Positions 1-64,000 of a stretch of 64,000 bases of DNA are shown piece after piece. A program made the position numbers and the translations under genes. Source of the DNA: Longimicrobiales bacterium (GTDB taxonomy: Bacteria > Gemmatimonadota > Gemmatimonadetes > Longimicrobiales > Gaopeijiaceae); the NCBI GenBank assembly GCA_965249725.1, contig CBDFMQ010000002.1:416001-480000 (forward strand). Reading direction: 5' to 3'. The notes beneath the pieces were generated by a model. It did not search any database, was not told where the DNA came from, and saw only the letters and a program-made list of their open reading frames with translations. The number at the start of each line of letters is the position of its first letter. Positions within the stretch are counted from its first letter, which is position 1.

Positions 1-80
1 CCCACCGGGGTTTCCCTTTATCGTTGCCACGCCATGGCGGGCGGGGCTCCGGATTTCATGACTCTGTAGGAGCAGACTAG

Positions 81-1289
81 ATGAGGCGGGTGTCGTTTCG
101 CACAGCGGGAGAGTCCCACGGACGTGGACTGACCGCACTTCTGGAGGGGATCCCCGCGGGGCTCTCCCTACAGATGGAGCGCGATGTCGACCCCGATCTC
201 AAGCGGCGCCAGGGTGGGTACGGTCGTGGCCGTCGAATGGAGATCGAGTCGGACCGCGCCGAGCTTCTTTCGGGTGTCCGCCTCGGTGAGACGTTGGGGT
301 CTCCAATCTCGATGATCATCTGGAATCGGGACTGGGAGAACTGGGAGGAGGCGATGTCCGCGTTGCCCCCCGACCCCGACGGCAATCCGAAGGCCTTACG
401 CTCGCTCTACCTGCCTCGGCCCGGACATGCGGACCTGGTGGGCCTCCTGAAGTACGATCGACGTGACACGCGAGATATTCTCGAACGTGCCAGCGCGCGG
501 GAGACTGCGGCCCGGGTGGCTTGTGGAGCCGTGTGCAAGACCCTGTTGGCGGAGTTCGGTGTCAGCATCGGAAGCCACGTCACGTCCATCGGGTCCATCG
601 AGGCGGAGGTGCCCTCGGAGTTGCCCGACGATCTCAACGGAGCCGTCGATCCGTCACCTCTGCGGACCCTCGATGATGAGGCCTCGGCCCGCATGATCGA
701 GAGCATCGATCAGGCCAAGGAGGATGGCGACACACTCGGCGGCATCTTCGAGGTCGTTGCCAGAGGCCTGCCTGCCGGCCTCGGGAGCTACGTCTCGTAC
801 GACACGAAGCTCGACGGACGTCTGGCAGGTGCGGTCATGTCCATCCAGGCCATCAAGGGTGTCGAGATCGGCGCGGGGTTCGAGGGAGCCCGGCGCCCCG
901 GCTCGAGGGTTCACGACCCGATCGTCGCGGATGCGGACGCCGATCGCGCCGGTGGCATCGGTCGCGCCTCGAATCGTGCCGGCGGCCTCGAGGGGGGCGT
1001 CACGACGGGAGGGCCACTCGTGGTCCGTGCGGCCATGAAGCCGATCTCTACCCTGCGGAAGCGCCTCCCCAGCGTGGACATGCGAGACGGATCCGCGGCC
1101 GATGCCGCTGTGGAGCGGAGTGACGTCTGTGCGGTCCCGGCTGCGGCGATCGTGGGAGAGGCCATGGTGGCACTGGTCCTGGCCGACGCGTTCCTCGAGA
1201 AGTTCGGAGGAGACGCGATGAGCGAGACCCGCCGGAACTTCGATTCCTACATCGCACACCTGAGCGAGCGCGGGTACGGTGTCCGGTGA
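81..1289 (+). CDS. aroC: Chorismate synthase
   Basis: Motifs TAGESHG, RPGHAD, ERASARETAARV and MKPISTL...ERSDVCAVP. Confidence 0.97.
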   Translation: MRRVSFRTAGESHGRGLTALLEGIPAGLSLQMERDVDPDLKRRQGGYGRGRRMEIESDRAELLSGVRLGETLGSPISMIIWNRDWENWEEAMSALPPDPDGNPKALRSLYLPRPGHADLVGLLKYDRRDTRDILERASARETAARVACGAVCKTLLAEFGVSIGSHVTSIGSIEAEVPSELPDDLNGAVDPSPLRTLDDEASARMIESIDQAKEDGDTLGGIFEVVARGLPAGLGSYVSYDTKLDGRLAGAVMSIQAIKGVEIGAGFEGARRPGSRVHDPIVADADADRAGGIGRASNRAGGLEGGVTTGGPLVVRAAMKPISTLRKRLPSVDMRDGSAADAAVERSDVCAVPAAAIVGEAMVALVLADAFLEKFGGDAMSETRRNFDSYIAHLSERGYGVR

Positions 1290-1815
1290 GACGCCCTGCC
1301 GCGTGCTGCTGGTCGGCTTCATGGCCAGTGGGAAGACCAGTGTGGGAAGGGAATTGGCGGACTTGCTCGGGTGGGAGTTCCATGACTTCGACGCCGTGGT
1401 GGAAGAGAGGCTCGGCGTAACCGTCTCCGAGATCTTCCGTACTCAGGGCGAGAAGTACTTCCGGCGCATCGAGGCCGAAGTGGCCTCTGGGTTGCTTACA
1501 AACGAGCAGGTCGTGTTGGCGACAGGGGGCGGGTGGCCCGCCCAGCCGGGAAGCTGGGAGGCGGTGCCCGACGGCACGCTGAGCGTCTGGCTGCGTGTAT
1601 CGCCGGGGGTTGCGGTTCGGCGCGCATCAGGCGAGGGTCCGGTTCGGCCGCTCCTGGCGGGTGAACGCCCTCTGGACCGCGCTGTGGAGTTGATCAAGCA
1701 GCGTGAGACCTCCTACGGGAGGGCGACGGTTGCCCTCGATTCCGATGAGGATGACCCGGCCGCGTTGGCCGCGGCCATCACCGAGATCATTCGCAGTGAA
1801 TCCAACCGAGCATAG
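1279..1815 (+). CDS. aroK: Shikimate kinase
   Basis: Walker A GFMASGKT, GEKYFR, ATGGG, RPLL; overlaps the aroC end. Confidence 0.93.
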   Translation: MSGETPCRVLLVGFMASGKTSVGRELADLLGWEFHDFDAVVEERLGVTVSEIFRTQGEKYFRRIEAEVASGLLTNEQVVLATGGGWPAQPGSWEAVPDGTLSVWLRVSPGVAVRRASGEGPVRPLLAGERPLDRAVELIKQRETSYGRATVALDSDEDDPAALAAAITEIIRSESNRA

Positions 1816-4302
1816 ATGACGACAGCGAACAAAAAGAAGAGCCTGGTCATCGTCGAGTCGCCCGCAAAGGCGAGGACGATCGGCCGTTACCTGGGCAGCG
1901 GCTACGAAGTCGCGGCCTCGGTCGGACATGTACGAGACTTGCCGAAAAAGGAGTTGGGGGTCGACGTGGAGGGCGGCTTCGAGCCGCAGTACGTCACGAT
2001 CCGCGGCAAGGGCAAGATCATCAAAGAGCTCCAGGGCAAGGCCAAGAAGGCGGACAGCATCATACTCGCCACCGACCCGGATCGAGAGGGTGAGGCGATC
2101 GCCTATCATGTGGCGCATCAGCTCGGCTTCGACGGCAACGAGGACCGCTTTCAGCGTGTGACCTTCCGGGAGATCACCAAGGGCGCCGTACAGCGGGCCC
2201 TGGAGACCCCTGAGCCGCTCGATATGGGCAAGGTCGAGGCCCAGCAGGCCCGGCGGATTCTCGACCGCCTGGTGGGCTATCAGGTCAGTCCGTTCCTTTG
2301 GCAGCCGATCCGTCCTGGCCTTTCGGCCGGGCGCGTCCAGACCGTCGCCCTCAGAATGATCTGTGAGCGCGAGGACGAGATCAACGCGTTCGTGACCGAA
2401 GAGTATTGGTCGATTACGGCTCGGCTGCAGAAGGACGACCAAGCGTTCGAGGCCAAACTGCAGAAGATCGACGGCAAGGCGTTCCACCTCGGCGACGAGG
2501 CATCCGCCCAGAGTGTGGTCGACGAGGTGGGGAGTCTCGACTTCCGCGTCGGTGATGTGAAACGCCGTGAGCGCCGGAAGAACCCCGCGGCTCCCTTCAC
2601 AACCTCGACGCTCCAGCAGGAGGCCGCCAAGCGGCTCGGGTTCTCGGCGAAGCGGACCATGAGCAATGCCCAGAGATTGTATGAGGGAGTGGAGATCGGG
2701 AGCGGGGGCGCCGTGGGGCTGATCACCTATATGCGGACGGACTCCACGCGGGTGTCAGGTGAGGCCGTCGGTCAGGCGCGCGACTGGGTGACCAACGAAT
2801 TCGGCGAGGATTACGTTCCCGCCTCTCCCCGGTTGTGGGGCGGTAAACAAGCGAAGGCCGCACAGGACGCACACGAGGCCATCCGGCCGACCGACGTCTC
2901 GCTGCATCCCGACGATATGCGCGCCTTCCTGGACCATGATACGGCTCGTCTCTACGAGGTGATTTGGCTGCGCTTCGTCGCTAGCCAGATGTCACCCGCA
3001 GTCCACGATACGACGACGGTCGACTTCCCCCTGAAAGGGGGGAGCGGGCGCGGATATCTGTTCCGGTCCACCGGGTCTATCGTGAAGTTCCAGGGCTTCA
3101 CCCGGCTCTACCTCGAGGCGACGGAAGCAGGCGAACACCGGCGGCTGGATGACCTGGAGCCGCTGCCGGACCTGAGCGTGGGTGATCAGGCGGCGCTCGA
3201 CGGAATCGATCCCAAGCAACACTTCACACAGCCCCCGCCGCGCTTCAGTGAAGCGTCCCTTGTACGGGACATGGAGAAGCTGGGCATCGGCCGCCCCTCC
3301 ACGTACGCGCAGATCATCTCCACGATCCAGGACCGTGGGTATGTGGATCTGGAAGAACGGCGATTCCACCCCACGCCACTCGGTGACACCGTGTCGAAGC
3401 TGTTGGTTCGGGTATTCCCGAACATCTTCGACGTCGACTTCACGAACCGCATGGAAAACGAGCTGGACCGCGTGGAAGAGGGTGAGCTCAAGTGGCAGAA
3501 GTTGCTTGCAGATTTCTACCCCCCCTTCAAGGGCCAACTCGAACAGGGCGAGGCCCGCTCCGAGGAGATCATCAAGGAACTCCTCTCGGCCGAGGGCGAA
3601 ACGTGTGACCTGTGTCAGAGCCCGATGCAGGTGCGCTGGAACCGTTTCGGTCGTTTTCTCGGGTGCTCGGCCTATCCCGACTGTAAGGGTACTCGCCCGC
3701 TGGACGGACAGGCCGAGGAGATCGTGCTCGGGAAGGACGAAGCGACGGGGCAGGATGTCTACGCCAAGGTGGGCCCCTACGGCCCCTATGTGCAGTTGGG
3801 TGATGGAGAAGACGGCAAGAAGCCGAAGCGCTCGAGCCTTCCCAAGGACAAGAAGCTGGAAGACGTGGATCTGGCCGAGGCCCTGCTCCTGCTTTCGCTG
3901 CCTCGGACGATCGGAGTCGACCCGGAGTCGGGCGAAGAGGTCGTTGCCGGTCTCGGTCGTTTCGGTCCGTTCGTTCGCAGAGCCAAGACCTTCGCCAGCT
4001 TGGCCACCCACGACGACATGTTCACGGTGAGTATCGAAGAGGCTGTTCGGCTCCTGAACGAGAAGAAGGCAGGCCGCTCCGTGCTGCGGGAGTTGGGCGC
4101 TCACCCCGAATCGGGCGTCGATCTACAGATCCTCTCTGGGCGCTACGGCCCTTACGTCACCGATGGCAAGGTCAACGCGAGCCTCAAGAAGGGCACCGAG
4201 CCAGAGGACCTGACCATGGACGACGCCGTCGAGCTGCTGGTTCAGGCGGCTGCTCGGAAGAAGGCCGGTGGTGGCCGTGGACACGGTCGCAAGAAGAAGT
4301 AG
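1816..4302 (+). CDS. topA: DNA topoisomerase I (type IA) with one C4 zinc ribbon and C-terminal repeats
   Basis: IVESPAKA, ATDPDREGE, SAGRVQ, LITYMRTDS, GIGRPSTY; GPYGPY/GRFGPF/GRYGPY repeats. Confidence 0.97.
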   Translation: MTTANKKKSLVIVESPAKARTIGRYLGSGYEVAASVGHVRDLPKKELGVDVEGGFEPQYVTIRGKGKIIKELQGKAKKADSIILATDPDREGEAIAYHVAHQLGFDGNEDRFQRVTFREITKGAVQRALETPEPLDMGKVEAQQARRILDRLVGYQVSPFLWQPIRPGLSAGRVQTVALRMICEREDEINAFVTEEYWSITARLQKDDQAFEAKLQKIDGKAFHLGDEASAQSVVDEVGSLDFRVGDVKRRERRKNPAAPFTTSTLQQEAAKRLGFSAKRTMSNAQRLYEGVEIGSGGAVGLITYMRTDSTRVSGEAVGQARDWVTNEFGEDYVPASPRLWGGKQAKAAQDAHEAIRPTDVSLHPDDMRAFLDHDTARLYEVIWLRFVASQMSPAVHDTTTVDFPLKGGSGRGYLFRSTGSIVKFQGFTRLYLEATEAGEHRRLDDLEPLPDLSVGDQAALDGIDPKQHFTQPPPRFSEASLVRDMEKLGIGRPSTYAQIISTIQDRGYVDLEERRFHPTPLGDTVSKLLVRVFPNIFDVDFTNRMENELDRVEEGELKWQKLLADFYPPFKGQLEQGEARSEEIIKELLSAEGETCDLCQSPMQVRWNRFGRFLGCSAYPDCKGTRPLDGQAEEIVLGKDEATGQDVYAKVGPYGPYVQLGDGEDGKKPKRSSLPKDKKLEDVDLAEALLLLSLPRTIGVDPESGEEVVAGLGRFGPFVRRAKTFASLATHDDMFTVSIEEAVRLLNEKKAGRSVLRELGAHPESGVDLQILSGRYGPYVTDGKVNASLKKGTEPEDLTMDDAVELLVQAAARKKAGGGRGHGRKKK

Positions 4303-4332
4303 CCGGCTGGGAGCCGGGAGCGGATCAGAACG

Positions 4333-5673
4333 GTGACGGACCGAGTCGTCGTAGTGGGAGGTGGGCTGGCCGGCTGTGAGGCCGCGCTGCAGCTCGCTAG
4401 CAGGGGACACCCCGTCACCCTGCGTGAGATGCGACCGGTACGGAAGACCGAGGCGCACCAGAGCGATCACCTCGGCGAGCTCGTCTGCACGAACTCCTTC
4501 AAGAGCGAGAGCCCCGAGAATGCGCACGGGCAGCTCAAGAGGGAGATGCGCGCCCTAGGCTCCGTGCTCCTCGATTCCGCCGACGCCACCAGCGTGCCTG
4601 CCGGCTCGGCCCTGGCGGTGGATCGTGTGCTCTTCGCCGAAGCCATGACCCAGGCGGTCACGTCCCATCCGGACATCGAATTGGTGAGGGAAGAGAGCAC
4701 GGAACTGCCTGAGGGACCCGCCGTGATCGCGACCGGACCCCTGACCTCCGATGCCTTGGGCGAGTCCATCCGGGGCGCACTAGGAGATGACGGGCTCGCC
4801 TTCTACGACGCCATCGCACCGATCGTTCATCGTGATTCCTTGGACGACAGCATCGTCTTCGAAGCCGGCCGATTCGACGAGGACAGCGACTACATCAACT
4901 GCCCCATGTCCAAGGAGGAGTACGAGGTCTTCATTCAGGCGCTCATCGAAGGGGACATCCACGACGGACACGACTGGGATGCCGTCCCCTACTTCGAGGG
5001 CTGCCTTCCCATCGAGGTGATGGCGTCCCGAGGTGTGGACACGCTCCGATTCGGACCGATGAAGCCGATCGGACTCACCGATCCCAGGACCGGTATGCGT
5101 CCCTGGGCGGTGGTGCAATTACGGCGCGAGGACCGGGCGGGACAGATGTGGAACCTGGTGGGCTTTCAGACCCGGCTCCGGGTGGGAGCGCAACGGGACG
5201 TTTTTCAGCGTATCCCGGGACTGGCCGATTGCGAGTTCCTGCGCTGGGGGTCCATCCACCGGAACTCCTATCTCAACTTTCCCGGATGCCTCACGACGTA
5301 TGGATCGCTTCAGGACCGGCCGGATGTGATCTTCGCCGGGCAGCTCACCGGAGTGGAGGGGTACACCGAGTCCGCCGCCAGCGGCATTCTGGCGGGGATC
5401 AACCTGTGCAGGCTTCTCTCCGGCGAGGAGGCGGCCGTGCCTCCGCCCACGACCATGCTCGGAGGTCTGTTTCGGTACCTGCGCGACAGCAAGCCGTCGC
5501 GCTTTCAGCCGATGAACTCCAACTGGGGTCTTGTGGATCCTCTGAACGAGCGCGTGAAGGACAAGAAAGTGAAGCGGGTGGAGCTCGCGAAGCGGGCCGC
5601 CTCGGACTTCACGGCGTGGATGGAGGCCAACGGCATCACGAGGCGATCCGCCGCCGTGGCCTCCGCCGGATGA
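4333..5673 (+). CDS. trmFO: tRNA (uracil-5-)-methyltransferase, FADH2-oxidizing
   Basis: GGGLAG Rossmann motif, ELVCTNSF, YFEGCLPIE, FGPMKPIGL, GQLTGVEGY. Confidence 0.95.
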   Translation: MTDRVVVVGGGLAGCEAALQLASRGHPVTLREMRPVRKTEAHQSDHLGELVCTNSFKSESPENAHGQLKREMRALGSVLLDSADATSVPAGSALAVDRVLFAEAMTQAVTSHPDIELVREESTELPEGPAVIATGPLTSDALGESIRGALGDDGLAFYDAIAPIVHRDSLDDSIVFEAGRFDEDSDYINCPMSKEEYEVFIQALIEGDIHDGHDWDAVPYFEGCLPIEVMASRGVDTLRFGPMKPIGLTDPRTGMRPWAVVQLRREDRAGQMWNLVGFQTRLRVGAQRDVFQRIPGLADCEFLRWGSIHRNSYLNFPGCLTTYGSLQDRPDVIFAGQLTGVEGYTESAASGILAGINLCRLLSGEEAAVPPPTTMLGGLFRYLRDSKPSRFQPMNSNWGLVDPLNERVKDKKVKRVELAKRAASDFTAWMEANGITRRSAAVASAG

Positions 5674-5695
5674 TCCGATCGGATGACCGGACCGA

Positions 5696-6655
5696 ATGAC
5701 CGGACCGGATGACGCGATGGGTGACACGATGGGTAAGCCACGCATGGATCCCGACGTTACTCGCTTTCTCGGGTACCTCGAGCATCAGCGCCGGTTGTCA
5801 CCCCGCACCGTTGTGTCCTACCGAAAGGACCTCACGGATCTCGCCACGTTTCTGGATGAGCACATCGGTGGTTCGGGTTGGACCTGGGCGGGCATCGACC
5901 GCCTCGATCTGCGTGGGTTCATGGGCTGGTGCGGCCGAAAGGGGCTGGGACGTCGCACGGTAGCGAGAAAACTCTCGGCGGTGCGGACGTTCTACCGGTT
6001 CCTGAACCTCGAGGAGCGCCTCCCCGCCGATCCGACACGCGCCCTCAGGACTCCCAAGCTCGACAAGCCGCTCCCGGCGCACGCGACTCAGGCGGACCTG
6101 AGATCCGTCTTCGCCGTCGCCGAGGGTCGCGCTGCAGAGAACACAGCGGGGGGCACGAGGGACCTGGTCATCCTCGAGCTGCTTTACGGGAGTGGTCTCA
6201 GGTTGGCCGAGATCCATGGGCTGGACGTCGCTGACCTCGACCTGGGGAGAGAGCAGCTCAAAGTGCTGGGGAAGGGGCAGAAGGAGCGGATCGTCCCACT
6301 CACGGGCGCGTCACGTAGGGCAGTGGGACTGTACCTGCCTCGCCGCGACGAGGTGCGCCAAAGGCGCGGATCGTCGGAGAAGGCTCTACTCCTGAACCTG
6401 CGGGGCAACCGGCTCTCACGGCGATCGGTTCAGAAGATCGTACGACGCCTTCTGGATGATGCCGCGGCCGGCGAGGGCCTCTCGGCTCACTCTCTCCGTC
6501 ACAGCTTTGCGACCCACCTTCTGGACGCCGGAGCGGACCTCATGGCCGTGAAGGAGCTTCTCGGCCACGTGTCCCTGTCGACGACGCAGATCTACACCCA
6601 CACGTCCAAGGAGCGGCTCCGTAAGGTGTACCGAGACGCCCACCCACGGTCCTGA
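5696..6655 (+). CDS. xerC: Tyrosine recombinase XerC (true start may be a slightly downstream ATG)
   Basis: GSGLR, GKGQKER, HSLRHSFATH, LGHVSLSTTQIY; topA-trmFO-xerC-hslVU context. Confidence 0.9.
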   Translation: MTGPDDAMGDTMGKPRMDPDVTRFLGYLEHQRRLSPRTVVSYRKDLTDLATFLDEHIGGSGWTWAGIDRLDLRGFMGWCGRKGLGRRTVARKLSAVRTFYRFLNLEERLPADPTRALRTPKLDKPLPAHATQADLRSVFAVAEGRAAENTAGGTRDLVILELLYGSGLRLAEIHGLDVADLDLGREQLKVLGKGQKERIVPLTGASRRAVGLYLPRRDEVRQRRGSSEKALLLNLRGNRLSRRSVQKIVRRLLDDAAAGEGLSAHSLRHSFATHLLDAGADLMAVKELLGHVSLSTTQIYTHTSKERLRKVYRDAHPRS

Positions 6656-6759
6656 GGTTTCAGGGGATCTTTCGCGGCCTGGATAGGGTTCAACCTCCCC
6701 CGCAGTTGGTGTATCGTTGAGGCCCGCTTCGAAACACCGGTGACGAGTCGAAGGAATAG

Positions 6760-7314
6760 ATGAACTATCCCACGGAAAAGCCGCCGATTCACGCGACGAC
6801 GATCGTTGCGGTACGCAGAGACGGCAAAGTCGCCCTTGGAGGTGACGGCCAGGTCACGATGGGCGATTCCGTCGTGAAGAATACCGCCCAGAAGGTGCGG
6901 ACCCTGCGAGACGGTAAGGTCCTCGTAGGATTCGCCGGGGCCGTGGCCGACGCGTTCACCCTCTTCGAGAAGCTCAAGGAGAAGCTGGAACGCTTTCCGG
7001 CCAACGCGACGAGGGCCGTCGTGGAGCTCGCCAAAGACTGGCGGATGGATCGCTATCTGCGGAGGCTCAACGCGCTCCTGCTCGTGGCGGATTCGGACCA
7101 TCTCTTTCTCGTCAGCGGTGAGGGCGAGGTCATCGAGCCCGACGACGATGTTCTCGCCATCGGGTCGGGGGGCTCGTACGCCATGGCCGCGGCCCGGGCC
7201 CTGATGGCCCATTCCGACCTATCGGCACCGGACACCGTCCGGAGAGCGCTGGAAATCGCCGGAGAAATCTGCATCTACACGAACATGCAGATCACCGTTC
7301 TGGAGCTCGAGTAG
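6760..7314 (+). CDS. hslV: ATP-dependent protease peptidase subunit
   Basis: Mature N-terminus [25 protein letters not shown]. Confidence 0.97.
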
Positions 7315-7315
7315 C

Positions 7316-8839
7316 GTGGCCGACACTACGGCCGGGGTGCCCGAGGTTGTCCCCGCTTCGTCCAAGGTTGCCCCCGGATCGTCGGAGGTCCCAGAGGATG
7401 CCTGGCTGGACGAGTTGACGCCCCGTCAGATCGTAGGCGAGCTGGACAAGTACATCGTGGGGCAGGACGACGCGAAGAAGTCGGTGGCGATCGCGCTCCG
7501 AAATCGTTGGCGTCGTCAGCGCGTCGAGGAGGAGCTCCGAGACGAGATCGTCCCCAACAACCTGATCCTCATCGGCCCGACCGGGGTGGGCAAGACCGAG
7601 ATCGCGCGGCGCTTGGCGCGGCTGGCCGGGGCCCCCTTCGTGAAGGTCGAGGCCTCGAAGTACACCGAGGTCGGCTACGTGGGACGGGACGTGGAGTCCA
7701 TGATCCGCGACCTGGTGGACGTAGCCGTCAACATGGTGCGCGCGGAACGCGAGGACGAGGTGCAGGAAGTGGCCGAAGCTCGAGCCGAGGAGAAGCTTCT
7801 GGACCTCCTCCTTCCCGCCCCGGTGGCCACGCCCAGGGTCGAAACCGCGCCTGCGGGAAACGGAGAAGAGGTCAGGCCCCACGTCTTCGTGGTGGGCCCG
7901 GAGGGTGTCGAGGCGCGGGACAGCGACGAAGGGGACGATGCCGTGGAGGTTCGGCGTCAGCGGACCAGAGACAAGCTTCGAGGCTTGTTGCGTGATGGGA
8001 AGCTCGAAGAGCGCGAGGTGGAGATCGAGGTGTCGCAGACCGCCTCGTTGGAAGGTATGGTCGTCCCCATGGGCGGCGGCATGGACGGGATGGACCACAA
8101 CTTCACCGAGATGCTTCAGGACATGCTCCCGAAGCGGAAGAAGAAGCGGACCGTCACGCTCGCCGAGGCGCGTCGCATTCTCGTCCAGGACGAGCTCGAT
8201 CGCCTGGTCGACATGGATGAGGTGATCAACGAAGCCCTGGTCAGGGCCGAGGACATGGGCATCGTATTCCTCGACGAGATCGACAAGATAGCGGGGGACC
8301 GGGGTGGAACCGGGCCCGATGTGAGCAGGGAGGGTGTGCAGCGAGACATCCTGCCCATCGTCGAAGGCTCCACCGTCCAGACGAAGTACGGGCTGGTGCG
8401 TACCGACCACGTCTTGTTCATCGCGGCCGGTGCCTTTCATGTCGCCAAGCCCAGCGACCTCATCCCGGAGCTGCAGGGTCGTTTCCCGATCCGTGTCGAG
8501 CTCAAGAGCCTCGGCGAGGCCGAGTTCGTGCGCATCCTGCAGGAGCCGAAGAACGCCCTTGTACATCAATACAGCGCGCTCGTCGAGACGGAGGGTGCGT
8601 CGCTGGAGTTCAAATCGGACGGGGTGGCGGAAATCGCGAGGATCGCAGCCGTCTTGAACGACCAGATGGAGAACATCGGGGCCAGGCGGCTGCAGACGGT
8701 CATGACCACCCTGCTGGAATCGCTACTCTACGAGCTTCCGGAGGAAGGCGTGAGGGAGTTGGTGATCGATCGCGAGTTCGTGCAGGAGAACCTGAGCGCC
8801 ATCGTGGACGACGCGGACCTGAGGCGGTACATCCTGTAG
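7316..8839 (+). CDS. hslU: ATP-dependent protease ATPase subunit
   Basis: [42 protein letters not shown]. Confidence 0.97.
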   Translation: MADTTAGVPEVVPASSKVAPGSSEVPEDAWLDELTPRQIVGELDKYIVGQDDAKKSVAIALRNRWRRQRVEEELRDEIVPNNLILIGPTGVGKTEIARRLARLAGAPFVKVEASKYTEVGYVGRDVESMIRDLVDVAVNMVRAEREDEVQEVAEARAEEKLLDLLLPAPVATPRVETAPAGNGEEVRPHVFVVGPEGVEARDSDEGDDAVEVRRQRTRDKLRGLLRDGKLEEREVEIEVSQTASLEGMVVPMGGGMDGMDHNFTEMLQDMLPKRKKKRTVTLAEARRILVQDELDRLVDMDEVINEALVRAEDMGIVFLDEIDKIAGDRGGTGPDVSREGVQRDILPIVEGSTVQTKYGLVRTDHVLFIAAGAFHVAKPSDLIPELQGRFPIRVELKSLGEAEFVRILQEPKNALVHQYSALVETEGASLEFKSDGVAEIARIAAVLNDQMENIGARRLQTVMTTLLESLLYELPEEGVRELVIDREFVQENLSAIVDDADLRRYIL

Positions 8840-8869
8840 CGTCGGGGTCGACGACCCCTCTCGTGCCGC

Positions 8870-9214
8870 CTACAGATCGAGGACGAGCTTCAAGCCTGCG
8901 TTGACATGGGCCATCAGCTCAGGAGTGATTCGCCCCGCTCGCTCCGAGAGATAGGCCTCGTCCAAGGCGACGATCTGCGTGACGTTGGCCACCGAGTCCT
9001 TGGTCAGGCCGCTTACTTTGGCCGGAAGAAGGACGTTGCCCGGAGCGTCCAGGAGTCGGGTGTTCGAGGTCAGGACGATGCCCAGAACGGTCCGTAGTCG
9101 GCTCCGGTTGAAGGAGTCTGCCTGCACTACCAGGAGGGGGCGACGAAAGCCCGGCTCCGAGCCACGGGGTGCATCGAGATCTGCCCACCACACCTCGCGG
9201 CGCAGTACTACCAC
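8870..9214 (-). CDS. PemK/MazF-family toxin
   Basis: WWADL..GSEPGFRRP.LVVQ..FNRS and GLTKDSVAN motifs; overlaps the upstream small gene. Confidence 0.9.
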   Translation of the reverse strand: MVVLRREVWWADLDAPRGSEPGFRRPLLVVQADSFNRSRLRTVLGIVLTSNTRLLDAPGNVLLPAKVSGLTKDSVANVTQIVALDEAYLSERAGRITPELMAHVNAGLKLVLDL

Positions 9215-9444
9215 TCGTCGGAACTCACACTTCTGGCCTGGGCGGTACGGAGCGTCGGGTCGATGCCGCTGGGTGCGTCCGCGAAGACATCGTTCAATCT
9301 GGAGGTAACGTCCTCGTCACGGTGCTTTGCCAGGTACTCGGCGACCGCCGTAGCGTAGAGCTTGCTTCTGGATAAGCCTAAGCGTTCTGCGAGGGCGTCG
9401 GCAGATGCGAAAAGGTCATCGGGGAGAGAGACGGCAGTTTTCAT
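9208..9444 (-). CDS. Ribbon-helix-helix antitoxin paired with the MazF-type toxin
   Basis: MKTAVSLPDDLF..ADALAERLGLSRSKLY RHH pattern, directly upstream of the toxin. Confidence 0.85.
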   Translation of the reverse strand: MKTAVSLPDDLFASADALAERLGLSRSKLYATAVAEYLAKHRDEDVTSRLNDVFADAPSGIDPTLRTAQARSVSSDEW

Positions 9445-9470
9445 ACTGGAAGTATACTACGGTATGACCA
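9445..9470 (-). promoter_or_regulatory. Probable leaderless promoter of the TA operon
   Basis: Minus-strand TATACT (9456-9451), 6 nt, then ATG; no SD sequence. Confidence 0.55.
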
Positions 9471-9619
9471 GTCACGACAACTCCCACCGAAGAGGCCAGG
9501 GGAGACCCCGAATTCCTTTGAATGCTAGCATATGCTCGCCCGCCCCACCCGAGTTCATGAGGCTCGGATAGGGCGGGCGTAGCCGGTCGCGACGGACAGG
9601 CTGTAGGGAGGACTCCCTG

Positions 9620-10072
9620 CTAGAGGGTCTGCTCGCGGATATCGAAGCTCGATGTCGAGGCATCACGCAGAGCCCGGAACACGACCACGGGCTGGCTGTC
9701 GCTCGAGAAGTGGATGTCGTCGGTCTGGAACGCCAGCCTCGCCTCACCGGCTGAGGCTGAGAGGAGCTCAGCTCCGGACCCGTCCGCCTCGAGATCGAGG
9801 TAATCGAAGCTCGAACGGTCCCAGGTCAGCACGACCTGGTATTCGCCCTCTCCCGCCAGCCGCTGACCCGAAATGGCCAGTTCCACCCGAACCATCTCAC
9901 CCGCTTCGGCCTGGGCGCTGGACACATAGAACGTGATTCCCTGGTCCGCCGACTGCACGGCGTCGGAGATACTCTCCGGCGCTATCACCGAGCTGTCGCA
10001 GGCCATCAATCCGGCCACCAGAGCCAATGCCATCGCACCCTGTCCGAGCCTTCTACCGTTCACGTTTTTCAT
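9620..10072 (-). CDS. Putative lipoprotein with a cohesin/Ig-like beta-sandwich domain
   Basis: Signal peptide with lipobox LMAC; alternating beta-strand pattern VRVELAI/YQVVLTWD. Confidence 0.65.
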   Translation of the reverse strand: MKNVNGRRLGQGAMALALVAGLMACDSSVIAPESISDAVQSADQGITFYVSSAQAEAGEMVRVELAISGQRLAGEGEYQVVLTWDRSSFDYLDLEADGSGAELLSASAGEARLAFQTDDIHFSSDSQPVVVFRALRDASTSSFDIREQTL

Positions 10073-10104
10073 GATGATCTCCTGGCAGGTGGAGCGGCGT
10101 CGTT

Positions 10105-10149
10105 GCCGTTCTCATACCACACACAGGAAACCGTGCACGGGCGTGCTCA
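10105..10149 (-). promoter_or_regulatory. 45-bp motif, copy A; candidate ECF-sigma promoter of the lipoprotein gene
   Basis: 37/45 ungapped identity with 22752-22796. Confidence 0.6.
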
Positions 10150-10228
10150 TCGGAGTCGGCCTTTCGCCGTCGGAAGTGAGTCGCTATCCCTCAGACGCCC
10201 TCCCCAGGGGCAGACCGAGGGGGCTCTG

Positions 10229-10801
10229 TTGAGCGATATGGACACCATCTCGCTGCTGCGCATGGCAGCGACCGGCGACTTACATGCTCGGGATCAGGCG
10301 TGGGCCCGTGTATATGACGAAGTACTGGTCGTCGCTCGCGCCCAAAGACGCCGCTGGAGTGGCGACTGGACCATGGAGACCCGGGTCCTCGCCAACGAGG
10401 TCTTCATCAAGGTCTTTGGTGACAATCCCCCGGAACTGAAGGACCGAAAGCACTTCTTCACGTTGTTGGCGAAGGCCGTCCGGCAGATTCTGGTCAACTA
10501 CTCGGAGGCACGCCGCGCCGCGAAGAGGGGAGGAGGACAGGCTCAAGTCACACTGTCGGAGGCGGGCGGCCTGTCGCTCGAGCCCGAGGTGTCGGATCGG
10601 ATCCTGGACCTGCACTCCGCGCTCAAGCGCTTCGAGTCGTTGGACGCGCGAGCTGCACGCATCGTGGAGCTTCGTTTCTTCGCTGGGCTGAACTACGACG
10701 AGATCGCGTCCGCATTGGGAGTATCACGCGCCACCGCGGTGCGTGACTGGGAAGCGGCCAAGCTCTGGCTCCATCGTGAGATGGGCGGGGCACCGGCATG
10801 A
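10229..10801 (+). CDS. ECF sigma factor of the Ser/Thr-kinase-associated type (TIGR02999-like)
   Basis: HFFTLLAKAVRQILVNY..AKRGGG; VELRFFAGL..EIA..LGVSRATAVRDW; TTG start at 10229 (SD GAGGGG) or ATG at 10238. Confidence 0.9.
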   Translation: MSDMDTISLLRMAATGDLHARDQAWARVYDEVLVVARAQRRRWSGDWTMETRVLANEVFIKVFGDNPPELKDRKHFFTLLAKAVRQILVNYSEARRAAKRGGGQAQVTLSEAGGLSLEPEVSDRILDLHSALKRFESLDARAARIVELRFFAGLNYDEIASALGVSRATAVRDWEAAKLWLHREMGGAPA

Positions 10802-11907
10802 CCTCCGACGAGGCGGCGTTGTGGCAGCGCGCCAGGGCCGTGCTTGAACTGACCCTCTCCCAGCCCGAAGATACGCGCCGTCGCTTCGTTCTCGAGACAT
10901 GCGACCAGGACCCGGAGCTGGTAACGGAGGTGCTATCGCTCCTCGAGTCCGAAGGTGGCTCGGAGACCTTCTTCGACCAGCTCGGTAGCGCCATCGACGA
11001 CGGCCTGGCCGGGGCAGAGGAGCCGGATCCTTGGTTGGGTCGATCTGTGGGCCCTTATCGGATTGTGGAGCTTCTCGGGCGAGGCGGGATGGGATCGGTA
11101 TACAAGGCCGAGCGGGAGGGAAGCTCGGGGGAGCCTCCTGTCGCGATCAAGATTCTCAGAAGCGAGTCGGAGCATCCAACCTCTCGCGAACGGTTCCTGC
11201 GTGAACGCGACAGACTTGCCGGACTCGACCATCCTTATATAGCCCGCATTCTGGATACCGGTGAGGGCGAATCAGGCGTCCCGTTCTACTGCATGGACCT
11301 CGTTGAAGGTGAGCGGATCGACCACTACGCGGATCGGCATCGCTTGAGCGTAGCACCGCGCATAAGGCTGATCCTCAAGGTGTGCGACGCCGTAGTCCAC
11401 GCCCACGCACGGCAAGTCATCCACCGAGATCTCAAGCCCTCGAACATTCTTGTTCGATCAACGGGCGAGCCGAGCCTGGTGGACTTCGGCATCGCCAAGC
11501 TCTTGGATCCCGTGACACAAGGTGACCCCACACTATCGTTGCAGGCGGCGGCCTACACTCCGGGTTATGCGAGTCCGGAGCACGTGGTAGGTGACTCCGT
11601 TTCTGCAGCCAGCGATGTCTATTCGCTGGGTGTGCTCCTCTACGTGGTCCTGGCGGGGGCGGAGCCTTCACTCAAGCGCAGTCTGGACCGGCAGTCACCC
11701 GCGGAGGTGCTACAGCTGAAGGGGGAAAAGGCGACGGCCCTGGCGGCGGCTCGTGCCGCGACCGTGGACGATTTGCTCGACACGTTCGAAGGAAGGCTCG
11801 GCGATGTGCTCTTGAAGGCTTGTCAGATGCGCCCCGAGCGGCGGTATCAGACGGTCGGTGAGTTGGTGCAGGCGCTGGAGAGCTACCTGGATTCCGTGAA
11901 AGACTAG
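10798..11907 (+). CDS. Hanks-type Ser/Thr kinase, cognate to the ECF; no TM helix or sensor domain
   Basis: GRGGMG, VAIK, HRDLKPSN, DFG, YASPE, DVYSLG; ATGA overlap with the sigma gene; ORF ends right after the kinase domain. Confidence 0.92.
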   Translation: MTSDEAALWQRARAVLELTLSQPEDTRRRFVLETCDQDPELVTEVLSLLESEGGSETFFDQLGSAIDDGLAGAEEPDPWLGRSVGPYRIVELLGRGGMGSVYKAEREGSSGEPPVAIKILRSESEHPTSRERFLRERDRLAGLDHPYIARILDTGEGESGVPFYCMDLVEGERIDHYADRHRLSVAPRIRLILKVCDAVVHAHARQVIHRDLKPSNILVRSTGEPSLVDFGIAKLLDPVTQGDPTLSLQAAAYTPGYASPEHVVGDSVSAASDVYSLGVLLYVVLAGAEPSLKRSLDRQSPAEVLQLKGEKATALAAARAATVDDLLDTFEGRLGDVLLKACQMRPERRYQTVGELVQALESYLDSVKD

Positions 11908-11942
11908 TGGCAGCCCGCACACATTAGGCGCATGTTAAGGCG

Positions 11943-14366
11943 ATGTCTGATCCCGTTACCCGCCTGAACGCAGCCCTAGAAGGCCGCTACGCCATCGAGC
12001 GTGAGCTGGGCGAAGGCGGGATGGCTACGGTGTACCTGGCCAAGGACCTAAAGCACAACCGCAACGTCGCGCTCAAGGTGCTTAAGCCAGAGCTCGCGGC
12101 GGTAGTCGGCGCCAAGCGGTTTCTCGCCGAGATCGAGACCACCGCGAACCTCCAGCACCCCCACATCCTGCCGCTCTTCGATTCCGGCGAGGCAGATTCG
12201 TTCCTCTTCTATGCCATGCCGTACGTGGAGGGAGAGACCCTGCGGGAAAAGCTGGACCGCGAGCATCAGCTCTCCGTGGACGAGGCGGTCAGGCTCACGA
12301 CGAATATCGCTGAAGCCCTGGAGACCGCTCACGAACAAGGCGTCGTCCACAGGGACATCAAACCCGCCAACATCCTACTAAGCCGGGGTAGCCCCCTCGT
12401 CGCGGACTTCGGGATCGCCCTGGCGGTCAGTTCGTCGGGTGGCGATCGCCTGACCGAGACCGGCTTGTCCATGGGCACGCCCTACTACATGAGCCCCGAG
12501 CAGGCCGCTGGGGAGAGCCATGTCGACGCGCGCAGCGATATCTACTCGCTGGCGGCGATGCTCTACGAGATGCTGGCGGGTGAGCCGCCCTATACGGGCC
12601 GGACCGCACAGGTCATCCTGACCAAACGAATCACGCAACCGGTCCCGTCGGTGCGAGACATCAGGGATAAGGTGCCCGCGAGCATCGACGGGACGCTCAA
12701 GCAGGCCCTTTCCCCGGTACCTGCCGATCGGTTCTCTACGACCGGCGAGTTCATCTCCTCGCTGACGACGTTGGTGGTGAGCGAAGCGAAGAAACCACTT
12801 CCCTGGAAGCCGTGGGCGGCAGCGGGTGTCGCGGCGACCGTGGTGAGCGCCATCGGGATCGGACTCGCGCTCACCCGCTCCGGCGGTGTGGGTCCCGCAG
12901 GGGTAGATGGCCGCGTGGGGGAGGACGGCCAGTCAACCGCGGAAGGCACGGCAACGGTCGCCAGCCAGGCCGGTGCCCCCGTAGAGATCATCGATCCGAA
13001 CTCTATAGTCGTGCTGCCGTTTCTGGACCTGTCGGGCCAGGATCAAGAGTTCATGTCGGACGGCATTGCCGCAGAGCTACTCACCCTGCTCGCCCGGATC
13101 CCGGGCTTGAAAGTTCCCTCACGGACCAGCGCGTTTTCTTTCAAGGATAAGGATCTGACCATTCCGGAGATCGCCGCGCAGCTCGGCGTCGCCCACGTGC
13201 TGGAGGGCACGGTGCGGATGGCGGGCGACGTCGTTCACATTACTGCGACGTTGATCGATCCACGGTCCGACGAGCAGCTCTTCTCCGAGGACTACGACCG
13301 CCCGCTCGACGACATCTTCACGGTTCAGGACGAGATCGCGGCCAGGGTCGCGTCCGAGCTCAGGATTGAGTTGCTCGGTGAGCTACCGCGGCAGCGCGAG
13401 ACCGACCCTGAGGCGTACAGGCTGTTCCTGCAGGCGAGCCATATCGCCGACTTGGGGTTGGTGGAGAGCCTCGAGACAGCCATCCCAATGTTCGAACGTG
13501 TGCTCGAGATCGACCCTAATTACGCTCCGGCCTACGTTGAGCTCTCCGCTGCGTACCGTGATCGGGGCTACAATGGCCCACGGTCCTATGAGGAGGGTCT
13601 CCAGATGGCTGTCAGCGCGGCGGAGCGTGCCGTCTCTTTGGACCCCGACTTTGCCTACGCTCATGCGATCCTCGGATCGACCATGGCTATGGGTGGCGAC
13701 TGGGAAGGCTTGAGACACGTCGAGCGGGCACTCGAGCTGGCGCCCACTGACACGGAGGTCCTCATGTTAGTGGGAATCAACCTCTGGGCTCTGGATCGTA
13801 TGGAAGAAGCCATCTTGGCGTTTGAATACGTTACAGAGCTCGACCCCCTGTATGGGAATAATTTTTACAACCTCGGCAACGCCTACATGTTGGCGGGTCG
13901 TCATGAGGACGCGGCGGCGACGCTCCGCACGCTATTGGAGCTGAATCCGTCGGAGCCCGATGCGCCTGGCGACCTTGGCCTGGCGTTGCTAGGGATGGGT
14001 GAGCTTGACGAGGCCCTGGCAATCGCTGAGTCGGCGACGGACGCTATACGCCGCCTTCATCTCTCGGCGCTGGCCTATCATGCACTTGGGCGACAATCCG
14101 AGTTTGAGACTGCGTTTCAAGAACTGCGAGGGGGATGGGGCGAATCGTTCCCGACCGTCATCGCAAGCGTGTATGCCTACACGGGAGATGTAGACGCTGC
14201 CTTCGAAATCATCGACCAGGTGGAATCTCTGGACCCCACTACCATCTTCGATCCGCTTTTCGCCAATCTTCATGACGATCCGCGCTGGACGGCGTTCCGT
14301 GAAAGAACAGGCCAGTCCGAGGAAGAGCTCGCGGCGATTCAGTTCGAGGTCAGTCTGCCGGGGTAA
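11943..14366 (+). CDS. Receptor Ser/Thr kinase: kinase, TM helix, TolB-N-like domain, TPR repeats
   Basis: Intact kinase motifs; hydrophobic segment WAAAGVAATVVSAIGIGLAL; SIVVLPF..DGIA..SRTSAFSFK; TPR-like repeats. Confidence 0.9.
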   Translation: MSDPVTRLNAALEGRYAIERELGEGGMATVYLAKDLKHNRNVALKVLKPELAAVVGAKRFLAEIETTANLQHPHILPLFDSGEADSFLFYAMPYVEGETLREKLDREHQLSVDEAVRLTTNIAEALETAHEQGVVHRDIKPANILLSRGSPLVADFGIALAVSSSGGDRLTETGLSMGTPYYMSPEQAAGESHVDARSDIYSLAAMLYEMLAGEPPYTGRTAQVILTKRITQPVPSVRDIRDKVPASIDGTLKQALSPVPADRFSTTGEFISSLTTLVVSEAKKPLPWKPWAAAGVAATVVSAIGIGLALTRSGGVGPAGVDGRVGEDGQSTAEGTATVASQAGAPVEIIDPNSIVVLPFLDLSGQDQEFMSDGIAAELLTLLARIPGLKVPSRTSAFSFKDKDLTIPEIAAQLGVAHVLEGTVRMAGDVVHITATLIDPRSDEQLFSEDYDRPLDDIFTVQDEIAARVASELRIELLGELPRQRETDPEAYRLFLQASHIADLGLVESLETAIPMFERVLEIDPNYAPAYVELSAAYRDRGYNGPRSYEEGLQMAVSAAERAVSLDPDFAYAHAILGSTMAMGGDWEGLRHVERALELAPTDTEVLMLVGINLWALDRMEEAILAFEYVTELDPLYGNNFYNLGNAYMLAGRHEDAAATLRTLLELNPSEPDAPGDLGLALLGMGELDEALAIAESATDAIRRLHLSALAYHALGRQSEFETAFQELRGGWGESFPTVIASVYAYTGDVDAAFEIIDQVESLDPTTIFDPLFANLHDDPRWTAFRERTGQSEEELAAIQFEVSLPG

Positions 14367-17149
14367 TGTCAGATCCCGTCGCCCGCCTAAACGCAGCCCT
14401 CCAAGGCCGCTACGCCATCGAGCGCGAGCTGGGTGAGGGCGGCATGGCCACCGTCTATCTGGCCGACGACATCAAGCACGAGCGCAAGGTCGCCCTCAAG
14501 GTCCTGAAGCCCGAACTAGCAGCCGTAGTCGGTGCCGAACGCTTCCTCGCCGAGATCAAGACCACCGCAAACCTGCAGCACCCCAATATCCTGCCGCTAT
14601 TCGATTCCGGCGAGGCGGACTCGTACGTCTTCTACGTGATGCCCTACGTGGAAGGGGAGAGCCTTCGGGACAAGCTCGACCGCGAGCACCAGCTCCCCGT
14701 GGACGAGGCGGTCCGGATCGCGAGCGAGGTCGCCGAGGCCCTCCAGGCCGCGCACGAGCAGGGCGTCGTCCACCGCGACATCAAGCCTGCCAACATCCTA
14801 CTCAGCCGGGGTCGCCCGCTCCTAGCAGACTTCGGGATCGCGCTTGCCGTGAGCTCGGCAGGGGGCACCCGCCTCACCGAGACGGGGCTCAGCGTCGGCA
14901 CACCACACTACATGAGCCCCGAGCAGGCGGTGGGCGACCGGACCACGGGACCGTCCACGGACATCTATGCCCTGGGCTGCGTGCTCTACGAGACGCTGGT
15001 CGGAGAGGCTCCGTACACCGGCACCACGGCGCAGGCGATTTTGGGCCGGATCATCACCGGTGAGCCGGTATCGGCCACGAAGCACCGGCCGTCAGTGCCG
15101 GCCAACGTGGACGCGGCAGTCAGGAAGGCGCTGGAGAAGCTGCCGGCAGATCGCTTCGGCAGTGCCCAGGGCTTGGTGCAGGCTTTGGCCGACCCCGGCT
15201 TCCGGCACACGGTGGTGGGTGGGGACGAGCCTGCCGAGGTGGAGCCACGCCCACTCTCGCGTAGGGCCCTCCCTTGGGGGCTCACGGCGGTACTCGCGGT
15301 CACGCTGGTGGTCCTCACCTCGAGACCACCGGTGCAACCAGCGCCCGAAGTCGTGCGTTTCACCGTACCGATTGCGCAGGGTGACACGACCTACCTGGGT
15401 GGCCCATTCACCTGGAACTGGGGGGTGCCCGTTAGCACGTCCGTCGCGATGTCGCCGGCCGGGGACCTACTGGTCTATGCGGCGCGGGGCGGACCAGATG
15501 CCCCGCTGACGGACGGACGGCTTTATTCGCGCCGATTCGATCAGGACGTCGCCGAGCCGATCGCGGGAACGGAGGGGGCCCAAAGTCCGTTCTTTTCGCC
15601 GGACGGTGCCTGGATCGGCTTTTTCGTCGAGGCGTCGCTGAAACGAGTCTCCATGGTTGACGGTACGCTCGAGACGATCGTAGCGGAGGCTCCACTCGGG
15701 GAAGGCAACCCGTCTGGTGACCCTGGCAGCGGACCTTCCTTAGGCGCGACCTGGGGAGACGACGGAACGATCGTGTTCAGCGGCGCGGGTCTTCTGTACC
15801 GGGTCGCGGCCACTGGGGGAGAACCCGAGTTGTTCGCCGAGGGGCTCCTGCCCGGCGCCGGGGATTCTGTATTCTATCGCCGCCCCGAGATCCTACCGGG
15901 AAGCCAGGCAATCCTGCTGCAAGCCATCCCATCCCAATCCCGCGATCCCGAAGACGCCGAGATCGTTGCGCTGGACCTCGCCGGGGGCACGCGGAGGACC
16001 GTGCTGACCGACGCCATGGACCCGCGCTACGTGCAGACGGGACATCTGCTATTCGTGCGCCAGGGGACACTCATGGCGGTCCGGTTCGATCCGAACCGTC
16101 TCGAGGTGCAGGGCCAGCCCGTGATCATGATCGAGGATGTCATGCACGCGGTGCTCATGCCCAATGGCCAGTCTGAGACCCACGCCGCTCAGGTAGCCGT
16201 ATCGGGGTCCGGTCACCTGGCCTATGCCCGCGGCGGTATTTTTCCAGAGGAGCGCAATCGTGTGGTGCGCATCACGAGTGCGGGCGACACGGTTCCCCTC
16301 GAGACGGACGGTCGTGACTATCTGAGCCTTATGGTGTCCCCCGACGGAAGCCGGCTCGCCTTCATGGCCTTCGAAGGATCAGGCTTACGGCTCGGCGTCC
16401 ACGACCTAGGTCGTGGTGTGACCCAACTCCTGAACGGTCTCTCCGACGAGCACCCCATTTGGAGCCCTGATGGCCAATCGCTGGCAGTTTATTCAAACGA
16501 TGACGGGCACATGTATCGCCGCGCGGCGGACGGCAGCGGCGAGCCGGAGCGGTTGGCGCCCTCGGACAGAAGTCAGTACCCGTCTTCGTGGTCCTCCCAA
16601 GGGGTCATCGCGTTTCTGAGCGAAGAATCGCCGGAGTCTGGTGAATCGGATATCTGGCTGCTGCCGCCGGGCGAGGAGCCTGCGCCCTTTTTCACATCAG
16701 GGTCGGTGGAGTGGGGACCGACTTTTTCCCCGGACGGCCGGTGGCTCGCGTATTCGTCTGACGAAAGCGGGCGGCGGGAGGTTTACGTACGACCGTACCC
16801 GGGGCCGGAACCTGCAACGCAGATCTCCGGCGATGGCGGATTGAACGCGGCGTGGTCGCCCGATGGTCGGCAGATCTACTACGTACAAGATATGGAGGGG
16901 CCCCGACCCTGGGTCCTGATGTCTGTAGATGTGACCCCTGGCGATGAGCTTCAGGCGGGTCGCCCGGTGCCGCTCATCGATTCCTGGATCTTCGGAATGC
17001 AAGGAGTGCGAGGCTATGACGTCTTCCCTGACGGCTCGTTTGCCACGTACACGGCGGACATTCGCCCTTATCTAGAGCAGCACGGGGTTACCGAGCTGCA
17101 CGTCGTGCTCAACTGGTTCGAGGAGTTGAAGGAGCGGGTGGGGAATTGA
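14366..17149 (+). CDS. Receptor Ser/Thr kinase: kinase, TM helix, PD40/TolB-like beta-propeller
   Basis: GEGGMATV, HRDIKPAN, DFG, GTPHYMSPE; TM LPWGLTAVLAVTLVVL; repeated (F/W)SPDG; TAATG overlap with the previous gene. Confidence 0.92.
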   Translation: MSDPVARLNAALQGRYAIERELGEGGMATVYLADDIKHERKVALKVLKPELAAVVGAERFLAEIKTTANLQHPNILPLFDSGEADSYVFYVMPYVEGESLRDKLDREHQLPVDEAVRIASEVAEALQAAHEQGVVHRDIKPANILLSRGRPLLADFGIALAVSSAGGTRLTETGLSVGTPHYMSPEQAVGDRTTGPSTDIYALGCVLYETLVGEAPYTGTTAQAILGRIITGEPVSATKHRPSVPANVDAAVRKALEKLPADRFGSAQGLVQALADPGFRHTVVGGDEPAEVEPRPLSRRALPWGLTAVLAVTLVVLTSRPPVQPAPEVVRFTVPIAQGDTTYLGGPFTWNWGVPVSTSVAMSPAGDLLVYAARGGPDAPLTDGRLYSRRFDQDVAEPIAGTEGAQSPFFSPDGAWIGFFVEASLKRVSMVDGTLETIVAEAPLGEGNPSGDPGSGPSLGATWGDDGTIVFSGAGLLYRVAATGGEPELFAEGLLPGAGDSVFYRRPEILPGSQAILLQAIPSQSRDPEDAEIVALDLAGGTRRTVLTDAMDPRYVQTGHLLFVRQGTLMAVRFDPNRLEVQGQPVIMIEDVMHAVLMPNGQSETHAAQVAVSGSGHLAYARGGIFPEERNRVVRITSAGDTVPLETDGRDYLSLMVSPDGSRLAFMAFEGSGLRLGVHDLGRGVTQLLNGLSDEHPIWSPDGQSLAVYSNDDGHMYRRAADGSGEPERLAPSDRSQYPSSWSSQGVIAFLSEESPESGESDIWLLPPGEEPAPFFTSGSVEWGPTFSPDGRWLAYSSDESGRREVYVRPYPGPEPATQISGDGGLNAAWSPDGRQIYYVQDMEGPRPWVLMSVDVTPGDELQAGRPVPLIDSWIFGMQGVRGYDVFPDGSFATYTADIRPYLEQHGVTELHVVLNWFEELKERVGN

Positions 17150-19923
17150 TGACAGATCCCGTCAGCCGCCTAAACGCAGCCCTAGAAGGCCGCTACGCCA
17201 TCGAGCGCGAGCTGGGCGAGGGCGGCATGGCCACCGTCTACCTGGCCGATGACCTCAAGCACGAACGTAAGGTCGCCCTCAAGGTCCTGAAGCCCGAGCT
17301 GGCCGCCGTGGTTGGAGCCAGGCGCTTCCTCGGCGAGATCAAGACCACCGCCAACCTGCAGCATCCGAACATCCTGCCGCTCTTCGATTCCGGGGAAGCC
17401 GACTCGTACGTCTTCTACGTGATGCCCTACGTGGAGGGAGAGAGCCTGCGGGACAAGCTCGACCGTGACCACCAGCTCCCCGTGGACGAAGCGGTCCGGA
17501 TCGCGAGCGAAGTCGCCGAGGCCCTCCAGGCTGCCCACGAGCAGGGCGTCGTCCACCGTGACATCAAGCCCGCCAACATCCTGCTCAGCCGGGGCCGCCC
17601 GCTCGTCGCCGACTTCGGGATCGCGCTGGCCGTGAGCTCGGCGGGGGGCACCCGCATTACCGAGACGGGACTGAGCGTCGGCACGCCCCACTACATGAGC
17701 CCAGAGCAGGCCGTGGGCGACCCGACCACGGGACCCTCCACGGATATCTACGCCCTGGGCTGCGTGCTCTACGAGACGCTGGTCGGAGAGGCTCCGTACA
17801 CGGGTACCACCGCACAAGCGATTCTGGGCCGGATCATCACGGGTGAGCCGGTATCGGCTACCAAGCACCGGCCGTCGGTGCCGGCCAACGTGGACGCGGC
17901 AGTCAGGAAGGCTCTGGAAAAACTGCCGGCAGATCGCTTCGGCAGCGCCCAAGGCTTGGCGCAGGCTCTGGCCGACCCCGGCTTCCGGCACACGGTGGTG
18001 GGTGGGGACGAGCCTGCCGAGGTGGAGCCACGCCCACTCTGGCGTAGGGCCCTCCCTTGGGGGCTCACGGCGGGACTCGCGGTCACGCTGGTGGTCCTCA
18101 CATCGAGACCACCGGTGCAACCAGCGCCCGAAGTCGTGCGTTTCACCGTACCGATTGCGCAGGGTGACACGACTTACCTGGGTGGCCCATTCGCCTCGGC
18201 CTGGGGGGTGCCCGTTAGCACATCGGTAGCAATTTCGCCGGCCGGGGACCTACTGGTCTATGCGGCGCGGGGTGGACCCGACGCCCCGGAGACGGACGGA
18301 CGGCTTTATTCGCGCCGATTCGATCAGGACGTCGCCGAAGTGATCGCAGGAACGGAAGGGGCCCAAAGTCCGTTCTTTTCGCCGGACGGTGCCTGGATCG
18401 GCTTTTTCGTCGGGACCTCGTTGAAACGAGTCTCCATGGTTGACGGTACGCTCGAGACGATCGTAGCGGAGGCTCCACTCGGGGAGCTCGAAACTGGTAG
18501 TGGACCTCCCTTGGGGGCGACCTGGGGAGACGACGGAACGATCGTGTTCAGCGGCGCGGGGACTCTGTACAGGGTCGCGGCCACTGGTGGCGAACCCGAA
18601 TTGCTCGCCGAGGAGCTCCTGCCCGGCGCCGGGGATTCTGTATTCTATCGCCGCCCCGAGATCCTACCGGGAAGCCAGGCAATCCTGCTGCAAGCCAACT
18701 CATCCCAATCCCTCGATCCCGAAGACGCCGAGATCGTTGCGCTGGACCTCGCCGGGGGCGCACGGAAAACGGTGCTGACCAACGCCATGGACCCGCGCTA
18801 CGTGCTGACGGGACATCTACTATTCGTGCGCCAGGGCACACTCATGGCTGTCCGGTTCGACCCGGACCGTCTCGAGGTGCAGGGCCAACCGGTGATCATG
18901 GTCGAGGATGTCATGCACGCGGTGTTCATGCTTAACACCCGTAGCGAGACTCAAGCCGCTCAGGTCGCCGTGTCGTCGTCCGGTCACCTGGTCTATGCCC
19001 GCGGCGGTACCTTTCCGGCGGCGCGTACTAGTGTGGTGCGCATCACGAGTGCGGGCGACACCGTTCCCCTCGAGATGGACGTTCGTCACTATATCAACCT
19101 TAAGGTGTCCCCCGACGGAAGCCGGCTGGCCTTCATGGCCAGGGAAGGATCAGCCTTCCCGCTCGGTGTCCACGACCTAAGCCGAGGCGTGACCCAACTC
19201 CTGAACGGTGTCTCCGACATAAATCCGATTTGGAGCCCTGATGGCCAATCGCTGGCAGTTGTTTCAATCGATGACTACAACATGTATCGCCGCGTAGCGG
19301 ACGGCAGCGGCGAGCCGGAGCGGTTGGCGCCCTCGGACAGAAGTCAGTACCCGTCTTCGTGGTCCTCCCAAGGGGTCATCGCATATGTGAGCGAAGAATC
19401 GCCGGAGTCTAGAGAACACGATATCTGGCTGTTGCCGCCGGGCGGTGAAGCTGCGCCTTTCTTCACATCAGGGTCTGAGGTTATGGGCCCGACGTTTTCC
19501 CCGGACGGCCGGTGGCTCGCGTATGAGTCTGACGAAAGCGGGCGGTTCGAGGTTTACGTACGACCGTACCCGGGTCCGGAACCTGCAACGCAGATCTCCG
19601 GCGGCGGCGGAACGAACGCGGCATGGTCACCCGATGGTCGGCAGATTTACTACGTACAATGGCCTGAGGACTCGCCCCCACCGGGGGTCCTGATGTCTGT
19701 AGATGTGACCCCCGGGGATGAGTTTCAGGCGGGTCGCCCGGTGCCGTTCATCGATTCCTGGGTCGTCGCAACGAGTCCAGTGCGAGGCTATGACGTCTTC
19801 CCCGATGGCTCGTTTGCCACGCTCGTGGTGGACGATCGTCCCTATCTCGAGCAGAACGGGGTTACCGAGGTGCATGTCGTCCTCAACTGGTTCGAGGAGT
19901 TGAAGGAGCGGGTGGGGAACTAG
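17149..19923 (+). CDS. Receptor Ser/Thr kinase with beta-propeller; tandem paralog of 14366-17149
   Basis: Colinear with the previous ORF over its full length; TGATG overlap places the ATG at 17149. Confidence 0.92.
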   Translation: MTDPVSRLNAALEGRYAIERELGEGGMATVYLADDLKHERKVALKVLKPELAAVVGARRFLGEIKTTANLQHPNILPLFDSGEADSYVFYVMPYVEGESLRDKLDRDHQLPVDEAVRIASEVAEALQAAHEQGVVHRDIKPANILLSRGRPLVADFGIALAVSSAGGTRITETGLSVGTPHYMSPEQAVGDPTTGPSTDIYALGCVLYETLVGEAPYTGTTAQAILGRIITGEPVSATKHRPSVPANVDAAVRKALEKLPADRFGSAQGLAQALADPGFRHTVVGGDEPAEVEPRPLWRRALPWGLTAGLAVTLVVLTSRPPVQPAPEVVRFTVPIAQGDTTYLGGPFASAWGVPVSTSVAISPAGDLLVYAARGGPDAPETDGRLYSRRFDQDVAEVIAGTEGAQSPFFSPDGAWIGFFVGTSLKRVSMVDGTLETIVAEAPLGELETGSGPPLGATWGDDGTIVFSGAGTLYRVAATGGEPELLAEELLPGAGDSVFYRRPEILPGSQAILLQANSSQSLDPEDAEIVALDLAGGARKTVLTNAMDPRYVLTGHLLFVRQGTLMAVRFDPDRLEVQGQPVIMVEDVMHAVFMLNTRSETQAAQVAVSSSGHLVYARGGTFPAARTSVVRITSAGDTVPLEMDVRHYINLKVSPDGSRLAFMAREGSAFPLGVHDLSRGVTQLLNGVSDINPIWSPDGQSLAVVSIDDYNMYRRVADGSGEPERLAPSDRSQYPSSWSSQGVIAYVSEESPESREHDIWLLPPGGEAAPFFTSGSEVMGPTFSPDGRWLAYESDESGRFEVYVRPYPGPEPATQISGGGGTNAAWSPDGRQIYYVQWPEDSPPPGVLMSVDVTPGDEFQAGRPVPFIDSWVVATSPVRGYDVFPDGSFATLVVDDRPYLEQNGVTEVHVVLNWFEELKERVGN

Positions 19924-19931
19924 GCAGACCC

Positions 19932-22632
19932 CTACCGAATCGTCACCCCGATCTCCGCCTGTCGCTTGTGGAACGCGAGCGAGGACACCCCGAACGTCGG
20001 CTGATCCAGAACGGTCCCCATCCCAGCTGGATCGAAGTTCGTCCGATTCAGGAGGTTGTAGACGCTGAACTGTACGCCGGCTGTTCGGCCGTCTGCGACG
20101 TCGAAATTCCAGCCCAGTCTCATGTCGACACGTAGGAAGTTCGGACCTTCGTGGCCGTTTCTGGGCTCTCCTGGAGGACGGTCTGCATTAATGCCGTCCC
20201 TGTTCAAGTCGTCGACGACGATGGCCGTGTAAGGCCGACCGGAGGAGTACACGAGTTTCCCCGACACCGAGAGGCCGAACGGATAGTCGAACCCCCCGGT
20301 AGCGACGATGCGGTGCCTCTCGTCCCACGCCGCTCGTCCTTTGAGACCCGAGAAGTCCGTCACCTCGGGGTCGAGCGGGCCTTGAATGAAGTCGTTCCAG
20401 GCATCGCTCGTGTTCTGGCGATCCGCGAGGGTGTAAGCGAGGGTCATCCAGCCGCGATCGAGAGTCTTACTCGCCTGCATCATCAGGAGCTTGGCGTCCG
20501 CCTCGCCTTCGGTGAGCATCTGAAACAGATCCCCGTGGTCGGGATACTTCCGGACCTCATAGTCGGCGTCCCACGTGTTCAGGGATCGCTCCATCGGGAT
20601 GTTCCGGCCTTGAATCACCAGGCCGTCGACACGAAGCACGACTCCGCCCGTCACCTCCTGCTCAAATCCGAGCGAAAACTGCCTCGTCATGGGGGTCTTG
20701 AGTTCAGCGGCATTGGGCCAGTGGAGCTCGCCGAAGAAGAGGGGATTGTCCCGAAGCAGCTCGTCCACGTTGAGCGAGGCGGGTTCGGGGATCCCACCAA
20801 ACAAGAAGGCGCCGGAATGGGACTCCAGGCCGTCGCCTAGCGAATGCTGCGGCAGGGCGTCGTAAAAGATGCCGAATCCGCCACGGATCACCGTGCTACC
20901 ATCCTCCGCCGCATCCCAGGCAAAACCGAGTCTCGGCCCGATGTTGTTCTTGTCGACGGGGCGTGGTGTAGTGCGAATGAACGGAAGTTGTCCCGCCAGG
21001 GGCGACACGTACCCCTGGTTCGTTCCGTTGGTCTCGATCTCGTAGCGTAAGCCGATGTTCAGGGTCAGCGACGGCGTGGGATTCCATTCGTCCTGGGCGA
21101 ACACCGCTACTTGGGTATTCTGCGACACCGTGCCGATCAGTCCGGATCCCACAAGTGCGAACTCGGGGTCCACGGCTTCATCGGAGGGAAAGAAGAAGAG
21201 GCCGTCTTCAAGGATGTGGTATCGGGCGTGGTTGTCCTGCCAGCTTACCTGTGTCCCAAGCTTGATGCGGTGCGTCCCCGAGGCACCGGTCGCGACGAAC
21301 GACAGGTCCTCGATCAGTTCGATCCGAGTGTAGTTCGTCGGGCCCCACTCCGGAACCGGTCCGACGCAGATGGATGGATAACAAAGTGTTGGACCAGCAT
21401 CCGCGATCCGACCTTCATTGAAGTTTCGGTGGATCACGTGGAACCGCGCCTGGTTCACCATCCCGCCACCCAGAGACCACCGATGCGTGAGCAGAGCACC
21501 GTGCAGATCCGATGAGAGCAAGAGGCCTGTCGATGGGCTGGCCGGGGGGTCGTCCGCACCGACTCCGACAACCTTCTCCGCGATCTCGCCGGTGTATCGC
21601 AGGCTCAATTCGTGGGTGTCGCTGATCCTGTGATCCAGGCGCGCGAACATCAGATTGTCGGTGAACGGCGTCTTGAAGGTCCCGTTGACCCCGGGTATTG
21701 GGCTGGCCGTGTTGATGGTGGCGAAGTTGTTCTCCACCTTCCGTTCCATGGCCATGAAGAAGTGCGTTCGGTCCTGAGCAATCGGACCGCCGACGGCGAA
21801 GCCCCAGTGCGAACGGCTGAAGTCCGGTTTCGTTTCTTCGAAATGGCCGAGGGCCGTCATCTGGCGGCCTCGGAAGAGCCCGAAAGCCTCGATCTCAAAC
21901 TCGTTCGTACCCCGACGGGTGACGGCGTTGACGACGCCGGATGCCGTCCGCCCCAGCTCCGCGGAATAGGACGTCTGGATGACCTCGAACTCCTGAATGG
22001 CGAGTAGAGGTACTCCGCCGGTCACGTCCCCGAACGCCGGCTCAGTAAAGTCGCCACCGTCCACGAGCACACCCATGGATTGAGCGTTCAACGCTCCGAC
22101 GGAGATTTCGGTGCCGAGGTTCGTGTACCCTACGCCCGGCCCGGTGGTCGCGCCGGGCGCGAGGGCCGCGAGGTCAATGAAGCTGCGGGACTCCTCGGGG
22201 AGGCGTTGGATCATCTCTTGATCCATCGCGAACGCAACGTCGGCGTCGGTGGAGGCGACCAGAGTGCGGGGAGCCAGGACCCGAATACCCTCCAACTCGA
22301 GGGCGCTGACAGCGACGGTGAAGTCCAGTGTCAGCGTCTTGCCGATCGGGAGCGCGACGTCCTCTTGGGCGGTCGATTCCAAGCCGATGCGGCTTGCGAG
22401 AATGTCGTAGCGCCCCGGGGGGAGCCCGGTCAGCCAATATCGTCCCGTCGGCGTCGTTGCCGCCTCATACCGGAAGCCGGTGGCCACGTTGGTCGCGGTG
22501 ATCTCCACAGCGGACAGCTTCGGAGTCTTGTACCACGCCCGTGAGTTCTGCTGTGGCGGTTTGGCCGAGGGCTGGGATGCTGGTGGCTGCCAGCAGCAAA
22601 GAGACCGCTAGAATGGGTCGTAACTGACGCAT
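19932..22632 (-). pseudogene. TonB-dependent receptor (Oar-like) with a frameshift near the 5' end; pseudogene or sequence error
   Basis: Main ORF 22508-19932 has plug motif IQEFEV..YSAELGR..GVVNAVT and barrel motifs QDEW/LNIGLRYE/PRLGFAWD. The signal peptide MRQLRPILAVSLLLAATSIPALGQ starts at 22632 in a different frame. Confidence 0.8.
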
Positions 22633-22751
22633 GGCGGGATTCCTTTTTTAGGTGGTTTCCACTGCGGGGTGGAAACCGTTGTGTCTAGGGTGTGCGGCTC
22701 CGGTGGGGATAGCAAGAAAGCTACGTTCTCTGCGACGACTCAGATCCCATC

Positions 22752-22796
22752 GCCGTCCCCATATCACACACAGGAAACGGGGTAGGGGAGTGCTCA
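22752..22796 (-). promoter_or_regulatory. 45-bp motif, copy B; candidate ECF-sigma promoter of the TonB-dependent receptor gene
   Basis: 37/45 ungapped identity with 10105-10149; same orientation relative to its downstream gene. Confidence 0.6.
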
Positions 22797-22870
22797 CGGC
22801 CGTATAGCGTGCCCTCTTTCGGCCCAACTCGCCCGTGGCACTCCGCGCACACTAGGGACATTTTGAAGCG

Positions 22871-23467
22871 ATGCCCGATCCCCGATTGCTAGATACCGAG
22901 CTTCGCGAAGAGCCGCTGACCAGTCTGGCTGCACATGCCGAGATCTCCATCGCCTTTCAGGGGGACCGCGTCCTGATCCCCAGCACCGAGCCAGGAGGTC
23001 TCGAGGCACTGACTCTCGTGGAGGTCCTCCAAGAGCCTCCCTATATGAATGACTATGATGCCATCCCCGGGAACGACCCACTGGACTGGCCTCGCCGCTT
23101 CGATACATCCGGTTGGGCTCTGATCTCGGCGTGGCTTGGCGGCGAGCGGGTTGGTGGCGTCGTCATCGCTTACTCGACCGAGGGTGTCGATATGCTCGAA
23201 GGCCGCTTGGACCTCGCCGTGCTCTGGGACTTCCGCGTGGCGCCTGAAGTGCGCGGCACCGGGGTAGGGGCGGCACTCTTCGAGGCCAGCGAGGAATGGG
23301 CGCGAAGCAGGGGCTGCATCGAGCTGAAGGTGGAGACGCAGAACATCAATGTGCCCGCCTGCACGTTCTACGAGAGGCAGGGCTGCGAGCTGCGCGCGAT
23401 CGATCGATTCGCCTACCCAGACGTACCCGACGAGATTCAACTACTCTGGTACAAACGGCTTACTTAA
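22871..23467 (+). CDS. GNAT-family N-acetyltransferase (streptothricin acetyltransferase-like)
   Basis: VAPEVRGTGVG acetyl-CoA motif; VETQNINVPACTFY; LLWYK. Confidence 0.85.
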   Translation: MPDPRLLDTELREEPLTSLAAHAEISIAFQGDRVLIPSTEPGGLEALTLVEVLQEPPYMNDYDAIPGNDPLDWPRRFDTSGWALISAWLGGERVGGVVIAYSTEGVDMLEGRLDLAVLWDFRVAPEVRGTGVGAALFEASEEWARSRGCIELKVETQNINVPACTFYERQGCELRAIDRFAYPDVPDEIQLLWYKRLT

Positions 23468-23618
23468 GCCATATAACAGGACTAGTCTGCCAGAATGGCT
23501 GAAATGCCCTACCCCTTCGCCAGCCGCTGTGATACCTTGGTTCTCCGACTCACGAAGTGCTCCGCCGGGGCCTTCGTCCTCACGTGACTCCTCCCCTCGA
23601 ACCGCGACACCGACCGAT

Positions 23619-24734
23619 ATGACCGACACCTTGAAGCGGACCCCTCTTTACGACGAACACGTGGCTCTAGGCGGCAAGATGGTCCCCTTCGCCGGCTATG
23701 AGATGCCGGTGCAGTACCCGACCGGCATCACGGCCGAGCATCAGGCGGTTCGCACCGCCGCCGGGCTCTTCGACGCCTCTCACATGGGAGAGTTCATTGC
23801 CCGAGGTCCCCAGGCCCTCGATCTGATCCAGAGGGTCAGCGTCAACGATGCGTCGGTTCTCGATGTGGGCCAGTGCCAGTACACCGCGCTCTGTCTCGAG
23901 ACCGGTGGCATCCTGGACGACTTCCTGGTCTACCGCGGGGGAGACCACTACATGCTGGTCGTGAACGCGTCGCGACGAGAAGAGGACTGGGAGTGGTTCA
24001 ACAAGCACGCCGAAGGATTGGACGTCGAGCTCGAGGACATCTCCGACGGCACGGCCCTTCTCGCGCTCCAGGGACCCCGTGCGCAGGAGATACTGGCCCC
24101 CCTCACGGACGCGGATCTGGACGCTGTAGGGTACTACCGGTTTACATCAGGCAGCGTCTCCGGATCCGATTCGCATGCCATCATCAGCCGCACCGGGTAC
24201 ACGGGCGAGGACGGCTTCGAGCTCTACGTTGCGTCGGACGATGCCGCGGCCGTATGGAGGAAGCTCGTCGAAGACGGACAGGCCGCCGGGCTTCTGCCCG
24301 CCGGTCTCGGCTCGCGCGACTCGCTTCGCCTCGAAGTCGGCTTTGCCCTCAACGGCAACGACTTGGATGACGAGCACACCCCGCTGGAGGCAGGTCTTGG
24401 CTGGCTCGTGAAGCTCGACAAGGAAGACTTCGTGGCCCGCGACGTCCTGGTTCAACAGAAGGGAGACGGCGTGCCCCGGAGGTTGGTGGGCATCCGGCTG
24501 ACCGAGCGGGGTTTCCCGCGTCCGGGGTATCCCATCGTCTTCGAGGACACCGAGGTAGGCGTCGTGAGCAGCGGCACGGTAAGCCCCTCGTTGGGCTACG
24601 GGATCGCCATGGGCTACGTGCCGAGTAGTATGGCGGCGCCCGACACGCCGCTCGGCGTCCGGGTCAGGGACAAGGTGATCCCCGGAGTGGTCCAGCGTCC
24701 TCCGTTCTACACGGAGGGCACGGTCCGCCGCTGA
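23619..24734 (+). CDS. gcvT: Glycine cleavage system aminomethyltransferase T
   Basis: [41 protein letters not shown]; start reassigned to ATG 23619. Confidence 0.95.
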
Positions 24735-24753
24735 GCGGAGCCGAGGAAGCGAT

Positions 24754-25338
24754 ATGCGCGTTGCGATCCTGACCGTGAGTGACGGGTGTTCCCGTGGCGA
24801 GCGGGAAGACAGGAGCGGCGACCTCATTGCCGAGTGGTGTGCCCGCCTCGGATACGAACTGGCGGATCGTACCGTCGTCCCCGACGAGAGCCAGGAGATC
24901 GTGCCTCATCTGGTGACGTGGGCGGATTCGGGCCAGGTAGACGCCGTGCTGACCACTGGCGGTACCGGATTGTCTCCACGAGACGTCACTCCCGAGGCGA
25001 CCGCGAGCGTGCTCGACAAGGAAGCGCCGGGCATCGCCGATGCCATGAGACGCCAGGGCCTCCCGGGCACACCTACGGCCGTATTGTCGCGGGGGTTGGC
25101 GGGATCGAGGGGCACGACCTTCGTGGCCAACCTCCCGGGGAGTCCGGGTGGGGTTCGTGACGGACTCGAAGTGCTGGAGGGTCTCCTTCCACACGTCGTC
25201 GATCTTCTGCACGGCAAGACGGCTCACGAGCCCCCGGCTGGGGACACAGCGGTCGACCCGGCGGGCGACCCGACGACGGGCCCGGTGGGGGGCCCAGTGG
25301 GGGGCCCAGTGGGGGGCCCGGTGGGGGAGACGCCATGA
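24754..25338 (+). CDS. MogA/MoaB molybdenum cofactor biosynthesis protein
   Basis: [32 protein letters not shown]. Confidence 0.92.
25278..25325 (+). repeat. 12-bp tandem repeat x4 encoding (GPVG)n
   Basis: GGCCC(G/A)GTGGGG repeated four times. Confidence 0.85.
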
Positions 25339-26996
25339 GCAGTGTCGACACGCAGGGCAGGGTGCTCGTGTCCACGCACGATCTGGAACGGGCCGGAGCG
25401 TTGCGGACCGCCCTGAAGGGGGTGGGATACTCCGTCGAGTTGGTCACGCCCGGCGAAGATGTCAGCGGGGATACGCCGATCCAGCTGCTGGTGATCACCT
25501 CCGAGGCTAGTTCCCAGTCGGCTCAGGACCTCCGCGACCAGGCGCGCGCCCTCTACCAGGCACCCGCTTTCGCGATCACGGACGACCGAGAGGCGTTACC
25601 CCGCCTATCGCATGAGTACGCAGAGGTGTTCACAGCGAGCACGCGCCCCGATGACGTGGTGGTCGTAGCGCGTGCGTTGATCGAACGCCGGCACCTACAG
25701 GCCATGGCGGGAATCGTAGGCGAGACCGACGCCATGAAGGAGGCGTTGGAGCGAGTGGTGCAGTTCGCCCCTGTGAACGCCACCGTTCTCGTCACAGGCG
25801 AGTCGGGCACCGGGAAAGAACTCGTCGCCAGAGGCATTCATCACTTGTCTCCCCGTCGACACAAGCCGTTCATCGCCGTCAACGTGGCCGCCCTTTCCGA
25901 GACGCTGTTAGAGAGCGAGCTGTTCGGACACGAAAAGGGGGCGTTCACCGGCGCGATCGACTCCAGACGGGGTCTTTTCGAGCTCGCGGACAAGGGCACG
26001 ATTTTCCTGGACGAGATCGGCGAGATGCCGATGGCCACTCAGACCAAACTCCTTCGCGTGCTCGAGCAGCGAGAGTTCTACCGGGTGGGTGGTGAGGCCC
26101 TGATCCATGTGGACGTCCGGATCGTCACCGCCACGAACCAGGATCTCAAGCAGTTGGTCGCGGTGGGCCAGTTCAGGAAGGACCTCTACTACCGGCTGCA
26201 CGTGCTTCACATCGAGCTTCCCCCGCTTCGCCGCCGTCGCGAGGACGTCCCGCTGCTGGTCGAGGCGTTCATCAAGGATGCCAGCGCTCGTCACGACCGG
26301 CAGTTCGAGGGCATCTCACCCGCGGCGATGCAGATCCTCCAGGAGCACCATTGGCCCGGCAACATCCGGGAGCTTCAAAACCTGGTCGAGAGCATGGTCG
26401 TGCTGGCCCCGGGGCGTGAGGTGCTGCCCGAGGACATTCCGAAGGAAGTGCGCGGCCTGGAAAAGGGCGTGGGCGCGTTGGTTCCGGTCGGGCGCGGAGC
26501 CGAACCGGGCGGTGACGTCGCGGCCGGGCAGGGCCTCCGACCCGAGCTCGAGTTCATCTTCCGGACGCTGGTGGATCTGCGCTTGGACGTGGACGACCTG
26601 AAGCAGGAGTTCGATGTCTATCGGGACCGGGGCCCGGACGCTTCGCAGGCCATCGAACCCTACCGAGTAGGAACCGGAGACCGGCCGGCGGGGACGGACA
26701 AGGTGGAGATCGGGGTGCGGCCCCGGGAGTCGAAAGGCGAGGACGCTTGGGTGGTCGGAGACGGTGAAGCGTCAGGGATTTCGGATGCGTCGTACGGGGT
26801 CGAGCCGGTCGAGGTGGAGCCGCCCGGTACCGTCGTCTACCGCTCGGGGATGACCATGGAGGATCTCGAGCGTGAAGCCATCACCGCCGCGTTGGACGAG
26901 ATGCGTGGGAATCGACGGAAGGCGGCGCAGCTCCTCGCGATCGGTGAGCGGACGCTCTATCGCAAGATCAAGAAGTTCGGGTTGGACGACGAATAG
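25335..26996 (+). CDS. Sigma54-dependent activator (bEBP) with degenerate receiver-like domain and Fis-type HTH
   Basis: [41 protein letters not shown]. Confidence 0.92.
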
Positions 26997-27012
26997 GGCG
27001 CCTGCCGACCGT

Positions 27013-27672
27013 CTAGAAGAGCGGACCCCCGGTTCGGCCCCGGACCCGCACTCGCTCCAGCTCGAGCCGGGTCAAGATCCCCTCCCAGGACGTATCCCGG
27101 GCGCCTTCGTACTCTACGGTCAGCGCGATCTCGAGATCTATCCTCGGATCAAAGGCATAGACGGCGATCTGTGTCTCTTCTTGCCGTAGACGCTGCCCAC
27201 CCCAGCCGGGCGTAATGGCATGGATGGCCTCAGGCCTGTAGCGGAGCCCCCGATTCACGATGTGCAGGCTCTCCGGCTCGTAACGCACTGTCGGATCGCG
27301 GCTGAACAACGACACCAGGAAGAGGGAAGGGGTGGTCCCGGCTTGGGATCGCAGCGCCGCCCGGCTCGACCGGGCGAGCCCGGCCAACCGCTCGTAGGTA
27401 TCTGGAGCGGCCAGGCGGATGACCGATTCGGAGAGCGGCGTCACCTTGAGCTGCAACGCCCCGCTCTCCAGCGTGAGCGTGAACTCGTCCTGGATGAGGG
27501 TGCCGTACCCCGCAGGCACGAGCACCCGTTCCCCGGCGGGGCCCGTCGGTTGCCCGACCGTCGCGGGAGTGCCGACCCCTCCACATCCCGTGAGGACCGT
27601 CAGCATCAGCGGCAGCAGCAGTATGGTCGCTCGCGTGCCGCCCAAGGAACGTCGGGTCATGCGTCGGGTCAT
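27013..27672 (-). CDS. Hypothetical lipoprotein
   Basis: Hydrophobic stretch followed by lipobox LTGC; ATGA overlap with engB. Confidence 0.65.
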   Translation of the reverse strand: MTRRMTRRSLGGTRATILLLPLMLTVLTGCGGVGTPATVGQPTGPAGERVLVPAGYGTLIQDEFTLTLESGALQLKVTPLSESVIRLAAPDTYERLAGLARSSRAALRSQAGTTPSLFLVSLFSRDPTVRYEPESLHIVNRGLRYRPEAIHAITPGWGGQRLRQEETQIAVYAFDPRIDLEIALTVEYEGARDTSWEGILTRLELERVRVRGRTGGPLF

Positions 27673-28274
27673 GCCCGCGGATCCTCGGGGCCTACCAGGC
27701 CCTCTAGCGCGTCCAGGAGGTCCTCACGCCCTTCCCCCGTCTTCGCGGAGAACGGGAGGAGCTGATCCTCATCGAGGCCCAGTTGCTCCATGGCCGTCGC
27801 GACGGCTCGCTGGCGCTGTGCCTTTTTCAGTTTGTCCATCTTCGTCAGTACCACCAGCGTGGGCAGCTTCCGTTCGGCCAGATACGAGACCATCTGCCGA
27901 TCGGTGGCAGTCGGTTCGTGACGAGCGTCCACTAGGTGTACGACTCCCCGCAGCATCCGTTCCCCTTCGAGGTATTGCTCGATCAGGGTCTTCCACGACG
28001 CTCGAACCTTGGCCGAGACCTTGGCGTATCCGAACCCGGGGAGATCGACGAGGAAGAAATGATCGTTGACCCGGTAGAAGTTCAGCGACTGGGTCTTGCC
28101 GGGTTCCCCCGAAACGCGGGCCAGCTTCTTTCGAGTCCGCTTGAGAAGGACGTTGACCAGCGAGGACTTTCCGACGTTCGATCGTCCGGAGAAGGCGACC
28201 TGAGGAAGCTCCTCCGGAACGGGCTCGCCCGGCACATAAAGGCTCGCGGCGAACTCCACCACCCTGACCTTCAT
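27669..28274 (-). CDS. engB: Ribosome biogenesis GTPase YihA/YsxC
   Basis: GRSNVGKSS, PGKT, DLPGFGY, TKMD. Confidence 0.95.
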   Translation of the reverse strand: MKVRVVEFAASLYVPGEPVPEELPQVAFSGRSNVGKSSLVNVLLKRTRKKLARVSGEPGKTQSLNFYRVNDHFFLVDLPGFGYAKVSAKVRASWKTLIEQYLEGERMLRGVVHLVDARHEPTATDRQMVSYLAERKLPTLVVLTKMDKLKKAQRQRAVATAMEQLGLDEDQLLPFSAKTGEGREDLLDALEGLVGPEDPRA

Positions 28275-28275
28275 G

Positions 28276-30699
28276 CTACTGGGACAGCTGAGTACCCAGG
28301 GCCGCCGCGCCCTCGATGGGCCCCCTGCGCGGCTCGGGCTGTTCGGATAGGGCCTCGGTGAGTACCTCGTCCATCGTTCTCACCGGCACGAACTCGAGTC
28401 CCTTCACCACCTCTTCGGGCAGCAGTTCGATCTCCGGAGCATTGGCCACCGGCAGCAGCACCTTCTGTAGTCCGTCGCGCAGGGCCGCCACCATCTTCTC
28501 CTTGATGCCCCCCACGGCGAGGATGCGGCCGCGAAGGGTAATCTCACCCGTCATGGCCACGTCGGAGCGCGAGGGAATGCCCGTGAGCGCCGAAATGAGC
28601 GCGGTCGCAATGGTGATCCCGGCCGACGGCCCGTCCTTGGGCGTCGCGCCCTCCGGGATGTGGATGTGGATGTCCACGTCCTTGTGGAACTGTGGGTCCA
28701 GCCCCAGCCGACTCGCCCGGGAGCGGGCGTAGGTGACCGCGGCGAAGGCCGATTCCCTCATGACGTCGCCCAGGGTTCCCGTGAGCTGCACCTGGCCGCT
28801 CCCGGGAATGACGGCGACCTCGACATCGAGCACCTCGCCGCCCGCTTCGGTCCAGGCCAGCCCGTTGGCCATTCCCGACCGCTCGCCCTCGTCCTCCGTG
28901 CTGCGGCCCAGATAGCGCGGTGGCCCCAGGAGCGCCTTGAGATCGTCGGCGCCGACGGCCAGCGGACCCTCTGAAGCGGCGTCGGGCCGATCGACCTGCT
29001 TGCGGGCGATCTTCCGGGCGACCCGAGAGATGCGACGATCCAGCTCCCGTACTCCGGCCTCGCGCGTGTATTGCCGGATGATCCCCTTGGTGGCGCCTTC
29101 GGTGAGCGCCACCTCTCCCGGATCCAGACCGTGGCGTTCGGCCTGTTGAGGCCACAGGAAGCGGAGACCGATCGCCAATTTTTCCGTGTCCAGATAGCCC
29201 GGCAGACGGATGATCTCCATGCGATCACGGAGCGGATCGGGGATGCCGGCAAGCGTATTGGCCGTCGCCACGAAGAACACATCCGAGAGGTCGTACTCCA
29301 ACTCGAGGTAGTGGTCCGTGAAGCTCTTGTTCTGCTCGGGATCCAGGACCTCCAGTAGGGCCGCACCCGGATCCCCATGGAAATCACGCGCCAGCTTGTC
29401 GACCTCGTCGAGCAGGAACACCGGATTGACCGTGCCGCTGCGCCGCATCCCCTGGAGGACCCGGCCGGGGAGCGCGCCGACGTAGGTGCGCCGGTGACCC
29501 CGGATCTCCGCCTCGTCCCGGACGCCGCCGAGGCTCACCCGCACGAACTCCCGCCCCAGGGCATCGGCGAGGCTACGGCCCAGGGAGGTCTTTCCCACCC
29601 CCGGAGGACCGACCAGGCACAGGATCGGCCCCTTCAGCTGGCCCACCAGAGAAAGCACGGCGACGTGGTCGAGAATCCGTTCCTTGACCTCATCGAGGCC
29701 GTAGTGGGCCTCGTCCAGAACCGCGGTCGCATGCGCGACGTCGAGATTGTCGTCCCGCCGCTGGGTCCAGGGAAGGCCCACGATCCAGTCAAGATAGGTA
29801 CGAATCACGGCGGCTTCCGGGGCCACGGGATTCAACTTCTCCAATCGCCCCAACTCCCGCTCGGCGCGCTCCAGGGCATGCTGGGGGAGGTTCGTCGAAA
29901 CCACCTTGGCGGCCAGGTCGGCCCAGTCGTCGCTCGAGTCGGATCCCAACTCGGAGTGGATGGCCTTCAACTGCTCCTGCAGGTAGAGTTGGCGCCGATC
30001 CGAGTCCATCTGCATGCGAATCTGTGCGTCGAGTTTCTCTTCGATACGGAGAATCTCGAGCTCGCGGACCAGGATCTCCTTGAGCAGCCCGAAGTAGGCC
30101 GGCACGGCGGGCGCCTCCAGGAGTTCCTGCTTCTCCTTCGGGAGCACGAGAAGATGGCCGGAGATCAGGTGCGCCATGCGTAGGCGATCGCCCTCGAGCG
30201 AAACCGACCCCAGGAGTTCGTCGGGCACCCGGTCACTGAGGCGGACGTACTCGCTGAAGAGGCGTACGACGCCCCGCGAGAGTGCTTCGTCTTCGGTGGA
30301 GTCCTGCGAGCTGGCCTGCTCCTCGACCACGAAGGGCTCGATGGAGGCTCTCAGGCCCGCGTCGGAGGGCAAGAAGCGGCGAACCCGGACTCTGCCCAGG
30401 CCCTCGAGCACCACCCGTGCGTTGCCGTCCGGAATCCTCGAGACCTGGAGGATCCGCGCGACCGTACCCACGCGATGGATGTCGTTCCGCTCGGGATCCT
30501 CCACCCCGACGTCTTTCTGGGACAGAAGCAGGATGTATCCGTCGCCCTCCTCCGCCGCTTCGAGGGCGGCCACCGACGGCGGGCGGCCGATGAGCAGGGG
30601 CAGGACCATGTAGGGAAAGAAGACCAGATCCCGGAGGGCCACCACGGGGAGTTGGTCTGGGATCTCGTTGGTCTGATCGACCCGGATCAGCGTGGCCAT
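28276..30699 (-). CDS. lon: Endopeptidase La
   Basis: GPPGVGKT, GHRRTYVG, PKDGPSAG, GGIKEK. Confidence 0.97.
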   Translation of the reverse strand: MATLIRVDQTNEIPDQLPVVALRDLVFFPYMVLPLLIGRPPSVAALEAAEEGDGYILLLSQKDVGVEDPERNDIHRVGTVARILQVSRIPDGNARVVLEGLGRVRVRRFLPSDAGLRASIEPFVVEEQASSQDSTEDEALSRGVVRLFSEYVRLSDRVPDELLGSVSLEGDRLRMAHLISGHLLVLPKEKQELLEAPAVPAYFGLLKEILVRELEILRIEEKLDAQIRMQMDSDRRQLYLQEQLKAIHSELGSDSSDDWADLAAKVVSTNLPQHALERAERELGRLEKLNPVAPEAAVIRTYLDWIVGLPWTQRRDDNLDVAHATAVLDEAHYGLDEVKERILDHVAVLSLVGQLKGPILCLVGPPGVGKTSLGRSLADALGREFVRVSLGGVRDEAEIRGHRRTYVGALPGRVLQGMRRSGTVNPVFLLDEVDKLARDFHGDPGAALLEVLDPEQNKSFTDHYLELEYDLSDVFFVATANTLAGIPDPLRDRMEIIRLPGYLDTEKLAIGLRFLWPQQAERHGLDPGEVALTEGATKGIIRQYTREAGVRELDRRISRVARKIARKQVDRPDAASEGPLAVGADDLKALLGPPRYLGRSTEDEGERSGMANGLAWTEAGGEVLDVEVAVIPGSGQVQLTGTLGDVMRESAFAAVTYARSRASRLGLDPQFHKDVDIHIHIPEGATPKDGPSAGITIATALISALTGIPSRSDVAMTGEITLRGRILAVGGIKEKMVAALRDGLQKVLLPVANAPEIELLPEEVVKGLEFVPVRTMDEVLTEALSEQPEPRRGPIEGAAALGTQLSQ

Positions 30700-30841
30700 T
30701 CGGCTCCTGGGAGCTGCGTCGGTTCGGGCGGACGGATCGCCGCGTCGGCGTCGTCCCGGACGCGCGCTATCGTACTCCGGGAAACAGATGTGGGGAAGGG
30801 GCCTAGCGTGGTGTCCGACACACTCGTGGGATCACATCAGA

Positions 30842-32074
30842 TCAGGCTTCCTTCTTCTGCTCCTCTGGATGGAGCACGAGAAGCGGCGGGACATCCTTGT
30901 CCACGCAATCCGACGTGACGACTACCTCGCGCACATCGGTCCGTGAGGGGACCTCGAACATGACGTCGCGCATGAAGTCCTCGATGACCGAACGCAGACC
31001 GCGCGCGCCCGTACCCCTGTCGAGGGTCTTCTGCGCGATTCTGCGCAGAGCTTCCTTGTCGAACGTCAGACCGATGCCTTCGAGCTCGAACATCTTGGTG
31101 TACTGCTTGACCAAGGCGTTCTTGGGCTCCGACAGGATCTCCACAAGCGAATCCTCGTCGAGGTCGCTGAGGTTCACCGTTACCGGCAGGCGCCCCACCA
31201 ACTCCGGAATCAGTCCGAACCGCTGAAGGTCCTCGGGCTCGACGTAGAGGAGCAGCTCGTCGCGCTTCTCGTCGGAGGCCTTCTCTCCGAATCCGATGCG
31301 CCGCTGGCCCAGCCGGCCCTCCACGATCTGCTCCAGGCCGTCGAAGGCCCCGCCGCAGATAAAGAGGATGTTCTTGGTGTCGAGCTGGATGTACTCCTGC
31401 TGAGGGTGCTTCCGTCCGCCCTGCGGTGGTACCGAGGCGACCGTTCCCTCCAGGATCTTGAGCAGCGCCTGTTGCACACCCTCACCCGAGACGTCCCTCG
31501 TAATGGACGGGTTCTCGGACTTGCGGGCGATCTTGTCCATTTCGTCGATGTAGACGATGCCCCGTTCGCACTCGGCCACGTTGAAGTCTGCCGCCTGCAG
31601 CAGCCGAACCAGAATGTTCTCCACGTCTTCGCCCACGTACCCCGCTTCGGTGAGCGTCGTGGCGTCGGCGATGGTGAAGGGGACGTGCAGGATCCGGGCG
31701 AGGGTCTGCGCGAGCAGCGTCTTGCCCACTCCGGTCGGCCCCATGAGCAGGATGTTCGCCTTGTCGATCTCGACCTCGTCGAGAACGCCCCCGTGGTTGA
31801 CCCGTTTGTAGTGGTTGTAGACCGCGACGGAGAGGGCACGCTTTGCCAGTTCCTGACCGATCACGTACTGGTCGAGAACGTCTTTGATCTCCTGCGGAGT
31901 CGGATTGGGAACTACGGATTCCGCAGCCTCTCGCTCTTCTTCCTCAGCGAGGATTTCGTTGCAGAGCGAGATGCACTCGTTGCAGATGTATACGGACGGT
32001 CCGGAGATGAACTTCTTGACGCTCTCCTTGGACTTTCCGCAGAAGCTGCAGCGCAGATGTTTGTCACTGGACAT
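30842..32074 (-). CDS. clpX: Clp protease ATP-binding subunit
   Basis: CSFC..CNEC zinc finger, [21 protein letters not shown] loop. Confidence 0.98.
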
Positions 32075-32096
32075 AGGCTTCTATCCCTCCGCAGTT

Positions 32097-32750
32097 CTAC
32101 TCTTCGTCTTCGTCGGTGGGCCCGTCAACCTTTTCGTGCGAGTCGGTCGGCTTTCCGCCGTTCGCCAAGGGCCCCTCGAGAATCCGGTCGATCAGGCCGT
32201 ATTCCAGCGCCTCTTCCGGGCTCATGAAGCGATCTCGGTCCACATCGTCGGCCACACGCTCGAGGCTCTGCCCCGTGTGCTTGGCCATGATCTGGTTCAG
32301 CCGCTGCCTGGTGTAGAGGATCTCCTTCGCCGCGATCTCGATGTCGGCGGCCGTGCCCTGCGATCCGCCGGACGGCTGGTGGATCATGATCCGGGCGTTG
32401 GGCAGCGCCGCGCGCTTGCCCTTTTCGCCGGCGGCGACGAGCACGGCGGCCATCGACGCGGCGATACCCACGGCGAACGTGGAAACCGGCGCGCGCATGT
32501 GCTGGATCGTGTCGTAGATGGCCAACCCGGCGTAGACCCCGCCACCTGGCGAGTTCACGTAGATGTAGACGTCCCGCTCCGGGTCCTCGGCATCGAGGAA
32601 CAACAACTGGGCGATGATGATGTTGGCCACGTTGTCGTCGATGGGCGTGCCCAGGAAGATGATGCGGTCCATGAGGAGGCGGCTGAAGATGTCATAGCTC
32701 CGCTCCCCGCGGCTCGTCCGCTCGATGACATACGGTGGGTAGATCGCCAT
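32097..32750 (-). CDS. clpP: Clp protease proteolytic subunit
   Basis: DIFSRLL, NSPGG, AASMA, MIHQP, DRD; start reassigned to ATG 32750. Confidence 0.97.
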
Positions 32751-32778
32751 TGGTTCTGATTGCTCCGTGGTTGTCGGC

Positions 32779-34041
32779 TCAGTTCGGTACGATTTCCGAC
32801 TGTTCTTTGAGGAAGTCGAAGACCTTACGCTCCGTGATCTCTCTCTCCAGTGCTTCCAATCTCTCGCTTTTCTGGAGATTGGCGTAGACCTTGGCCGGAT
32901 TCTCTCCCGCCTTCTCAGCGATTTCTTCGATCCGGGTGTCCAGTTCCTCCTCGGTTGCCTGAAGCCCCTCGCTGTCCGAAACCCGTTCAATTACCAGGAT
33001 TCGCTTGACCGCCAACTCCGCCTGAGGCGTGATCTGCTCCTTGGCTTCCTGCCACTTCTCCGGGGGGACCTCCTCCGGGTCTCCGAGCAGCGATTCGACG
33101 TAGCGATCGACCATCGACACCGGCACGGTGAAGGGATTCGCCTCGACGATCGAGTCCAGGAGCTTGCCCCGGACCACGCCCTCCGCTTGATCCTCCGCCT
33201 CACGCTCCAGGTCCGAACGCACCTTTGTCGAGAGATCGTCCAGCCCCTCGAAGTCTCCCAGGTTCTTCGCGAAGTCGTCGTTCAACTCCGGAATCTCCAG
33301 GTGACTTCGCGAGGCGAGGCGAATACGGAGTTGCTCCTCGTCACCGCGCCGCTCCTCGTTGGGGAAGTCGTCCGGGAAGCGCACGACGAACTCGCCGCTC
33401 CCCCCGAAGTCGAGCGACTTGATGGCCTCCTCGATGTCCGGAATGGCGTCCCCTCGACCTAGCACGAACTCGTACGGTTGCGTCACCCCCTCGCCATCCT
33501 CCTCCATCCGTTCGATCTCGACCCCGACCAGGTTGCCTTCCTCGGGCCGTCCGTCTTCCAACGCCTCCCAAGTGCCGTTCTGTTCCTGAAGGCGCTCCAA
33601 GACCTGCTGCAGCTTCTCATCGATCCCCTCTATGTCCGGGCGCTCCACCTTGAAGCCGCCCAGCCTGGAGATGTCGATCTCCGGCCGGACATCGAACGAA
33701 ATGGAGAAGGTGAGGTCTTCCTCCGGTTCGTACTGTACCTTCCCGACCTCCCCTTCGGAGATGGGGTTGAGCTCGTTCTGGTTGAGCGCCTCGCGGTAGG
33801 CATCCCCGATCAACTTGTCGAGCGCCTCCCGGTTCAGGGCGGGCCCATACTTCTGCTCAACGACTTTGGCCGGCACCCGTCCCTTGCGGAACCCCGGCAG
33901 TTTGAGCCGCGAGGCGAGCTCTCCCGTGATGCGGCGCCGTTCGGTCTGAACGACGTCCGCGGGCACGGTGACGTTCATGGTGCGGCGCCAGCGCTCGCCT
34001 TCCTCCACCGAGATCCGCAGCTGTGTTCCGTCGATAGCCAT
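32779..34041 (-). CDS. tig: Trigger factor
   Basis: PGFRKGRVP ribosome-binding motif; FKBP-like segment; upstream of clpP. Confidence 0.95.
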
Positions 34042-34081
34042 CTATACTCAATCCGTCAAGAAAGAACCGTACAAGGCCGAA

Positions 34082-34165
34082 TGCGAAAGGGGGGACTCGA
34101 ACCCCCACGGCATTTGAGCCACAGGATCCTAAATCCTGCGCGTCTACCAATTCCGCCACTTTCGC
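34082..34165 (-). tRNA. tRNA-Leu(TAG); CCA not encoded
   Basis: Acceptor stem GCGAAAG/CTTTCGC; anticodon arm CAGGA-TT-TAG-GA-TCCTG; long variable arm; GTTCGAG T loop. Confidence 0.96.
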
Positions 34166-34279
34166 CAGTATTGTCGCCGAAAATCGGGTATTTTGCCGAA
34201 TTAGTGAAGATAACCGACCCCCAAAATGCCATCAACAGATGGGCGTTCTAGGGTGATGGGAAGACCTCAACCGAAGGGT

Positions 34280-35824
34280 CTAATTGGCGACTGGTATGTG
34301 GAAGACGCGGGGCGTACCGGTGGCTGCCTGCACCCGAAGCGTGACGATGTCACCCCGGTCCACGTCGGCCATGAGGCGCCGCACGTCAGAGGCGTCCTCG
34401 ACCGGTTGTCGGTTGATCTCGAGCACCTTGTAGCCGGCGCCCAAGCCCCTGCGGGCTGCGGGACCGTTCACTTGGACGTCGGTGATGGCCGCACCACCGA
34501 CCTCGCGGAAGCCGAAGCTGGACGCGAATTCACGCGTCATGTTCTCGATGCGTATGCCGAGCTTGTCGTCCATGCGCTCTTCCTCGCGCACCGGGGCGGC
34601 GGCGACCTCGACGGGCTCGCTGTTCAGCGTGGCCTCACCTAGACGAACGTTGATCGTCCGAGGACGGCCGTTGCGATAGACCGTCACGTCGATGCGATCA
34701 CCGGGACGCTTACGTGCGATGCTCTGCTGCAGCTGCCCGGTGCGTCCGACCTGCTGATCGTCGATGGCCACGATCACGTCGTACGCCATGAGCCCGGACT
34801 CCTCGGCAGGCCCGTCCGGCGTGATCTGTGCCACTTCCACGCCGGAAACAGTGGGCAGACCGTAGGTCTCGGCCGATATCGCGTCGATGGGGGTCATGGC
34901 GATACCAAGCCAGGCTCTGCGCACGCGCCCGTACTCGACCAGATCTTCCATCACGCGCCGCGCCAGGTCGATGGGGATGGCGAAGCCGTATCCCTGATAG
35001 AACCCGGTCCTGCTGGCGATGGCCGAGTTGATGCCGACCACCTGACCGCGGAGGTTCACCATAGGCCCGCCGGAGTTGCCCGGATTGATTACGGCGTCCG
35101 TCTGGATGAAGTCCTCGATGGCGAACCCTCTGGCATCGCGCGTCTCGGGGTTCTCCTGGAGCTCGCGTTGCAGGAGGTTCAGCGGACGTCCGAGGGCGCT
35201 TACGATGCCCACCGTGACCGTGTAGTCCAACGGACGACTCGTGCCCCCGAATCCGGGGTTGCCGATCGCCACGATCCACTCGCCCACACGCAGCTCGTCG
35301 GAGCTTCCAAAGCTCAGGCTGCTGAGATCGTCCGCGTCGATCTTGATGACCGCCACGTCCGTGAACGGATCCCGCCCGACCAGAGCAGCAGGGAAGGAAC
35401 GGCGGTCCTGTAGGAACACCGTCAATGCGCTCGCCTCAGCGACCACGTGGTTGTTCGTGAGAATGTACCCGTCGCTCGAGACGATGAACCCGCTTCCACC
35501 CGATACCTGGTCGGGCCGATCCCGCTGGTCCTGTTCCGGTAAGTTCCGGAACAGCCTGCTCGGCTCCTGAGCCGTCTGGGCCTGCCTCCGAGCCTCGATC
35601 CTCACCACGGCCGGCGTCACCATGTCCGAGACGTTGACGAACGCATCGCTCAGATCCAGAGCAGGCTGAACCGCATCGACCGGAACCTGAGGCTCCGTCT
35701 CGATGACCGGCATCGAGTGCTTCACGCCGGTCCACCCGAGGGTCGAGGCGATGCCCAGCCCGAACAGAGAAGCCACCGTCGAGAAGAACACGATCTTCAT
35801 CTTCGCGCGCAGAGGATCATACAT
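34280..35824 (-). CDS. HtrA/DegP-family serine protease with two PDZ domains (start uncertain)
   Basis: GSGFI, TNNHV, DVAVIK, TDAVINPGNSGG. Confidence 0.93.
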   Translation of the reverse strand: MYDPLRAKMKIVFFSTVASLFGLGIASTLGWTGVKHSMPVIETEPQVPVDAVQPALDLSDAFVNVSDMVTPAVVRIEARRQAQTAQEPSRLFRNLPEQDQRDRPDQVSGGSGFIVSSDGYILTNNHVVAEASALTVFLQDRRSFPAALVGRDPFTDVAVIKIDADDLSSLSFGSSDELRVGEWIVAIGNPGFGGTSRPLDYTVTVGIVSALGRPLNLLQRELQENPETRDARGFAIEDFIQTDAVINPGNSGGPMVNLRGQVVGINSAIASRTGFYQGYGFAIPIDLARRVMEDLVEYGRVRRAWLGIAMTPIDAISAETYGLPTVSGVEVAQITPDGPAEESGLMAYDVIVAIDDQQVGRTGQLQQSIARKRPGDRIDVTVYRNGRPRTINVRLGEATLNSEPVEVAAAPVREEERMDDKLGIRIENMTREFASSFGFREVGGAAITDVQVNGPAARRGLGAGYKVLEINRQPVEDASDVRRLMADVDRGDIVTLRVQAATGTPRVFHIPVAN

Positions 35825-35991
35825 ATCAAGCAGTTCCTTAAGTCCGGTTTTGATCGAGTGTTGCCGCGAATCCGACACACGCCCGTACTACCCAAAAGGC
35901 CGACCCGACGGTCCCGCGGCGTTTTCCAACGACTCTGATGAAGCTGCAACCGATTTGGTTGCTTACCATTCCGCCCAAGCCAGATGCGAGA

Positions 35992-36089
35992 GGTGAGGTT
36001 CAGGGTCTCCCGGCGAACCCGTCCGGCGCGCAGCGCCGGAGCGCAGCGTGGGTAGCAGCGTGGGTAAGCGGGAGTCCCTGAACCTCACC
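35992..36089. repeat. 21-bp inverted repeat enclosing short internal repeats, downstream of dnaK
   Basis: GGTGAGGTTCAGGGTCTCCCG ... CGGGAGTCCCTGAACCTCACC, 20/21 complementary. Confidence 0.85.
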
Positions 36090-36094
36090 GCGAC

Positions 36095-38038
36095 TTACGC
36101 GTCATCCACGATCTCGTAGTCCGCCTCGACCACTTCCTCCTCTTCCGCCTCGCCTTCGGCGGTCTCGCCCTCGGCCTCACCGGCCTCGGCGCCCTCACCG
36201 GCTTCGCCCTCTTCGGCGGCGTCGGTTTCGGCGGCCTGCGACTGGTACATCTCCTGGCCGGCCGCACTGAAGGCCTGCATCAGCTCGTCACGGGCCGAGT
36301 TGAACGCCGCTGCGTCGTCGCCCTTCAGGGCCTCCTTCGCGGCCTCGACGGCCTGGTCGAGACGCTCCTTGGTGCCCTCGGAGACCTGATCGCCCCACTC
36401 CTCGGAGTCCTTCTCCACCTGATAGACCAGAGAGTCGAGCTGATTCCGGGCCTCGACCTTCTCTCTACGCTGTTCGTCCTCGTCGGCGTGGGACTCGGCG
36501 TCCTTCACCATCTTGTCGATCTCGGTGTCGCTGAGTCCGCTGGACGACTCGATGCGGATCTTCTGCTCCTTGCCGGTGGCCTTGTCCTGAGCCGACACGT
36601 GCAGGATTCCGTTCGCGTCGATGTCGAACGTGACCTCCACCTGGGGCATGCCCCGGGGTGCCGGTGGAATGCCCGTGAGCTGGAACTTGCCGATGGTCTT
36701 GTTGTCCACCGCCATCTTCCGCTCGCCCTGGAGAACGTGGATCTCCACCGTGGTCTGATTGTCCTCCGCCGTGGAGAAGATCTCGGCCTTCTCGGTCGGG
36801 ATGGTCGTGTTCCGCTCGATCAGCGCCGTCATGACACCACCGAGCGTCTCGATGCCAAGCGACAGCGGCGTCACGTCCAGCAGTAGGACGTCGGTCACGT
36901 CACCGGCGAGCACGCCACCCTGGATGGACGCACCAACTCCGACGACCTCGTCGGGGTTCACGCCCTTGTGGGGATCCTTGCCGAAGAACTCGGTCACCAC
37001 CTCTTGGATCTTCGGAATCCTGGTCGAACCACCCACCAGGATGACCTCGTCGATCTCTGAGGGGTCGAGCCCCGCGTCTTCGAGCGCCTGCTTCATGGGC
37101 GGGATCGTGCGCTGCACGAGGTCGTCCATGAGCTGCTCGAGCTTGGCGCGGGTCAGCGAGTAGTTGAGGTGCTTGGGGCCCTCTTGGGTCGCCGTGATGA
37201 ACGGCAGGTTGATGTCGGTCTGCTGCGTCGAGGACAGTTCCATCTTGGCCTTCTCCGACGCCTCCTTGAGGCGCTGGAGAGCCATGGCGTCCTTGGACAG
37301 ATCGATGCCCTGGTCCTTCTTGAATTCGGTGACGAGCCAGTTGATGATCCTCTGGTCGAAGTCGTCACCACCGAGGTGCGTGTCACCGTTCGTGGACTTC
37401 ACCTCGAAGACGCCGTCGCCCAGCTCCAGCACGGAGATGTCGTACGTACCGCCGCCGAGATCGAAGACGGCGATCTTCTCGTCCGCCTTCTTGTCGAGCC
37501 CGTACGCCAGTGCGGCGGCGGTGGGCTCGTTGATGATGCGAAGGACCTCGAGGCCGGCGACCTTACCGGCGTCCTTGGTGGCCTGTCGCTGCGCGTCGTT
37601 GAAGTAGGCCGGCACCGTGATCACGGCCTGGTCGACTTTCATTCCCAGGTAGTCCTCGGCGGTCTGCTTCATCTTCTGCAGGATCATCGCCGAGATCTCG
37701 GGAGGCGTGAACGTCTTGTCGGCGTTGGGGACCTTTACCTCGACACGGCCCTTGGCGTCGGTCTTCACGTCGTAGGGGACCAGCTTCTGCTCCTCGGTCA
37801 CCTCGGTGCCCTTGCGGCCCATGAAGCGTTTGATGGAGAAGATGGTGTTCTCCGGGTTCGTGATGGCCTGTCTGCGTGCCACCTGACCCACGAGACGCTC
37901 ACCGTCCTTCGTGAAGGCCACGACGGATGGGGTAGTGCGTCCGCCCTCCGAGTTGGGGATGACGACGGGCTCGCCCCCCTCCATGACGGCGACTACCGAG
38001 TTGGTCGTCCCCAGGTCGATCCCGATTACCTTTCCCAT
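36095..38038 (-). CDS. dnaK: Hsp70 chaperone DnaK
   Basis: [23 protein letters not shown]; acidic tail. Confidence 0.99.
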
Positions 38039-38090
38039 GTCTGCTCCTTTATGGGCCTAACGTGTCAGCATGTTCTCCTGGCACGGCCTG

Positions 38091-38106
38091 TGCAATGATC
38101 ATGCCC
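38091..38106 (-). promoter_or_regulatory. Putative sigma54 promoter of dnaK
   Basis: Minus-strand GGGCATGATCATTGCA (GG-N10-GC). Confidence 0.55.
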
Positions 38107-38314
38107 GGTAGGAGGCCCCAAAAGCCGCCAAACTGGCGCCTTTCTGGCAGAAGCCTGCCAAAATGGCGCATCTCTGTGTCATCCTCCCATGACTCCCCGG
38201 TGCCGAGTGGACATTGGCCGCTTTGGCGAAGGGCCCCGCAGACCGTTAGAGTGGCCCGCGCAGTACGCCGTCTTCGGCGGTGGCGCGCACCCTCCTACGA
38301 ACGGGATCCGGGCG

Positions 38315-39835
38315 ATGAAGCGGCCCCCAGCGGGCATCCTCTTCTTGTGGACCGCGGCGGCGATGCTCCTGCTGACCGGGGCGACGTTGGCCGGGCGGTC
38401 GAGCGGCGGCCCGGCTGATGCGATCGCATCGGCGGCGGTCGTCCCCGCTCCTTCCGTCGTGACATCATCTGCGCCCCCGCCCACGCAGATCTCAGAGCTC
38501 GGCCGTGATCTGAACACCCCTTTGCTGGACCGGGCACGATCCCTGGTCGGACTCGTCGTGCTCGCGTTCGTCGCGTGGCTGCTGAGTACAGACCGGAAGA
38601 CCATTCCCTGGCGTGTGGTGATCTGGGGGATGGCGCTGCAACTGCTCTTCGCGGTCTTCATTCTGAAGACGCCGGTCGGCGGGGTCGTTTTCGACGGCCT
38701 GAACCGGATCGTTATGGCCCTGCTCGGCTTCACCGTCGACGGCGCCCGCTTCATCTTCGGCAATCTGGTCTGGGACAACGTCCCGGTAGGTGAGGGGCCG
38801 GCGGGTGCGGCGGGGCAGGGTGTGTTCCGACCGACCGACGGGCAGGTGGCCAACGCCGGGGCGCTCTTCGCGTTCAACGTGCTGCCCACGATCATCTTCT
38901 TCTCGTCGCTCATGACCGTGCTGTATCACCTGGGGATCATGCAGTGGGTCGTGAAGGGCTTCGCCTGGGTCATGCAACGGACCATGCACACATCAGGGGC
39001 CGAGACGCTGTCCGCCGCCGGCAACATCTTCGTGGGGCAGACCGAGGCGCCTCTTCTGATCAAGCCCTTCATCGACCGCATGACCCGCTCGGAGATCATG
39101 GCGGTGATGACCGGGGGGTTCGCGACGGTGGCCGGCGGCGTATTGGCAGCCTACGTAGGGATGCTGGTCGCTTTCTTCCCGGATATAGCGGGACACCTCA
39201 TGGCAGCGTCGGTCATGTCGGCGCCCGCGGCTCTGGTGGTGGCGAAGCTGATGCACCCCGAGACGTCGGAGCCCGAGACGTCCGGCACTCTGGAGCTCAA
39301 GGTCGAACGTCCGGATCCCAACGTGATCGGAGCCGCGGCGCGGGGGGCGTCCGAAGGGCTGTACCTCGCCTTGAACGTGGGGGCCATGCTTTTGGCCTTC
39401 GTGGCTCTCGTGTTCATGTTTGACGGCATTCTCGGCTGGCTCGGCGGTCTGGTCGGGGTGGGCGGCCTTTCCCTTCAGGTCGTCCTCGGATGGCTGCTGT
39501 CACCCGTGGCCTGGATCATGGGAGTGGCTTGGGTAGACGCCGCCGAGGTGGGCGCATTGCTGGGCATGCGGACTGCCCTGAACGAGTTCTTCGCCTACCT
39601 CCAGTTGGCAGCGACGCTGGGGCAGGGCACCGACCTCCAGCCGCGATCGATCATCATCGCGGCCTACGCGCTCTCGGGTTTCGCCAACTTCTCGTCCATC
39701 GCGATCCAGATCGGCGGGATCGGCGGCATCGCCCCGTCTCGCAAGGACGACCTCGCGCAGATCGGGCTGCGGGCCATGATCGGCGGCACGATCGCCGCGT
39801 TCATGACGGCGACGGTGGCGGGGATGCTCCTGTGA
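38315..39835 (+). CDS. NupC/CNT nucleoside transporter
   Basis: LPTIIFFSSL, NIFVGQTEAPL, GFATVAGG, NEFFAY, GFANFSS; start probably 38315. Confidence 0.93.
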   Translation: MKRPPAGILFLWTAAAMLLLTGATLAGRSSGGPADAIASAAVVPAPSVVTSSAPPPTQISELGRDLNTPLLDRARSLVGLVVLAFVAWLLSTDRKTIPWRVVIWGMALQLLFAVFILKTPVGGVVFDGLNRIVMALLGFTVDGARFIFGNLVWDNVPVGEGPAGAAGQGVFRPTDGQVANAGALFAFNVLPTIIFFSSLMTVLYHLGIMQWVVKGFAWVMQRTMHTSGAETLSAAGNIFVGQTEAPLLIKPFIDRMTRSEIMAVMTGGFATVAGGVLAAYVGMLVAFFPDIAGHLMAASVMSAPAALVVAKLMHPETSEPETSGTLELKVERPDPNVIGAAARGASEGLYLALNVGAMLLAFVALVFMFDGILGWLGGLVGVGGLSLQVVLGWLLSPVAWIMGVAWVDAAEVGALLGMRTALNEFFAYLQLAATLGQGTDLQPRSIIIAAYALSGFANFSSIAIQIGGIGGIAPSRKDDLAQIGLRAMIGGTIAAFMTATVAGMLL

Positions 39836-40671
39836 GTGCGGTGCCCGACTTCGGGCCGGCGCAGGTCGAACAAGCAGCGCAAGCGCTGCACGAACGTCTC
39901 GACGGGGATCCCGAAGTGCTCGTGGTGCTGGGTTCAGGGCTGGCGAACGTTGCCGATCTGATCGAAGAGGCCGTGACCGTGGAGTTTGGTGAAGTGCCCG
40001 GCTTTCCAGGGACGTCGGTGGCCGGGCACTCCGGTCGTTACATCTTCGGCCGACTGGAAGGGCACGCGACGCTCGTCCAGGTCGGGCGTGTCCATGCCTA
40101 CGAGGGGCACTCCATGGATGTGGTCGTGGCGCCCATCCGGATCGCTTCGGCACTCGGAGTGCAGACCGTAGTCGTCACCAACGCGACCGGGGGCCTGCAC
40201 GCCGATATGGCTCCAGGGACCCTGGTACTCCTTGATGACCACATCAACCTGATGATCAGGAGCCCGTTGGCGGGGCCGGTCCGTGACGGCGAGGGTCGCT
40301 TTCCGGACATGAGCCAGCCATACGACCCGGGGCTGCAGGCGTCGGCGGTCCAGGTGGCGCTCAAGCTCGGCATCCCTCTGCGGCGGGGGACCTACGCTGG
40401 CGTGCTGGGGCCCAGCTATGAGACCCCGGCGGAGGTGCGCATGCTGGCTTCACTCGGGGCGGACGTGGTGGGAATGTCCACGGTGCCCGAGGTGATCACG
40501 GCCCAGGCGCTGGGGCTGAGGGTCTTGGGCTTCTCGGTGGTCACGAACCTTGCCTCAGGGTTGCGCGGGGGCGGAGAGACCTTGTCCCATGGGGAGGTAC
40601 TGGAGATGGGCGAGGGGGCGGCTGTGCATCTGGGGGCCATTCTGCGAGGGGTGCTGGGGTCACTGCCGTGA
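39832..40671 (+). CDS. Purine nucleoside phosphorylase (trimeric type)
   Basis: LGSGL, GHSG, GRVHAYEG, GPSYETPAE, GMSTVPE; GTGA overlap with the transporter gene. Confidence 0.93.
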   Translation: MSAVPDFGPAQVEQAAQALHERLDGDPEVLVVLGSGLANVADLIEEAVTVEFGEVPGFPGTSVAGHSGRYIFGRLEGHATLVQVGRVHAYEGHSMDVVVAPIRIASALGVQTVVVTNATGGLHADMAPGTLVLLDDHINLMIRSPLAGPVRDGEGRFPDMSQPYDPGLQASAVQVALKLGIPLRRGTYAGVLGPSYETPAEVRMLASLGADVVGMSTVPEVITAQALGLRVLGFSVVTNLASGLRGGGETLSHGEVLEMGEGAAVHLGAILRGVLGSLP

Positions 40672-40805
40672 GGGAATCGCCTCGGCGGTGAGTCGTGCGC
40701 GGGGCCGGTCGGAGTGAATCTCCTGACCGCAGAATCAGGCTTCCCCCGACTGGCCGGCGCCCTCACGGAGGGCCCCCTTCGCTCGGGGATGTGACCGGAG
40801 GGGCT

Positions 40806-41612
40806 TCAGCCCGAAGGGAACGCCGACACGAAGTGGTTGATCGGACCGTGACCGGATCCGAGCCCCGGGGCCGCCGCGAGGGCCCGGGCCACGAAGTCGA
40901 TCGCGGCGGCGCTGGCATCCGTCAGCGGTAGTCCGAGAGCCAGGCCCGCGGCCAGGGCGGCCGAAAGGGTACAGCCGGTGCCGTGACCGGCCGCAGTCTC
41001 GAGACGGGGGCGAGACCAGACGCGCTGCCCGTCTTCCGTGAGCAGCAGGTCGACTGCGTCCGCCCCTTCCAGGTGTCCGCCCTTGATCAGTGCCGTGCGG
41101 GCGCCCATGCCCAGCAGCTCCCGGGCCGCCGGTTCGAGGTCGTCCGGCCCTTCAATGCGTCGGCCGGTCAGGATCTCCGCCTCATGGAGGTTCGGGGTGA
41201 CCACCGTAGCCAGCGGGATCAAGCTGCCCCGGATGGCGTCCACCGCGTCGTCGTCAAGAAGCCGATGCCCGCTCGTGGAGACCATCACCGGATCGAGCAC
41301 ATAGTTGGAGAGGCCGTGGTGGCCGATGCGCTCCGCCACGGTCAGGACCAACTCGGCGGTGGCGAGCATTCCCGACTTCACGGCGGCGGGTGCCAGGTCG
41401 CCCACCACGGCGTCGATCTGTGATCGCACCACGTCTTCGGGGATGGCGTGCACGGCCTCGACCCCCTTGGTGTTCTGAGCCGTCACGGCGGTGACCGCGC
41501 TGCAGCCGAAGACCCCGTATGCGTGGAAGGTCTTGAGGTCCGCCTGGATTCCAGCGCCGCCGCCGCTGTCGCTCCCGGCGATTGTGAGGGCTACCGGAGG
41601 TGGGTTATGCAT
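40806..41612 (-). CDS. thiD: Hydroxymethylpyrimidine/phosphomethylpyrimidine kinase
   Basis: [33 protein letters not shown]. Confidence 0.95.
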
Positions 41613-41674
41613 TTAGTCTACGGATGTGGTGGTCGATTTTCAGTTTCCTGACACGGTCCGAGGCCAATCTACTG

Positions 41675-42478
41675 TTGCCGAGCAAGAACAAGATACTCCT
41701 GGTCGAACGCCTGAAGACCCGAAAGGGCCGTCCCAAGGAGGGGCAGGTCCTGGTGGAGGGGGTGCGTTGCGTGCGCGAGGCATTGGCCGCGGAGGTGAAG
41801 GTTCGGTTCTTGGCGCGGTCTCCTCGGCTTCTGAAAACGGAGGCCGGAAGGACCCTCGCGGACGACATCTCGGCTCGAGGGTTGGCCGTGGACGAGGTCG
41901 CCGATGATGACCTCGAGCGCATGGCGGACACCGAACATCCGCAGGGCGTGCTTCTCGTTTGTGAAGAACCGAAGGGGGAACTGGCGCCTCCTTCCGCTTC
42001 GGCGACCGGGACGGGTGTGTCCGGCGGGCCGATTCTGCTTCTCGACGCCATCCAGGACCCCGGCAACCTCGGCACGCTCATCCGGGCGGCTCGGGCATTC
42101 GGCGTCTCGACGGTAGTGGCGCTCGACGGATCGGTCGATCCCTGGAATGCGAAGGCCGTACGGGCCTCGGCCGGGGCGAGCTTCCATGTGCCTGTCGTCC
42201 GGGCGCCATGGTCCGAGGTGGCCCCGTGGCTCGAGAGCCACCGGGTGCAAGTTCTGGCCGCCGATCCCGACGGGCGCGATGTTAGCCAGGTGGAGCCGAC
42301 GACCCCATGGGCGTTGGCGGTTGGCAACGAGGGAGCCGGCCTGCGATCCGAGATCGTGGCGTCCGCTTCGAGCAAAGTGGCCATCCCCATGGGGGCCGAC
42401 GCGGATTCCTTGAACGCCGGCGTGGCGGGTTCGATCCTGCTCTACGTTCTCACAACACGGGGGAGTGACGCTCCTTGA
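41675..42478 (+). CDS. TrmH/SpoU-family RNA methyltransferase (start uncertain)
   Basis: QDPGNLGTLIR, GNEGAG, SLNAGVAG. Confidence 0.9.
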   Translation: MPSKNKILLVERLKTRKGRPKEGQVLVEGVRCVREALAAEVKVRFLARSPRLLKTEAGRTLADDISARGLAVDEVADDDLERMADTEHPQGVLLVCEEPKGELAPPSASATGTGVSGGPILLLDAIQDPGNLGTLIRAARAFGVSTVVALDGSVDPWNAKAVRASAGASFHVPVVRAPWSEVAPWLESHRVQVLAADPDGRDVSQVEPTTPWALAVGNEGAGLRSEIVASASSKVAIPMGADADSLNAGVAGSILLYVLTTRGSDAP

Positions 42479-43254
42479 TCGACCCTTTGATCATCGCTGT
42501 GATCGCCGGAGCCTTCGGGCTCCTCATCGGATCGTTCTTGAACGTGTGCACCCTGCGCTGGCCGCAGGACGAATCCGTGGTCTTCCCGGGCTCACACTGC
42601 ACGTCGTGCGGCGCCGACATCCACTGGTACGACAACATCCCGGTTTTGAGCTACCTGATTCTGAAGGGACGTTGTCGCGCCTGTAAGGAGTCCTATTCCG
42701 TCCAGTATCCGTTGGTCGAACTCACCACCGCTCTCGTGTGGGCCGGCGTGTTCGCCTACGGAGGACTCTCGGGCGAGGCATTCCGCGGTGCGGTCTTCCT
42801 GACGATGCTCTTCGGGATCTCACTGAGCGATGCCCGCTTCTACATCATCCCGGATCAGTTCTCGCTGGGTGGATTGGTGGTCGGACTCGGACTCGCGTTC
42901 GTGCCGGGCGGGCTGACGTGGCTCGAAGCGCTTCTCGGGGCCGTGGTGGGGTTCGCCCTGCTCCGGGGCGTGGCCGTGGCGGGGAAGTGGATGTTCAAGA
43001 AGGACGCCATGGGCGGCGGCGACGTGAAGATGATGGCGATGATCGGAGCGTTCCTGGGATGGCCGGGGGTGCTTCTGACCATCTTCCTGGGATCGCTCCT
43101 GGGCTCGGTGATCTTCGGGCCCATTTCGTGGAAGACCGGGAAGCTCGTGCCCTTCGGGATCTTCCTGGCGGCGGGCGCCGCGGTGACCTACGGGTGGGGG
43201 GACCTGATCATCGGGTGGTATGTGACGTCGGTGCTGAAGATGCCGGCGCCGTAG
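42475..43254 (+). CDS. pilD: Prepilin peptidase/N-methyltransferase
   Basis: GSFLNV, two CxxC motifs, NIPVLSY, MGGGDVK, PFG. Confidence 0.93.
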   Translation: MIDPLIIAVIAGAFGLLIGSFLNVCTLRWPQDESVVFPGSHCTSCGADIHWYDNIPVLSYLILKGRCRACKESYSVQYPLVELTTALVWAGVFAYGGLSGEAFRGAVFLTMLFGISLSDARFYIIPDQFSLGGLVVGLGLAFVPGGLTWLEALLGAVVGFALLRGVAVAGKWMFKKDAMGGGDVKMMAMIGAFLGWPGVLLTIFLGSLLGSVIFGPISWKTGKLVPFGIFLAAGAAVTYGWGDLIIGWYVTSVLKMPAP

Positions 43255-43302
43255 GGGGACGCCCCCGAACTGCGTCGCCCGACCCAGGGCGACGGCCGAT
43301 GC

Positions 43303-43620
43303 TCACCTCGGACCGAACGAACGTCCTTCCAGGCGGTCGATTCGTTCGCCGTTCGCTGTGACCCCCTCGGCCACGGCACGCAGGTCGTAGCTCAGCTGTT
43401 CTTGGCCCACCTCGACGCGGGTCAGTGCCCCCTCGACACGGGTCAGTCCCCCCTCGACGCGGGTCAGTCGCCCCTCGACGCGAGTCAGTCCCCCCTCGAC
43501 GCCGTCCAACCGACCACCGTGCTCCTCGTACACCCGGCCAATCATCTCGTAGTTTCGCGCGATCCCCTTCGCGTTCCCCTGAATCAGGGATTTCAGCTCT
43601 TGGAATTGCTGATTGGTCAT
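43303..43620 (-). CDS. Small coiled-coil protein with heptad repeats
   Basis: (LTRVEGx)x4 in frame; ATG at 43620. Confidence 0.65.
   Translation of the reverse strand: MTNQQFQELKSLIQGNAKGIARNYEMIGRVYEEHGGRLDGVEGGLTRVEGRLTRVEGGLTRVEGALTRVEVGQEQLSYDLRAVAEGVTANGERIDRLEGRSFGPR
43410..43501. repeat. 21-bp tandem repeat, about 4.4 copies
   Basis: CCTCGACGCGGGTCAGTCCCC-like units. Confidence 0.9.
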
Positions 43621-43700
43621 CGGTAGCCCGGTGCCCGCAGGATGCAAGAGCGAAATCTACGCAACGGGATTGAGCTGGAACATGTCTGGGTGGGACGGCA

Positions 43701-43808
43701 TCACTCCGGCACCAACCGCTTGGTGGCCATGCCGCCCTCGCCGAGCTCACGCTCGATGGTGTAGCGGCCCCCAAGGGCGGCGTTCAGGCGGGTGACGGGA
43801 CCGGACAT
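43701..43808 (-). pseudogene. 35-codon receptor-kinase remnant (family N-terminus fused to a C-terminal-like tail)
   Basis: MSGPVTRLNAALGGRYTIERELGEGGMAT|KRLVPE*. Confidence 0.75.
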
Positions 43809-44322
43809 CAGTTGCCATGCGCTGGCGAAGCTCCTCGGCGAGTGCGATCCCGAAGTCGGCGACGAGTGGCTCACCCTGTGCACTCAGGAGGATGTTGGCC
43901 GGCTTGATGTCGCGGTGGACCACGCCGTTCTGATGTGCGTAGTCGAGTGCGCCCGCCACCTTCTGCGTGATCGCCAGGGCGTCGTCCACGCCGAGTTGTT
44001 TCTTGCGGTCGATGCGATCCCTGAGGGACTCCCCTTGCACGTGGGGCATGACGTAGAACAGGAACGAGTCAGCCTCGCCGGAATCGAACAGCGGCAGGAT
44101 GTGCGGGTGCTGGAGGTTGGCGGTGGTCTCGATCTCAGCCAGGAAGCGTTCGGCACCCACGACCGCGGCCAACTCGGGCTTGAGGACCTTGAGCGCGACG
44201 TTGCGGTTGTGCTTCAGGTCCGTGGCGAGATAGACGGTGGCCATGCCGCCCTCGCCCAGCTCGCGCTCTATGGAATAACGGCCTTCGAGGGCTGCGTTCA
44301 GGCGGGTGACGGGATCAGGCAT
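43808..44322 (-). pseudogene. Internally deleted receptor Ser/Thr kinase
   Basis: Kinase subdomains I-VII up to DFGIALA join directly to EELRQRM; subdomains VIII-XI are absent. Confidence 0.85.
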
Positions 44323-44385
44323 GGCCGCAAGATGCGCTTAGGGTGCGAATACCCACAAGGCTGGCGCCAGGGCTCGCACCACCGA

Positions 44386-44700
44386 CTACCGGTCCAAGCG
44401 GCCCCAACGGTCGAAGTCTCGTCGTTGGTGCAGCACGCCGAGAATCACGACGTTGAGCTCGGCGACTTGGTACAGGAGTCGGTAGGGACCGACGAGGAGT
44501 TCTCGGACCATCGGGTCGTCCCGCTCGGGCACGACACGCCCCCGCTCAGACGCGGATCGAAGAGAGTGCGCGGAGTCGAGGATGTCCTCGAGTAGGCGGC
44601 CGGCGCCCTCGAGCGATTCGTCTGCAATGAAGGCTATGGCGGCGTCAAGCTCTCGACGTGCTCCCTCGGTCCAGACTACCCCGCGGTGCCCAGGGCCCAT
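44386..44700 (-). CDS. RelE/ParE-family toxin
   Basis: VVWTEGARRELD..GRVVPE..RELLVGPYRLLY..ILGVLHQRRD. Confidence 0.88.
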   Translation of the reverse strand: MGPGHRGVVWTEGARRELDAAIAFIADESLEGAGRLLEDILDSAHSLRSASERGRVVPERDDPMVRELLVGPYRLLYQVAELNVVILGVLHQRRDFDRWGRLDR

Positions 44701-44873
44701 CTCCGCCGGAGTTCGTCGGCAACCTGCTCATGGGGAATGGTCCTGCCCGCATCCGCGTCCGCCAGGCCTCGGTCCACGGTTTGTAGCACATAAAGATGGT
44801 AGAGCACCTCGTCGAGGGAGCAGTCGTCCGGTAAGCGGTCCAGCACCTCCTGGACCCTTTCCTTTGTAGTCAT
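44676..44873 (-). CDS. Putative antitoxin of the ParE-type toxin
   Basis: LPDDCSLDEVLYHLYV..GLADADAGRTIPHE; SD GGAGG; overlaps the toxin. Confidence 0.8.
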   Translation of the reverse strand: MTTKERVQEVLDRLPDDCSLDEVLYHLYVLQTVDRGLADADAGRTIPHEQVADELRRRWALGTAG

Positions 44874-45008
44874 GCAACCTCCTCGATTCTCGTCTGTTGG
44901 GGCGCAGACGGCCATACACGAAAGATAGGCTCGGGGTCGATCGGCGCCATGACCCTCTGGGACTGAGAGCGAAGGTCCCTCATTGTGGGACCGTTCAGTC
45001 TCGGTTCA

Positions 45009-45042
45009 TGGACATCGTGATGCGATGATGCTATGATGCGTC
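45009..45042 (+). promoter_or_regulatory. Sigma70-like leaderless promoter with GATG operator-like repeats
   Basis: TGGACA-17 bp-TATGAT with extended TG, 5 nt before the ATG at 45043. Confidence 0.6.
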
Positions 45043-45267
45043 ATGCGAACGACGCTGAACCTGGAAGACGACCTGCTCCGCGCCGTACGCTCCCTCGCCA
45101 GGGAGCGGGATGAGAGCCTCGGAACGGTGGTTTCGTCGCTCCTACGGCGGGCTCTCAGGCCGGAGCCCGAGCTGGGCTACGAGCAGGACGTGCCGGTCTT
45201 CATGGTCAGAGAGAACGCGCCGCCGATCACCCCCGAGATGGTGGAGTGGGCGCTGGAGGACCTCTGA
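45043..45267 (+). CDS. VapB-type antitoxin
   Basis: MRTTLNLEDDLL..SLG.VVS.LLRRAL. Confidence 0.85.
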   Translation: MRTTLNLEDDLLRAVRSLARERDESLGTVVSSLLRRALRPEPELGYEQDVPVFMVRENAPPITPEMVEWALEDL

Positions 45268-45692
45268 CTACCCTCTTGGACGTCAACGTCCTCGTGGCAC
45301 TGGCCTGGCCGAACCATATCCACCATCGCCGTGCAGTCGCCTGGTTTGTCGAGGCACGGTCCGAGGGGTGGGCCACATGCCCCACCACCGAGTCTGGATT
45401 CGTGCGGGTGTCCTCGAATACGCGCGCGATTCCTGATGCGCGCACGCCCGGCGAAGCGATTGGACTCCTGACGCAGCTCAGAGGATCAGGTCAGCACGAC
45501 TTCTGGGAGGATACGGTAACGCTCACCGCCGACCCCTTCGACATTTTCGCTCGCGTGGTGGGGCATCGGCAGGTGACGGACTCGCATCTGCTCACGCTTG
45601 CACTCCATCAGGGCGGATGCTTCGCGACGTTCGATCGGGCGCTACATGAGCTGGCGGGATCTCACCGAGAGAGCGTCTTGTTGATCGACTGA
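45264..45692 (+). CDS. VapC PIN-domain toxin
   Basis: LLDVNVLVAL, TESGFVR, QVTDSHL, ATFDR; probable CTG start overlapping the vapB stop. Confidence 0.88.
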   Translation: MTTLLDVNVLVALAWPNHIHHRRAVAWFVEARSEGWATCPTTESGFVRVSSNTRAIPDARTPGEAIGLLTQLRGSGQHDFWEDTVTLTADPFDIFARVVGHRQVTDSHLLTLALHQGGCFATFDRALHELAGSHRESVLLID

Positions 45693-45709
45693 AGGACGCG
45701 CCTGACCGT

Positions 45710-46339
45710 CTACGGATCCGAGCAGTCCCGCTGATACCCGCAGTCCAGACACACGATCTTGCAGTGCCGCTCTAGGACCGGCCCCCCACACAGCTCGCAG
45801 CGGGCGACATCAGGCTGCCCCACCCCCTGCGCCAGATACTCGCGGGACAGCTCGATGTAGTGCCGCCCGCCTTTGGCGAGCCAGGGCGCTGAATCATCGA
45901 GGGTCTTCTTCACGACGCCCGGAGCGCCTACCACCAGGCTCCGGTCCGGAACCTCCGCGCCCTCCAGGATCACCGCGTTCGCGCCGATCACACACTCGAC
46001 ACCGATCCGGGCCTCCTGGAGAATCACCGCGTTCATGCCGACGACGGTGCGATCCCCGATCTCACAGCTCTCGAACTTGGCGCCGTGCCCGACGGTGACC
46101 TGCTCACCGATCACGGTGGGGCGCCAGTCTCCCACGTGCACTACGCAGTTGTCCTGCACGCTGCTGCCCGCCCCGACCACGATCCCGTTGTCGGGGTCGT
46201 CACCACGCAGCACGGCTCCAAACCAGATGCTGGCCTCTTCGCCGACGGTCACGTCTCCGATCAGCACCGCGTTGGGTGCGACGAACGCGGACTCGGCGAT
46301 GCGGGGTCGCTTTCCGTTAAACGGCAGGATGATGGCCAT
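45710..46339 (-). CDS. Gamma-carbonic-anhydrase-family protein with C-terminal Cys-rich zinc ribbon
   Basis: IGDV, VLRGD, VQDNCVVH, TVGH hexapeptide repeats; CELC..HCKIVCLDCG..DC. Confidence 0.9.
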   Translation of the reverse strand: MAIILPFNGKRPRIAESAFVAPNAVLIGDVTVGEEASIWFGAVLRGDDPDNGIVVGAGSSVQDNCVVHVGDWRPTVIGEQVTVGHGAKFESCEIGDRTVVGMNAVILQEARIGVECVIGANAVILEGAEVPDRSLVVGAPGVVKKTLDDSAPWLAKGGRHYIELSREYLAQGVGQPDVARCELCGGPVLERHCKIVCLDCGYQRDCSDP

Positions 46340-46345
46340 CAGGGC

Positions 46346-47602
46346 TTACTCGAGTTCGTCTCGACCGGTCGAGGAGAGCTTGGTGAGGCGCGCTCGCATC
46401 ACTTGGGTGTCCGAAGCTTCCAAGATCTCGATGCGGACTCCGGCGCGGTCCAGCGTCTCCCCGGCCTCGGGCACCTGACCCAGCTCCTCAAGGATGAATC
46501 CGTTCAAGGAGCGGTGCTCCAGCTGGGGAAGGGTGACGTTGAACGCGTGGTTGATCTCCCGCACGTCCATGCCGCCGGGTGCTTCGACCTCGGTCCGCGA
46601 CATTCGCAGCAGGACCTCTTCGTCCACGTCGGTCTCGTCGACGATCTCTCCGACCAGCTCCTCTAGGATGTCCTCGAGGGTGGCGAGTCCGTCCGTCCCC
46701 CCGAATTCGTCCGCGACGATGCCCATGTGGATTCGACGCGACTGAAACTGGCCGAGAAGCTGCGTCAGCGGCAGTGAGCCCGGCACGAAGAGCGGTTCCC
46801 GCGACAGCTGGTCCAGGGTCATCGAGGTGCGGCCGGCCACGTAGTTCTCGTAGGCCTCACGCACGTAGAGGATGCCGGAGATGTCGTCGGTGGTCTCCTT
46901 GTAGACCGGAACCCTGGAGTACGGGACGGTAGCGATCTCACCGATGATCTCCTCGAGGGTGAGTGAGTCCTTCCAGGCGAAGATATCCACCCTCGGGGTC
47001 ATGACGTCCCATGTCGTCAGCTCGTCCAGCCGGAAGGCTCTCTCCACGAGGAGGTGCTCTTCCACTCCCACCAGTCCCGCTTCCTGGCCTAGCTCCGCGA
47101 TCTCCCGGACGGCCCGCTCTTCATCGGTCGAGTCGTCGTCTCCGTTTCGCCGCACGAGGAATCCGGATATGCGCCCGAAGGGGCCCGCCACCAATCCCAC
47201 GGTCCTCTCGATCGAGATGAGCAGGGGTGCCGCACCGAGGGCCAAGCGCAGAGGTCGGATGGTCGCCAAGAAGCGGGGGATGCTCTGCCCCATGACCAGG
47301 ACGACCCCACCGCCGATCAGCAGACCGAGGACTCCCCCCGTGGTTCCCCTCAGCAGTGTGCCCAGGATAACCGAGATACCCACGGCACATGCGTTGAATA
47401 AGGTGGTGAGAAGGAGCAGTGATGTCCGAACGGTCCCCGGCCGGCTTCTCAGGTCCGCGAGGGCTTCGGCTCCTCGGAAGCCCTCTTCTTCCAACGTCCG
47501 CAGGCGCGACGAGCCGACGGCGAAGGCCGCTGCATCGGCGGCGGTGAGAATCGCCGAAAGCAGGACCGAGACGACGGCCGCAGCCAACAGCAGCCAGATC
47601 AC
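46346..47602 (-). CDS. Hemolysin-family CNNM/CBS/CorC membrane protein
   Basis: N-terminal TM helices; VMTPRVD, YSRVPVY, DEFGGTDG..EDILEELVGEI.DE. Confidence 0.92.
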   Translation of the reverse strand: MIWLLLAAAVVSVLLSAILTAADAAAFAVGSSRLRTLEEEGFRGAEALADLRSRPGTVRTSLLLLTTLFNACAVGISVILGTLLRGTTGGVLGLLIGGGVVLVMGQSIPRFLATIRPLRLALGAAPLLISIERTVGLVAGPFGRISGFLVRRNGDDDSTDEERAVREIAELGQEAGLVGVEEHLLVERAFRLDELTTWDVMTPRVDIFAWKDSLTLEEIIGEIATVPYSRVPVYKETTDDISGILYVREAYENYVAGRTSMTLDQLSREPLFVPGSLPLTQLLGQFQSRRIHMGIVADEFGGTDGLATLEDILEELVGEIVDETDVDEEVLLRMSRTEVEAPGGMDVREINHAFNVTLPQLEHRSLNGFILEELGQVPEAGETLDRAGVRIEILEASDTQVMRARLTKLSSTGRDELE

Positions 47603-47651
47603 TTTGTTCCCCAGAGACTCGGCGGGCGATCGCCCGCCTGGCTACTCGGAC

Positions 47652-48671
47652 CTACGTCCATTCGTTGGTTCCCTGCAGGAGCTCGGCGATCACGTCCCGG
47701 GTCACCCTTCCGTCCGCTTCGGCCTCGAAGTTGAGCACGATGCGGTGCGCCAGCACGGCGGGTGCGACAGCCAGGATGTCGTCGTAGGACGGGATCGGGT
47801 CACCGCGGAACGCGGCACGCGCCTTCGCACCCAGGACGAGGTACTGCGAGGCGCGAGGGCCGGCACCCCAACTCACGTAGCGATCCGCCACCGCCGCCGT
47901 CTCATCCAGACCGGGTCGGGTGGAGCGCGCCAGGTGCACCGCGAACGACACGAGCGAAGGAGAGGCCGGAACCCTTCGCACGAGATGCTGCAGCTCGATG
48001 AGCTCCTCCGCAGCGAGGACGGGCTGAATCTGAGGATTCTCCTCGCCGGTCGTCCTCATGGCGATCTCTTCTTCTTCGCTCTTGGACGGATACCCGATCG
48101 GCAGCTCGAGCATGAAGCGGTCGAGCTGGGCCTCGGGCAGGGGGTAGGTGCCCTCCTGCTCGATGGGGTTCTGCGTCGCCAGCACGAAAAACGGGGCTTC
48201 GAGGTCGTAGGTTTGTCCGGCGGCCGTTACCTCGCGCTCCTGCATGGCCTGGAGGAGCGCGGCTTGAGTCTTCGGTGGGGTCCTGTTGATCTCGTCGGCC
48301 AGCACCACGTTCGCGAAGATCGGCCCGCGGACGAATCGGAATACGCGGCGTCCCGTGGAGCGATCCTCCTCGATGACCTCGGTGCCGGTGATGTCCGTGG
48401 GCATAAGGTCGGGGGTGAACTGAATGCGGCTGAAGTCCAGGTCGAGCGCCTCGGCCAGCGTGGAGATCAACAGAGTCTTCGCCAGGCCGGGGACCCCCAC
48501 CAGCAACACGTGTCCGTTGGCCAGAAGAGCGATGAGCAGTTCCTCGACTACCTCGTGCTGGCCGACGATCTGCTTTTCGATCTCGGAGCGGAGCTCCTGG
48601 GAAACCTGTGCCACGCGCCGGAGGAGCTCGAGGTCCCGATCCTGAACAACGGTTTCTGTCGATGACGTCAT
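47652..48671 (-). CDS. MoxR-family AAA+ ATPase
   Basis: GVPGLAKT, RIQFTPDLMP, DEINR, ATQNPIEQEGTYPLPEAQLDRF. Confidence 0.95.
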   Translation of the reverse strand: MTSSTETVVQDRDLELLRRVAQVSQELRSEIEKQIVGQHEVVEELLIALLANGHVLLVGVPGLAKTLLISTLAEALDLDFSRIQFTPDLMPTDITGTEVIEEDRSTGRRVFRFVRGPIFANVVLADEINRTPPKTQAALLQAMQEREVTAAGQTYDLEAPFFVLATQNPIEQEGTYPLPEAQLDRFMLELPIGYPSKSEEEEIAMRTTGEENPQIQPVLAAEELIELQHLVRRVPASPSLVSFAVHLARSTRPGLDETAAVADRYVSWGAGPRASQYLVLGAKARAAFRGDPIPSYDDILAVAPAVLAHRIVLNFEAEADGRVTRDVIAELLQGTNEWT

Positions 48672-48933
48672 CAGTTCGCTTTCCGCGTCCTGCTGAAGGG
48701 GTAGAGCCGCGCGGCGGGCGTGGCCTGGCATGGCGGCCACGCAGGGTACACGCCACCTGTTCCGAGAGGTCCCGAGCCGGGATCACTCACAGGGGGCGTC
48801 GGACGACCACGTCGAGCCGATTGGAGCCTGCTTTTCACACTGCCTTTCACGTCGCGAAGTTGTCGGACCCGCGGTTCCCAGTCAAGCGCGCCGGATTGCC
48901 TGAAATGCCTCTTCCTCAGGGCCAAAGCGGCGC

Positions 48934-48962
48934 TTGCGCTTTTTTTCACAAGCTTCTAAATT
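48934..48962 (+). promoter_or_regulatory. Putative sigma70 promoter of the atp operon
   Basis: TTGCGC-17 bp-TAAATT in an AT-rich patch. Confidence 0.55.
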
Positions 48963-48998
48963 TCGCTGGCTTTGGGCAACCGACCGGAGTTCCCGCCA

Positions 48999-49268
48999 AT
49001 GCAGAGGTCAGGAAATCCGAGCGGAGACCAGCGGAAGGACATGGTCCGCACCTCGTCCCAGTACATGGGACACGGGATGGCTTTGGCCGCGTCGGTAGCG
49101 CTCTTCGGGTGGGTCGGATCCGAGATTGGAGAGAGGGTCGGATACGAGTCACTGCTGACGCTCCTCGGGATGCTCTTGGGGGGTGCGGCCGCGTTCTACA
49201 ATCTCTATGTCCAGTTGGTGATACGTCCACGACAGGAACAGGACCGCGAGGAGAGTGAGACGGATTGA
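48999..49268 (+). CDS. AtpZ/AtpI-family protein
   Basis: Two TM segments; first gene of the atp operon. Confidence 0.75.
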   Translation: MQRSGNPSGDQRKDMVRTSSQYMGHGMALAASVALFGWVGSEIGERVGYESLLTLLGMLLGGAAAFYNLYVQLVIRPRQEQDREESETD

Positions 49269-49642
49269 GTGGCCTTGGCAGGTACGCTTTGATCGCGCTC
49301 TTGATAGTCGGTTTGGGAGCGGCGGCGCTCGCCGCGTTTCTGGATGACGCCGGCAGAAGAGGGATTCTCCTGGCGGCGTTGATCGCTTACCCTGTCCAGG
49401 TCATGGCCTTCGGGTTGCTGCTTCGCGCGCGAGGCGAGCAGACCCGATTCATGGTGTGGTGGGGAGCCGGAATCGCGCTCCGCGTGGCGGTCGTCGTGGC
49501 GGTGGGCTTTGCCTCCGCGACGCTCGCGTCGGTCGACCCGGCCGCGTTGTTGCTGTCGCTGGTGGGATTCTTCTTCGTCTTGTTGTTGATAGAACCGGCC
49601 TTTCTGAAGGCCGACACTAAGGACGCACGGACGACAACATGA
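49265..49642 (+). CDS. ATP synthase protein I-like membrane protein
   Basis: Four TM segments; directly upstream of atpB. Confidence 0.7.
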   Translation: MSGLGRYALIALLIVGLGAAALAAFLDDAGRRGILLAALIAYPVQVMAFGLLLRARGEQTRFMVWWGAGIALRVAVVVAVGFASATLASVDPAALLLSLVGFFFVLLLIEPAFLKADTKDARTTT

Positions 49643-50577
49643 GTCTATTCGGAGCTCTGCAGGAGCACGCCGAGGGTGGGGCCCAGGAGGCCGCCCAAGA
49701 GGCCGCTCACGGCGCTGAGGCCGCACATGGAGCCGAAGCTCTTACCATGGAAGGGCTGCCCGACTTCATCTCGCACCACATCGGCGACGCGAAGGAAATC
49801 GAGTTCGCCGGTGGGCACTGGAGCCTGGAAGCGCTGAGCATCGACCCCATCCATTTGGGATCCGTGGCCATCGATCTGTCCCCGACACGCCAGTTGGTGG
49901 TGATGCTGCTCGTCGCCGTCCTGCTCCCGTTGATCTTCATCCCGGTCGCCAGGATCATCCGGTCTAAGGGAGTGGAGAAGGCCCCCAGCGGGTTCGCCAA
50001 CTCCATGGAAGCGATGATCCTCTACTTCCGTGACGAAGTGGTGCGGACGAACATCGGGCACGGTGCGGACGCGTTCACGCCGTTCATCCTGACGCTGTTC
50101 TTCTTCATCCTCGGCATGAACCTGATCGGGCTTACGCCTTTGGGCATCACACCTACGGCGAACGTCTCCGTGACTGCCGCGCTGGCCGTCATCAGCTTCA
50201 TCGTCATCGAAGTCTCGGGATTTCGGGCTCTGGGCCCCGCAGGGTACGCCAAGACGATCTTCTTCATGCCGCCGGGTGTTCCGGTGTTCATGAAGCCCTT
50301 CATACTCGTCGTCCTCACGATAGTCGAGGCCCTCGGTAAGCTGGCCAAGCCGTTCGCGTTGGCCGTGCGTCTCCTCGCCAACATGACAGCCGGTCACACG
50401 CTGATCCTTGCCATCATGGGCATGATCTTCGTGCTCCAGAGCTACCTCATGGGCGTCACCGCGGTCGGCATGGCCAGCGCTCTCATGATTCTCGAGTTGT
50501 TCATCGCCTTCTTGCAGGCCTACATCTTCACGATGCTCACGTCCGTCTTCATCGGGCTCATCCGTCACGCTCACTAG
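49639..50577 (+). CDS. atpB: ATP synthase F0 subunit a
   Basis: KPFALAVRLLANMTAGH, LQAYIF. Confidence 0.96.
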   Translation: MSLFGALQEHAEGGAQEAAQEAAHGAEAAHGAEALTMEGLPDFISHHIGDAKEIEFAGGHWSLEALSIDPIHLGSVAIDLSPTRQLVVMLLVAVLLPLIFIPVARIIRSKGVEKAPSGFANSMEAMILYFRDEVVRTNIGHGADAFTPFILTLFFFILGMNLIGLTPLGITPTANVSVTAALAVISFIVIEVSGFRALGPAGYAKTIFFMPPGVPVFMKPFILVVLTIVEALGKLAKPFALAVRLLANMTAGHTLILAIMGMIFVLQSYLMGVTAVGMASALMILELFIAFLQAYIFTMLTSVFIGLIRHAH

Positions 50578-50599
50578 TCACCATCACAAAGGACGAAAG

Positions 50600-50854
50600 A
50601 TGCACTTCTTGCTTATCGCTGTTCAGGAAGCCGTGGGCGGAGGGGGCAATGCCCTCATCGGTGCCGGACTGGCCATCGGCGGCGCCGCCATCGGTGCCGG
50701 ACTCGGAATCGGTCCCATCGGTGCCGCTGCGGCGTCGGGGATCGCCCGTCAGCCGGAAGTCGGGGCGCAGATCCAGACGGCGGCGATCATCTTCGCGGCC
50801 CTCATCGAGGGCGTCGCGCTCTTCGGTCTCGGCCTCGCGTTCGTAATGTTCTAG
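50600..50854 (+). CDS. atpE: ATP synthase F0 subunit c
   Basis: Gly-rich helix, RQPE loop, ALIEG carboxylate. Confidence 0.96.
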   Translation: MHFLLIAVQEAVGGGGNALIGAGLAIGGAAIGAGLGIGPIGAAAASGIARQPEVGAQIQTAAIIFAALIEGVALFGLGLAFVMF

Positions 50855-50951
50855 CTGCGGCTCCGCCCCGTCCCTGCGGGATACCTCGCGGGGGTAGGGT
50901 CTGGTGTCTCATGAGAGCGTTGCAGAACTCGAAGAGCCATAAGGAGTCGGC

Positions 50952-51455
50952 ATGTTCGACCTGAACCTCGGACTTTCAGTCTGGACCACCTTCGTCTTCC
51001 TCGCGTTGCTCGGCATCCTGTGGAAGTACGCCTGGGGACCGGTACTCGCCGCGGTCGACGCGCGGGAGAGCGGCATCCAGGACACGCTGGACAAGGCGAC
51101 CAACGAGAGGGAAGAGGCCGCCAAGCTGCTCGCCGCGCACCGGCAGCAGATGGCCGAGGCTCGCCGCCAGGCGCAGCAGCAGATCGCCGAGGGCAAAGAG
51201 GCGGGCGAAAGGGTTCGGCAGGACATCGAAGAGAAAGCCAGGTCCGAAGGCCAGGCCCTCATCGAGCGTGCCCGGGAGTCCATAGAACGTGAGAAGGACT
51301 TGGCGCTCGAAGCACTCCGAAAGGAGTCCGTCGACCTGGCCCTGGCGGCTGCGGCCAAGCTCATGCACGAGAACTTCGATGCGGACAAGGATCGTGAATT
51401 GGTAATGGGCTACATCGATGACCTCAGCGATCGAGGCGAGGGAGCCCAGGCGTGA
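50952..51455 (+). CDS. atpF: ATP synthase F0 subunit b
   Basis: N-terminal TM, WGP, long charged coiled coil. Confidence 0.95.
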   Translation: MFDLNLGLSVWTTFVFLALLGILWKYAWGPVLAAVDARESGIQDTLDKATNEREEAAKLLAAHRQQMAEARRQAQQQIAEGKEAGERVRQDIEEKARSEGQALIERARESIEREKDLALEALRKESVDLALAAAAKLMHENFDADKDRELVMGYIDDLSDRGEGAQA

Positions 51456-52012
51456 GAGACGAAACCGTCGCCCGTAACTACGCCGAGGCTCTCGTCGAAG
51501 TAGCGGAGCGGCATGAAGGGCTGGAGGTGTTCGGCGACGGCCTCGAGGTCGTGGCCCGGCTCATCGACGAGAACCCGAGCTTCAAGGTCTTCCTCGAGAC
51601 GCCGCGGATCACGGTGGGCCAGAAGAAGGAGGTGCTTCGGAGCGTCTTTTCCGAGTCACTTCCGGCCACACTGATCAACTTCTTGCTCGTCACGATCGAC
51701 AAGAGACGCCAGCGTCTCATTCGGGAGATCGCCGAGGAGTTCCACACTCTCGTGGACGAACGACTGGGGCGCGCACGGGTCGAGGTGACCCTTGCTCGCA
51801 AGATGGACGATGAGTCGCTGGCGGAGCTGCAGACGCGGCTGTCGACCCTGATCGGCCGAGAGGCCATCCCCCAGGTGCGGGTGAAGCCGAGTATCCTGGG
51901 CGGCGTGGTCGTAAGGGCGGGTGACACGATTTACGACGGATCCCTGCGGCGCAGGTTGGATGGAATGCGTCGGAGGCTGCTTTCGAAAGACCTCCCCTCA
52001 ACGGGTTTCTAG
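51452..52012 (+). CDS. atpH: ATP synthase F1 subunit delta
   Basis: ARNYAEAL, ILGGVVV, YDGSL. Confidence 0.95.
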   Translation: MRDETVARNYAEALVEVAERHEGLEVFGDGLEVVARLIDENPSFKVFLETPRITVGQKKEVLRSVFSESLPATLINFLLVTIDKRRQRLIREIAEEFHTLVDERLGRARVEVTLARKMDDESLAELQTRLSTLIGREAIPQVRVKPSILGGVVVRAGDTIYDGSLRRRLDGMRRRLLSKDLPSTGF

Positions 52013-52015
52013 GCA

Positions 52016-53608
<1,593 letters not shown>

Positions 53609-53662
53609 GCCGGCCCGCGAAGCTGATCTTGGACGCTGATCTTGGTAAAGGGACACTAGACG

Positions 53663-55982
<2,320 letters not shown>

Positions 55983-55983
<1 letters not shown>

Positions 55984-56315
55984 TGTCGGACCTGAACGTC
56001 CGGGTCGTTTCGCCCGAGGAGGTGCTGTTCGAGGGCGCGGCAGCCTCTGTGGTCGCGCCGGCTTGGGACGGTAAAGTAGGAGTCCTTCCCGGACACGCCC
56101 CGATGATCGCACTGCTGGGGTCTGGCGAGTTGTCGATCGATCTACCTGCCGGCGGGAGCGAGAGCTTCTTCGTGGCCGGGGGTGTGATGAAGGTGGAGGG
56201 CTCTGAGCTAACGATCCTCACCGAGTATGCGGGATCGGAGCCGTCGGAGGATCTGCCGTCGGGTGCCCGGGTCGATGTCGATGCCATCTTCGAGGCGATG
56301 GGCGGCAAGCCCTGA
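55983..56315 (+). CDS. atpC: ATP synthase F1 subunit epsilon, short form
   Basis: VVSPE, GVLPGHAP, VAGG. Confidence 0.92.
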
Positions 56316-56322
56316 CGGGCCC

Positions 56323-57141
56323 ATGAAGCTGGATCTGCACGTTCATACGTCGGCTTCAGACGGCGCGTGCGACCCCAAAGAGGTGGTCGCCCTGGCGAGT
56401 CGAGCCGGCCTGGACGTCATCTCGATCACGGACCATGACACCGTGGCGGGGCTGTCCGGCGCCGTAGAGGCTGCGTCGAGCCAAAGCGTGCATGTCATTC
56501 CGGGCGTGGAGATGAGCAGCACGCTCGACGACCACGAATACCACATCCTGGGATATTTCATCGATCCGGATGCTCCCGCTCTCCGGGATCACGAGCGTAC
56601 CGCGCTCCAGGGGCGCGAGAATCGCATGATCGAGATGGTGACGCGGTTGCGCCAGCAGGGACTCCTCATCGAGTACGACGATGTTCTCGAGGAGGCGGGT
56701 CCGGAGAGATCGGCCATCGCCCGTCCGCATCTGGCCCGGGCCCTGGTGACCAAGGGGTACGCATCCTCGACGCCCGACGCGTTCGATCGGCTGATCGGCG
56801 ATGGGCACCCGGCTCATGTCCCGACCCGACTGTCCACCCCAACCGAGGCCATCCGGATCATCCTGGAGGCCGGAGGGGTCCCCGTATGGGCGCACCCACA
56901 CACATCCGTGCTCGCGCGGTCGCTGCCCGATTTGGTCCGAGCGGGTCTTCTCGGTCTCGAGGTCTATCGGCCGCGGTCGCGCCCGAATCACATCCTCAGG
57001 CTCGAAACGGCGGCTCGCGCGTCGGATCTGTTGATGACCGGTGGGTCGGATTGGCACACGCCGGACAGTGGAAACTCGCTCGGGGACTTCTTCGTCACCG
57101 AGGACGAGGTCGCGAAGCTACTCGCAGCGGGTGGGATGTAA
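56323..57141 (+). CDS. PHP-domain phosphoesterase
   Basis: DLHVHTSASDG, ITDHD, HILGY, AHP, GGSDWH. Confidence 0.92.
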   Translation: MKLDLHVHTSASDGACDPKEVVALASRAGLDVISITDHDTVAGLSGAVEAASSQSVHVIPGVEMSSTLDDHEYHILGYFIDPDAPALRDHERTALQGRENRMIEMVTRLRQQGLLIEYDDVLEEAGPERSAIARPHLARALVTKGYASSTPDAFDRLIGDGHPAHVPTRLSTPTEAIRIILEAGGVPVWAHPHTSVLARSLPDLVRAGLLGLEVYRPRSRPNHILRLETAARASDLLMTGGSDWHTPDSGNSLGDFFVTEDEVAKLLAAGGM

Positions 57142-57769
57142 ACGGCTCCATCAATCGCCGGACCGCGTCCCATGGGTCGTTGGCACTCATCACCGCCCCG
57201 ATGACGGCGATACCCTGAGCCCCGACACCGGCCACATCGCTTGCCGTCTCTGGCGTGACCCCTCCGATCCCTACGACCGGGATCGACACCGCCTCAACGA
57301 CACGCTCTAGCCCGGACAGACCGATGACCTCTCCGGGATCGGACTTGTGGGTGGTGGGATACACGGCGCCGCAGCCCAGGTAGTCGGCGCCGTCGGCCTC
57401 GGCCCGAGCGGCTTCGCCCGGATCGTCGGTGGAGTATCCCACGATGAAATCGTCCGGGACGGCGGCTCGAACATTCCCGACGGGCGGATCGTCGGGGCCC
57501 AGATGAACGCCGTCGGCTCCCGTAGCGAGGGCCACGTCGAGCCGGTCGTTCACGAAGAAGAGAGAGTCCGCATCGTGTACGATGGGGAGGAGTCGCCGAG
57601 CCATCGCGGCGACCTCACGGGCTGTGGCCTCCTTGGCTCTGAGTTGTATCGCCGGCGCCCCTGCCGACAGCGCCTCGCGGACCACGTGTTCGACTCCGTG
57701 GGGCTCGGCCAGGCGTTCGTCCGTGATCACGACGAGCCGGAGCCGTCGACCGAGTTCGGTGCTATTCAA
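57095..57769 (-). CDS. thiE: Thiamine phosphate synthase
   Basis: QLRAK, VNDRLD, GVHLG, PTTHK, GIGG. Confidence 0.95.
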   Translation of the reverse strand: MNSTELGRRLRLVVITDERLAEPHGVEHVVREALSAGAPAIQLRAKEATAREVAAMARRLLPIVHDADSLFFVNDRLDVALATGADGVHLGPDDPPVGNVRAAVPDDFIVGYSTDDPGEAARAEADGADYLGCGAVYPTTHKSDPGEVIGLSGLERVVEAVSIPVVGIGGVTPETASDVAGVGAQGIAVIGAVMSANDPWDAVRRLMEPFTSHPLRVASRPRPR

Positions 57770-57790
57770 CGGATCTCCCTCGCAGGGTGC

Positions 57791-58771
57791 CTAGGGGCGG
57801 TTCGATGCGTCCCACTCCCTACGAGCGACTCCCCGGGCCCGATTGTGCTCCTCTAGGCTGTTCGTAAAGAGGTGGCTGCCGTCAGGTCGGGCTACGAAGT
57901 AGAGATAGGACTCGTCCGAGGGATACAGTGCGGCCTGTAGGGCCGCGTCACCCGGCGCCCCGATGGGCCCCGGAGGCAGCCCTCGCTGCGTATACGTGTT
58001 GTACGGATTGTCGGCCACCGAGTCGATGGCCGCGAAGAGCAGTCGTTCACGACGGCCCCCGAGGGCGTAGAGCACCGTCGGGTCGGCCTGGAGCAGATAG
58101 CCGAGCCGGAGACGGTTGTGATAGACGGCCGAGATGGTGGGCATCTCCGTGACCTGTCGTGCCTCCGCCTGGATGATGGAGGCGAGCGTGACGATCTCCG
58201 CTTCGCTCATCTCGAGCTCGGCGAGTCGCGCCGTCCGCTCCGGCGTCCACACGGAGTGGTACTGTTCGACCATGGCCGCGACGACCACGTCCAGGGCGAC
58301 GCCCCGGGCGAAGCGATAGGTGTCCGGGAAGAGGTATCCCTCTAGTCCGGGGCCGGGAACGTCCCAGCGTGAGTGTGCCGTCGAATCCGACAACTGAGCC
58401 CCGACGGTCTCGGGAGCCTCCTCCGTCACCTGTGCGATCCGTTCCGCCATGTCCGCCAGGGTGAAGCCCTCGGGAATCGTGATCTCCTCGGTGTTGACCC
58501 GACCGGTGGTCAGAGACTCGAGGATGTCGCCCCACGAAGCGCCCGGAGTCAGGTCGTAGTCCCCGGAGCGGATCTGGCGATCGGCGCCCTTGAGCCGAGC
58601 GTAGAGTCCGAAGCGGCGTGGTCCGTCCACGATGCCGCGCTCCACTAACGTGTCCAGCACGGTCGCGAACGACACGCCAGGCGGCACAGTGACCCTCACG
58701 GGCTCGCCGAGCTCGCCGGCTCCGCAGCCGAGAAGGAAGAGGCACCCCAGAAGGACCACCCGCCGTCTCAT
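57791..58771 (-). CDS. mltG: Endolytic transglycosylase
   Basis: TIPEG, LEGYLFPDTY, LASIIQAE, LQADPT, PYNTY..GLPPGPI. Confidence 0.95.
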   Translation of the reverse strand: MRRRVVLLGCLFLLGCGAGELGEPVRVTVPPGVSFATVLDTLVERGIVDGPRRFGLYARLKGADRQIRSGDYDLTPGASWGDILESLTTGRVNTEEITIPEGFTLADMAERIAQVTEEAPETVGAQLSDSTAHSRWDVPGPGLEGYLFPDTYRFARGVALDVVVAAMVEQYHSVWTPERTARLAELEMSEAEIVTLASIIQAEARQVTEMPTISAVYHNRLRLGYLLQADPTVLYALGGRRERLLFAAIDSVADNPYNTYTQRGLPPGPIGAPGDAALQAALYPSDESYLYFVARPDGSHLFTNSLEEHNRARGVARREWDASNRP

Positions 58772-59193
58772 GCACGCCTCTGGGCGTCGAGCCAGCTCTG
58801 GAGGATCAGGACGGCGGCGGCAGCGTCGATCCGGCCCTTCTGTTCCTTCTTCCGCTTCGGGAGACCGATGCCCCTGACTGCCCGCTCGGCCCGGGCCGAC
58901 GTGAATCGCTCGTCCACGAGGTGGACGGGCAGCCCCGACCGCTCGTTGAGCTTCTCGGCCGTCTCCCTCACGGTGCGCGTCCAGTCCGTGTCGTTCCCTG
59001 ACAGGGCCAGCGGAAGCCCGACGACGATGGCCTCCACACCGTACTCCTCGACCAGGTCCTCGAGGGCGCGCAGGGGCATGCGTTTGCCCGCCCTCCGCTG
59101 CAGCGTGGAGAGCGGTTGGGCGATCACTCCGGTCGGGTCGCTCACCGCGACGCCGACCCGCCGTTCACCGAAATCGATTCCCAGGACGCGCAT
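58768..59193 (-). CDS. ruvX: YqgF/RuvX nuclease
   Basis: GIDFGERRVGVAVSD, VGLP, DERFTS, IDAAAA. Confidence 0.95.
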   Translation of the reverse strand: MRVLGIDFGERRVGVAVSDPTGVIAQPLSTLQRRAGKRMPLRALEDLVEEYGVEAIVVGLPLALSGNDTDWTRTVRETAEKLNERSGLPVHLVDERFTSARAERAVRGIGLPKRKKEQKGRIDAAAAVLILQSWLDAQRRA

Positions 59194-59311
59194 ATCCCCC
59201 TAAACGAAGGTTGGGATAGATTAAACAGTCAGGACCGGTGCTCAATATACACCCGAAATAGCCGTCGTCGGCCCATGACGACCGGCTACGTGGACTGAAT
59301 TCCAGGAGTGG

Positions 59312-59563
59312 ATGATGCGATACGATCAAGACGCGAATGCCATGAACTTCGTGTCCGGCTTCTTGCTGGGTGCCTTCGTGGGGGCCGGTATCGCCCTGCT
59401 CACAGCCCCGGAGCCCGGGACCCGGACCCGCCGCAGAATCCGGCGCGTGGCGGGCGAGCTGAGGGAGACGGCCACCGATCAGCTCGACGACTTTGCGGAG
59501 GATGTGAAGTCGAAGGTGGATGAGGCCGTGCGAGGGGCCCGGAAGAAACTCGTGACCAAGTAG
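59312..59563 (+). CDS. YtxH-domain protein
   Basis: FLLGAFVGAGIALLTAP..G..TR pattern. Confidence 0.8.
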   Translation: MMRYDQDANAMNFVSGFLLGAFVGAGIALLTAPEPGTRTRRRIRRVAGELRETATDQLDDFAEDVKSKVDEAVRGARKKLVTK

Positions 59564-59573
59564 GAGGGCCCCC

Positions 59574-60902
59574 TTGAATCCTTCCCGCCTCATCGAGGAT
59601 AAGCGGGACGGCAAAGAACTCGATCCTGAGGCGTTGACCGCCTTCCTGCGGGCCTACCTCGAGGACGAGCTGCCGCACTACCAGATGGCGGCCTTCCTGA
59701 TGGCCGTCCTCTTCCAGGGTCTCTCTCCTGAAGAGCTCGAGGTCATGGTCGAGGTCATGCTGCACTCGGGGAGCCTTCTGGAACTGGATCACATCCCCGG
59801 CCCCAAGATGGACAAGCACTCGACCGGCGGTGTGGGGGACAAGGCATCGCTGGTGCTCGCCCCCCTGGCCGCGGAGCTGGGGCTCTTCGTTCCCATGATG
59901 GCCGGCCGGAGCCTGGGGCACACGGGAGGGACTCTCGACAAGCTCGAGGCCATAGCGGGTTTTCGCACCGATCTCGGTCTTTCCGAGTTCGGCGGGATCC
60001 TCGCCGACCTGGGCTGCGCGGTCACCGGTCAGACGGCCGAGATCGCGCCCCTGGACAAGCGTCTCTACGATCTCCGCAGCGTCACCGGCACCGTCTCGTC
60101 CATCCCCCTGATCGCCGCCAGCATCATGAGCAAGAAGCTCGCGGAGGGATTGGATGGGCTCGTGCTCGACGTAAAGGCGGGCTCGGGTGCGTTTCTCCCC
60201 CGAATCGAGGACACCCTGACCCTGGCCCAGACCATGGTGGACATCGGGGAGAGGCGGGGCACGCCTACCGTGGCCCTCGTGACGGCCATGGACAGGCCAC
60301 TGGGGGAGGCAATCGGGAATGCGCTGGAGGTGGGCGAAGCGGTGGAGTGCCTTCACGGGGGAGGGCCGTCGGACCTGAGAGAGTTGGTGGTGGCTCTGAC
60401 GGGGGAGATGCTCGTGCTGGGCGGACTGGCCTCCGACGTGGTGGAGGCACGGGAGCGTTGCCGCGAGACGCTTGCTTCGGGAGCGGCCTTTGAGCGTTTC
60501 CGTCGACTCGTCGCCGCCCAGGGAGGCGACGTGTCGGTCATCGAGACTCCGGGCCACCTACCGCAGGCACCGTCTCGTGTAGACGTCCGTGCCGAGGCGG
60601 AGGGCGTCGTCCAGGAGGTGTCACCCCGGCCTCTCGGCCAGGCGGTGGTGGAGATGGGTGGGGGACGGCGGGCCCTCGGGGACGTCATAGATCACCGGGT
60701 CGGGTTCGTCGTCCACGTAAGCCCGGGGGATCCGGTGGCATCAGGAGATGTGATCGGAGAGGTGCACGCGGCGGACGAGGCCTCAGCCGAGGCCGCGGTC
60801 CGGGCGTTTGTTGCGGCTGTATCGATCGGCCCTGACACGGATCCACAGACCTTGCCGGTGGTGTCTCACCGCATCACGCGCGAGGGAGTGCAGGTGCGCT
60901 GA
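59574..60902 (+). CDS. Thymidine/pyrimidine-nucleoside phosphorylase
   Basis: DKHSTGGVGDK, GHTGGTLDKLE, SIMSKK, LDVKAGSGAF. Confidence 0.95.
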   Translation: MNPSRLIEDKRDGKELDPEALTAFLRAYLEDELPHYQMAAFLMAVLFQGLSPEELEVMVEVMLHSGSLLELDHIPGPKMDKHSTGGVGDKASLVLAPLAAELGLFVPMMAGRSLGHTGGTLDKLEAIAGFRTDLGLSEFGGILADLGCAVTGQTAEIAPLDKRLYDLRSVTGTVSSIPLIAASIMSKKLAEGLDGLVLDVKAGSGAFLPRIEDTLTLAQTMVDIGERRGTPTVALVTAMDRPLGEAIGNALEVGEAVECLHGGGPSDLRELVVALTGEMLVLGGLASDVVEARERCRETLASGAAFERFRRLVAAQGGDVSVIETPGHLPQAPSRVDVRAEAEGVVQEVSPRPLGQAVVEMGGGRRALGDVIDHRVGFVVHVSPGDPVASGDVIGEVHAADEASAEAAVRAFVAAVSIGPDTDPQTLPVVSHRITREGVQVR

Positions 60903-60949
60903 GGTGAGCTGAGGTGCGCCGCCAGGCTCCGCCCCACCTGGCTACGAGG

Positions 60950-63103
60950 TCAGTTGCCGCTTGCGCCGATGTCCTCGCCGATGCGGAAGAGACGGGAGTC
61001 GTCCCGATCGCAGTAGTCGGTGGGTTCGGTTCCGGGCAGGAAGAGCTCGAGAATCTGATCCCCCTGCGGACACCATTGAGACGCCAACTTGCCCGTTGTC
61101 TTGTCGATCAACCGTGTGACCAGGCCGTCCGGGATCGACCACGGCTCCGGGATGGGCAGGACCGGTTCTCGCATCTCCTCGTCCAGCGAGTCGGGGTCTC
61201 CATAGTAGACCCGTCGCATGAAGTTGCCCCAGACCGGTGCCGCATCACCTCCACCTGTGGCCCCGCGTCGGATCGGCTCGGGTAGATCCAGCCCGAACCA
61301 GACGGTACCCAGGAGGTTCGGCGTGAAGCCGTTGAACCAGACGTCCGTCCCCTCGTTCGTGGTGCCGGTCTTGCCTGCGGCGACCACCTCTCGGTTGAGT
61401 CCGGCAACGATGCGGACGGCGATGTTCCCGGTGCCCTCGTCCACGACCCCCTGCAGCATCGAGATCATGATGCGCGCGACCAGCGGATCCAGGACCTGCG
61501 TACGCTCCGGCTGCGGATCCCATATGATGCGGCCCTGGGCGTCCTCGACCCTCAAGATGGGGAAGGGGCGCACCTTGGTGCCCTGGTTCGCGAAAGTGGA
61601 ATACGCCTCGGCCATCTCGATGGGGAGTACCTCGGCGGCCCCGATGGCGGTCGAGGGATAGCGCTCGATCTCACTCCGGATCCCCATGCGCCGAGCGGTC
61701 TGCGCCACGCTCTCGAGCCCGACCTCCTCGGCCAGCTTGATCGCGATGATGTTCTGCGACTTCATGAGGCCCCTGCGAATCGTCATGGGCCCCTCGAAGC
61801 GCTCCGAGAAGTTCGCGGGCCGCCACTCGGTTCCGTCGACCTGCATGGTCACGACGGGCGCGTCGAGGACGATGAACGTGGGGGGGATGCGTGCCGCCAC
61901 GGCGGCGGTGTAGACGAACGGTTTGAAGCCCGACCCGGCCTGGCGCAGCGCCTGCGTGGCGCGGTTGAACTTCGACACCTGAAAGTCCCGCCCGCCGATC
62001 ATGGCCCGAACCGATCCGGTCCATGGATCGAGCGACACGAACAGCCCCTGCACGTATCTCAGCTCGGTCATGTCTACGCCAGCGGCAACGGAGTCCTGAT
62101 AGGCTCCGTAGCTCAGGTGCTCGAATCCGGGACGGGCCTCCATCCGCGCCCATCCCTCCTGCATCGAGACCTCCGCGGCGCGCTGCATGCGGACGTCTAA
62201 GGTGGTATAGACCTTCAGCCCGGCGGTGTAGAGCTTGCTCCCGAAGCGGTCGTCCAGAATCTGACGGACCCACTCCTCGAAGTAGGGGGCGATGCTACCG
62301 CCGGCCACCGCCCGCTCCGTCGGGATGGGGGCCGCCGTGTATCGTTCCAGGTCCTCGGCCGGAAGGAAGCCCTGATCGACCATGCGTCGAAGTACCAGAT
62401 CCCGGCGCCGCTTCGCGTTGTCGGGGCGGAGAAGGGGGCTGTAGTATGCCGGCAGGTTGGGGATGGCCGCCAAGAGCGCCGTCTCGGCGGGATTCAACTC
62501 GGAGGCGTTCTTCGCGAAGTAGTTGCGGGCGGCGGTCTGGATGCCCCACCACCCGTGCCCGTAGTTGATCTCGTTGACGTAGGCCTCGAGGATCTGGTCC
62601 TTCGTGTAGGATCGCTCGAGGGCCAAGGCCACCTGGAGTTCCTTCAGCTTCCGCACCACGCGTCGCTCGAAGCCGATCTGGCTCTCGAACATGTTGCGGG
62701 CGAGCTGCTGGGTGATGGTGCTCCCACCTCCCCTGTTCTGCCCCGTCAGTACACCGACCACCGCTCGAGCGATGCCCCGCAAGTCGACACCGTGGTGCTC
62801 GTAGAACCGCTTGTCCTCAATGGCGATGAACGCCTGCTTCACGTAGTCGGGGAGTGCGTTGATGGAGACCGGCGTCCGGCGCTCGATACCGATTTCAGCG
62901 AGAAGCCGACCGTCATGGCTGTAGAGTTTGCTGGTCTGTTCCGGCTCGAAGGTCCGGATCTGGGCGACGGACGGGCAGTCGGAGCAGAGATTCTGCCAGG
63001 ATCCCCACGCCACCCCCGCCCCGGCGCCGACAAAAAGAAACCCCAAGAGAAGCAACAGCCTGGGTTGCCATAGCTTCTTGATCACTGGGCTCCGTCGGTT
63101 CAT
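60950..63103 (-). CDS. Class A penicillin-binding protein (PBP1A family)
   Basis: EDKRFYEH, GGSTITQQL, SGFK (SxxK), SQN (SxN), KTGT. Confidence 0.95.
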   Translation of the reverse strand: MNRRSPVIKKLWQPRLLLLLGFLFVGAGAGVAWGSWQNLCSDCPSVAQIRTFEPEQTSKLYSHDGRLLAEIGIERRTPVSINALPDYVKQAFIAIEDKRFYEHHGVDLRGIARAVVGVLTGQNRGGGSTITQQLARNMFESQIGFERRVVRKLKELQVALALERSYTKDQILEAYVNEINYGHGWWGIQTAARNYFAKNASELNPAETALLAAIPNLPAYYSPLLRPDNAKRRRDLVLRRMVDQGFLPAEDLERYTAAPIPTERAVAGGSIAPYFEEWVRQILDDRFGSKLYTAGLKVYTTLDVRMQRAAEVSMQEGWARMEARPGFEHLSYGAYQDSVAAGVDMTELRYVQGLFVSLDPWTGSVRAMIGGRDFQVSKFNRATQALRQAGSGFKPFVYTAAVAARIPPTFIVLDAPVVTMQVDGTEWRPANFSERFEGPMTIRRGLMKSQNIIAIKLAEEVGLESVAQTARRMGIRSEIERYPSTAIGAAEVLPIEMAEAYSTFANQGTKVRPFPILRVEDAQGRIIWDPQPERTQVLDPLVARIMISMLQGVVDEGTGNIAVRIVAGLNREVVAAGKTGTTNEGTDVWFNGFTPNLLGTVWFGLDLPEPIRRGATGGGDAAPVWGNFMRRVYYGDPDSLDEEMREPVLPIPEPWSIPDGLVTRLIDKTTGKLASQWCPQGDQILELFLPGTEPTDYCDRDDSRLFRIGEDIGASGN

Positions 63104-63347
63104 ACAGGTCCTAAGAGTGGGGAGCGTCCGCGTGTGACGCTCGAAGACAAAGTACCGGGCCGGACCCTTGAGGGTCCCTCGACGGTTACGCTGTCAGCAC
63201 TCGTGCAGCTTTCATGCCACCACCGAGCCGCGGGGCGGACCCGTGCGCCCTTGACCAGGGTCGGAGGCCTTGGCACTGTCCCTTCCGCAGGCAGCCGCCG
63301 GCTCGGTGGCTGCCCTTACCTCAGGCCAGAACCGGCTGGACCCGACC

Positions 63348-63713
63348 TTGAAACGAACTCCGACACGCGTTGAAAAGCCCTGGGGCCACGAGCTCATCTG
63401 GGCCGAAGCGGAAGAGTACGTGGGGAAGATCCTCCATATCAAGGCGGGCGAGGCGCTCTCCCTTCAGTACCACGAGCAAAAGGACGAGACCATCCACCTT
63501 CTCTCCGGTGAAATGAAGTTCGAGGCCGGTGTGTCCATCGAATCGCTGGAGGACGTCGACCTGAAGGCCGGTGAGAGTTATCACGTCCGCGCCGGAACCA
63601 TCCATCGCATGACCGCCGTTACGGACTGCGATGTGCTCGAGGCGTCGACTCCCCATCTCAGCGATGTGGTCCGTCTCGACGATCGTTATGGCCGAGTTCC
63701 CGCGGGAGACTGA
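63348..63713 (+). CDS. Cupin-domain protein (mannose-6-phosphate isomerase C-terminal-like)
   Basis: VEKPWG, LSLQYH..KDE, HRM, DVVRLDDRYGR; TTG start inferred. Confidence 0.85.
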   Translation: MKRTPTRVEKPWGHELIWAEAEEYVGKILHIKAGEALSLQYHEQKDETIHLLSGEMKFEAGVSIESLEDVDLKAGESYHVRAGTIHRMTAVTDCDVLEASTPHLSDVVRLDDRYGRVPAGD

Positions 63714-63747
63714 CCTGCGCACTCGGCCGGCGCCCCCGGGGGCGAGG

Positions 63748-64000
63748 ATGATCGTGCTCGCGATACTGGTGGTCGTCGGGTCCGCTGCGTGCGCCCCTGA
63801 CGAGACCGACGAGACCTCCGACCTGGTGACGTCGTCGGACCCGATGTTGGCGAGCGCGGCGGCCAGGCTTCTGCCCGATCTGGCAGATCGCTCCGGCCTC
63901 GAGCTCGTCGAACCCGTGCGCCTCGAGCGTCGCACCCGCGCCGAGTTGGAGCGCTATCTCGAGTTCAAGCTCGACGAGGCGTTGCCGATCGACGAAGCGG
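63748..64000 (+). CDS. Putative lipoprotein, runs off the window edge
   Basis: MIVLAILVVVGSAAC... open frame to the window end. Confidence 0.55.
   Translation, partial: MIVLAILVVVGSAACAPDETDETSDLVTSSDPMLASAAARLLPDLADRSGLELVEPVRLERRTRAELERYLEFKLDEALPIDEA

Follow-up and report, generated by a model that had tools for sequence, protein, structure and literature searches.

The insertion between hslU and gcvT

The window, the whole stretch of 64,000 nucleotides of Longimicrobiales DNA analyzed here, carries an insertion between hslU and gcvT (positions 8840..23384), which contains a MazF-type toxin-antitoxin pair, a GNAT gene, and a cluster of regulatory and surface genes. In this cluster, the gene for an ECF43-type sigma factor of 187 aa (10238..10801, forward strand) overlaps by ATGA the reading frame of K1 (10798..11907, forward strand), a soluble Hanks kinase of 369 aa comprised of an N-terminal helical extension (approximately residues 1-80) and a kinase domain, with neither a transmembrane (TM) helix nor a sensor. 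Three membrane kinases are encoded downstream on the same strand, namely K2 (11943..14366; TM score 2.06), which has a TolB-like domain and TPRs, and K3 (14366..17149; TM score 1.86) and K4 (17149..19923; TM score 1.62), which each have a PD40 beta-propeller. The cluster is bracketed by two genes on the reverse strand, encoding a lipoprotein of 150 aa (LP, 9620..10072) and a TonB-dependent-receptor-like outer-membrane protein (19932..22632; Pfam PF13620, PF07715, and PF25183). This arrangement largely agrees with the initial annotation, which had described a sigma factor overlapping a kinase that ends after its catalytic domain, the absence of an anti-sigma gene at the locus, and membrane kinases with one TPR and two beta-propeller C-terminal domains. 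The overlap coupling that it had ascribed to those three kinases holds for K2/K3 and K3/K4, but K2 is separated from K1 by a gap of 35 nt. Scans for sigma-70 promoters (4 vs. 2.3 expected) and terminators (7 vs. 6.3 expected) remained at chance level. The island is missing from both genomes of the same genus: in one (G001) hslU adjoins gcvT, and in the other (G002) a different insert of 3.7 kb occupies the site.

A sigma factor clade that has lost its phospho-threonine

The sigma factor matches TIGR02999 (144 bits vs. a cut-off of 126) as well as PF07638, and is the sole sigma factor of this type in the genome. The adjoining kinase at position +1 and the lack of an anti-sigma gene constitute the ECF43 arrangement, as in EcfK/PknS of Xanthomonas citri and EcfP/PknT of Vibrio parahaemolyticus. 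However, the sequence ETRV replaces the QTTA/STTA phospho-motif of ECF43 sigma factors, and the position of the canonical phospho-threonine is occupied by an arginine. Among 42 sigma factors of the clade, gathered by a profile that itself includes the motif columns, none has Thr at motif position 3, where Arg, Gln, or His is found instead, whereas 32 Thr and one Ser occur in 34 readable canonical rows. Motif position 1 is acidic (Glu/Asp) in 41/42 clade members, and both Thr45 and a Thr or Ser at position 48 are kept in all 42. An EcfP/EcfK-type phospho-threonine switch, which had been invoked for this locus, therefore cannot work at the canonical position. In the sigma factor tree, the clade is supported at 99/94, with the members that are paired with long kinases at its base (L050 and the partial L064), and every member with a short kinase, together with the fusion forms described below, falls inside an inner clade (support 100/97). 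Within the sigma clade, only the basal member L050 is paired with a kinase that has a single TM helix and TPRs outside the cytoplasm.

K1 is a conserved soluble kinase

K1 stops after its kinase domain, lacking any hydrophobic tail (score -0.05), and its catalytic motifs are intact (GRGGMG, K118, E136, HRDLKPSN, DFG, and SPE). According to published data, 87.8% of ECF43 kinases contain one TM helix. K1 might be a decaying recent truncation, in a cluster that piled up by chance at an insertion hotspot. The TM helix and TPRs of canonical relatives, the absence of the island from both same-genus genomes, and a frameshift in the TonB receptor gene would fit this explanation. It is nevertheless very improbable, because the short form occurs in at least five genera with 40-58% identity and preserved catalytic motifs, and because LP and its promoter-like site are also conserved. 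The same stop codon is present in contigs of three other studies (X1, X4, and X8), which excludes an assembly error, and the nine closest single-domain relatives of K1 are 343-380 aa long; its shortness is therefore no accident. The short kinases form a monophyletic clade (support 0.993), and 15/15 carry a Ser/Thr in the activation loop seven residues before the TP motif. In line with the initial annotation, soluble K1 is a conserved form and not a broken copy of a kinase with TM and TPR domains. Since both the sensor and the usual phosphorylation site have been lost, the switch must have another trigger.

The lipoprotein, the TonB receptor, and a shared promoter-like motif

LP has the lipobox LMA-C25, the cysteine of which is invariant in 6/6 aligned homologs. 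No Pfam family matched LP; its structural model (pLDDT 75) is a cohesin-like beta-sandwich, and cohesin modules rank first among its Foldseek matches (E = 1.4e-4). The regions upstream of LP and the TonB receptor gene have in common a stretch of 45 bp with 82% identity, in agreement with the shared motif that had been noticed initially. The pattern RTGA[G/T]CAS-N12/13-TCC[T/G]GTG[T/C]GT occurs twice in the window (vs. 0.01 expected), at 10119..10150 upstream of LP and at 22766..22797 upstream of the TonB receptor gene, both on the reverse strand, and these remain the only occurrences in the genome when up to four mismatches are allowed. In this genome, a matrix built from 10 sites of other genomes ranked the LP site first (30.6 bits) and the TonB receptor site second (28.2 bits), and no third site rose above background (the next scored 19.3 bits vs. 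maxima of 20.7-23.0 bits in shuffled genomes), by which autoregulation of the sigma factor and further strong regulon members were rejected. The motif lies upstream of 10/10 LP homologs examined, and three further matches are all upstream of LP homologs (L081, L092, and L093). Two genomes that are 80-84% complete (G274 and G303) contain LP and the motif, yet no clade sigma factor was found in them. The motif, TGAGCA[C/G]...TCCTGTG[T/C]GT, differs from the published prediction for ECF43 promoters (GTC at -35 and CAG at -10). Judged from the conservation of the motif, which is correlative evidence, the active sigma factor may read LP and the TonB receptor gene from the shared site. The conserved unit is smaller than had been proposed, and consists of a cohesin-fold lipoprotein, an ECF43-type sigma factor, and a soluble K1 of ~370 aa.

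The TonB receptor is usually paired with K2-like proteins (G196 and G288), and the promoter-like site was gained here. In the window allele, its gene is frameshifted near the 5′ end, such that the ATG of the signal peptide at 22632 and the 858-aa ORF lie in different frames; the contigs of runs X4 and X8 have eight extra letters in this stretch, and X1 shows the window allele. Pieces of LP and the TonB receptor gene are covered, at a small share, by the RNA run X19, the contigs of which come from a related strain with other letters and the library of which may contain DNA; the absence of X19 cover from the sigma factor and K1 genes is given no weight here.

Membrane kinases near the module

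K2-K4 are three of 28 members of one kinase family in this genome, the other 25 being encoded elsewhere, and they fall inside the tree of a Gemmatimonadota receptor-kinase family (the K2 family) that combines a kinase domain, a TM helix, and either a PD40 propeller or TolB-like/TPR domains. What sets them apart from the rest of that family is their location behind an ECF43 pair. K3 and K4 share 89.5% nucleotide identity and are a recent tandem duplicate; they may be passengers. Kinases of this family also form arrays without ECF43 (nine in 25 kb in G050:C5), the K2 ortholog in G011 (65% identical) stands alone with no sigma factor, K1, or lipoprotein nearby, and in G196 the module is present on a 50-kb contig without a second kinase. 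The proposal that K2-K4 are dedicated, interchangeable receptors is not supported by these observations, and a strict cascade of this kind is improbable. A looser input in trans from membrane kinases into K1 is plausible, although we would not call it probable.

Such an input is central to a relay cascade, a loosened form of the initial proposal, in which K2-family membrane kinases, above all those of the TolB-like/TPR type, would trans-phosphorylate the activation loop of K1, which would funnel the signal onto the sigma factor. At 4/6 informative short-kinase loci, another kinase is encoded no more than 6.5 kb away, compared with 4/30 canonical ECF43 pairs (p = 0.014). These loci are the window, L058 (a K2-family TolB-like/TPR kinase without TM), L044 (a multi-TM kinase), and L092 (a GAF kinase). 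In G262, a K2-family TM kinase comes after an additional, motif-bearing LP copy (L081). Moreover, the predicted docking helices, which in this genome are confined to K1 and missing from K2-K4, are fused in L048, L060, and L061 to a K2-family kinase with TM and TolB-like/TPR domains, and are closest there to those of L046 (40-44%). The activation-loop Ser/Thr of the short kinases and the acquisition of the promoter by a TonB receptor that normally accompanies K2-like proteins are also in keeping with a relay. On the other hand, kinases cluster anyway (against a background of 7/33 kinases in this genome beyond the island, p = 0.04; against 35/81 in four further genomes, p = 0.4), the neighboring kinases belong to three different families with 35-38% identity and are not orthologs, and both the module in G196 and the sigma locus of G262 have none nearby. 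Second kinases do recur near the module, as the initial annotation would lead one to expect, but not as orthologous receptors; co-evolution of the neighboring TolB-like/TPR kinases with the module was rejected because they fail to group together. The solitary K2 ortholog in G011 also argues against the relay, and the fusion represents a replacement of the kinase of K1, not its phosphorylation. Overall, the relay cascade is possible but rather unlikely.

Predicted sigma:K1 complex and a model for the switch

Modeling of the sigma:K1 complex predicted binding, with a score of 0.61 (0.00 for the best of three controls); the mark for this score is reached by 116/157 solved pairs and 2/215 mismatched pairs. 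The runs share at least 54% of contacts, with a partner pLDDT of at least 75, and no ECF43 sigma factor was found among solved structures. Confident contacts are confined to residues 5-70 of K1 and residues 33-37, 85, 112-147, and 169-183 of the sigma factor, which suggests that the N-terminal helices of K1 dock on sigma region 4.

The predicted interface includes the C-terminal helix of region 4, and the surface of this helix touches the beta-flap in holoenzymes of the sigma-70 family. K1 might accordingly serve mainly as a built-in anti-sigma factor: a sigma factor that has regained an acidic residue (Glu47) would be active when unphosphorylated but held off RNA polymerase, until phosphorylation of K1 (by itself or in trans) or its turnover frees it. 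The loss of the canonical site and the acidic residue at motif position 1 are compatible with this idea, as is the finding that EcfK, in which an acidic residue is kept, remains functional as T51A (PMC13147305). However, invariant Thr45 and Thr/Ser48 and the intact catalytic motifs fit a pair of substrate and kinase, and canonical ECF43 pairs, in which the kinase activates, share the conserved docking residues in their kinases; a mainly anti-sigma role is therefore quite improbable.

The best explanation overall, which we hold with modest confidence, is a rewired ECF43 module, with the sigma factor, K1, and the lipoprotein as its core, in a composite island. The N-terminal helices of K1 are predicted to clamp both region 4 and the linker end, and the tethered kinase domain would phosphorylate the sigma factor at a site other than the canonical one; the likeliest candidates are the invariant Thr48 and Thr45, which lie beside the lost site, or Thr105/Ser107 in the linker. 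Once active, the sigma factor would transcribe LP from the shared bipartite promoter, and would do so for the TonB receptor gene in this lineage alone. K1, which would not be tied to a fixed partner, would most likely be set by autophosphorylation, expression level, and phosphatases, with an optional boost in trans from any membrane kinases present in the cell. A second module, in which a TolB-like/TPR kinase and the TonB receptor are arranged tail-to-tail and which includes the propeller-kinase duplicate, would have brought in K2-K4; these are possible but non-obligatory inputs. The trees suggest that the change in the sigma motif came first, followed by the loss of the TM helix and TPRs from K1, and that one sublineage then regained a sensor by fusion.

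Comparison with known systems and implications

K1 resembles PknS in its N-terminal extension of ~80 aa, the profile of which matches PknS 1-364 (PDB 9EED) from residue 6. In the PknS report, this segment of ~80 residues is not resolved in the crystal and is said only to be one that "may play a functional role," and truncated PknS autophosphorylates without stimulus (PMC13147305). The truncated protein failed to complement a pknS deletion (PMC13147305), so a sensorless kinase may need extra input, a point against the model above. Unlike EcfK/PknS and EcfP/PknT, the present system has a kinase with no TM helix or TPR, Arg, Gln, or His in place of the phospho-threonine, its own promoter motif, a conserved cohesin-fold lipoprotein target, and a host in the Gemmatimonadota. 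A precedent for the relay is the Pkn8-Pkn14-MrpC pathway of Myxococcus xanthus, which leads from a membrane Ser/Thr kinase via a soluble kinase to a regulator (PMC6213207). The pathway inhibits its target MrpC, an activator of the CRP type, whereas the regulator here is a sigma factor and the cascade step is hypothetical. A Pkn8/Pkn14-type system would imply that orthologous receptor kinases stay linked to the soluble kinase; the neighboring kinases here are non-orthologous or missing.

Among the papers listed in literature searches on ECF43 and on soluble kinases paired with ECF sigma factors, none described this variant, although survey supplements may contain some of the sequences, and no paper was found for TIGR02999 or for Gemmatimonadota/Gemmatimonadetes kinases. 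The survey of Iyer et al. 2020 reportedly comprises more than 900 ECF43 members. An ECF43 variant that lacks both the kinase sensor and the sigma phospho-threonine appears to be new. To our knowledge, sigma phosphorylation has been tested in few pairs, all of which combine a membrane kinase with one canonical threonine. That a clade drops both features yet retains the pair implies that the switch can be rewired, and the three-gene system comes with a putative promoter ready for a reporter. The complex model would also give the N-terminal segment of ~80 residues in ECF43 kinases a job, namely sigma docking, which is checkable in PknS/EcfK.

It is tempting to speculate, although we consider it unlikely, that K1 is a plug-in adaptor, the helices of which lock onto and mask region 4 and the activation loop of which takes phosphate from members of a family of ~30 membrane receptor kinases, with a shifted phosphorylation site on the sigma factor. 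If so, one sigma factor would be the output node of a eukaryote-like cascade leading from many receptors through a relay kinase to a transcription factor, the fusions in L048, L060, and L061 would represent it in hard-wired form, and the docking helices would serve as a portable part by which any kinase could be directed to an ECF43 sigma factor. Should input in trans prove true, a first output would be assigned to the large and unexplained family of receptor kinases in Gemmatimonadota.

Genomic setting

A three-gene unit, consisting of the cohesin-like lipoprotein gene LP (9620–10072, −), an ECF43-type sigma factor (10238–10801, +) and the soluble kinase K1 (10798–11907, +), is conserved; its sensor and canonical phosphorylation site have been lost, and a promoter-like motif is present. 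Comparison within the genus places the cluster on an insertion of 14.5 kb that separates hslU from gcvT: in one congener (G001) hslU directly abuts gcvT and the island is missing, and another (G002) has a different 3.7-kb insert at this site. Genes, domains and the shared upstream motif were all found as the initial annotation had described them. Three membrane kinases (K2–K4, 11943–19923, +) do follow K1, but K1 and K2, taken to overlap, are separated by 35 nt; K3 and K4 are duplicates (89.5% identical). A MazF/PemK-type toxin gene with a small upstream partner lies at the island's left edge (8870–9444, −), a pair also seen at the hslU/gcvT site of G002, and a GNAT acetyltransferase gene (22871–23467, +), divergent from the TonB receptor gene, lies at the right edge.

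The sigma factor and its lost phosphorylation site

A genome-wide search found one ECF43-type sigma, that of the window. Two reports place the phosphate of EcfP and EcfK on the third residue of STTA/QATE, a Thr in 88% of ECF43 (PMC8999054; PMC13147305). A switch of this type, as first proposed, is ruled out here for the canonical position only: the motif reads ETRV, with Arg in place of the Thr. Among 42 clade proteins (E ≤ 1e-60), gathered with a profile that itself includes the motif columns, position 3 is R29, Q6, H4, G2, A1, position 1 is E40, D1, G1, and position 2 is T39, S3; position 3 in 35 canonical rows is T32, S1, A1 and one unparsed. T45 is unchanged throughout the 42, whereas just 25 have Ser/Thr at the T105 position.

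The 13 rows for which DNA context exists fall together in a single clade (99/94), and this sigma clade is rare (8/314 family genomes at E ≤ 1e-50, with at most ten candidates per genome scored). At its base are L049, L062, L064 and L050, the last with an 856-aa kinase that has a TM helix and TPR. Within it, a smaller clade supported at 100/97 comprises every short-kinase member together with L048, L060 and L061, which nest beside L046 (100/100). In these three loci the sigma is partnered with a kinase whose N-terminal helices best match the L046 short kinase (40–44%) and whose kinase domain groups within the K2 family; in L048, where the protein is complete, a TM helix and a TolB-like/TPR-type region follow. 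A domain swap thus gave back a sensor, while the N-terminal helices were retained.

K1 is a conserved short kinase

That K1 is a broken copy in decay is very improbable: contigs from three other sequencing runs (X1, X4, X8) span 9400–11987 with 0–1 differences and contain its stop, its catalytic motifs are intact, and six short kinases form a single clade (support 0.993) adjoining the canonical ECF43 kinases, in a tree entered by 30 of the genome's 37 kinases, with two rows passed over by the motif parser. Short kinases with their own stop codon occur at L031/L057, L032, L044, L046, L059 and L092. The best near-length relatives (P0002–P0010, 343–380 aa) score 298–440 bits, and the best long ones at most 280, except a 1355-aa protein (330 bits, only 39% identity). 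Nearly all other matches among 61 relatives at E ≤ 1e-45 fall in long frames, so the short form is the exception in the whole family and the rule in K1's clade.

From alignments of both proteins, one sigma:K1 complex was predicted with a score of 0.61 (best control 0.00), a mark reached by 116/157 solved pairs versus 2/215 mismatched pairs; the runs share at least 54% of contacts, with partner pLDDT of at least 75. Every confident contact in the model joins K1 residues 5–70 to sigma residues 33–37, 85, 112–147 and 169–183. The predicted complex supports binding of K1 to the sigma. In sigma-70 family holoenzymes, region 4 contacts the beta-flap. That K1 acts as an anti-sigma factor is quite unlikely. 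A search of solved structures found no ECF43 sigma but did find PknS 1–364 (9EED), in which the first 81 residues are unresolved (PMC13147305).

The membrane kinases

K2–K4 had been regarded as the module's own receptors, a reading that in this form lacks support: 28 of the genome's 37 kinases belong to the K2 family by motif, mostly with a TM-like segment, and 19 kb around a 65% K2 ortholog in G011 contain no sigma, K1, LP or TonB receptor. Arrays of 9 kinases within 25 kb (G050:C5) and of 3 kinases (G060:C1) had no ECF43 or LP match. It is unlikely, then, that K2–K4 are dedicated inputs of K1. The K2-family tandem arrays (L066–L067, G050:C5:1–25300, 8 copies; L068, G060:C1:1877000–1885000, 2 copies) each start with a related kinase of another type (440–475-aa frame), and may represent a separate kinase-array system; G044:C13 has a similar trio. 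A K2-family fragment of 191 aa at 43747–44322 (−) is probably a pseudogene.

On the proposed linkage of receptor kinases to the ECF pair elsewhere, the picture is mixed. A second kinase is close by at 4/6 short-kinase loci with enough flank (the window, L058, L044, L092), a count that leaves out L059 for its short flank, admits L058 via its sigma and a partial K1 matching L031/L057, and includes L092 though its contig shows no sigma. The background is 4/30 for canonical pairs (p=0.014), 7/33 for other kinases in this genome (p=0.04) and 35/81 for four genomes, two sharing a genus (p=0.4). These second kinases are of three different kinds, and none was found near the short kinase in G196, whose stretch is L032, or at G262's sigma locus. 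A real relay, in which membrane kinases feed K1, is less likely than not. On L092, a 3.6-kb contig, a GAF and kinase gene (3–1145) lies directly 5′ of the short kinase.

The promoter-like motif and its genes

A bipartite motif precedes LP homologs in 10/10 cases examined, including L044, where LP and the 5′ end of the sigma lie 5 kb apart. The sharing of this motif by LP and the TonB receptor was borne out: with a matrix of 10 sites, their two sites rank first in the 4.16-Mb genome (30.6 and 28.2 bits; next 19.3), and three shuffles of the contig C3 peaked at 20.7–23.0 bits. Three later matches, each upstream of an LP homolog, score 34.2, 25.5 and 32.8 bits (12-site matrix). The strict pattern is present in 3/5 module genomes and 0/5 others. 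At basal loci L049, L050, L062 and L064 the motif scores at most 13.5 and no LP was found. LP homologs occur in 9/314 family genomes, one of them (G103) being a different 635-aa protein; in G274 and G303 a homolog is present and the search found no clade sigma. We infer that the sigma reads the motif.

A second, motif-bearing LP copy exists in G262, and a K2-family TM kinase lies 290 nt downstream of it. This genome also carries a PD40 propeller fragment that lacks a kinase, 1.5 kb beyond the short kinase, and similar-looking ankyrin-type genes adjoining both LP copies; these features are at L046 13087–14526 and 7527–9107 and at L081 11259–12791.

In the TonB receptor gene (19932–22632, −), the signal-peptide ATG at 22632 and the long ORF are in different frames, the frameshift stretch of the window's allele being 22508–22632 (−). 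X1 has this allele, and X4 and X8 have 8 additional letters in this stretch, whose exact position a mismatch at 22524 suggests and with which an intact frame fits (124+8=132); the gene is thus polymorphic. Orthologs occur in 3/314 family genomes; those in G196 (one) and G288 (two) have no such motif upstream and adjoin TolB-like/TPR proteins that are kinases in G288 and a BTAD regulator in G196. The receptor is thus part of a second module and acquired the promoter here. At L073 3366–8712, L075 3509–11399 and L076 2839–7853, members of this receptor family pair with membrane proteins of TolB-like/TPR type that have either a kinase or a BTAD regulator as inner domain; the pairing may constitute a trans-envelope signalling module.

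A working model

The N-terminal helices of K1 are predicted to dock on the sigma, which K1 may phosphorylate at T48/T45 or in the linker; active sigma would then transcribe LP and the TonB receptor. Linker sites are also phosphorylated in EcfK, and truncated PknS autophosphorylates without prompting yet does not complement, as one report states (PMC13147305); for K1's input the PknS results point in both directions. We slightly favor a K1 that is self-set, with trans-input at most opportunistic. The module shares descent and way of working with ECF43 but lacks two of its defining features: it is an ECF43 descendant that works like ECF43 without them.

Follow-up and report, generated by a model that had tools for sequence, protein, structure and literature searches.

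Two adjacent genes, termed A and B, in the 64,000-nucleotide stretch of Longimicrobiales bacterium DNA analysed here (the window) arose by a recent tandem duplication, and a small set of residues on the top face of their sensor, mostly in the second of two β-propellers, has been under positive selection. The kinase and the bottom face of the propellers have remained under purifying selection. The pair was probably duplicated and then selected on one face of the sensor while its kinase output was kept, with no dedicated generator of diversity involved. The genes and their domains are positioned as follows.

14366..17149, + strand: gene A, Hanks Ser/Thr kinase, transmembrane (TM) helix and double β-propeller, 927 aa
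17149..19923, + strand: gene B, tandem paralogue of A, start codon ATG at 17149, 924 aa
14366..15205, + strand: kinase domain of A (in B, 17149-17988), catalytic motifs intact in A and B
15266..15322, + strand: residues 301-319 of A, predicted to form its only TM helix (in B, 18049-18105), Kyte-Doolittle values 1.86 and 1.62
15353..16243, + strand: propeller 1 of A, residues 330-626, closed by the C-terminal strand 910-915 (in B, 18136-19014)
16244..17065, + strand: propeller 2 of A, residues 627-900, TolB-like (in B, 19015-19839)

The genes lie head-to-tail, A before B, with 1-nt stop/start overlaps, and their products differ at 100 amino acids across 923 aligned codons. Both copies contain the Gly loop, VAxK, HRD, DFG and APE-type kinase motifs (Pkinase PF00069, 168.6 and 164.5 bits for the two copies) as well as PD40 repeats. 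The PknB/Stk1 PASTA kinase model NF033483 (cut-off 450) scored 292 bits over the kinase part only, with no PASTA domain match. The sole hydropathy peak detected by a simple window method, at residues 301-319, falls at the boundary of kinase and sensor and is marginal in B (1.62). The AlphaFold model of residues 325-927, based on 112 sequences, reached a pLDDT of 92.5 and comprised twelve four-stranded blades, forming a double six-bladed propeller. In a wide structure search, propeller 2 (627-900) matched TolB structures 2ojh (Z 28.6, rmsd 2.6, 257 aligned) and 1c5k (Z 26.4) with 19% identity to TolB, and propeller 1 matched six-bladed propellers such as that of the PknD sensor (1rwi: Z 20.2, rmsd 3.0, 239 aligned). 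A single geometry covering the two propellers together was found in none of the solved chains (Foldseek TM ~0.3). The score for the TolB model TIGR02800 was 74 bits, below its cut-off of 343, and the likeness is one of fold only. A and B are predicted to be single-pass receptor Ser/Thr kinases, with a cytoplasmic kinase that would be controlled by an extracytoplasmic double propeller.

An earlier note on this DNA had listed nine pairs of short, divergent patches, and all nine were present exactly as listed.

15407..15424, + strand: patch FTWNWG (B FASAWG, 18190-18207), d-a loop, propeller 1
15698..15733, + strand: patch GEGNPSGDPGSG (B GELETGSG, 18481-18504), d-a loop, 4-codon indel, low pLDDT
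16154..16171, + strand: patch LMPNGQ (B FMLNTR, 18925-18942), d-a loop
16244..16261, + strand: patch PEERNR (B PAARTS, 19015-19032), linker between propellers
16310..16333, + strand: patch GRDYLSLM (B VRHYINLK, 19081-19104), strand a start, blade 7
16445..16456, + strand: patch DEHP (B DINP, 19216-19227), strand a start, blade 8
16703..16717, + strand: patch SVEWG (B SEVMG, 19474-19488), d-a loop and strand a start, blade 10
16889..16912, + strand: patch DMEGPRPW (B WPEDSPPPG, 19660-19686), b-c loop, blade 11, 1-codon indel
16988..17005, + strand: patch IFGMQG (B VVATSP, 19762-19779), d-a loop preceding blade 12

The clustering of amino-acid changes that it had described was borne out in the propeller, where 45 neighbours within 3 codons were counted against 32.6 expected (p=0.0005). 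Also as described, four patches end 1-10 residues before the SPDG-type turn of the next blade, the IFGMQG patch ends directly ahead of an FPDG blade, and position 3 is unchanged in 60 of the 87 changed propeller codons, 15 of which differ at positions 1 and 2 only. The nine patches hold 35 of these 87 changes; the remaining 52 lie outside them, most on the same face. The picture of long identical DNA and a nearly invariant scaffold was overstated: overall DNA identity is 89.6%, the longest shared identical run is 86 nt and the propeller dS is 0.205. Silent divergence is higher in the kinase domain (dS 0.364) than in the propeller, and the kinase is 96% identical, with 11 amino-acid changes in 280 residues and a dN/dS of 0.06.

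By convention, the d-a and b-c loops of a propeller with the adjoining strand halves form its top, and the a-b and c-d loops its bottom; the SPDG turn is an a-b loop. The faces were labelled by the strand order of the AlphaFold model rather than by coordinates. Under these model-based labels the variable residues were concentrated on one face, as had been proposed: 65 of 298 top codons were changed versus 16 of 249 bottom codons (p=2.5e-7), or 37/169 versus 8/121 for loops alone. The dN was 0.156 on the top and 0.033 on the bottom, with similar dS (0.207 and 0.188) and the same four-fold site divergence (19/135 versus 20/157). Residue class was switched in 56 of the 65 top-face changes, and the top face of propeller 2 alone had 40 of 128 codons changed. 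In blade register, the changes recur at equivalent places of successive blades, in the d-a loop and where strand a begins, and again from the last part of strand b through the b-c loop to the start of strand c; the positions changed between A and B are also variable among 110 homologues. This top face is the putative ligand-binding surface. Polarization against 23 closer homologues placed changes at 23 sites in A and 22 in B (42 undecided), and the near-equal change of the two copies argues against decay of one of them.

Simple counting gave a higher dN/dS in the nine patches than in the scaffold (0.80 versus 0.35), which agrees with one part of the earlier claim, but did not place the patches above 1; for the most variable homologue decile it gave 1.0-1.2. 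Because eye-picked patches make a circular test and their counted dN/dS was 0.80, codon models were fitted. M2a was preferred over M1a (LRT 53.7) and placed 8.9% of sites in a class with omega ~19; no signal was found in the kinase. Omega >1 for a subset (~9%) of sites is fairly well supported; its size (13-63 across models) is poorly bounded, since the test contains two sequences only. The signal persisted when doublet mutations were allowed (LRT 22, p=2e-5) and when the two indel loops were removed (p=5e-4), and F61 frequencies gave similar results. By part, it resided in propeller 2 (p=6e-4); propeller 1 gave p=0.44 against the model of older neutral loops, and the bottom face alone gave none. 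Of 24 sites with a posterior >0.9, 22 were on the top face, 15 of these in propeller 2. Partitions defined without use of the A/B differences were also fitted, nine partitions having been tried. Under a shared divergence time t, omega was 1.77 for top-face sites that vary among homologues (p=0.003) and 2.0 for such sites of propeller 2 (p=6e-4); when the same two partitions were given their own t, the results were weaker (p=0.08 and 0.04). The mean omega of the whole top face was 0.75-0.78, and that of the propeller 2 top alone 1.4-1.8 (p=0.10). The earlier proposal of diversifying selection is thus upheld by the face contrast and by a codon mixture model with omega >1 that is robust to three rival models.

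The same analysis was applied to control pairs. All six between-species pairs, drawn from the same protein family (70-94% identical), had low propeller omega (0.10-0.18) and top-face omega (0.08-0.27), with LRTs of 0-1.3; flank synteny was seen in five of them, the L143 pair being a best hit only. Two of the six showed mild top-face enrichment without omega >1 (p=0.03 and 0.01), and enrichment alone is therefore partly ordinary. An older paralogue pair in the relative G011 gave p=0.08, the metagenome pair L053/L064 p=0.017, and L058/L061 no signal. Of 12 pairs analysed in total, two were left out: L039/L044 because of a numerical overflow, and L040/L049 for a frame artefact where a contig ends. 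Among 151 propellers gathered, with the relatives covered in the regions fetched, A/B and the G011 pair (71%) were the sole pairs within one genome to exceed 70% identity. Among the cases at hand, the selection burst is specific to the A/B duplication, a single instance so far.

Patchy gene conversion has taken place between A and B. Silent differences are unevenly distributed (p=0.004 for the whole gene, 0.04 for the propeller), and two tracts were delimited.

15176..15400, + strand: codons 271-345 (linker, TM helix, first strand), likely gene-conversion tract, 2/53 four-fold sites differ from B
18273..18290, + strand: short A-to-B conversion tract in other strains, codons 375-381, five A-type bases in B (runs X1, X2)

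The assembled protein P0124 carries the A-type L381, which backs the tract at B codons 375-381. In run X3, A shows a B-type patch at 15630-15638 that could stem from assembly collapse; no assembled protein agrees with it. Copying of the A or B kinase from another paralogue of the genome was rejected: the other kinases are 70-77% identical at the DNA level, and single 60-nt windows of up to 93% identity to other kinases correspond to the conserved N-lobe only.

The diverged copies appear to be fixed within the species and to be kept or lost from strain to strain. Full-length alleles in other assemblies were 2-3 residues off A or B, with none of these inside the patches. Among 17 single-base variants outside the kinase, from four runs of four studies, none fell in the nine patches and 14 equalled the paralogue's base, a pattern that assembly collapse can mimic; the screen covered few strains, assembly into contigs loses rare variants, and strongly divergent alleles could have escaped at the 92% threshold. 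The other 20 of 37 variant rows were dropped as belonging to the kinase region, where other kinases also map. The description of the patches as CDR-like and hypervariable is not supported: they contained no amino-acid variant in the other strains covered, and the search for a generator came up empty. Both A and B are intact in the window's strain; elsewhere two kinds of lesion were detected.

19027..19033, + strand: interruption of B, probably by an insertion (runs X1-X3); contigs overlap by 7 nt and continue into other sequence
16601..17009, + strand: lesions of A in another strain type, one nucleotide lost at 16601 and codon 882 (17009) a stop

The proteins P0124, P0125 and P0127 agree with a break of B at 19027-19033; B is cut at codon 628 (P0124), its downstream pieces are broken at 816 or 844 (P0125-P0127), and A is whole (P0001), on three contigs. 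Runs X1-X3 also show a 1-nt loss in B at 19675, and the protein ends gave no identity for the interrupting element. In the other strain type, a single contig of 805,531 nt encodes an intact B (P0002) and an A in pieces (P0123, P0122), and run X9 carries the matching A frameshift and stop together with Q519L. With proteins paired to strains by shared contig sizes, the losses of A and of B look reciprocal among the other strains. Each copy is broken in some strains, and constraint is therefore loose at present.

The pair is located within a genomic island.

8840..23350, no strand assigned: ~14.5-kb island holding the pair, between hslU and gcvT
10103..14366, + strand: upstream run with an ECF sigma factor, a sensor-less Ser/Thr kinase (10798-11907) and a kinase-TM-TPR protein (11943-14366)

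The ECF sigma factor scored above cut-off for PF07638 and TIGR02999, and the kinase overlaps the end of its gene; its sigma 2.2 motif reads ETRV where the ECF43 consensus is QTTA. A TonB-dependent-type outer-membrane protein is encoded 3' of the pair on the opposite strand. The hslU and gcvT genes are nearly adjacent in the relatives G001, G011 and G075 and ~1 kb apart in G080, and G002 has a 3.7-kb insert between them. No DNA-level orthologue of A or B was found in 40 relatives, which gave short matches only.

The genome contains 21 genes of the kinase-double-propeller type, and the fetched regions of the relatives G011 and G080 contain at least 22 each. Named homologues point to the Gemmatimonadota as the probable phylum of the bacterium. 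The median identity among the 21 paralogues was 77% for the kinase and 32% for the propeller, with a weak correlation between the two (Mantel rho 0.18, p=0.07), and nine other pairs combined kinases at least 85% identical with propellers of 29-41% identity. Kinase-propeller proteins accounted for 5840 hits among 8000 scored candidates. The A/B subfamily was detected in 2 of 120 genomes of the family and in neither of two same-genus genomes (E<=1e-100). The earlier suggestion of a repertoire of receptors stands in the sense of a slow, genome-level repertoire of 21 paralogues, and is not supported as regards a live process generating it. The literature searched, which left most subscription journals outside, yielded nothing on the kinase-double-propeller family or on selection in it, and no ligand of any kinase-propeller family member.

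The patchiness of the silent differences, the near identity of codons 271-345 and the conversion tract in other strains are also what would be left by an older duplication (kinase dS ~0.3-0.6) whose scaffold was homogenised by conversion while the loops drifted neutrally under relaxed constraint. Such a history would accommodate the excess of silent changes beside amino-acid changes (33/183 versus 32/304, p=0.027), the more frequent difference at position 3 in changed than in unchanged codons (27/87 versus 62/506), the variability of the same sites among the 110 homologues and the loss of each copy in some strains. We nevertheless regard it as rather unlikely. To fit, a neutral model requires t=1.3-1.4, double the value estimated for the kinase, and the version in which older neutral loops have their own divergence time was rejected (LRT 13.9, p=2e-4), the fast class being fitted at t 0.195 versus 0.19 for the background. 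When data were simulated 107 times under conversion and neutrality of the top face, no run reached the observed LRT (the largest was 8.6), four-fold divergence is equal on both faces, and the homologue-variable sites of the bottom face stay at omega 0.16-0.66.

Two further explanations concern the source of the differences. A and B could be diverged alleles of different niche-adapted lineages that were joined in the island by recombination, and the lack of the island in relatives, the rarity of the subfamily and the unequal dS of kinase and propeller would suit this origin. The exact head-to-tail order with the stop/start overlap, and the purifying selection acting on between-species pairs, make it highly unlikely; the conclusion on selection holds under a local duplication and under joined alleles alike. 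An antibody-like or DGR-like system that is still making new patches, by reverse-transcriptase mutagenesis or cassette conversion, is more improbable still, even though 38 of the 87 codon changes involve several bases, the genome encodes one reverse transcriptase and 14 of the 17 variants equal the paralogue's base. No adenine bias was present at the differing sites (A copy G45 C33 T29 A27; B copy C36 A36 T35 G27), and 24 patch queries found no template or donor in the genome, only chance matches of 14-19 nt. The reverse transcriptase (C3:198610), flanked by an ABC-type ORF and a phospholipase-D-like ORF (labels by eye), lies ~230 kb from the pair, and, as stated, none of the 17 variants falls in a patch. 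A DGR or cassette mechanism was rejected on these grounds. Apart from the paralogue, the only DNA match to the propeller in this genome was to its last 45 nt; a role of these conserved C-terminal 45 nt as a recombination arm was likewise dismissed, since a conserved peptide together with codon bias accounts for them. No internal repeat family was found among the 20 largest, and the blades are diverged.

Under duplication followed by selection on one face, the ligand would bind the top of propeller 2, and binding would lead to dimerisation and kinase activation. Selection may have split the ligand specificities of A and B while the signalling output stayed the same, and the co-located ECF sigma factor of the island is a possible target of the kinases. 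The diverged copies would have been fixed in the species and then retained or lost per strain in a birth-and-death process, and the repertoire of 21 paralogues may have been built by duplication, selection bursts and exchange of kinase modules. As a guess, the pace of change reflects a changing biotic ligand. The pair constitutes a natural experiment: identity is 96% in the kinase and nearly as high in the scaffold, while some two dozen selected residues point to the probable binding site, and exchanging them between the copies would put specificity to a direct test. The case is one of receptor specificity evolving, not of an antibody-like variation machine.

The propeller of Mycobacterium tuberculosis PknD is of the NHL type. 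PknD shares the kinase-TM-propeller layout of A and B (PMC3601408, PDB 1rwi), and its ligand has been proposed to bind the central cup (PMC3601408). PknD has one six-bladed propeller, at 10% identity, whereas A and B have two propellers, with PD40/TolB-type blades, 21 paralogues and a selected pair. TolB is the best structural match of propeller 2 (2ojh, 1c5k), and peptides are bound in its central canyon, according to the part of the report consulted (PMC2821528); unlike TolB, A and B have no TolB N-terminal domain and are fused to a kinase. In the excerpts available, the top faces of WD40 proteins are described as interaction hotspots (PMC4754046), and RqkA provides a precedent for the control of kinase activity by a propeller (bioRxiv 10.1101/2020.04.06.028845). 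The ECF43 sigma factor/Hanks kinase system EcfK-PknS (PMC13147305; PMC7826278) resembles the island in that kinases follow an ECF factor and one of them has a TPR sensor; in the island, by contrast, ETRV replaces QTTA, and the ECF factor is a putative target of A/B or of the adjacent kinase.

A and B belong among the propeller-sensor Hanks kinases. The kinase-WD40/TPR families of Planctomycetota and myxobacteria are similar in their lineage-specific expansion by tandem duplication and recombination and in combining a cytoplasmic kinase and a periplasmic repeat sensor (PMC11032199); they belong to another phylum and have another blade type, and the passages available of that source contain no site-level selection analysis (PMC11032199). 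Highly repetitive prokaryotic WD40 proteins, to judge from the accessible portion of their description, likewise combine a conserved scaffold with variable surface sites of the blades (PMC5587647). We consider it possible, in a tentative way, that the kinase-double-propeller family of Gemmatimonadota and Acidobacteriota is a pattern-recognition repertoire, in which exchangeable kinase modules homogenised by conversion are coupled to propeller sensors with top faces in an arms race with biotic ligands. Candidate ligands would then be proteins or peptides of a host, predator, competitor or phage, and each duplication would trigger a selection burst, after which strains would retain different subsets, in keeping with the apparent reciprocal loss of A or B. 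The fungal HNWD genes het-d and het-e, in the sections of the source at hand, show a comparable union of positive selection and sequence exchange (PMC1805685); unlike in the repetitive WD40 and HNWD proteins, the A and B blades are not near-identical repeats and no repeat shuffling was seen, the patches show no polymorphism among the strains covered, and a membrane kinase provides the output. If the family does form such a repertoire, it would be the membrane-kinase counterpart of the fungal HNWD and plant receptor-kinase repertoires.

The gap between hslU and gcvT (window 8840-23350) is an insertion hotspot: 14.5 kb in the window, 3.7 kb in the relative G002, and little or nothing in the relatives G001, G011 and G075. 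The following features were recorded within this gap:

Window 19932-22508, minus strand: TonB-dependent-type outer-membrane protein, within the island and convergent on gene B
Window 10105-10149 and 22752-22796, plus strand: two copies of a 45-nt repeat (82% identity between copies)

The outer-membrane protein is a possible candidate for a partner in trans-envelope signalling. One copy of the repeat was located 5' of the ECF gene and the other 5' of the GNAT gene, and its exact 14-nt core was found genome-wide only at these two sites. As a guess, the repeat may represent the ECF's own promoter (GGAAAC followed by GTGCTCA).

Within a selected loop, the Ser603 codon was TCT in gene A (window 16172-16174) versus AGC in gene B (18943-18945), implying either passage through a non-Ser residue or a multi-base event. 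The following loci were identified outside the island:

Window 43722-44322, minus strand: a pair of truncated kinase starts with 514 nt between them
Window 43406-43510: tandem 21-nt repeats (4-5 units), adjoining these kinase fragments
L127:4389-8746 (window's own genome, C3, about 198400-202700): 413-aa reverse transcriptase, then an ABC-type and a phospholipase-D-like ORF (both labels assigned by eye)

The first kinase start was a 191-aa ORF with 79% identity to the kinase of A, and the second comprised 87 nt; both are decayed members of the family. Judged from its neighbouring ORFs, the gene context of the reverse transcriptase does not appear DGR-like.

G011, which belongs to another genus, carries a gene closely related to the kinase-TPR gene of the island (L124:8255-10612), with 81% identity at the DNA level across the kinase. 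It stands alone there, accompanied by neither the ECF nor the propeller kinases. The double-propeller sensor of A and B is a mobile module: it also occurs in proteins that lack a kinase or as a fusion to SARP/BTAD-type regulators (protein records P0007, P0014, P0029, P0034 and P0066), including in records from Gammaproteobacteria.
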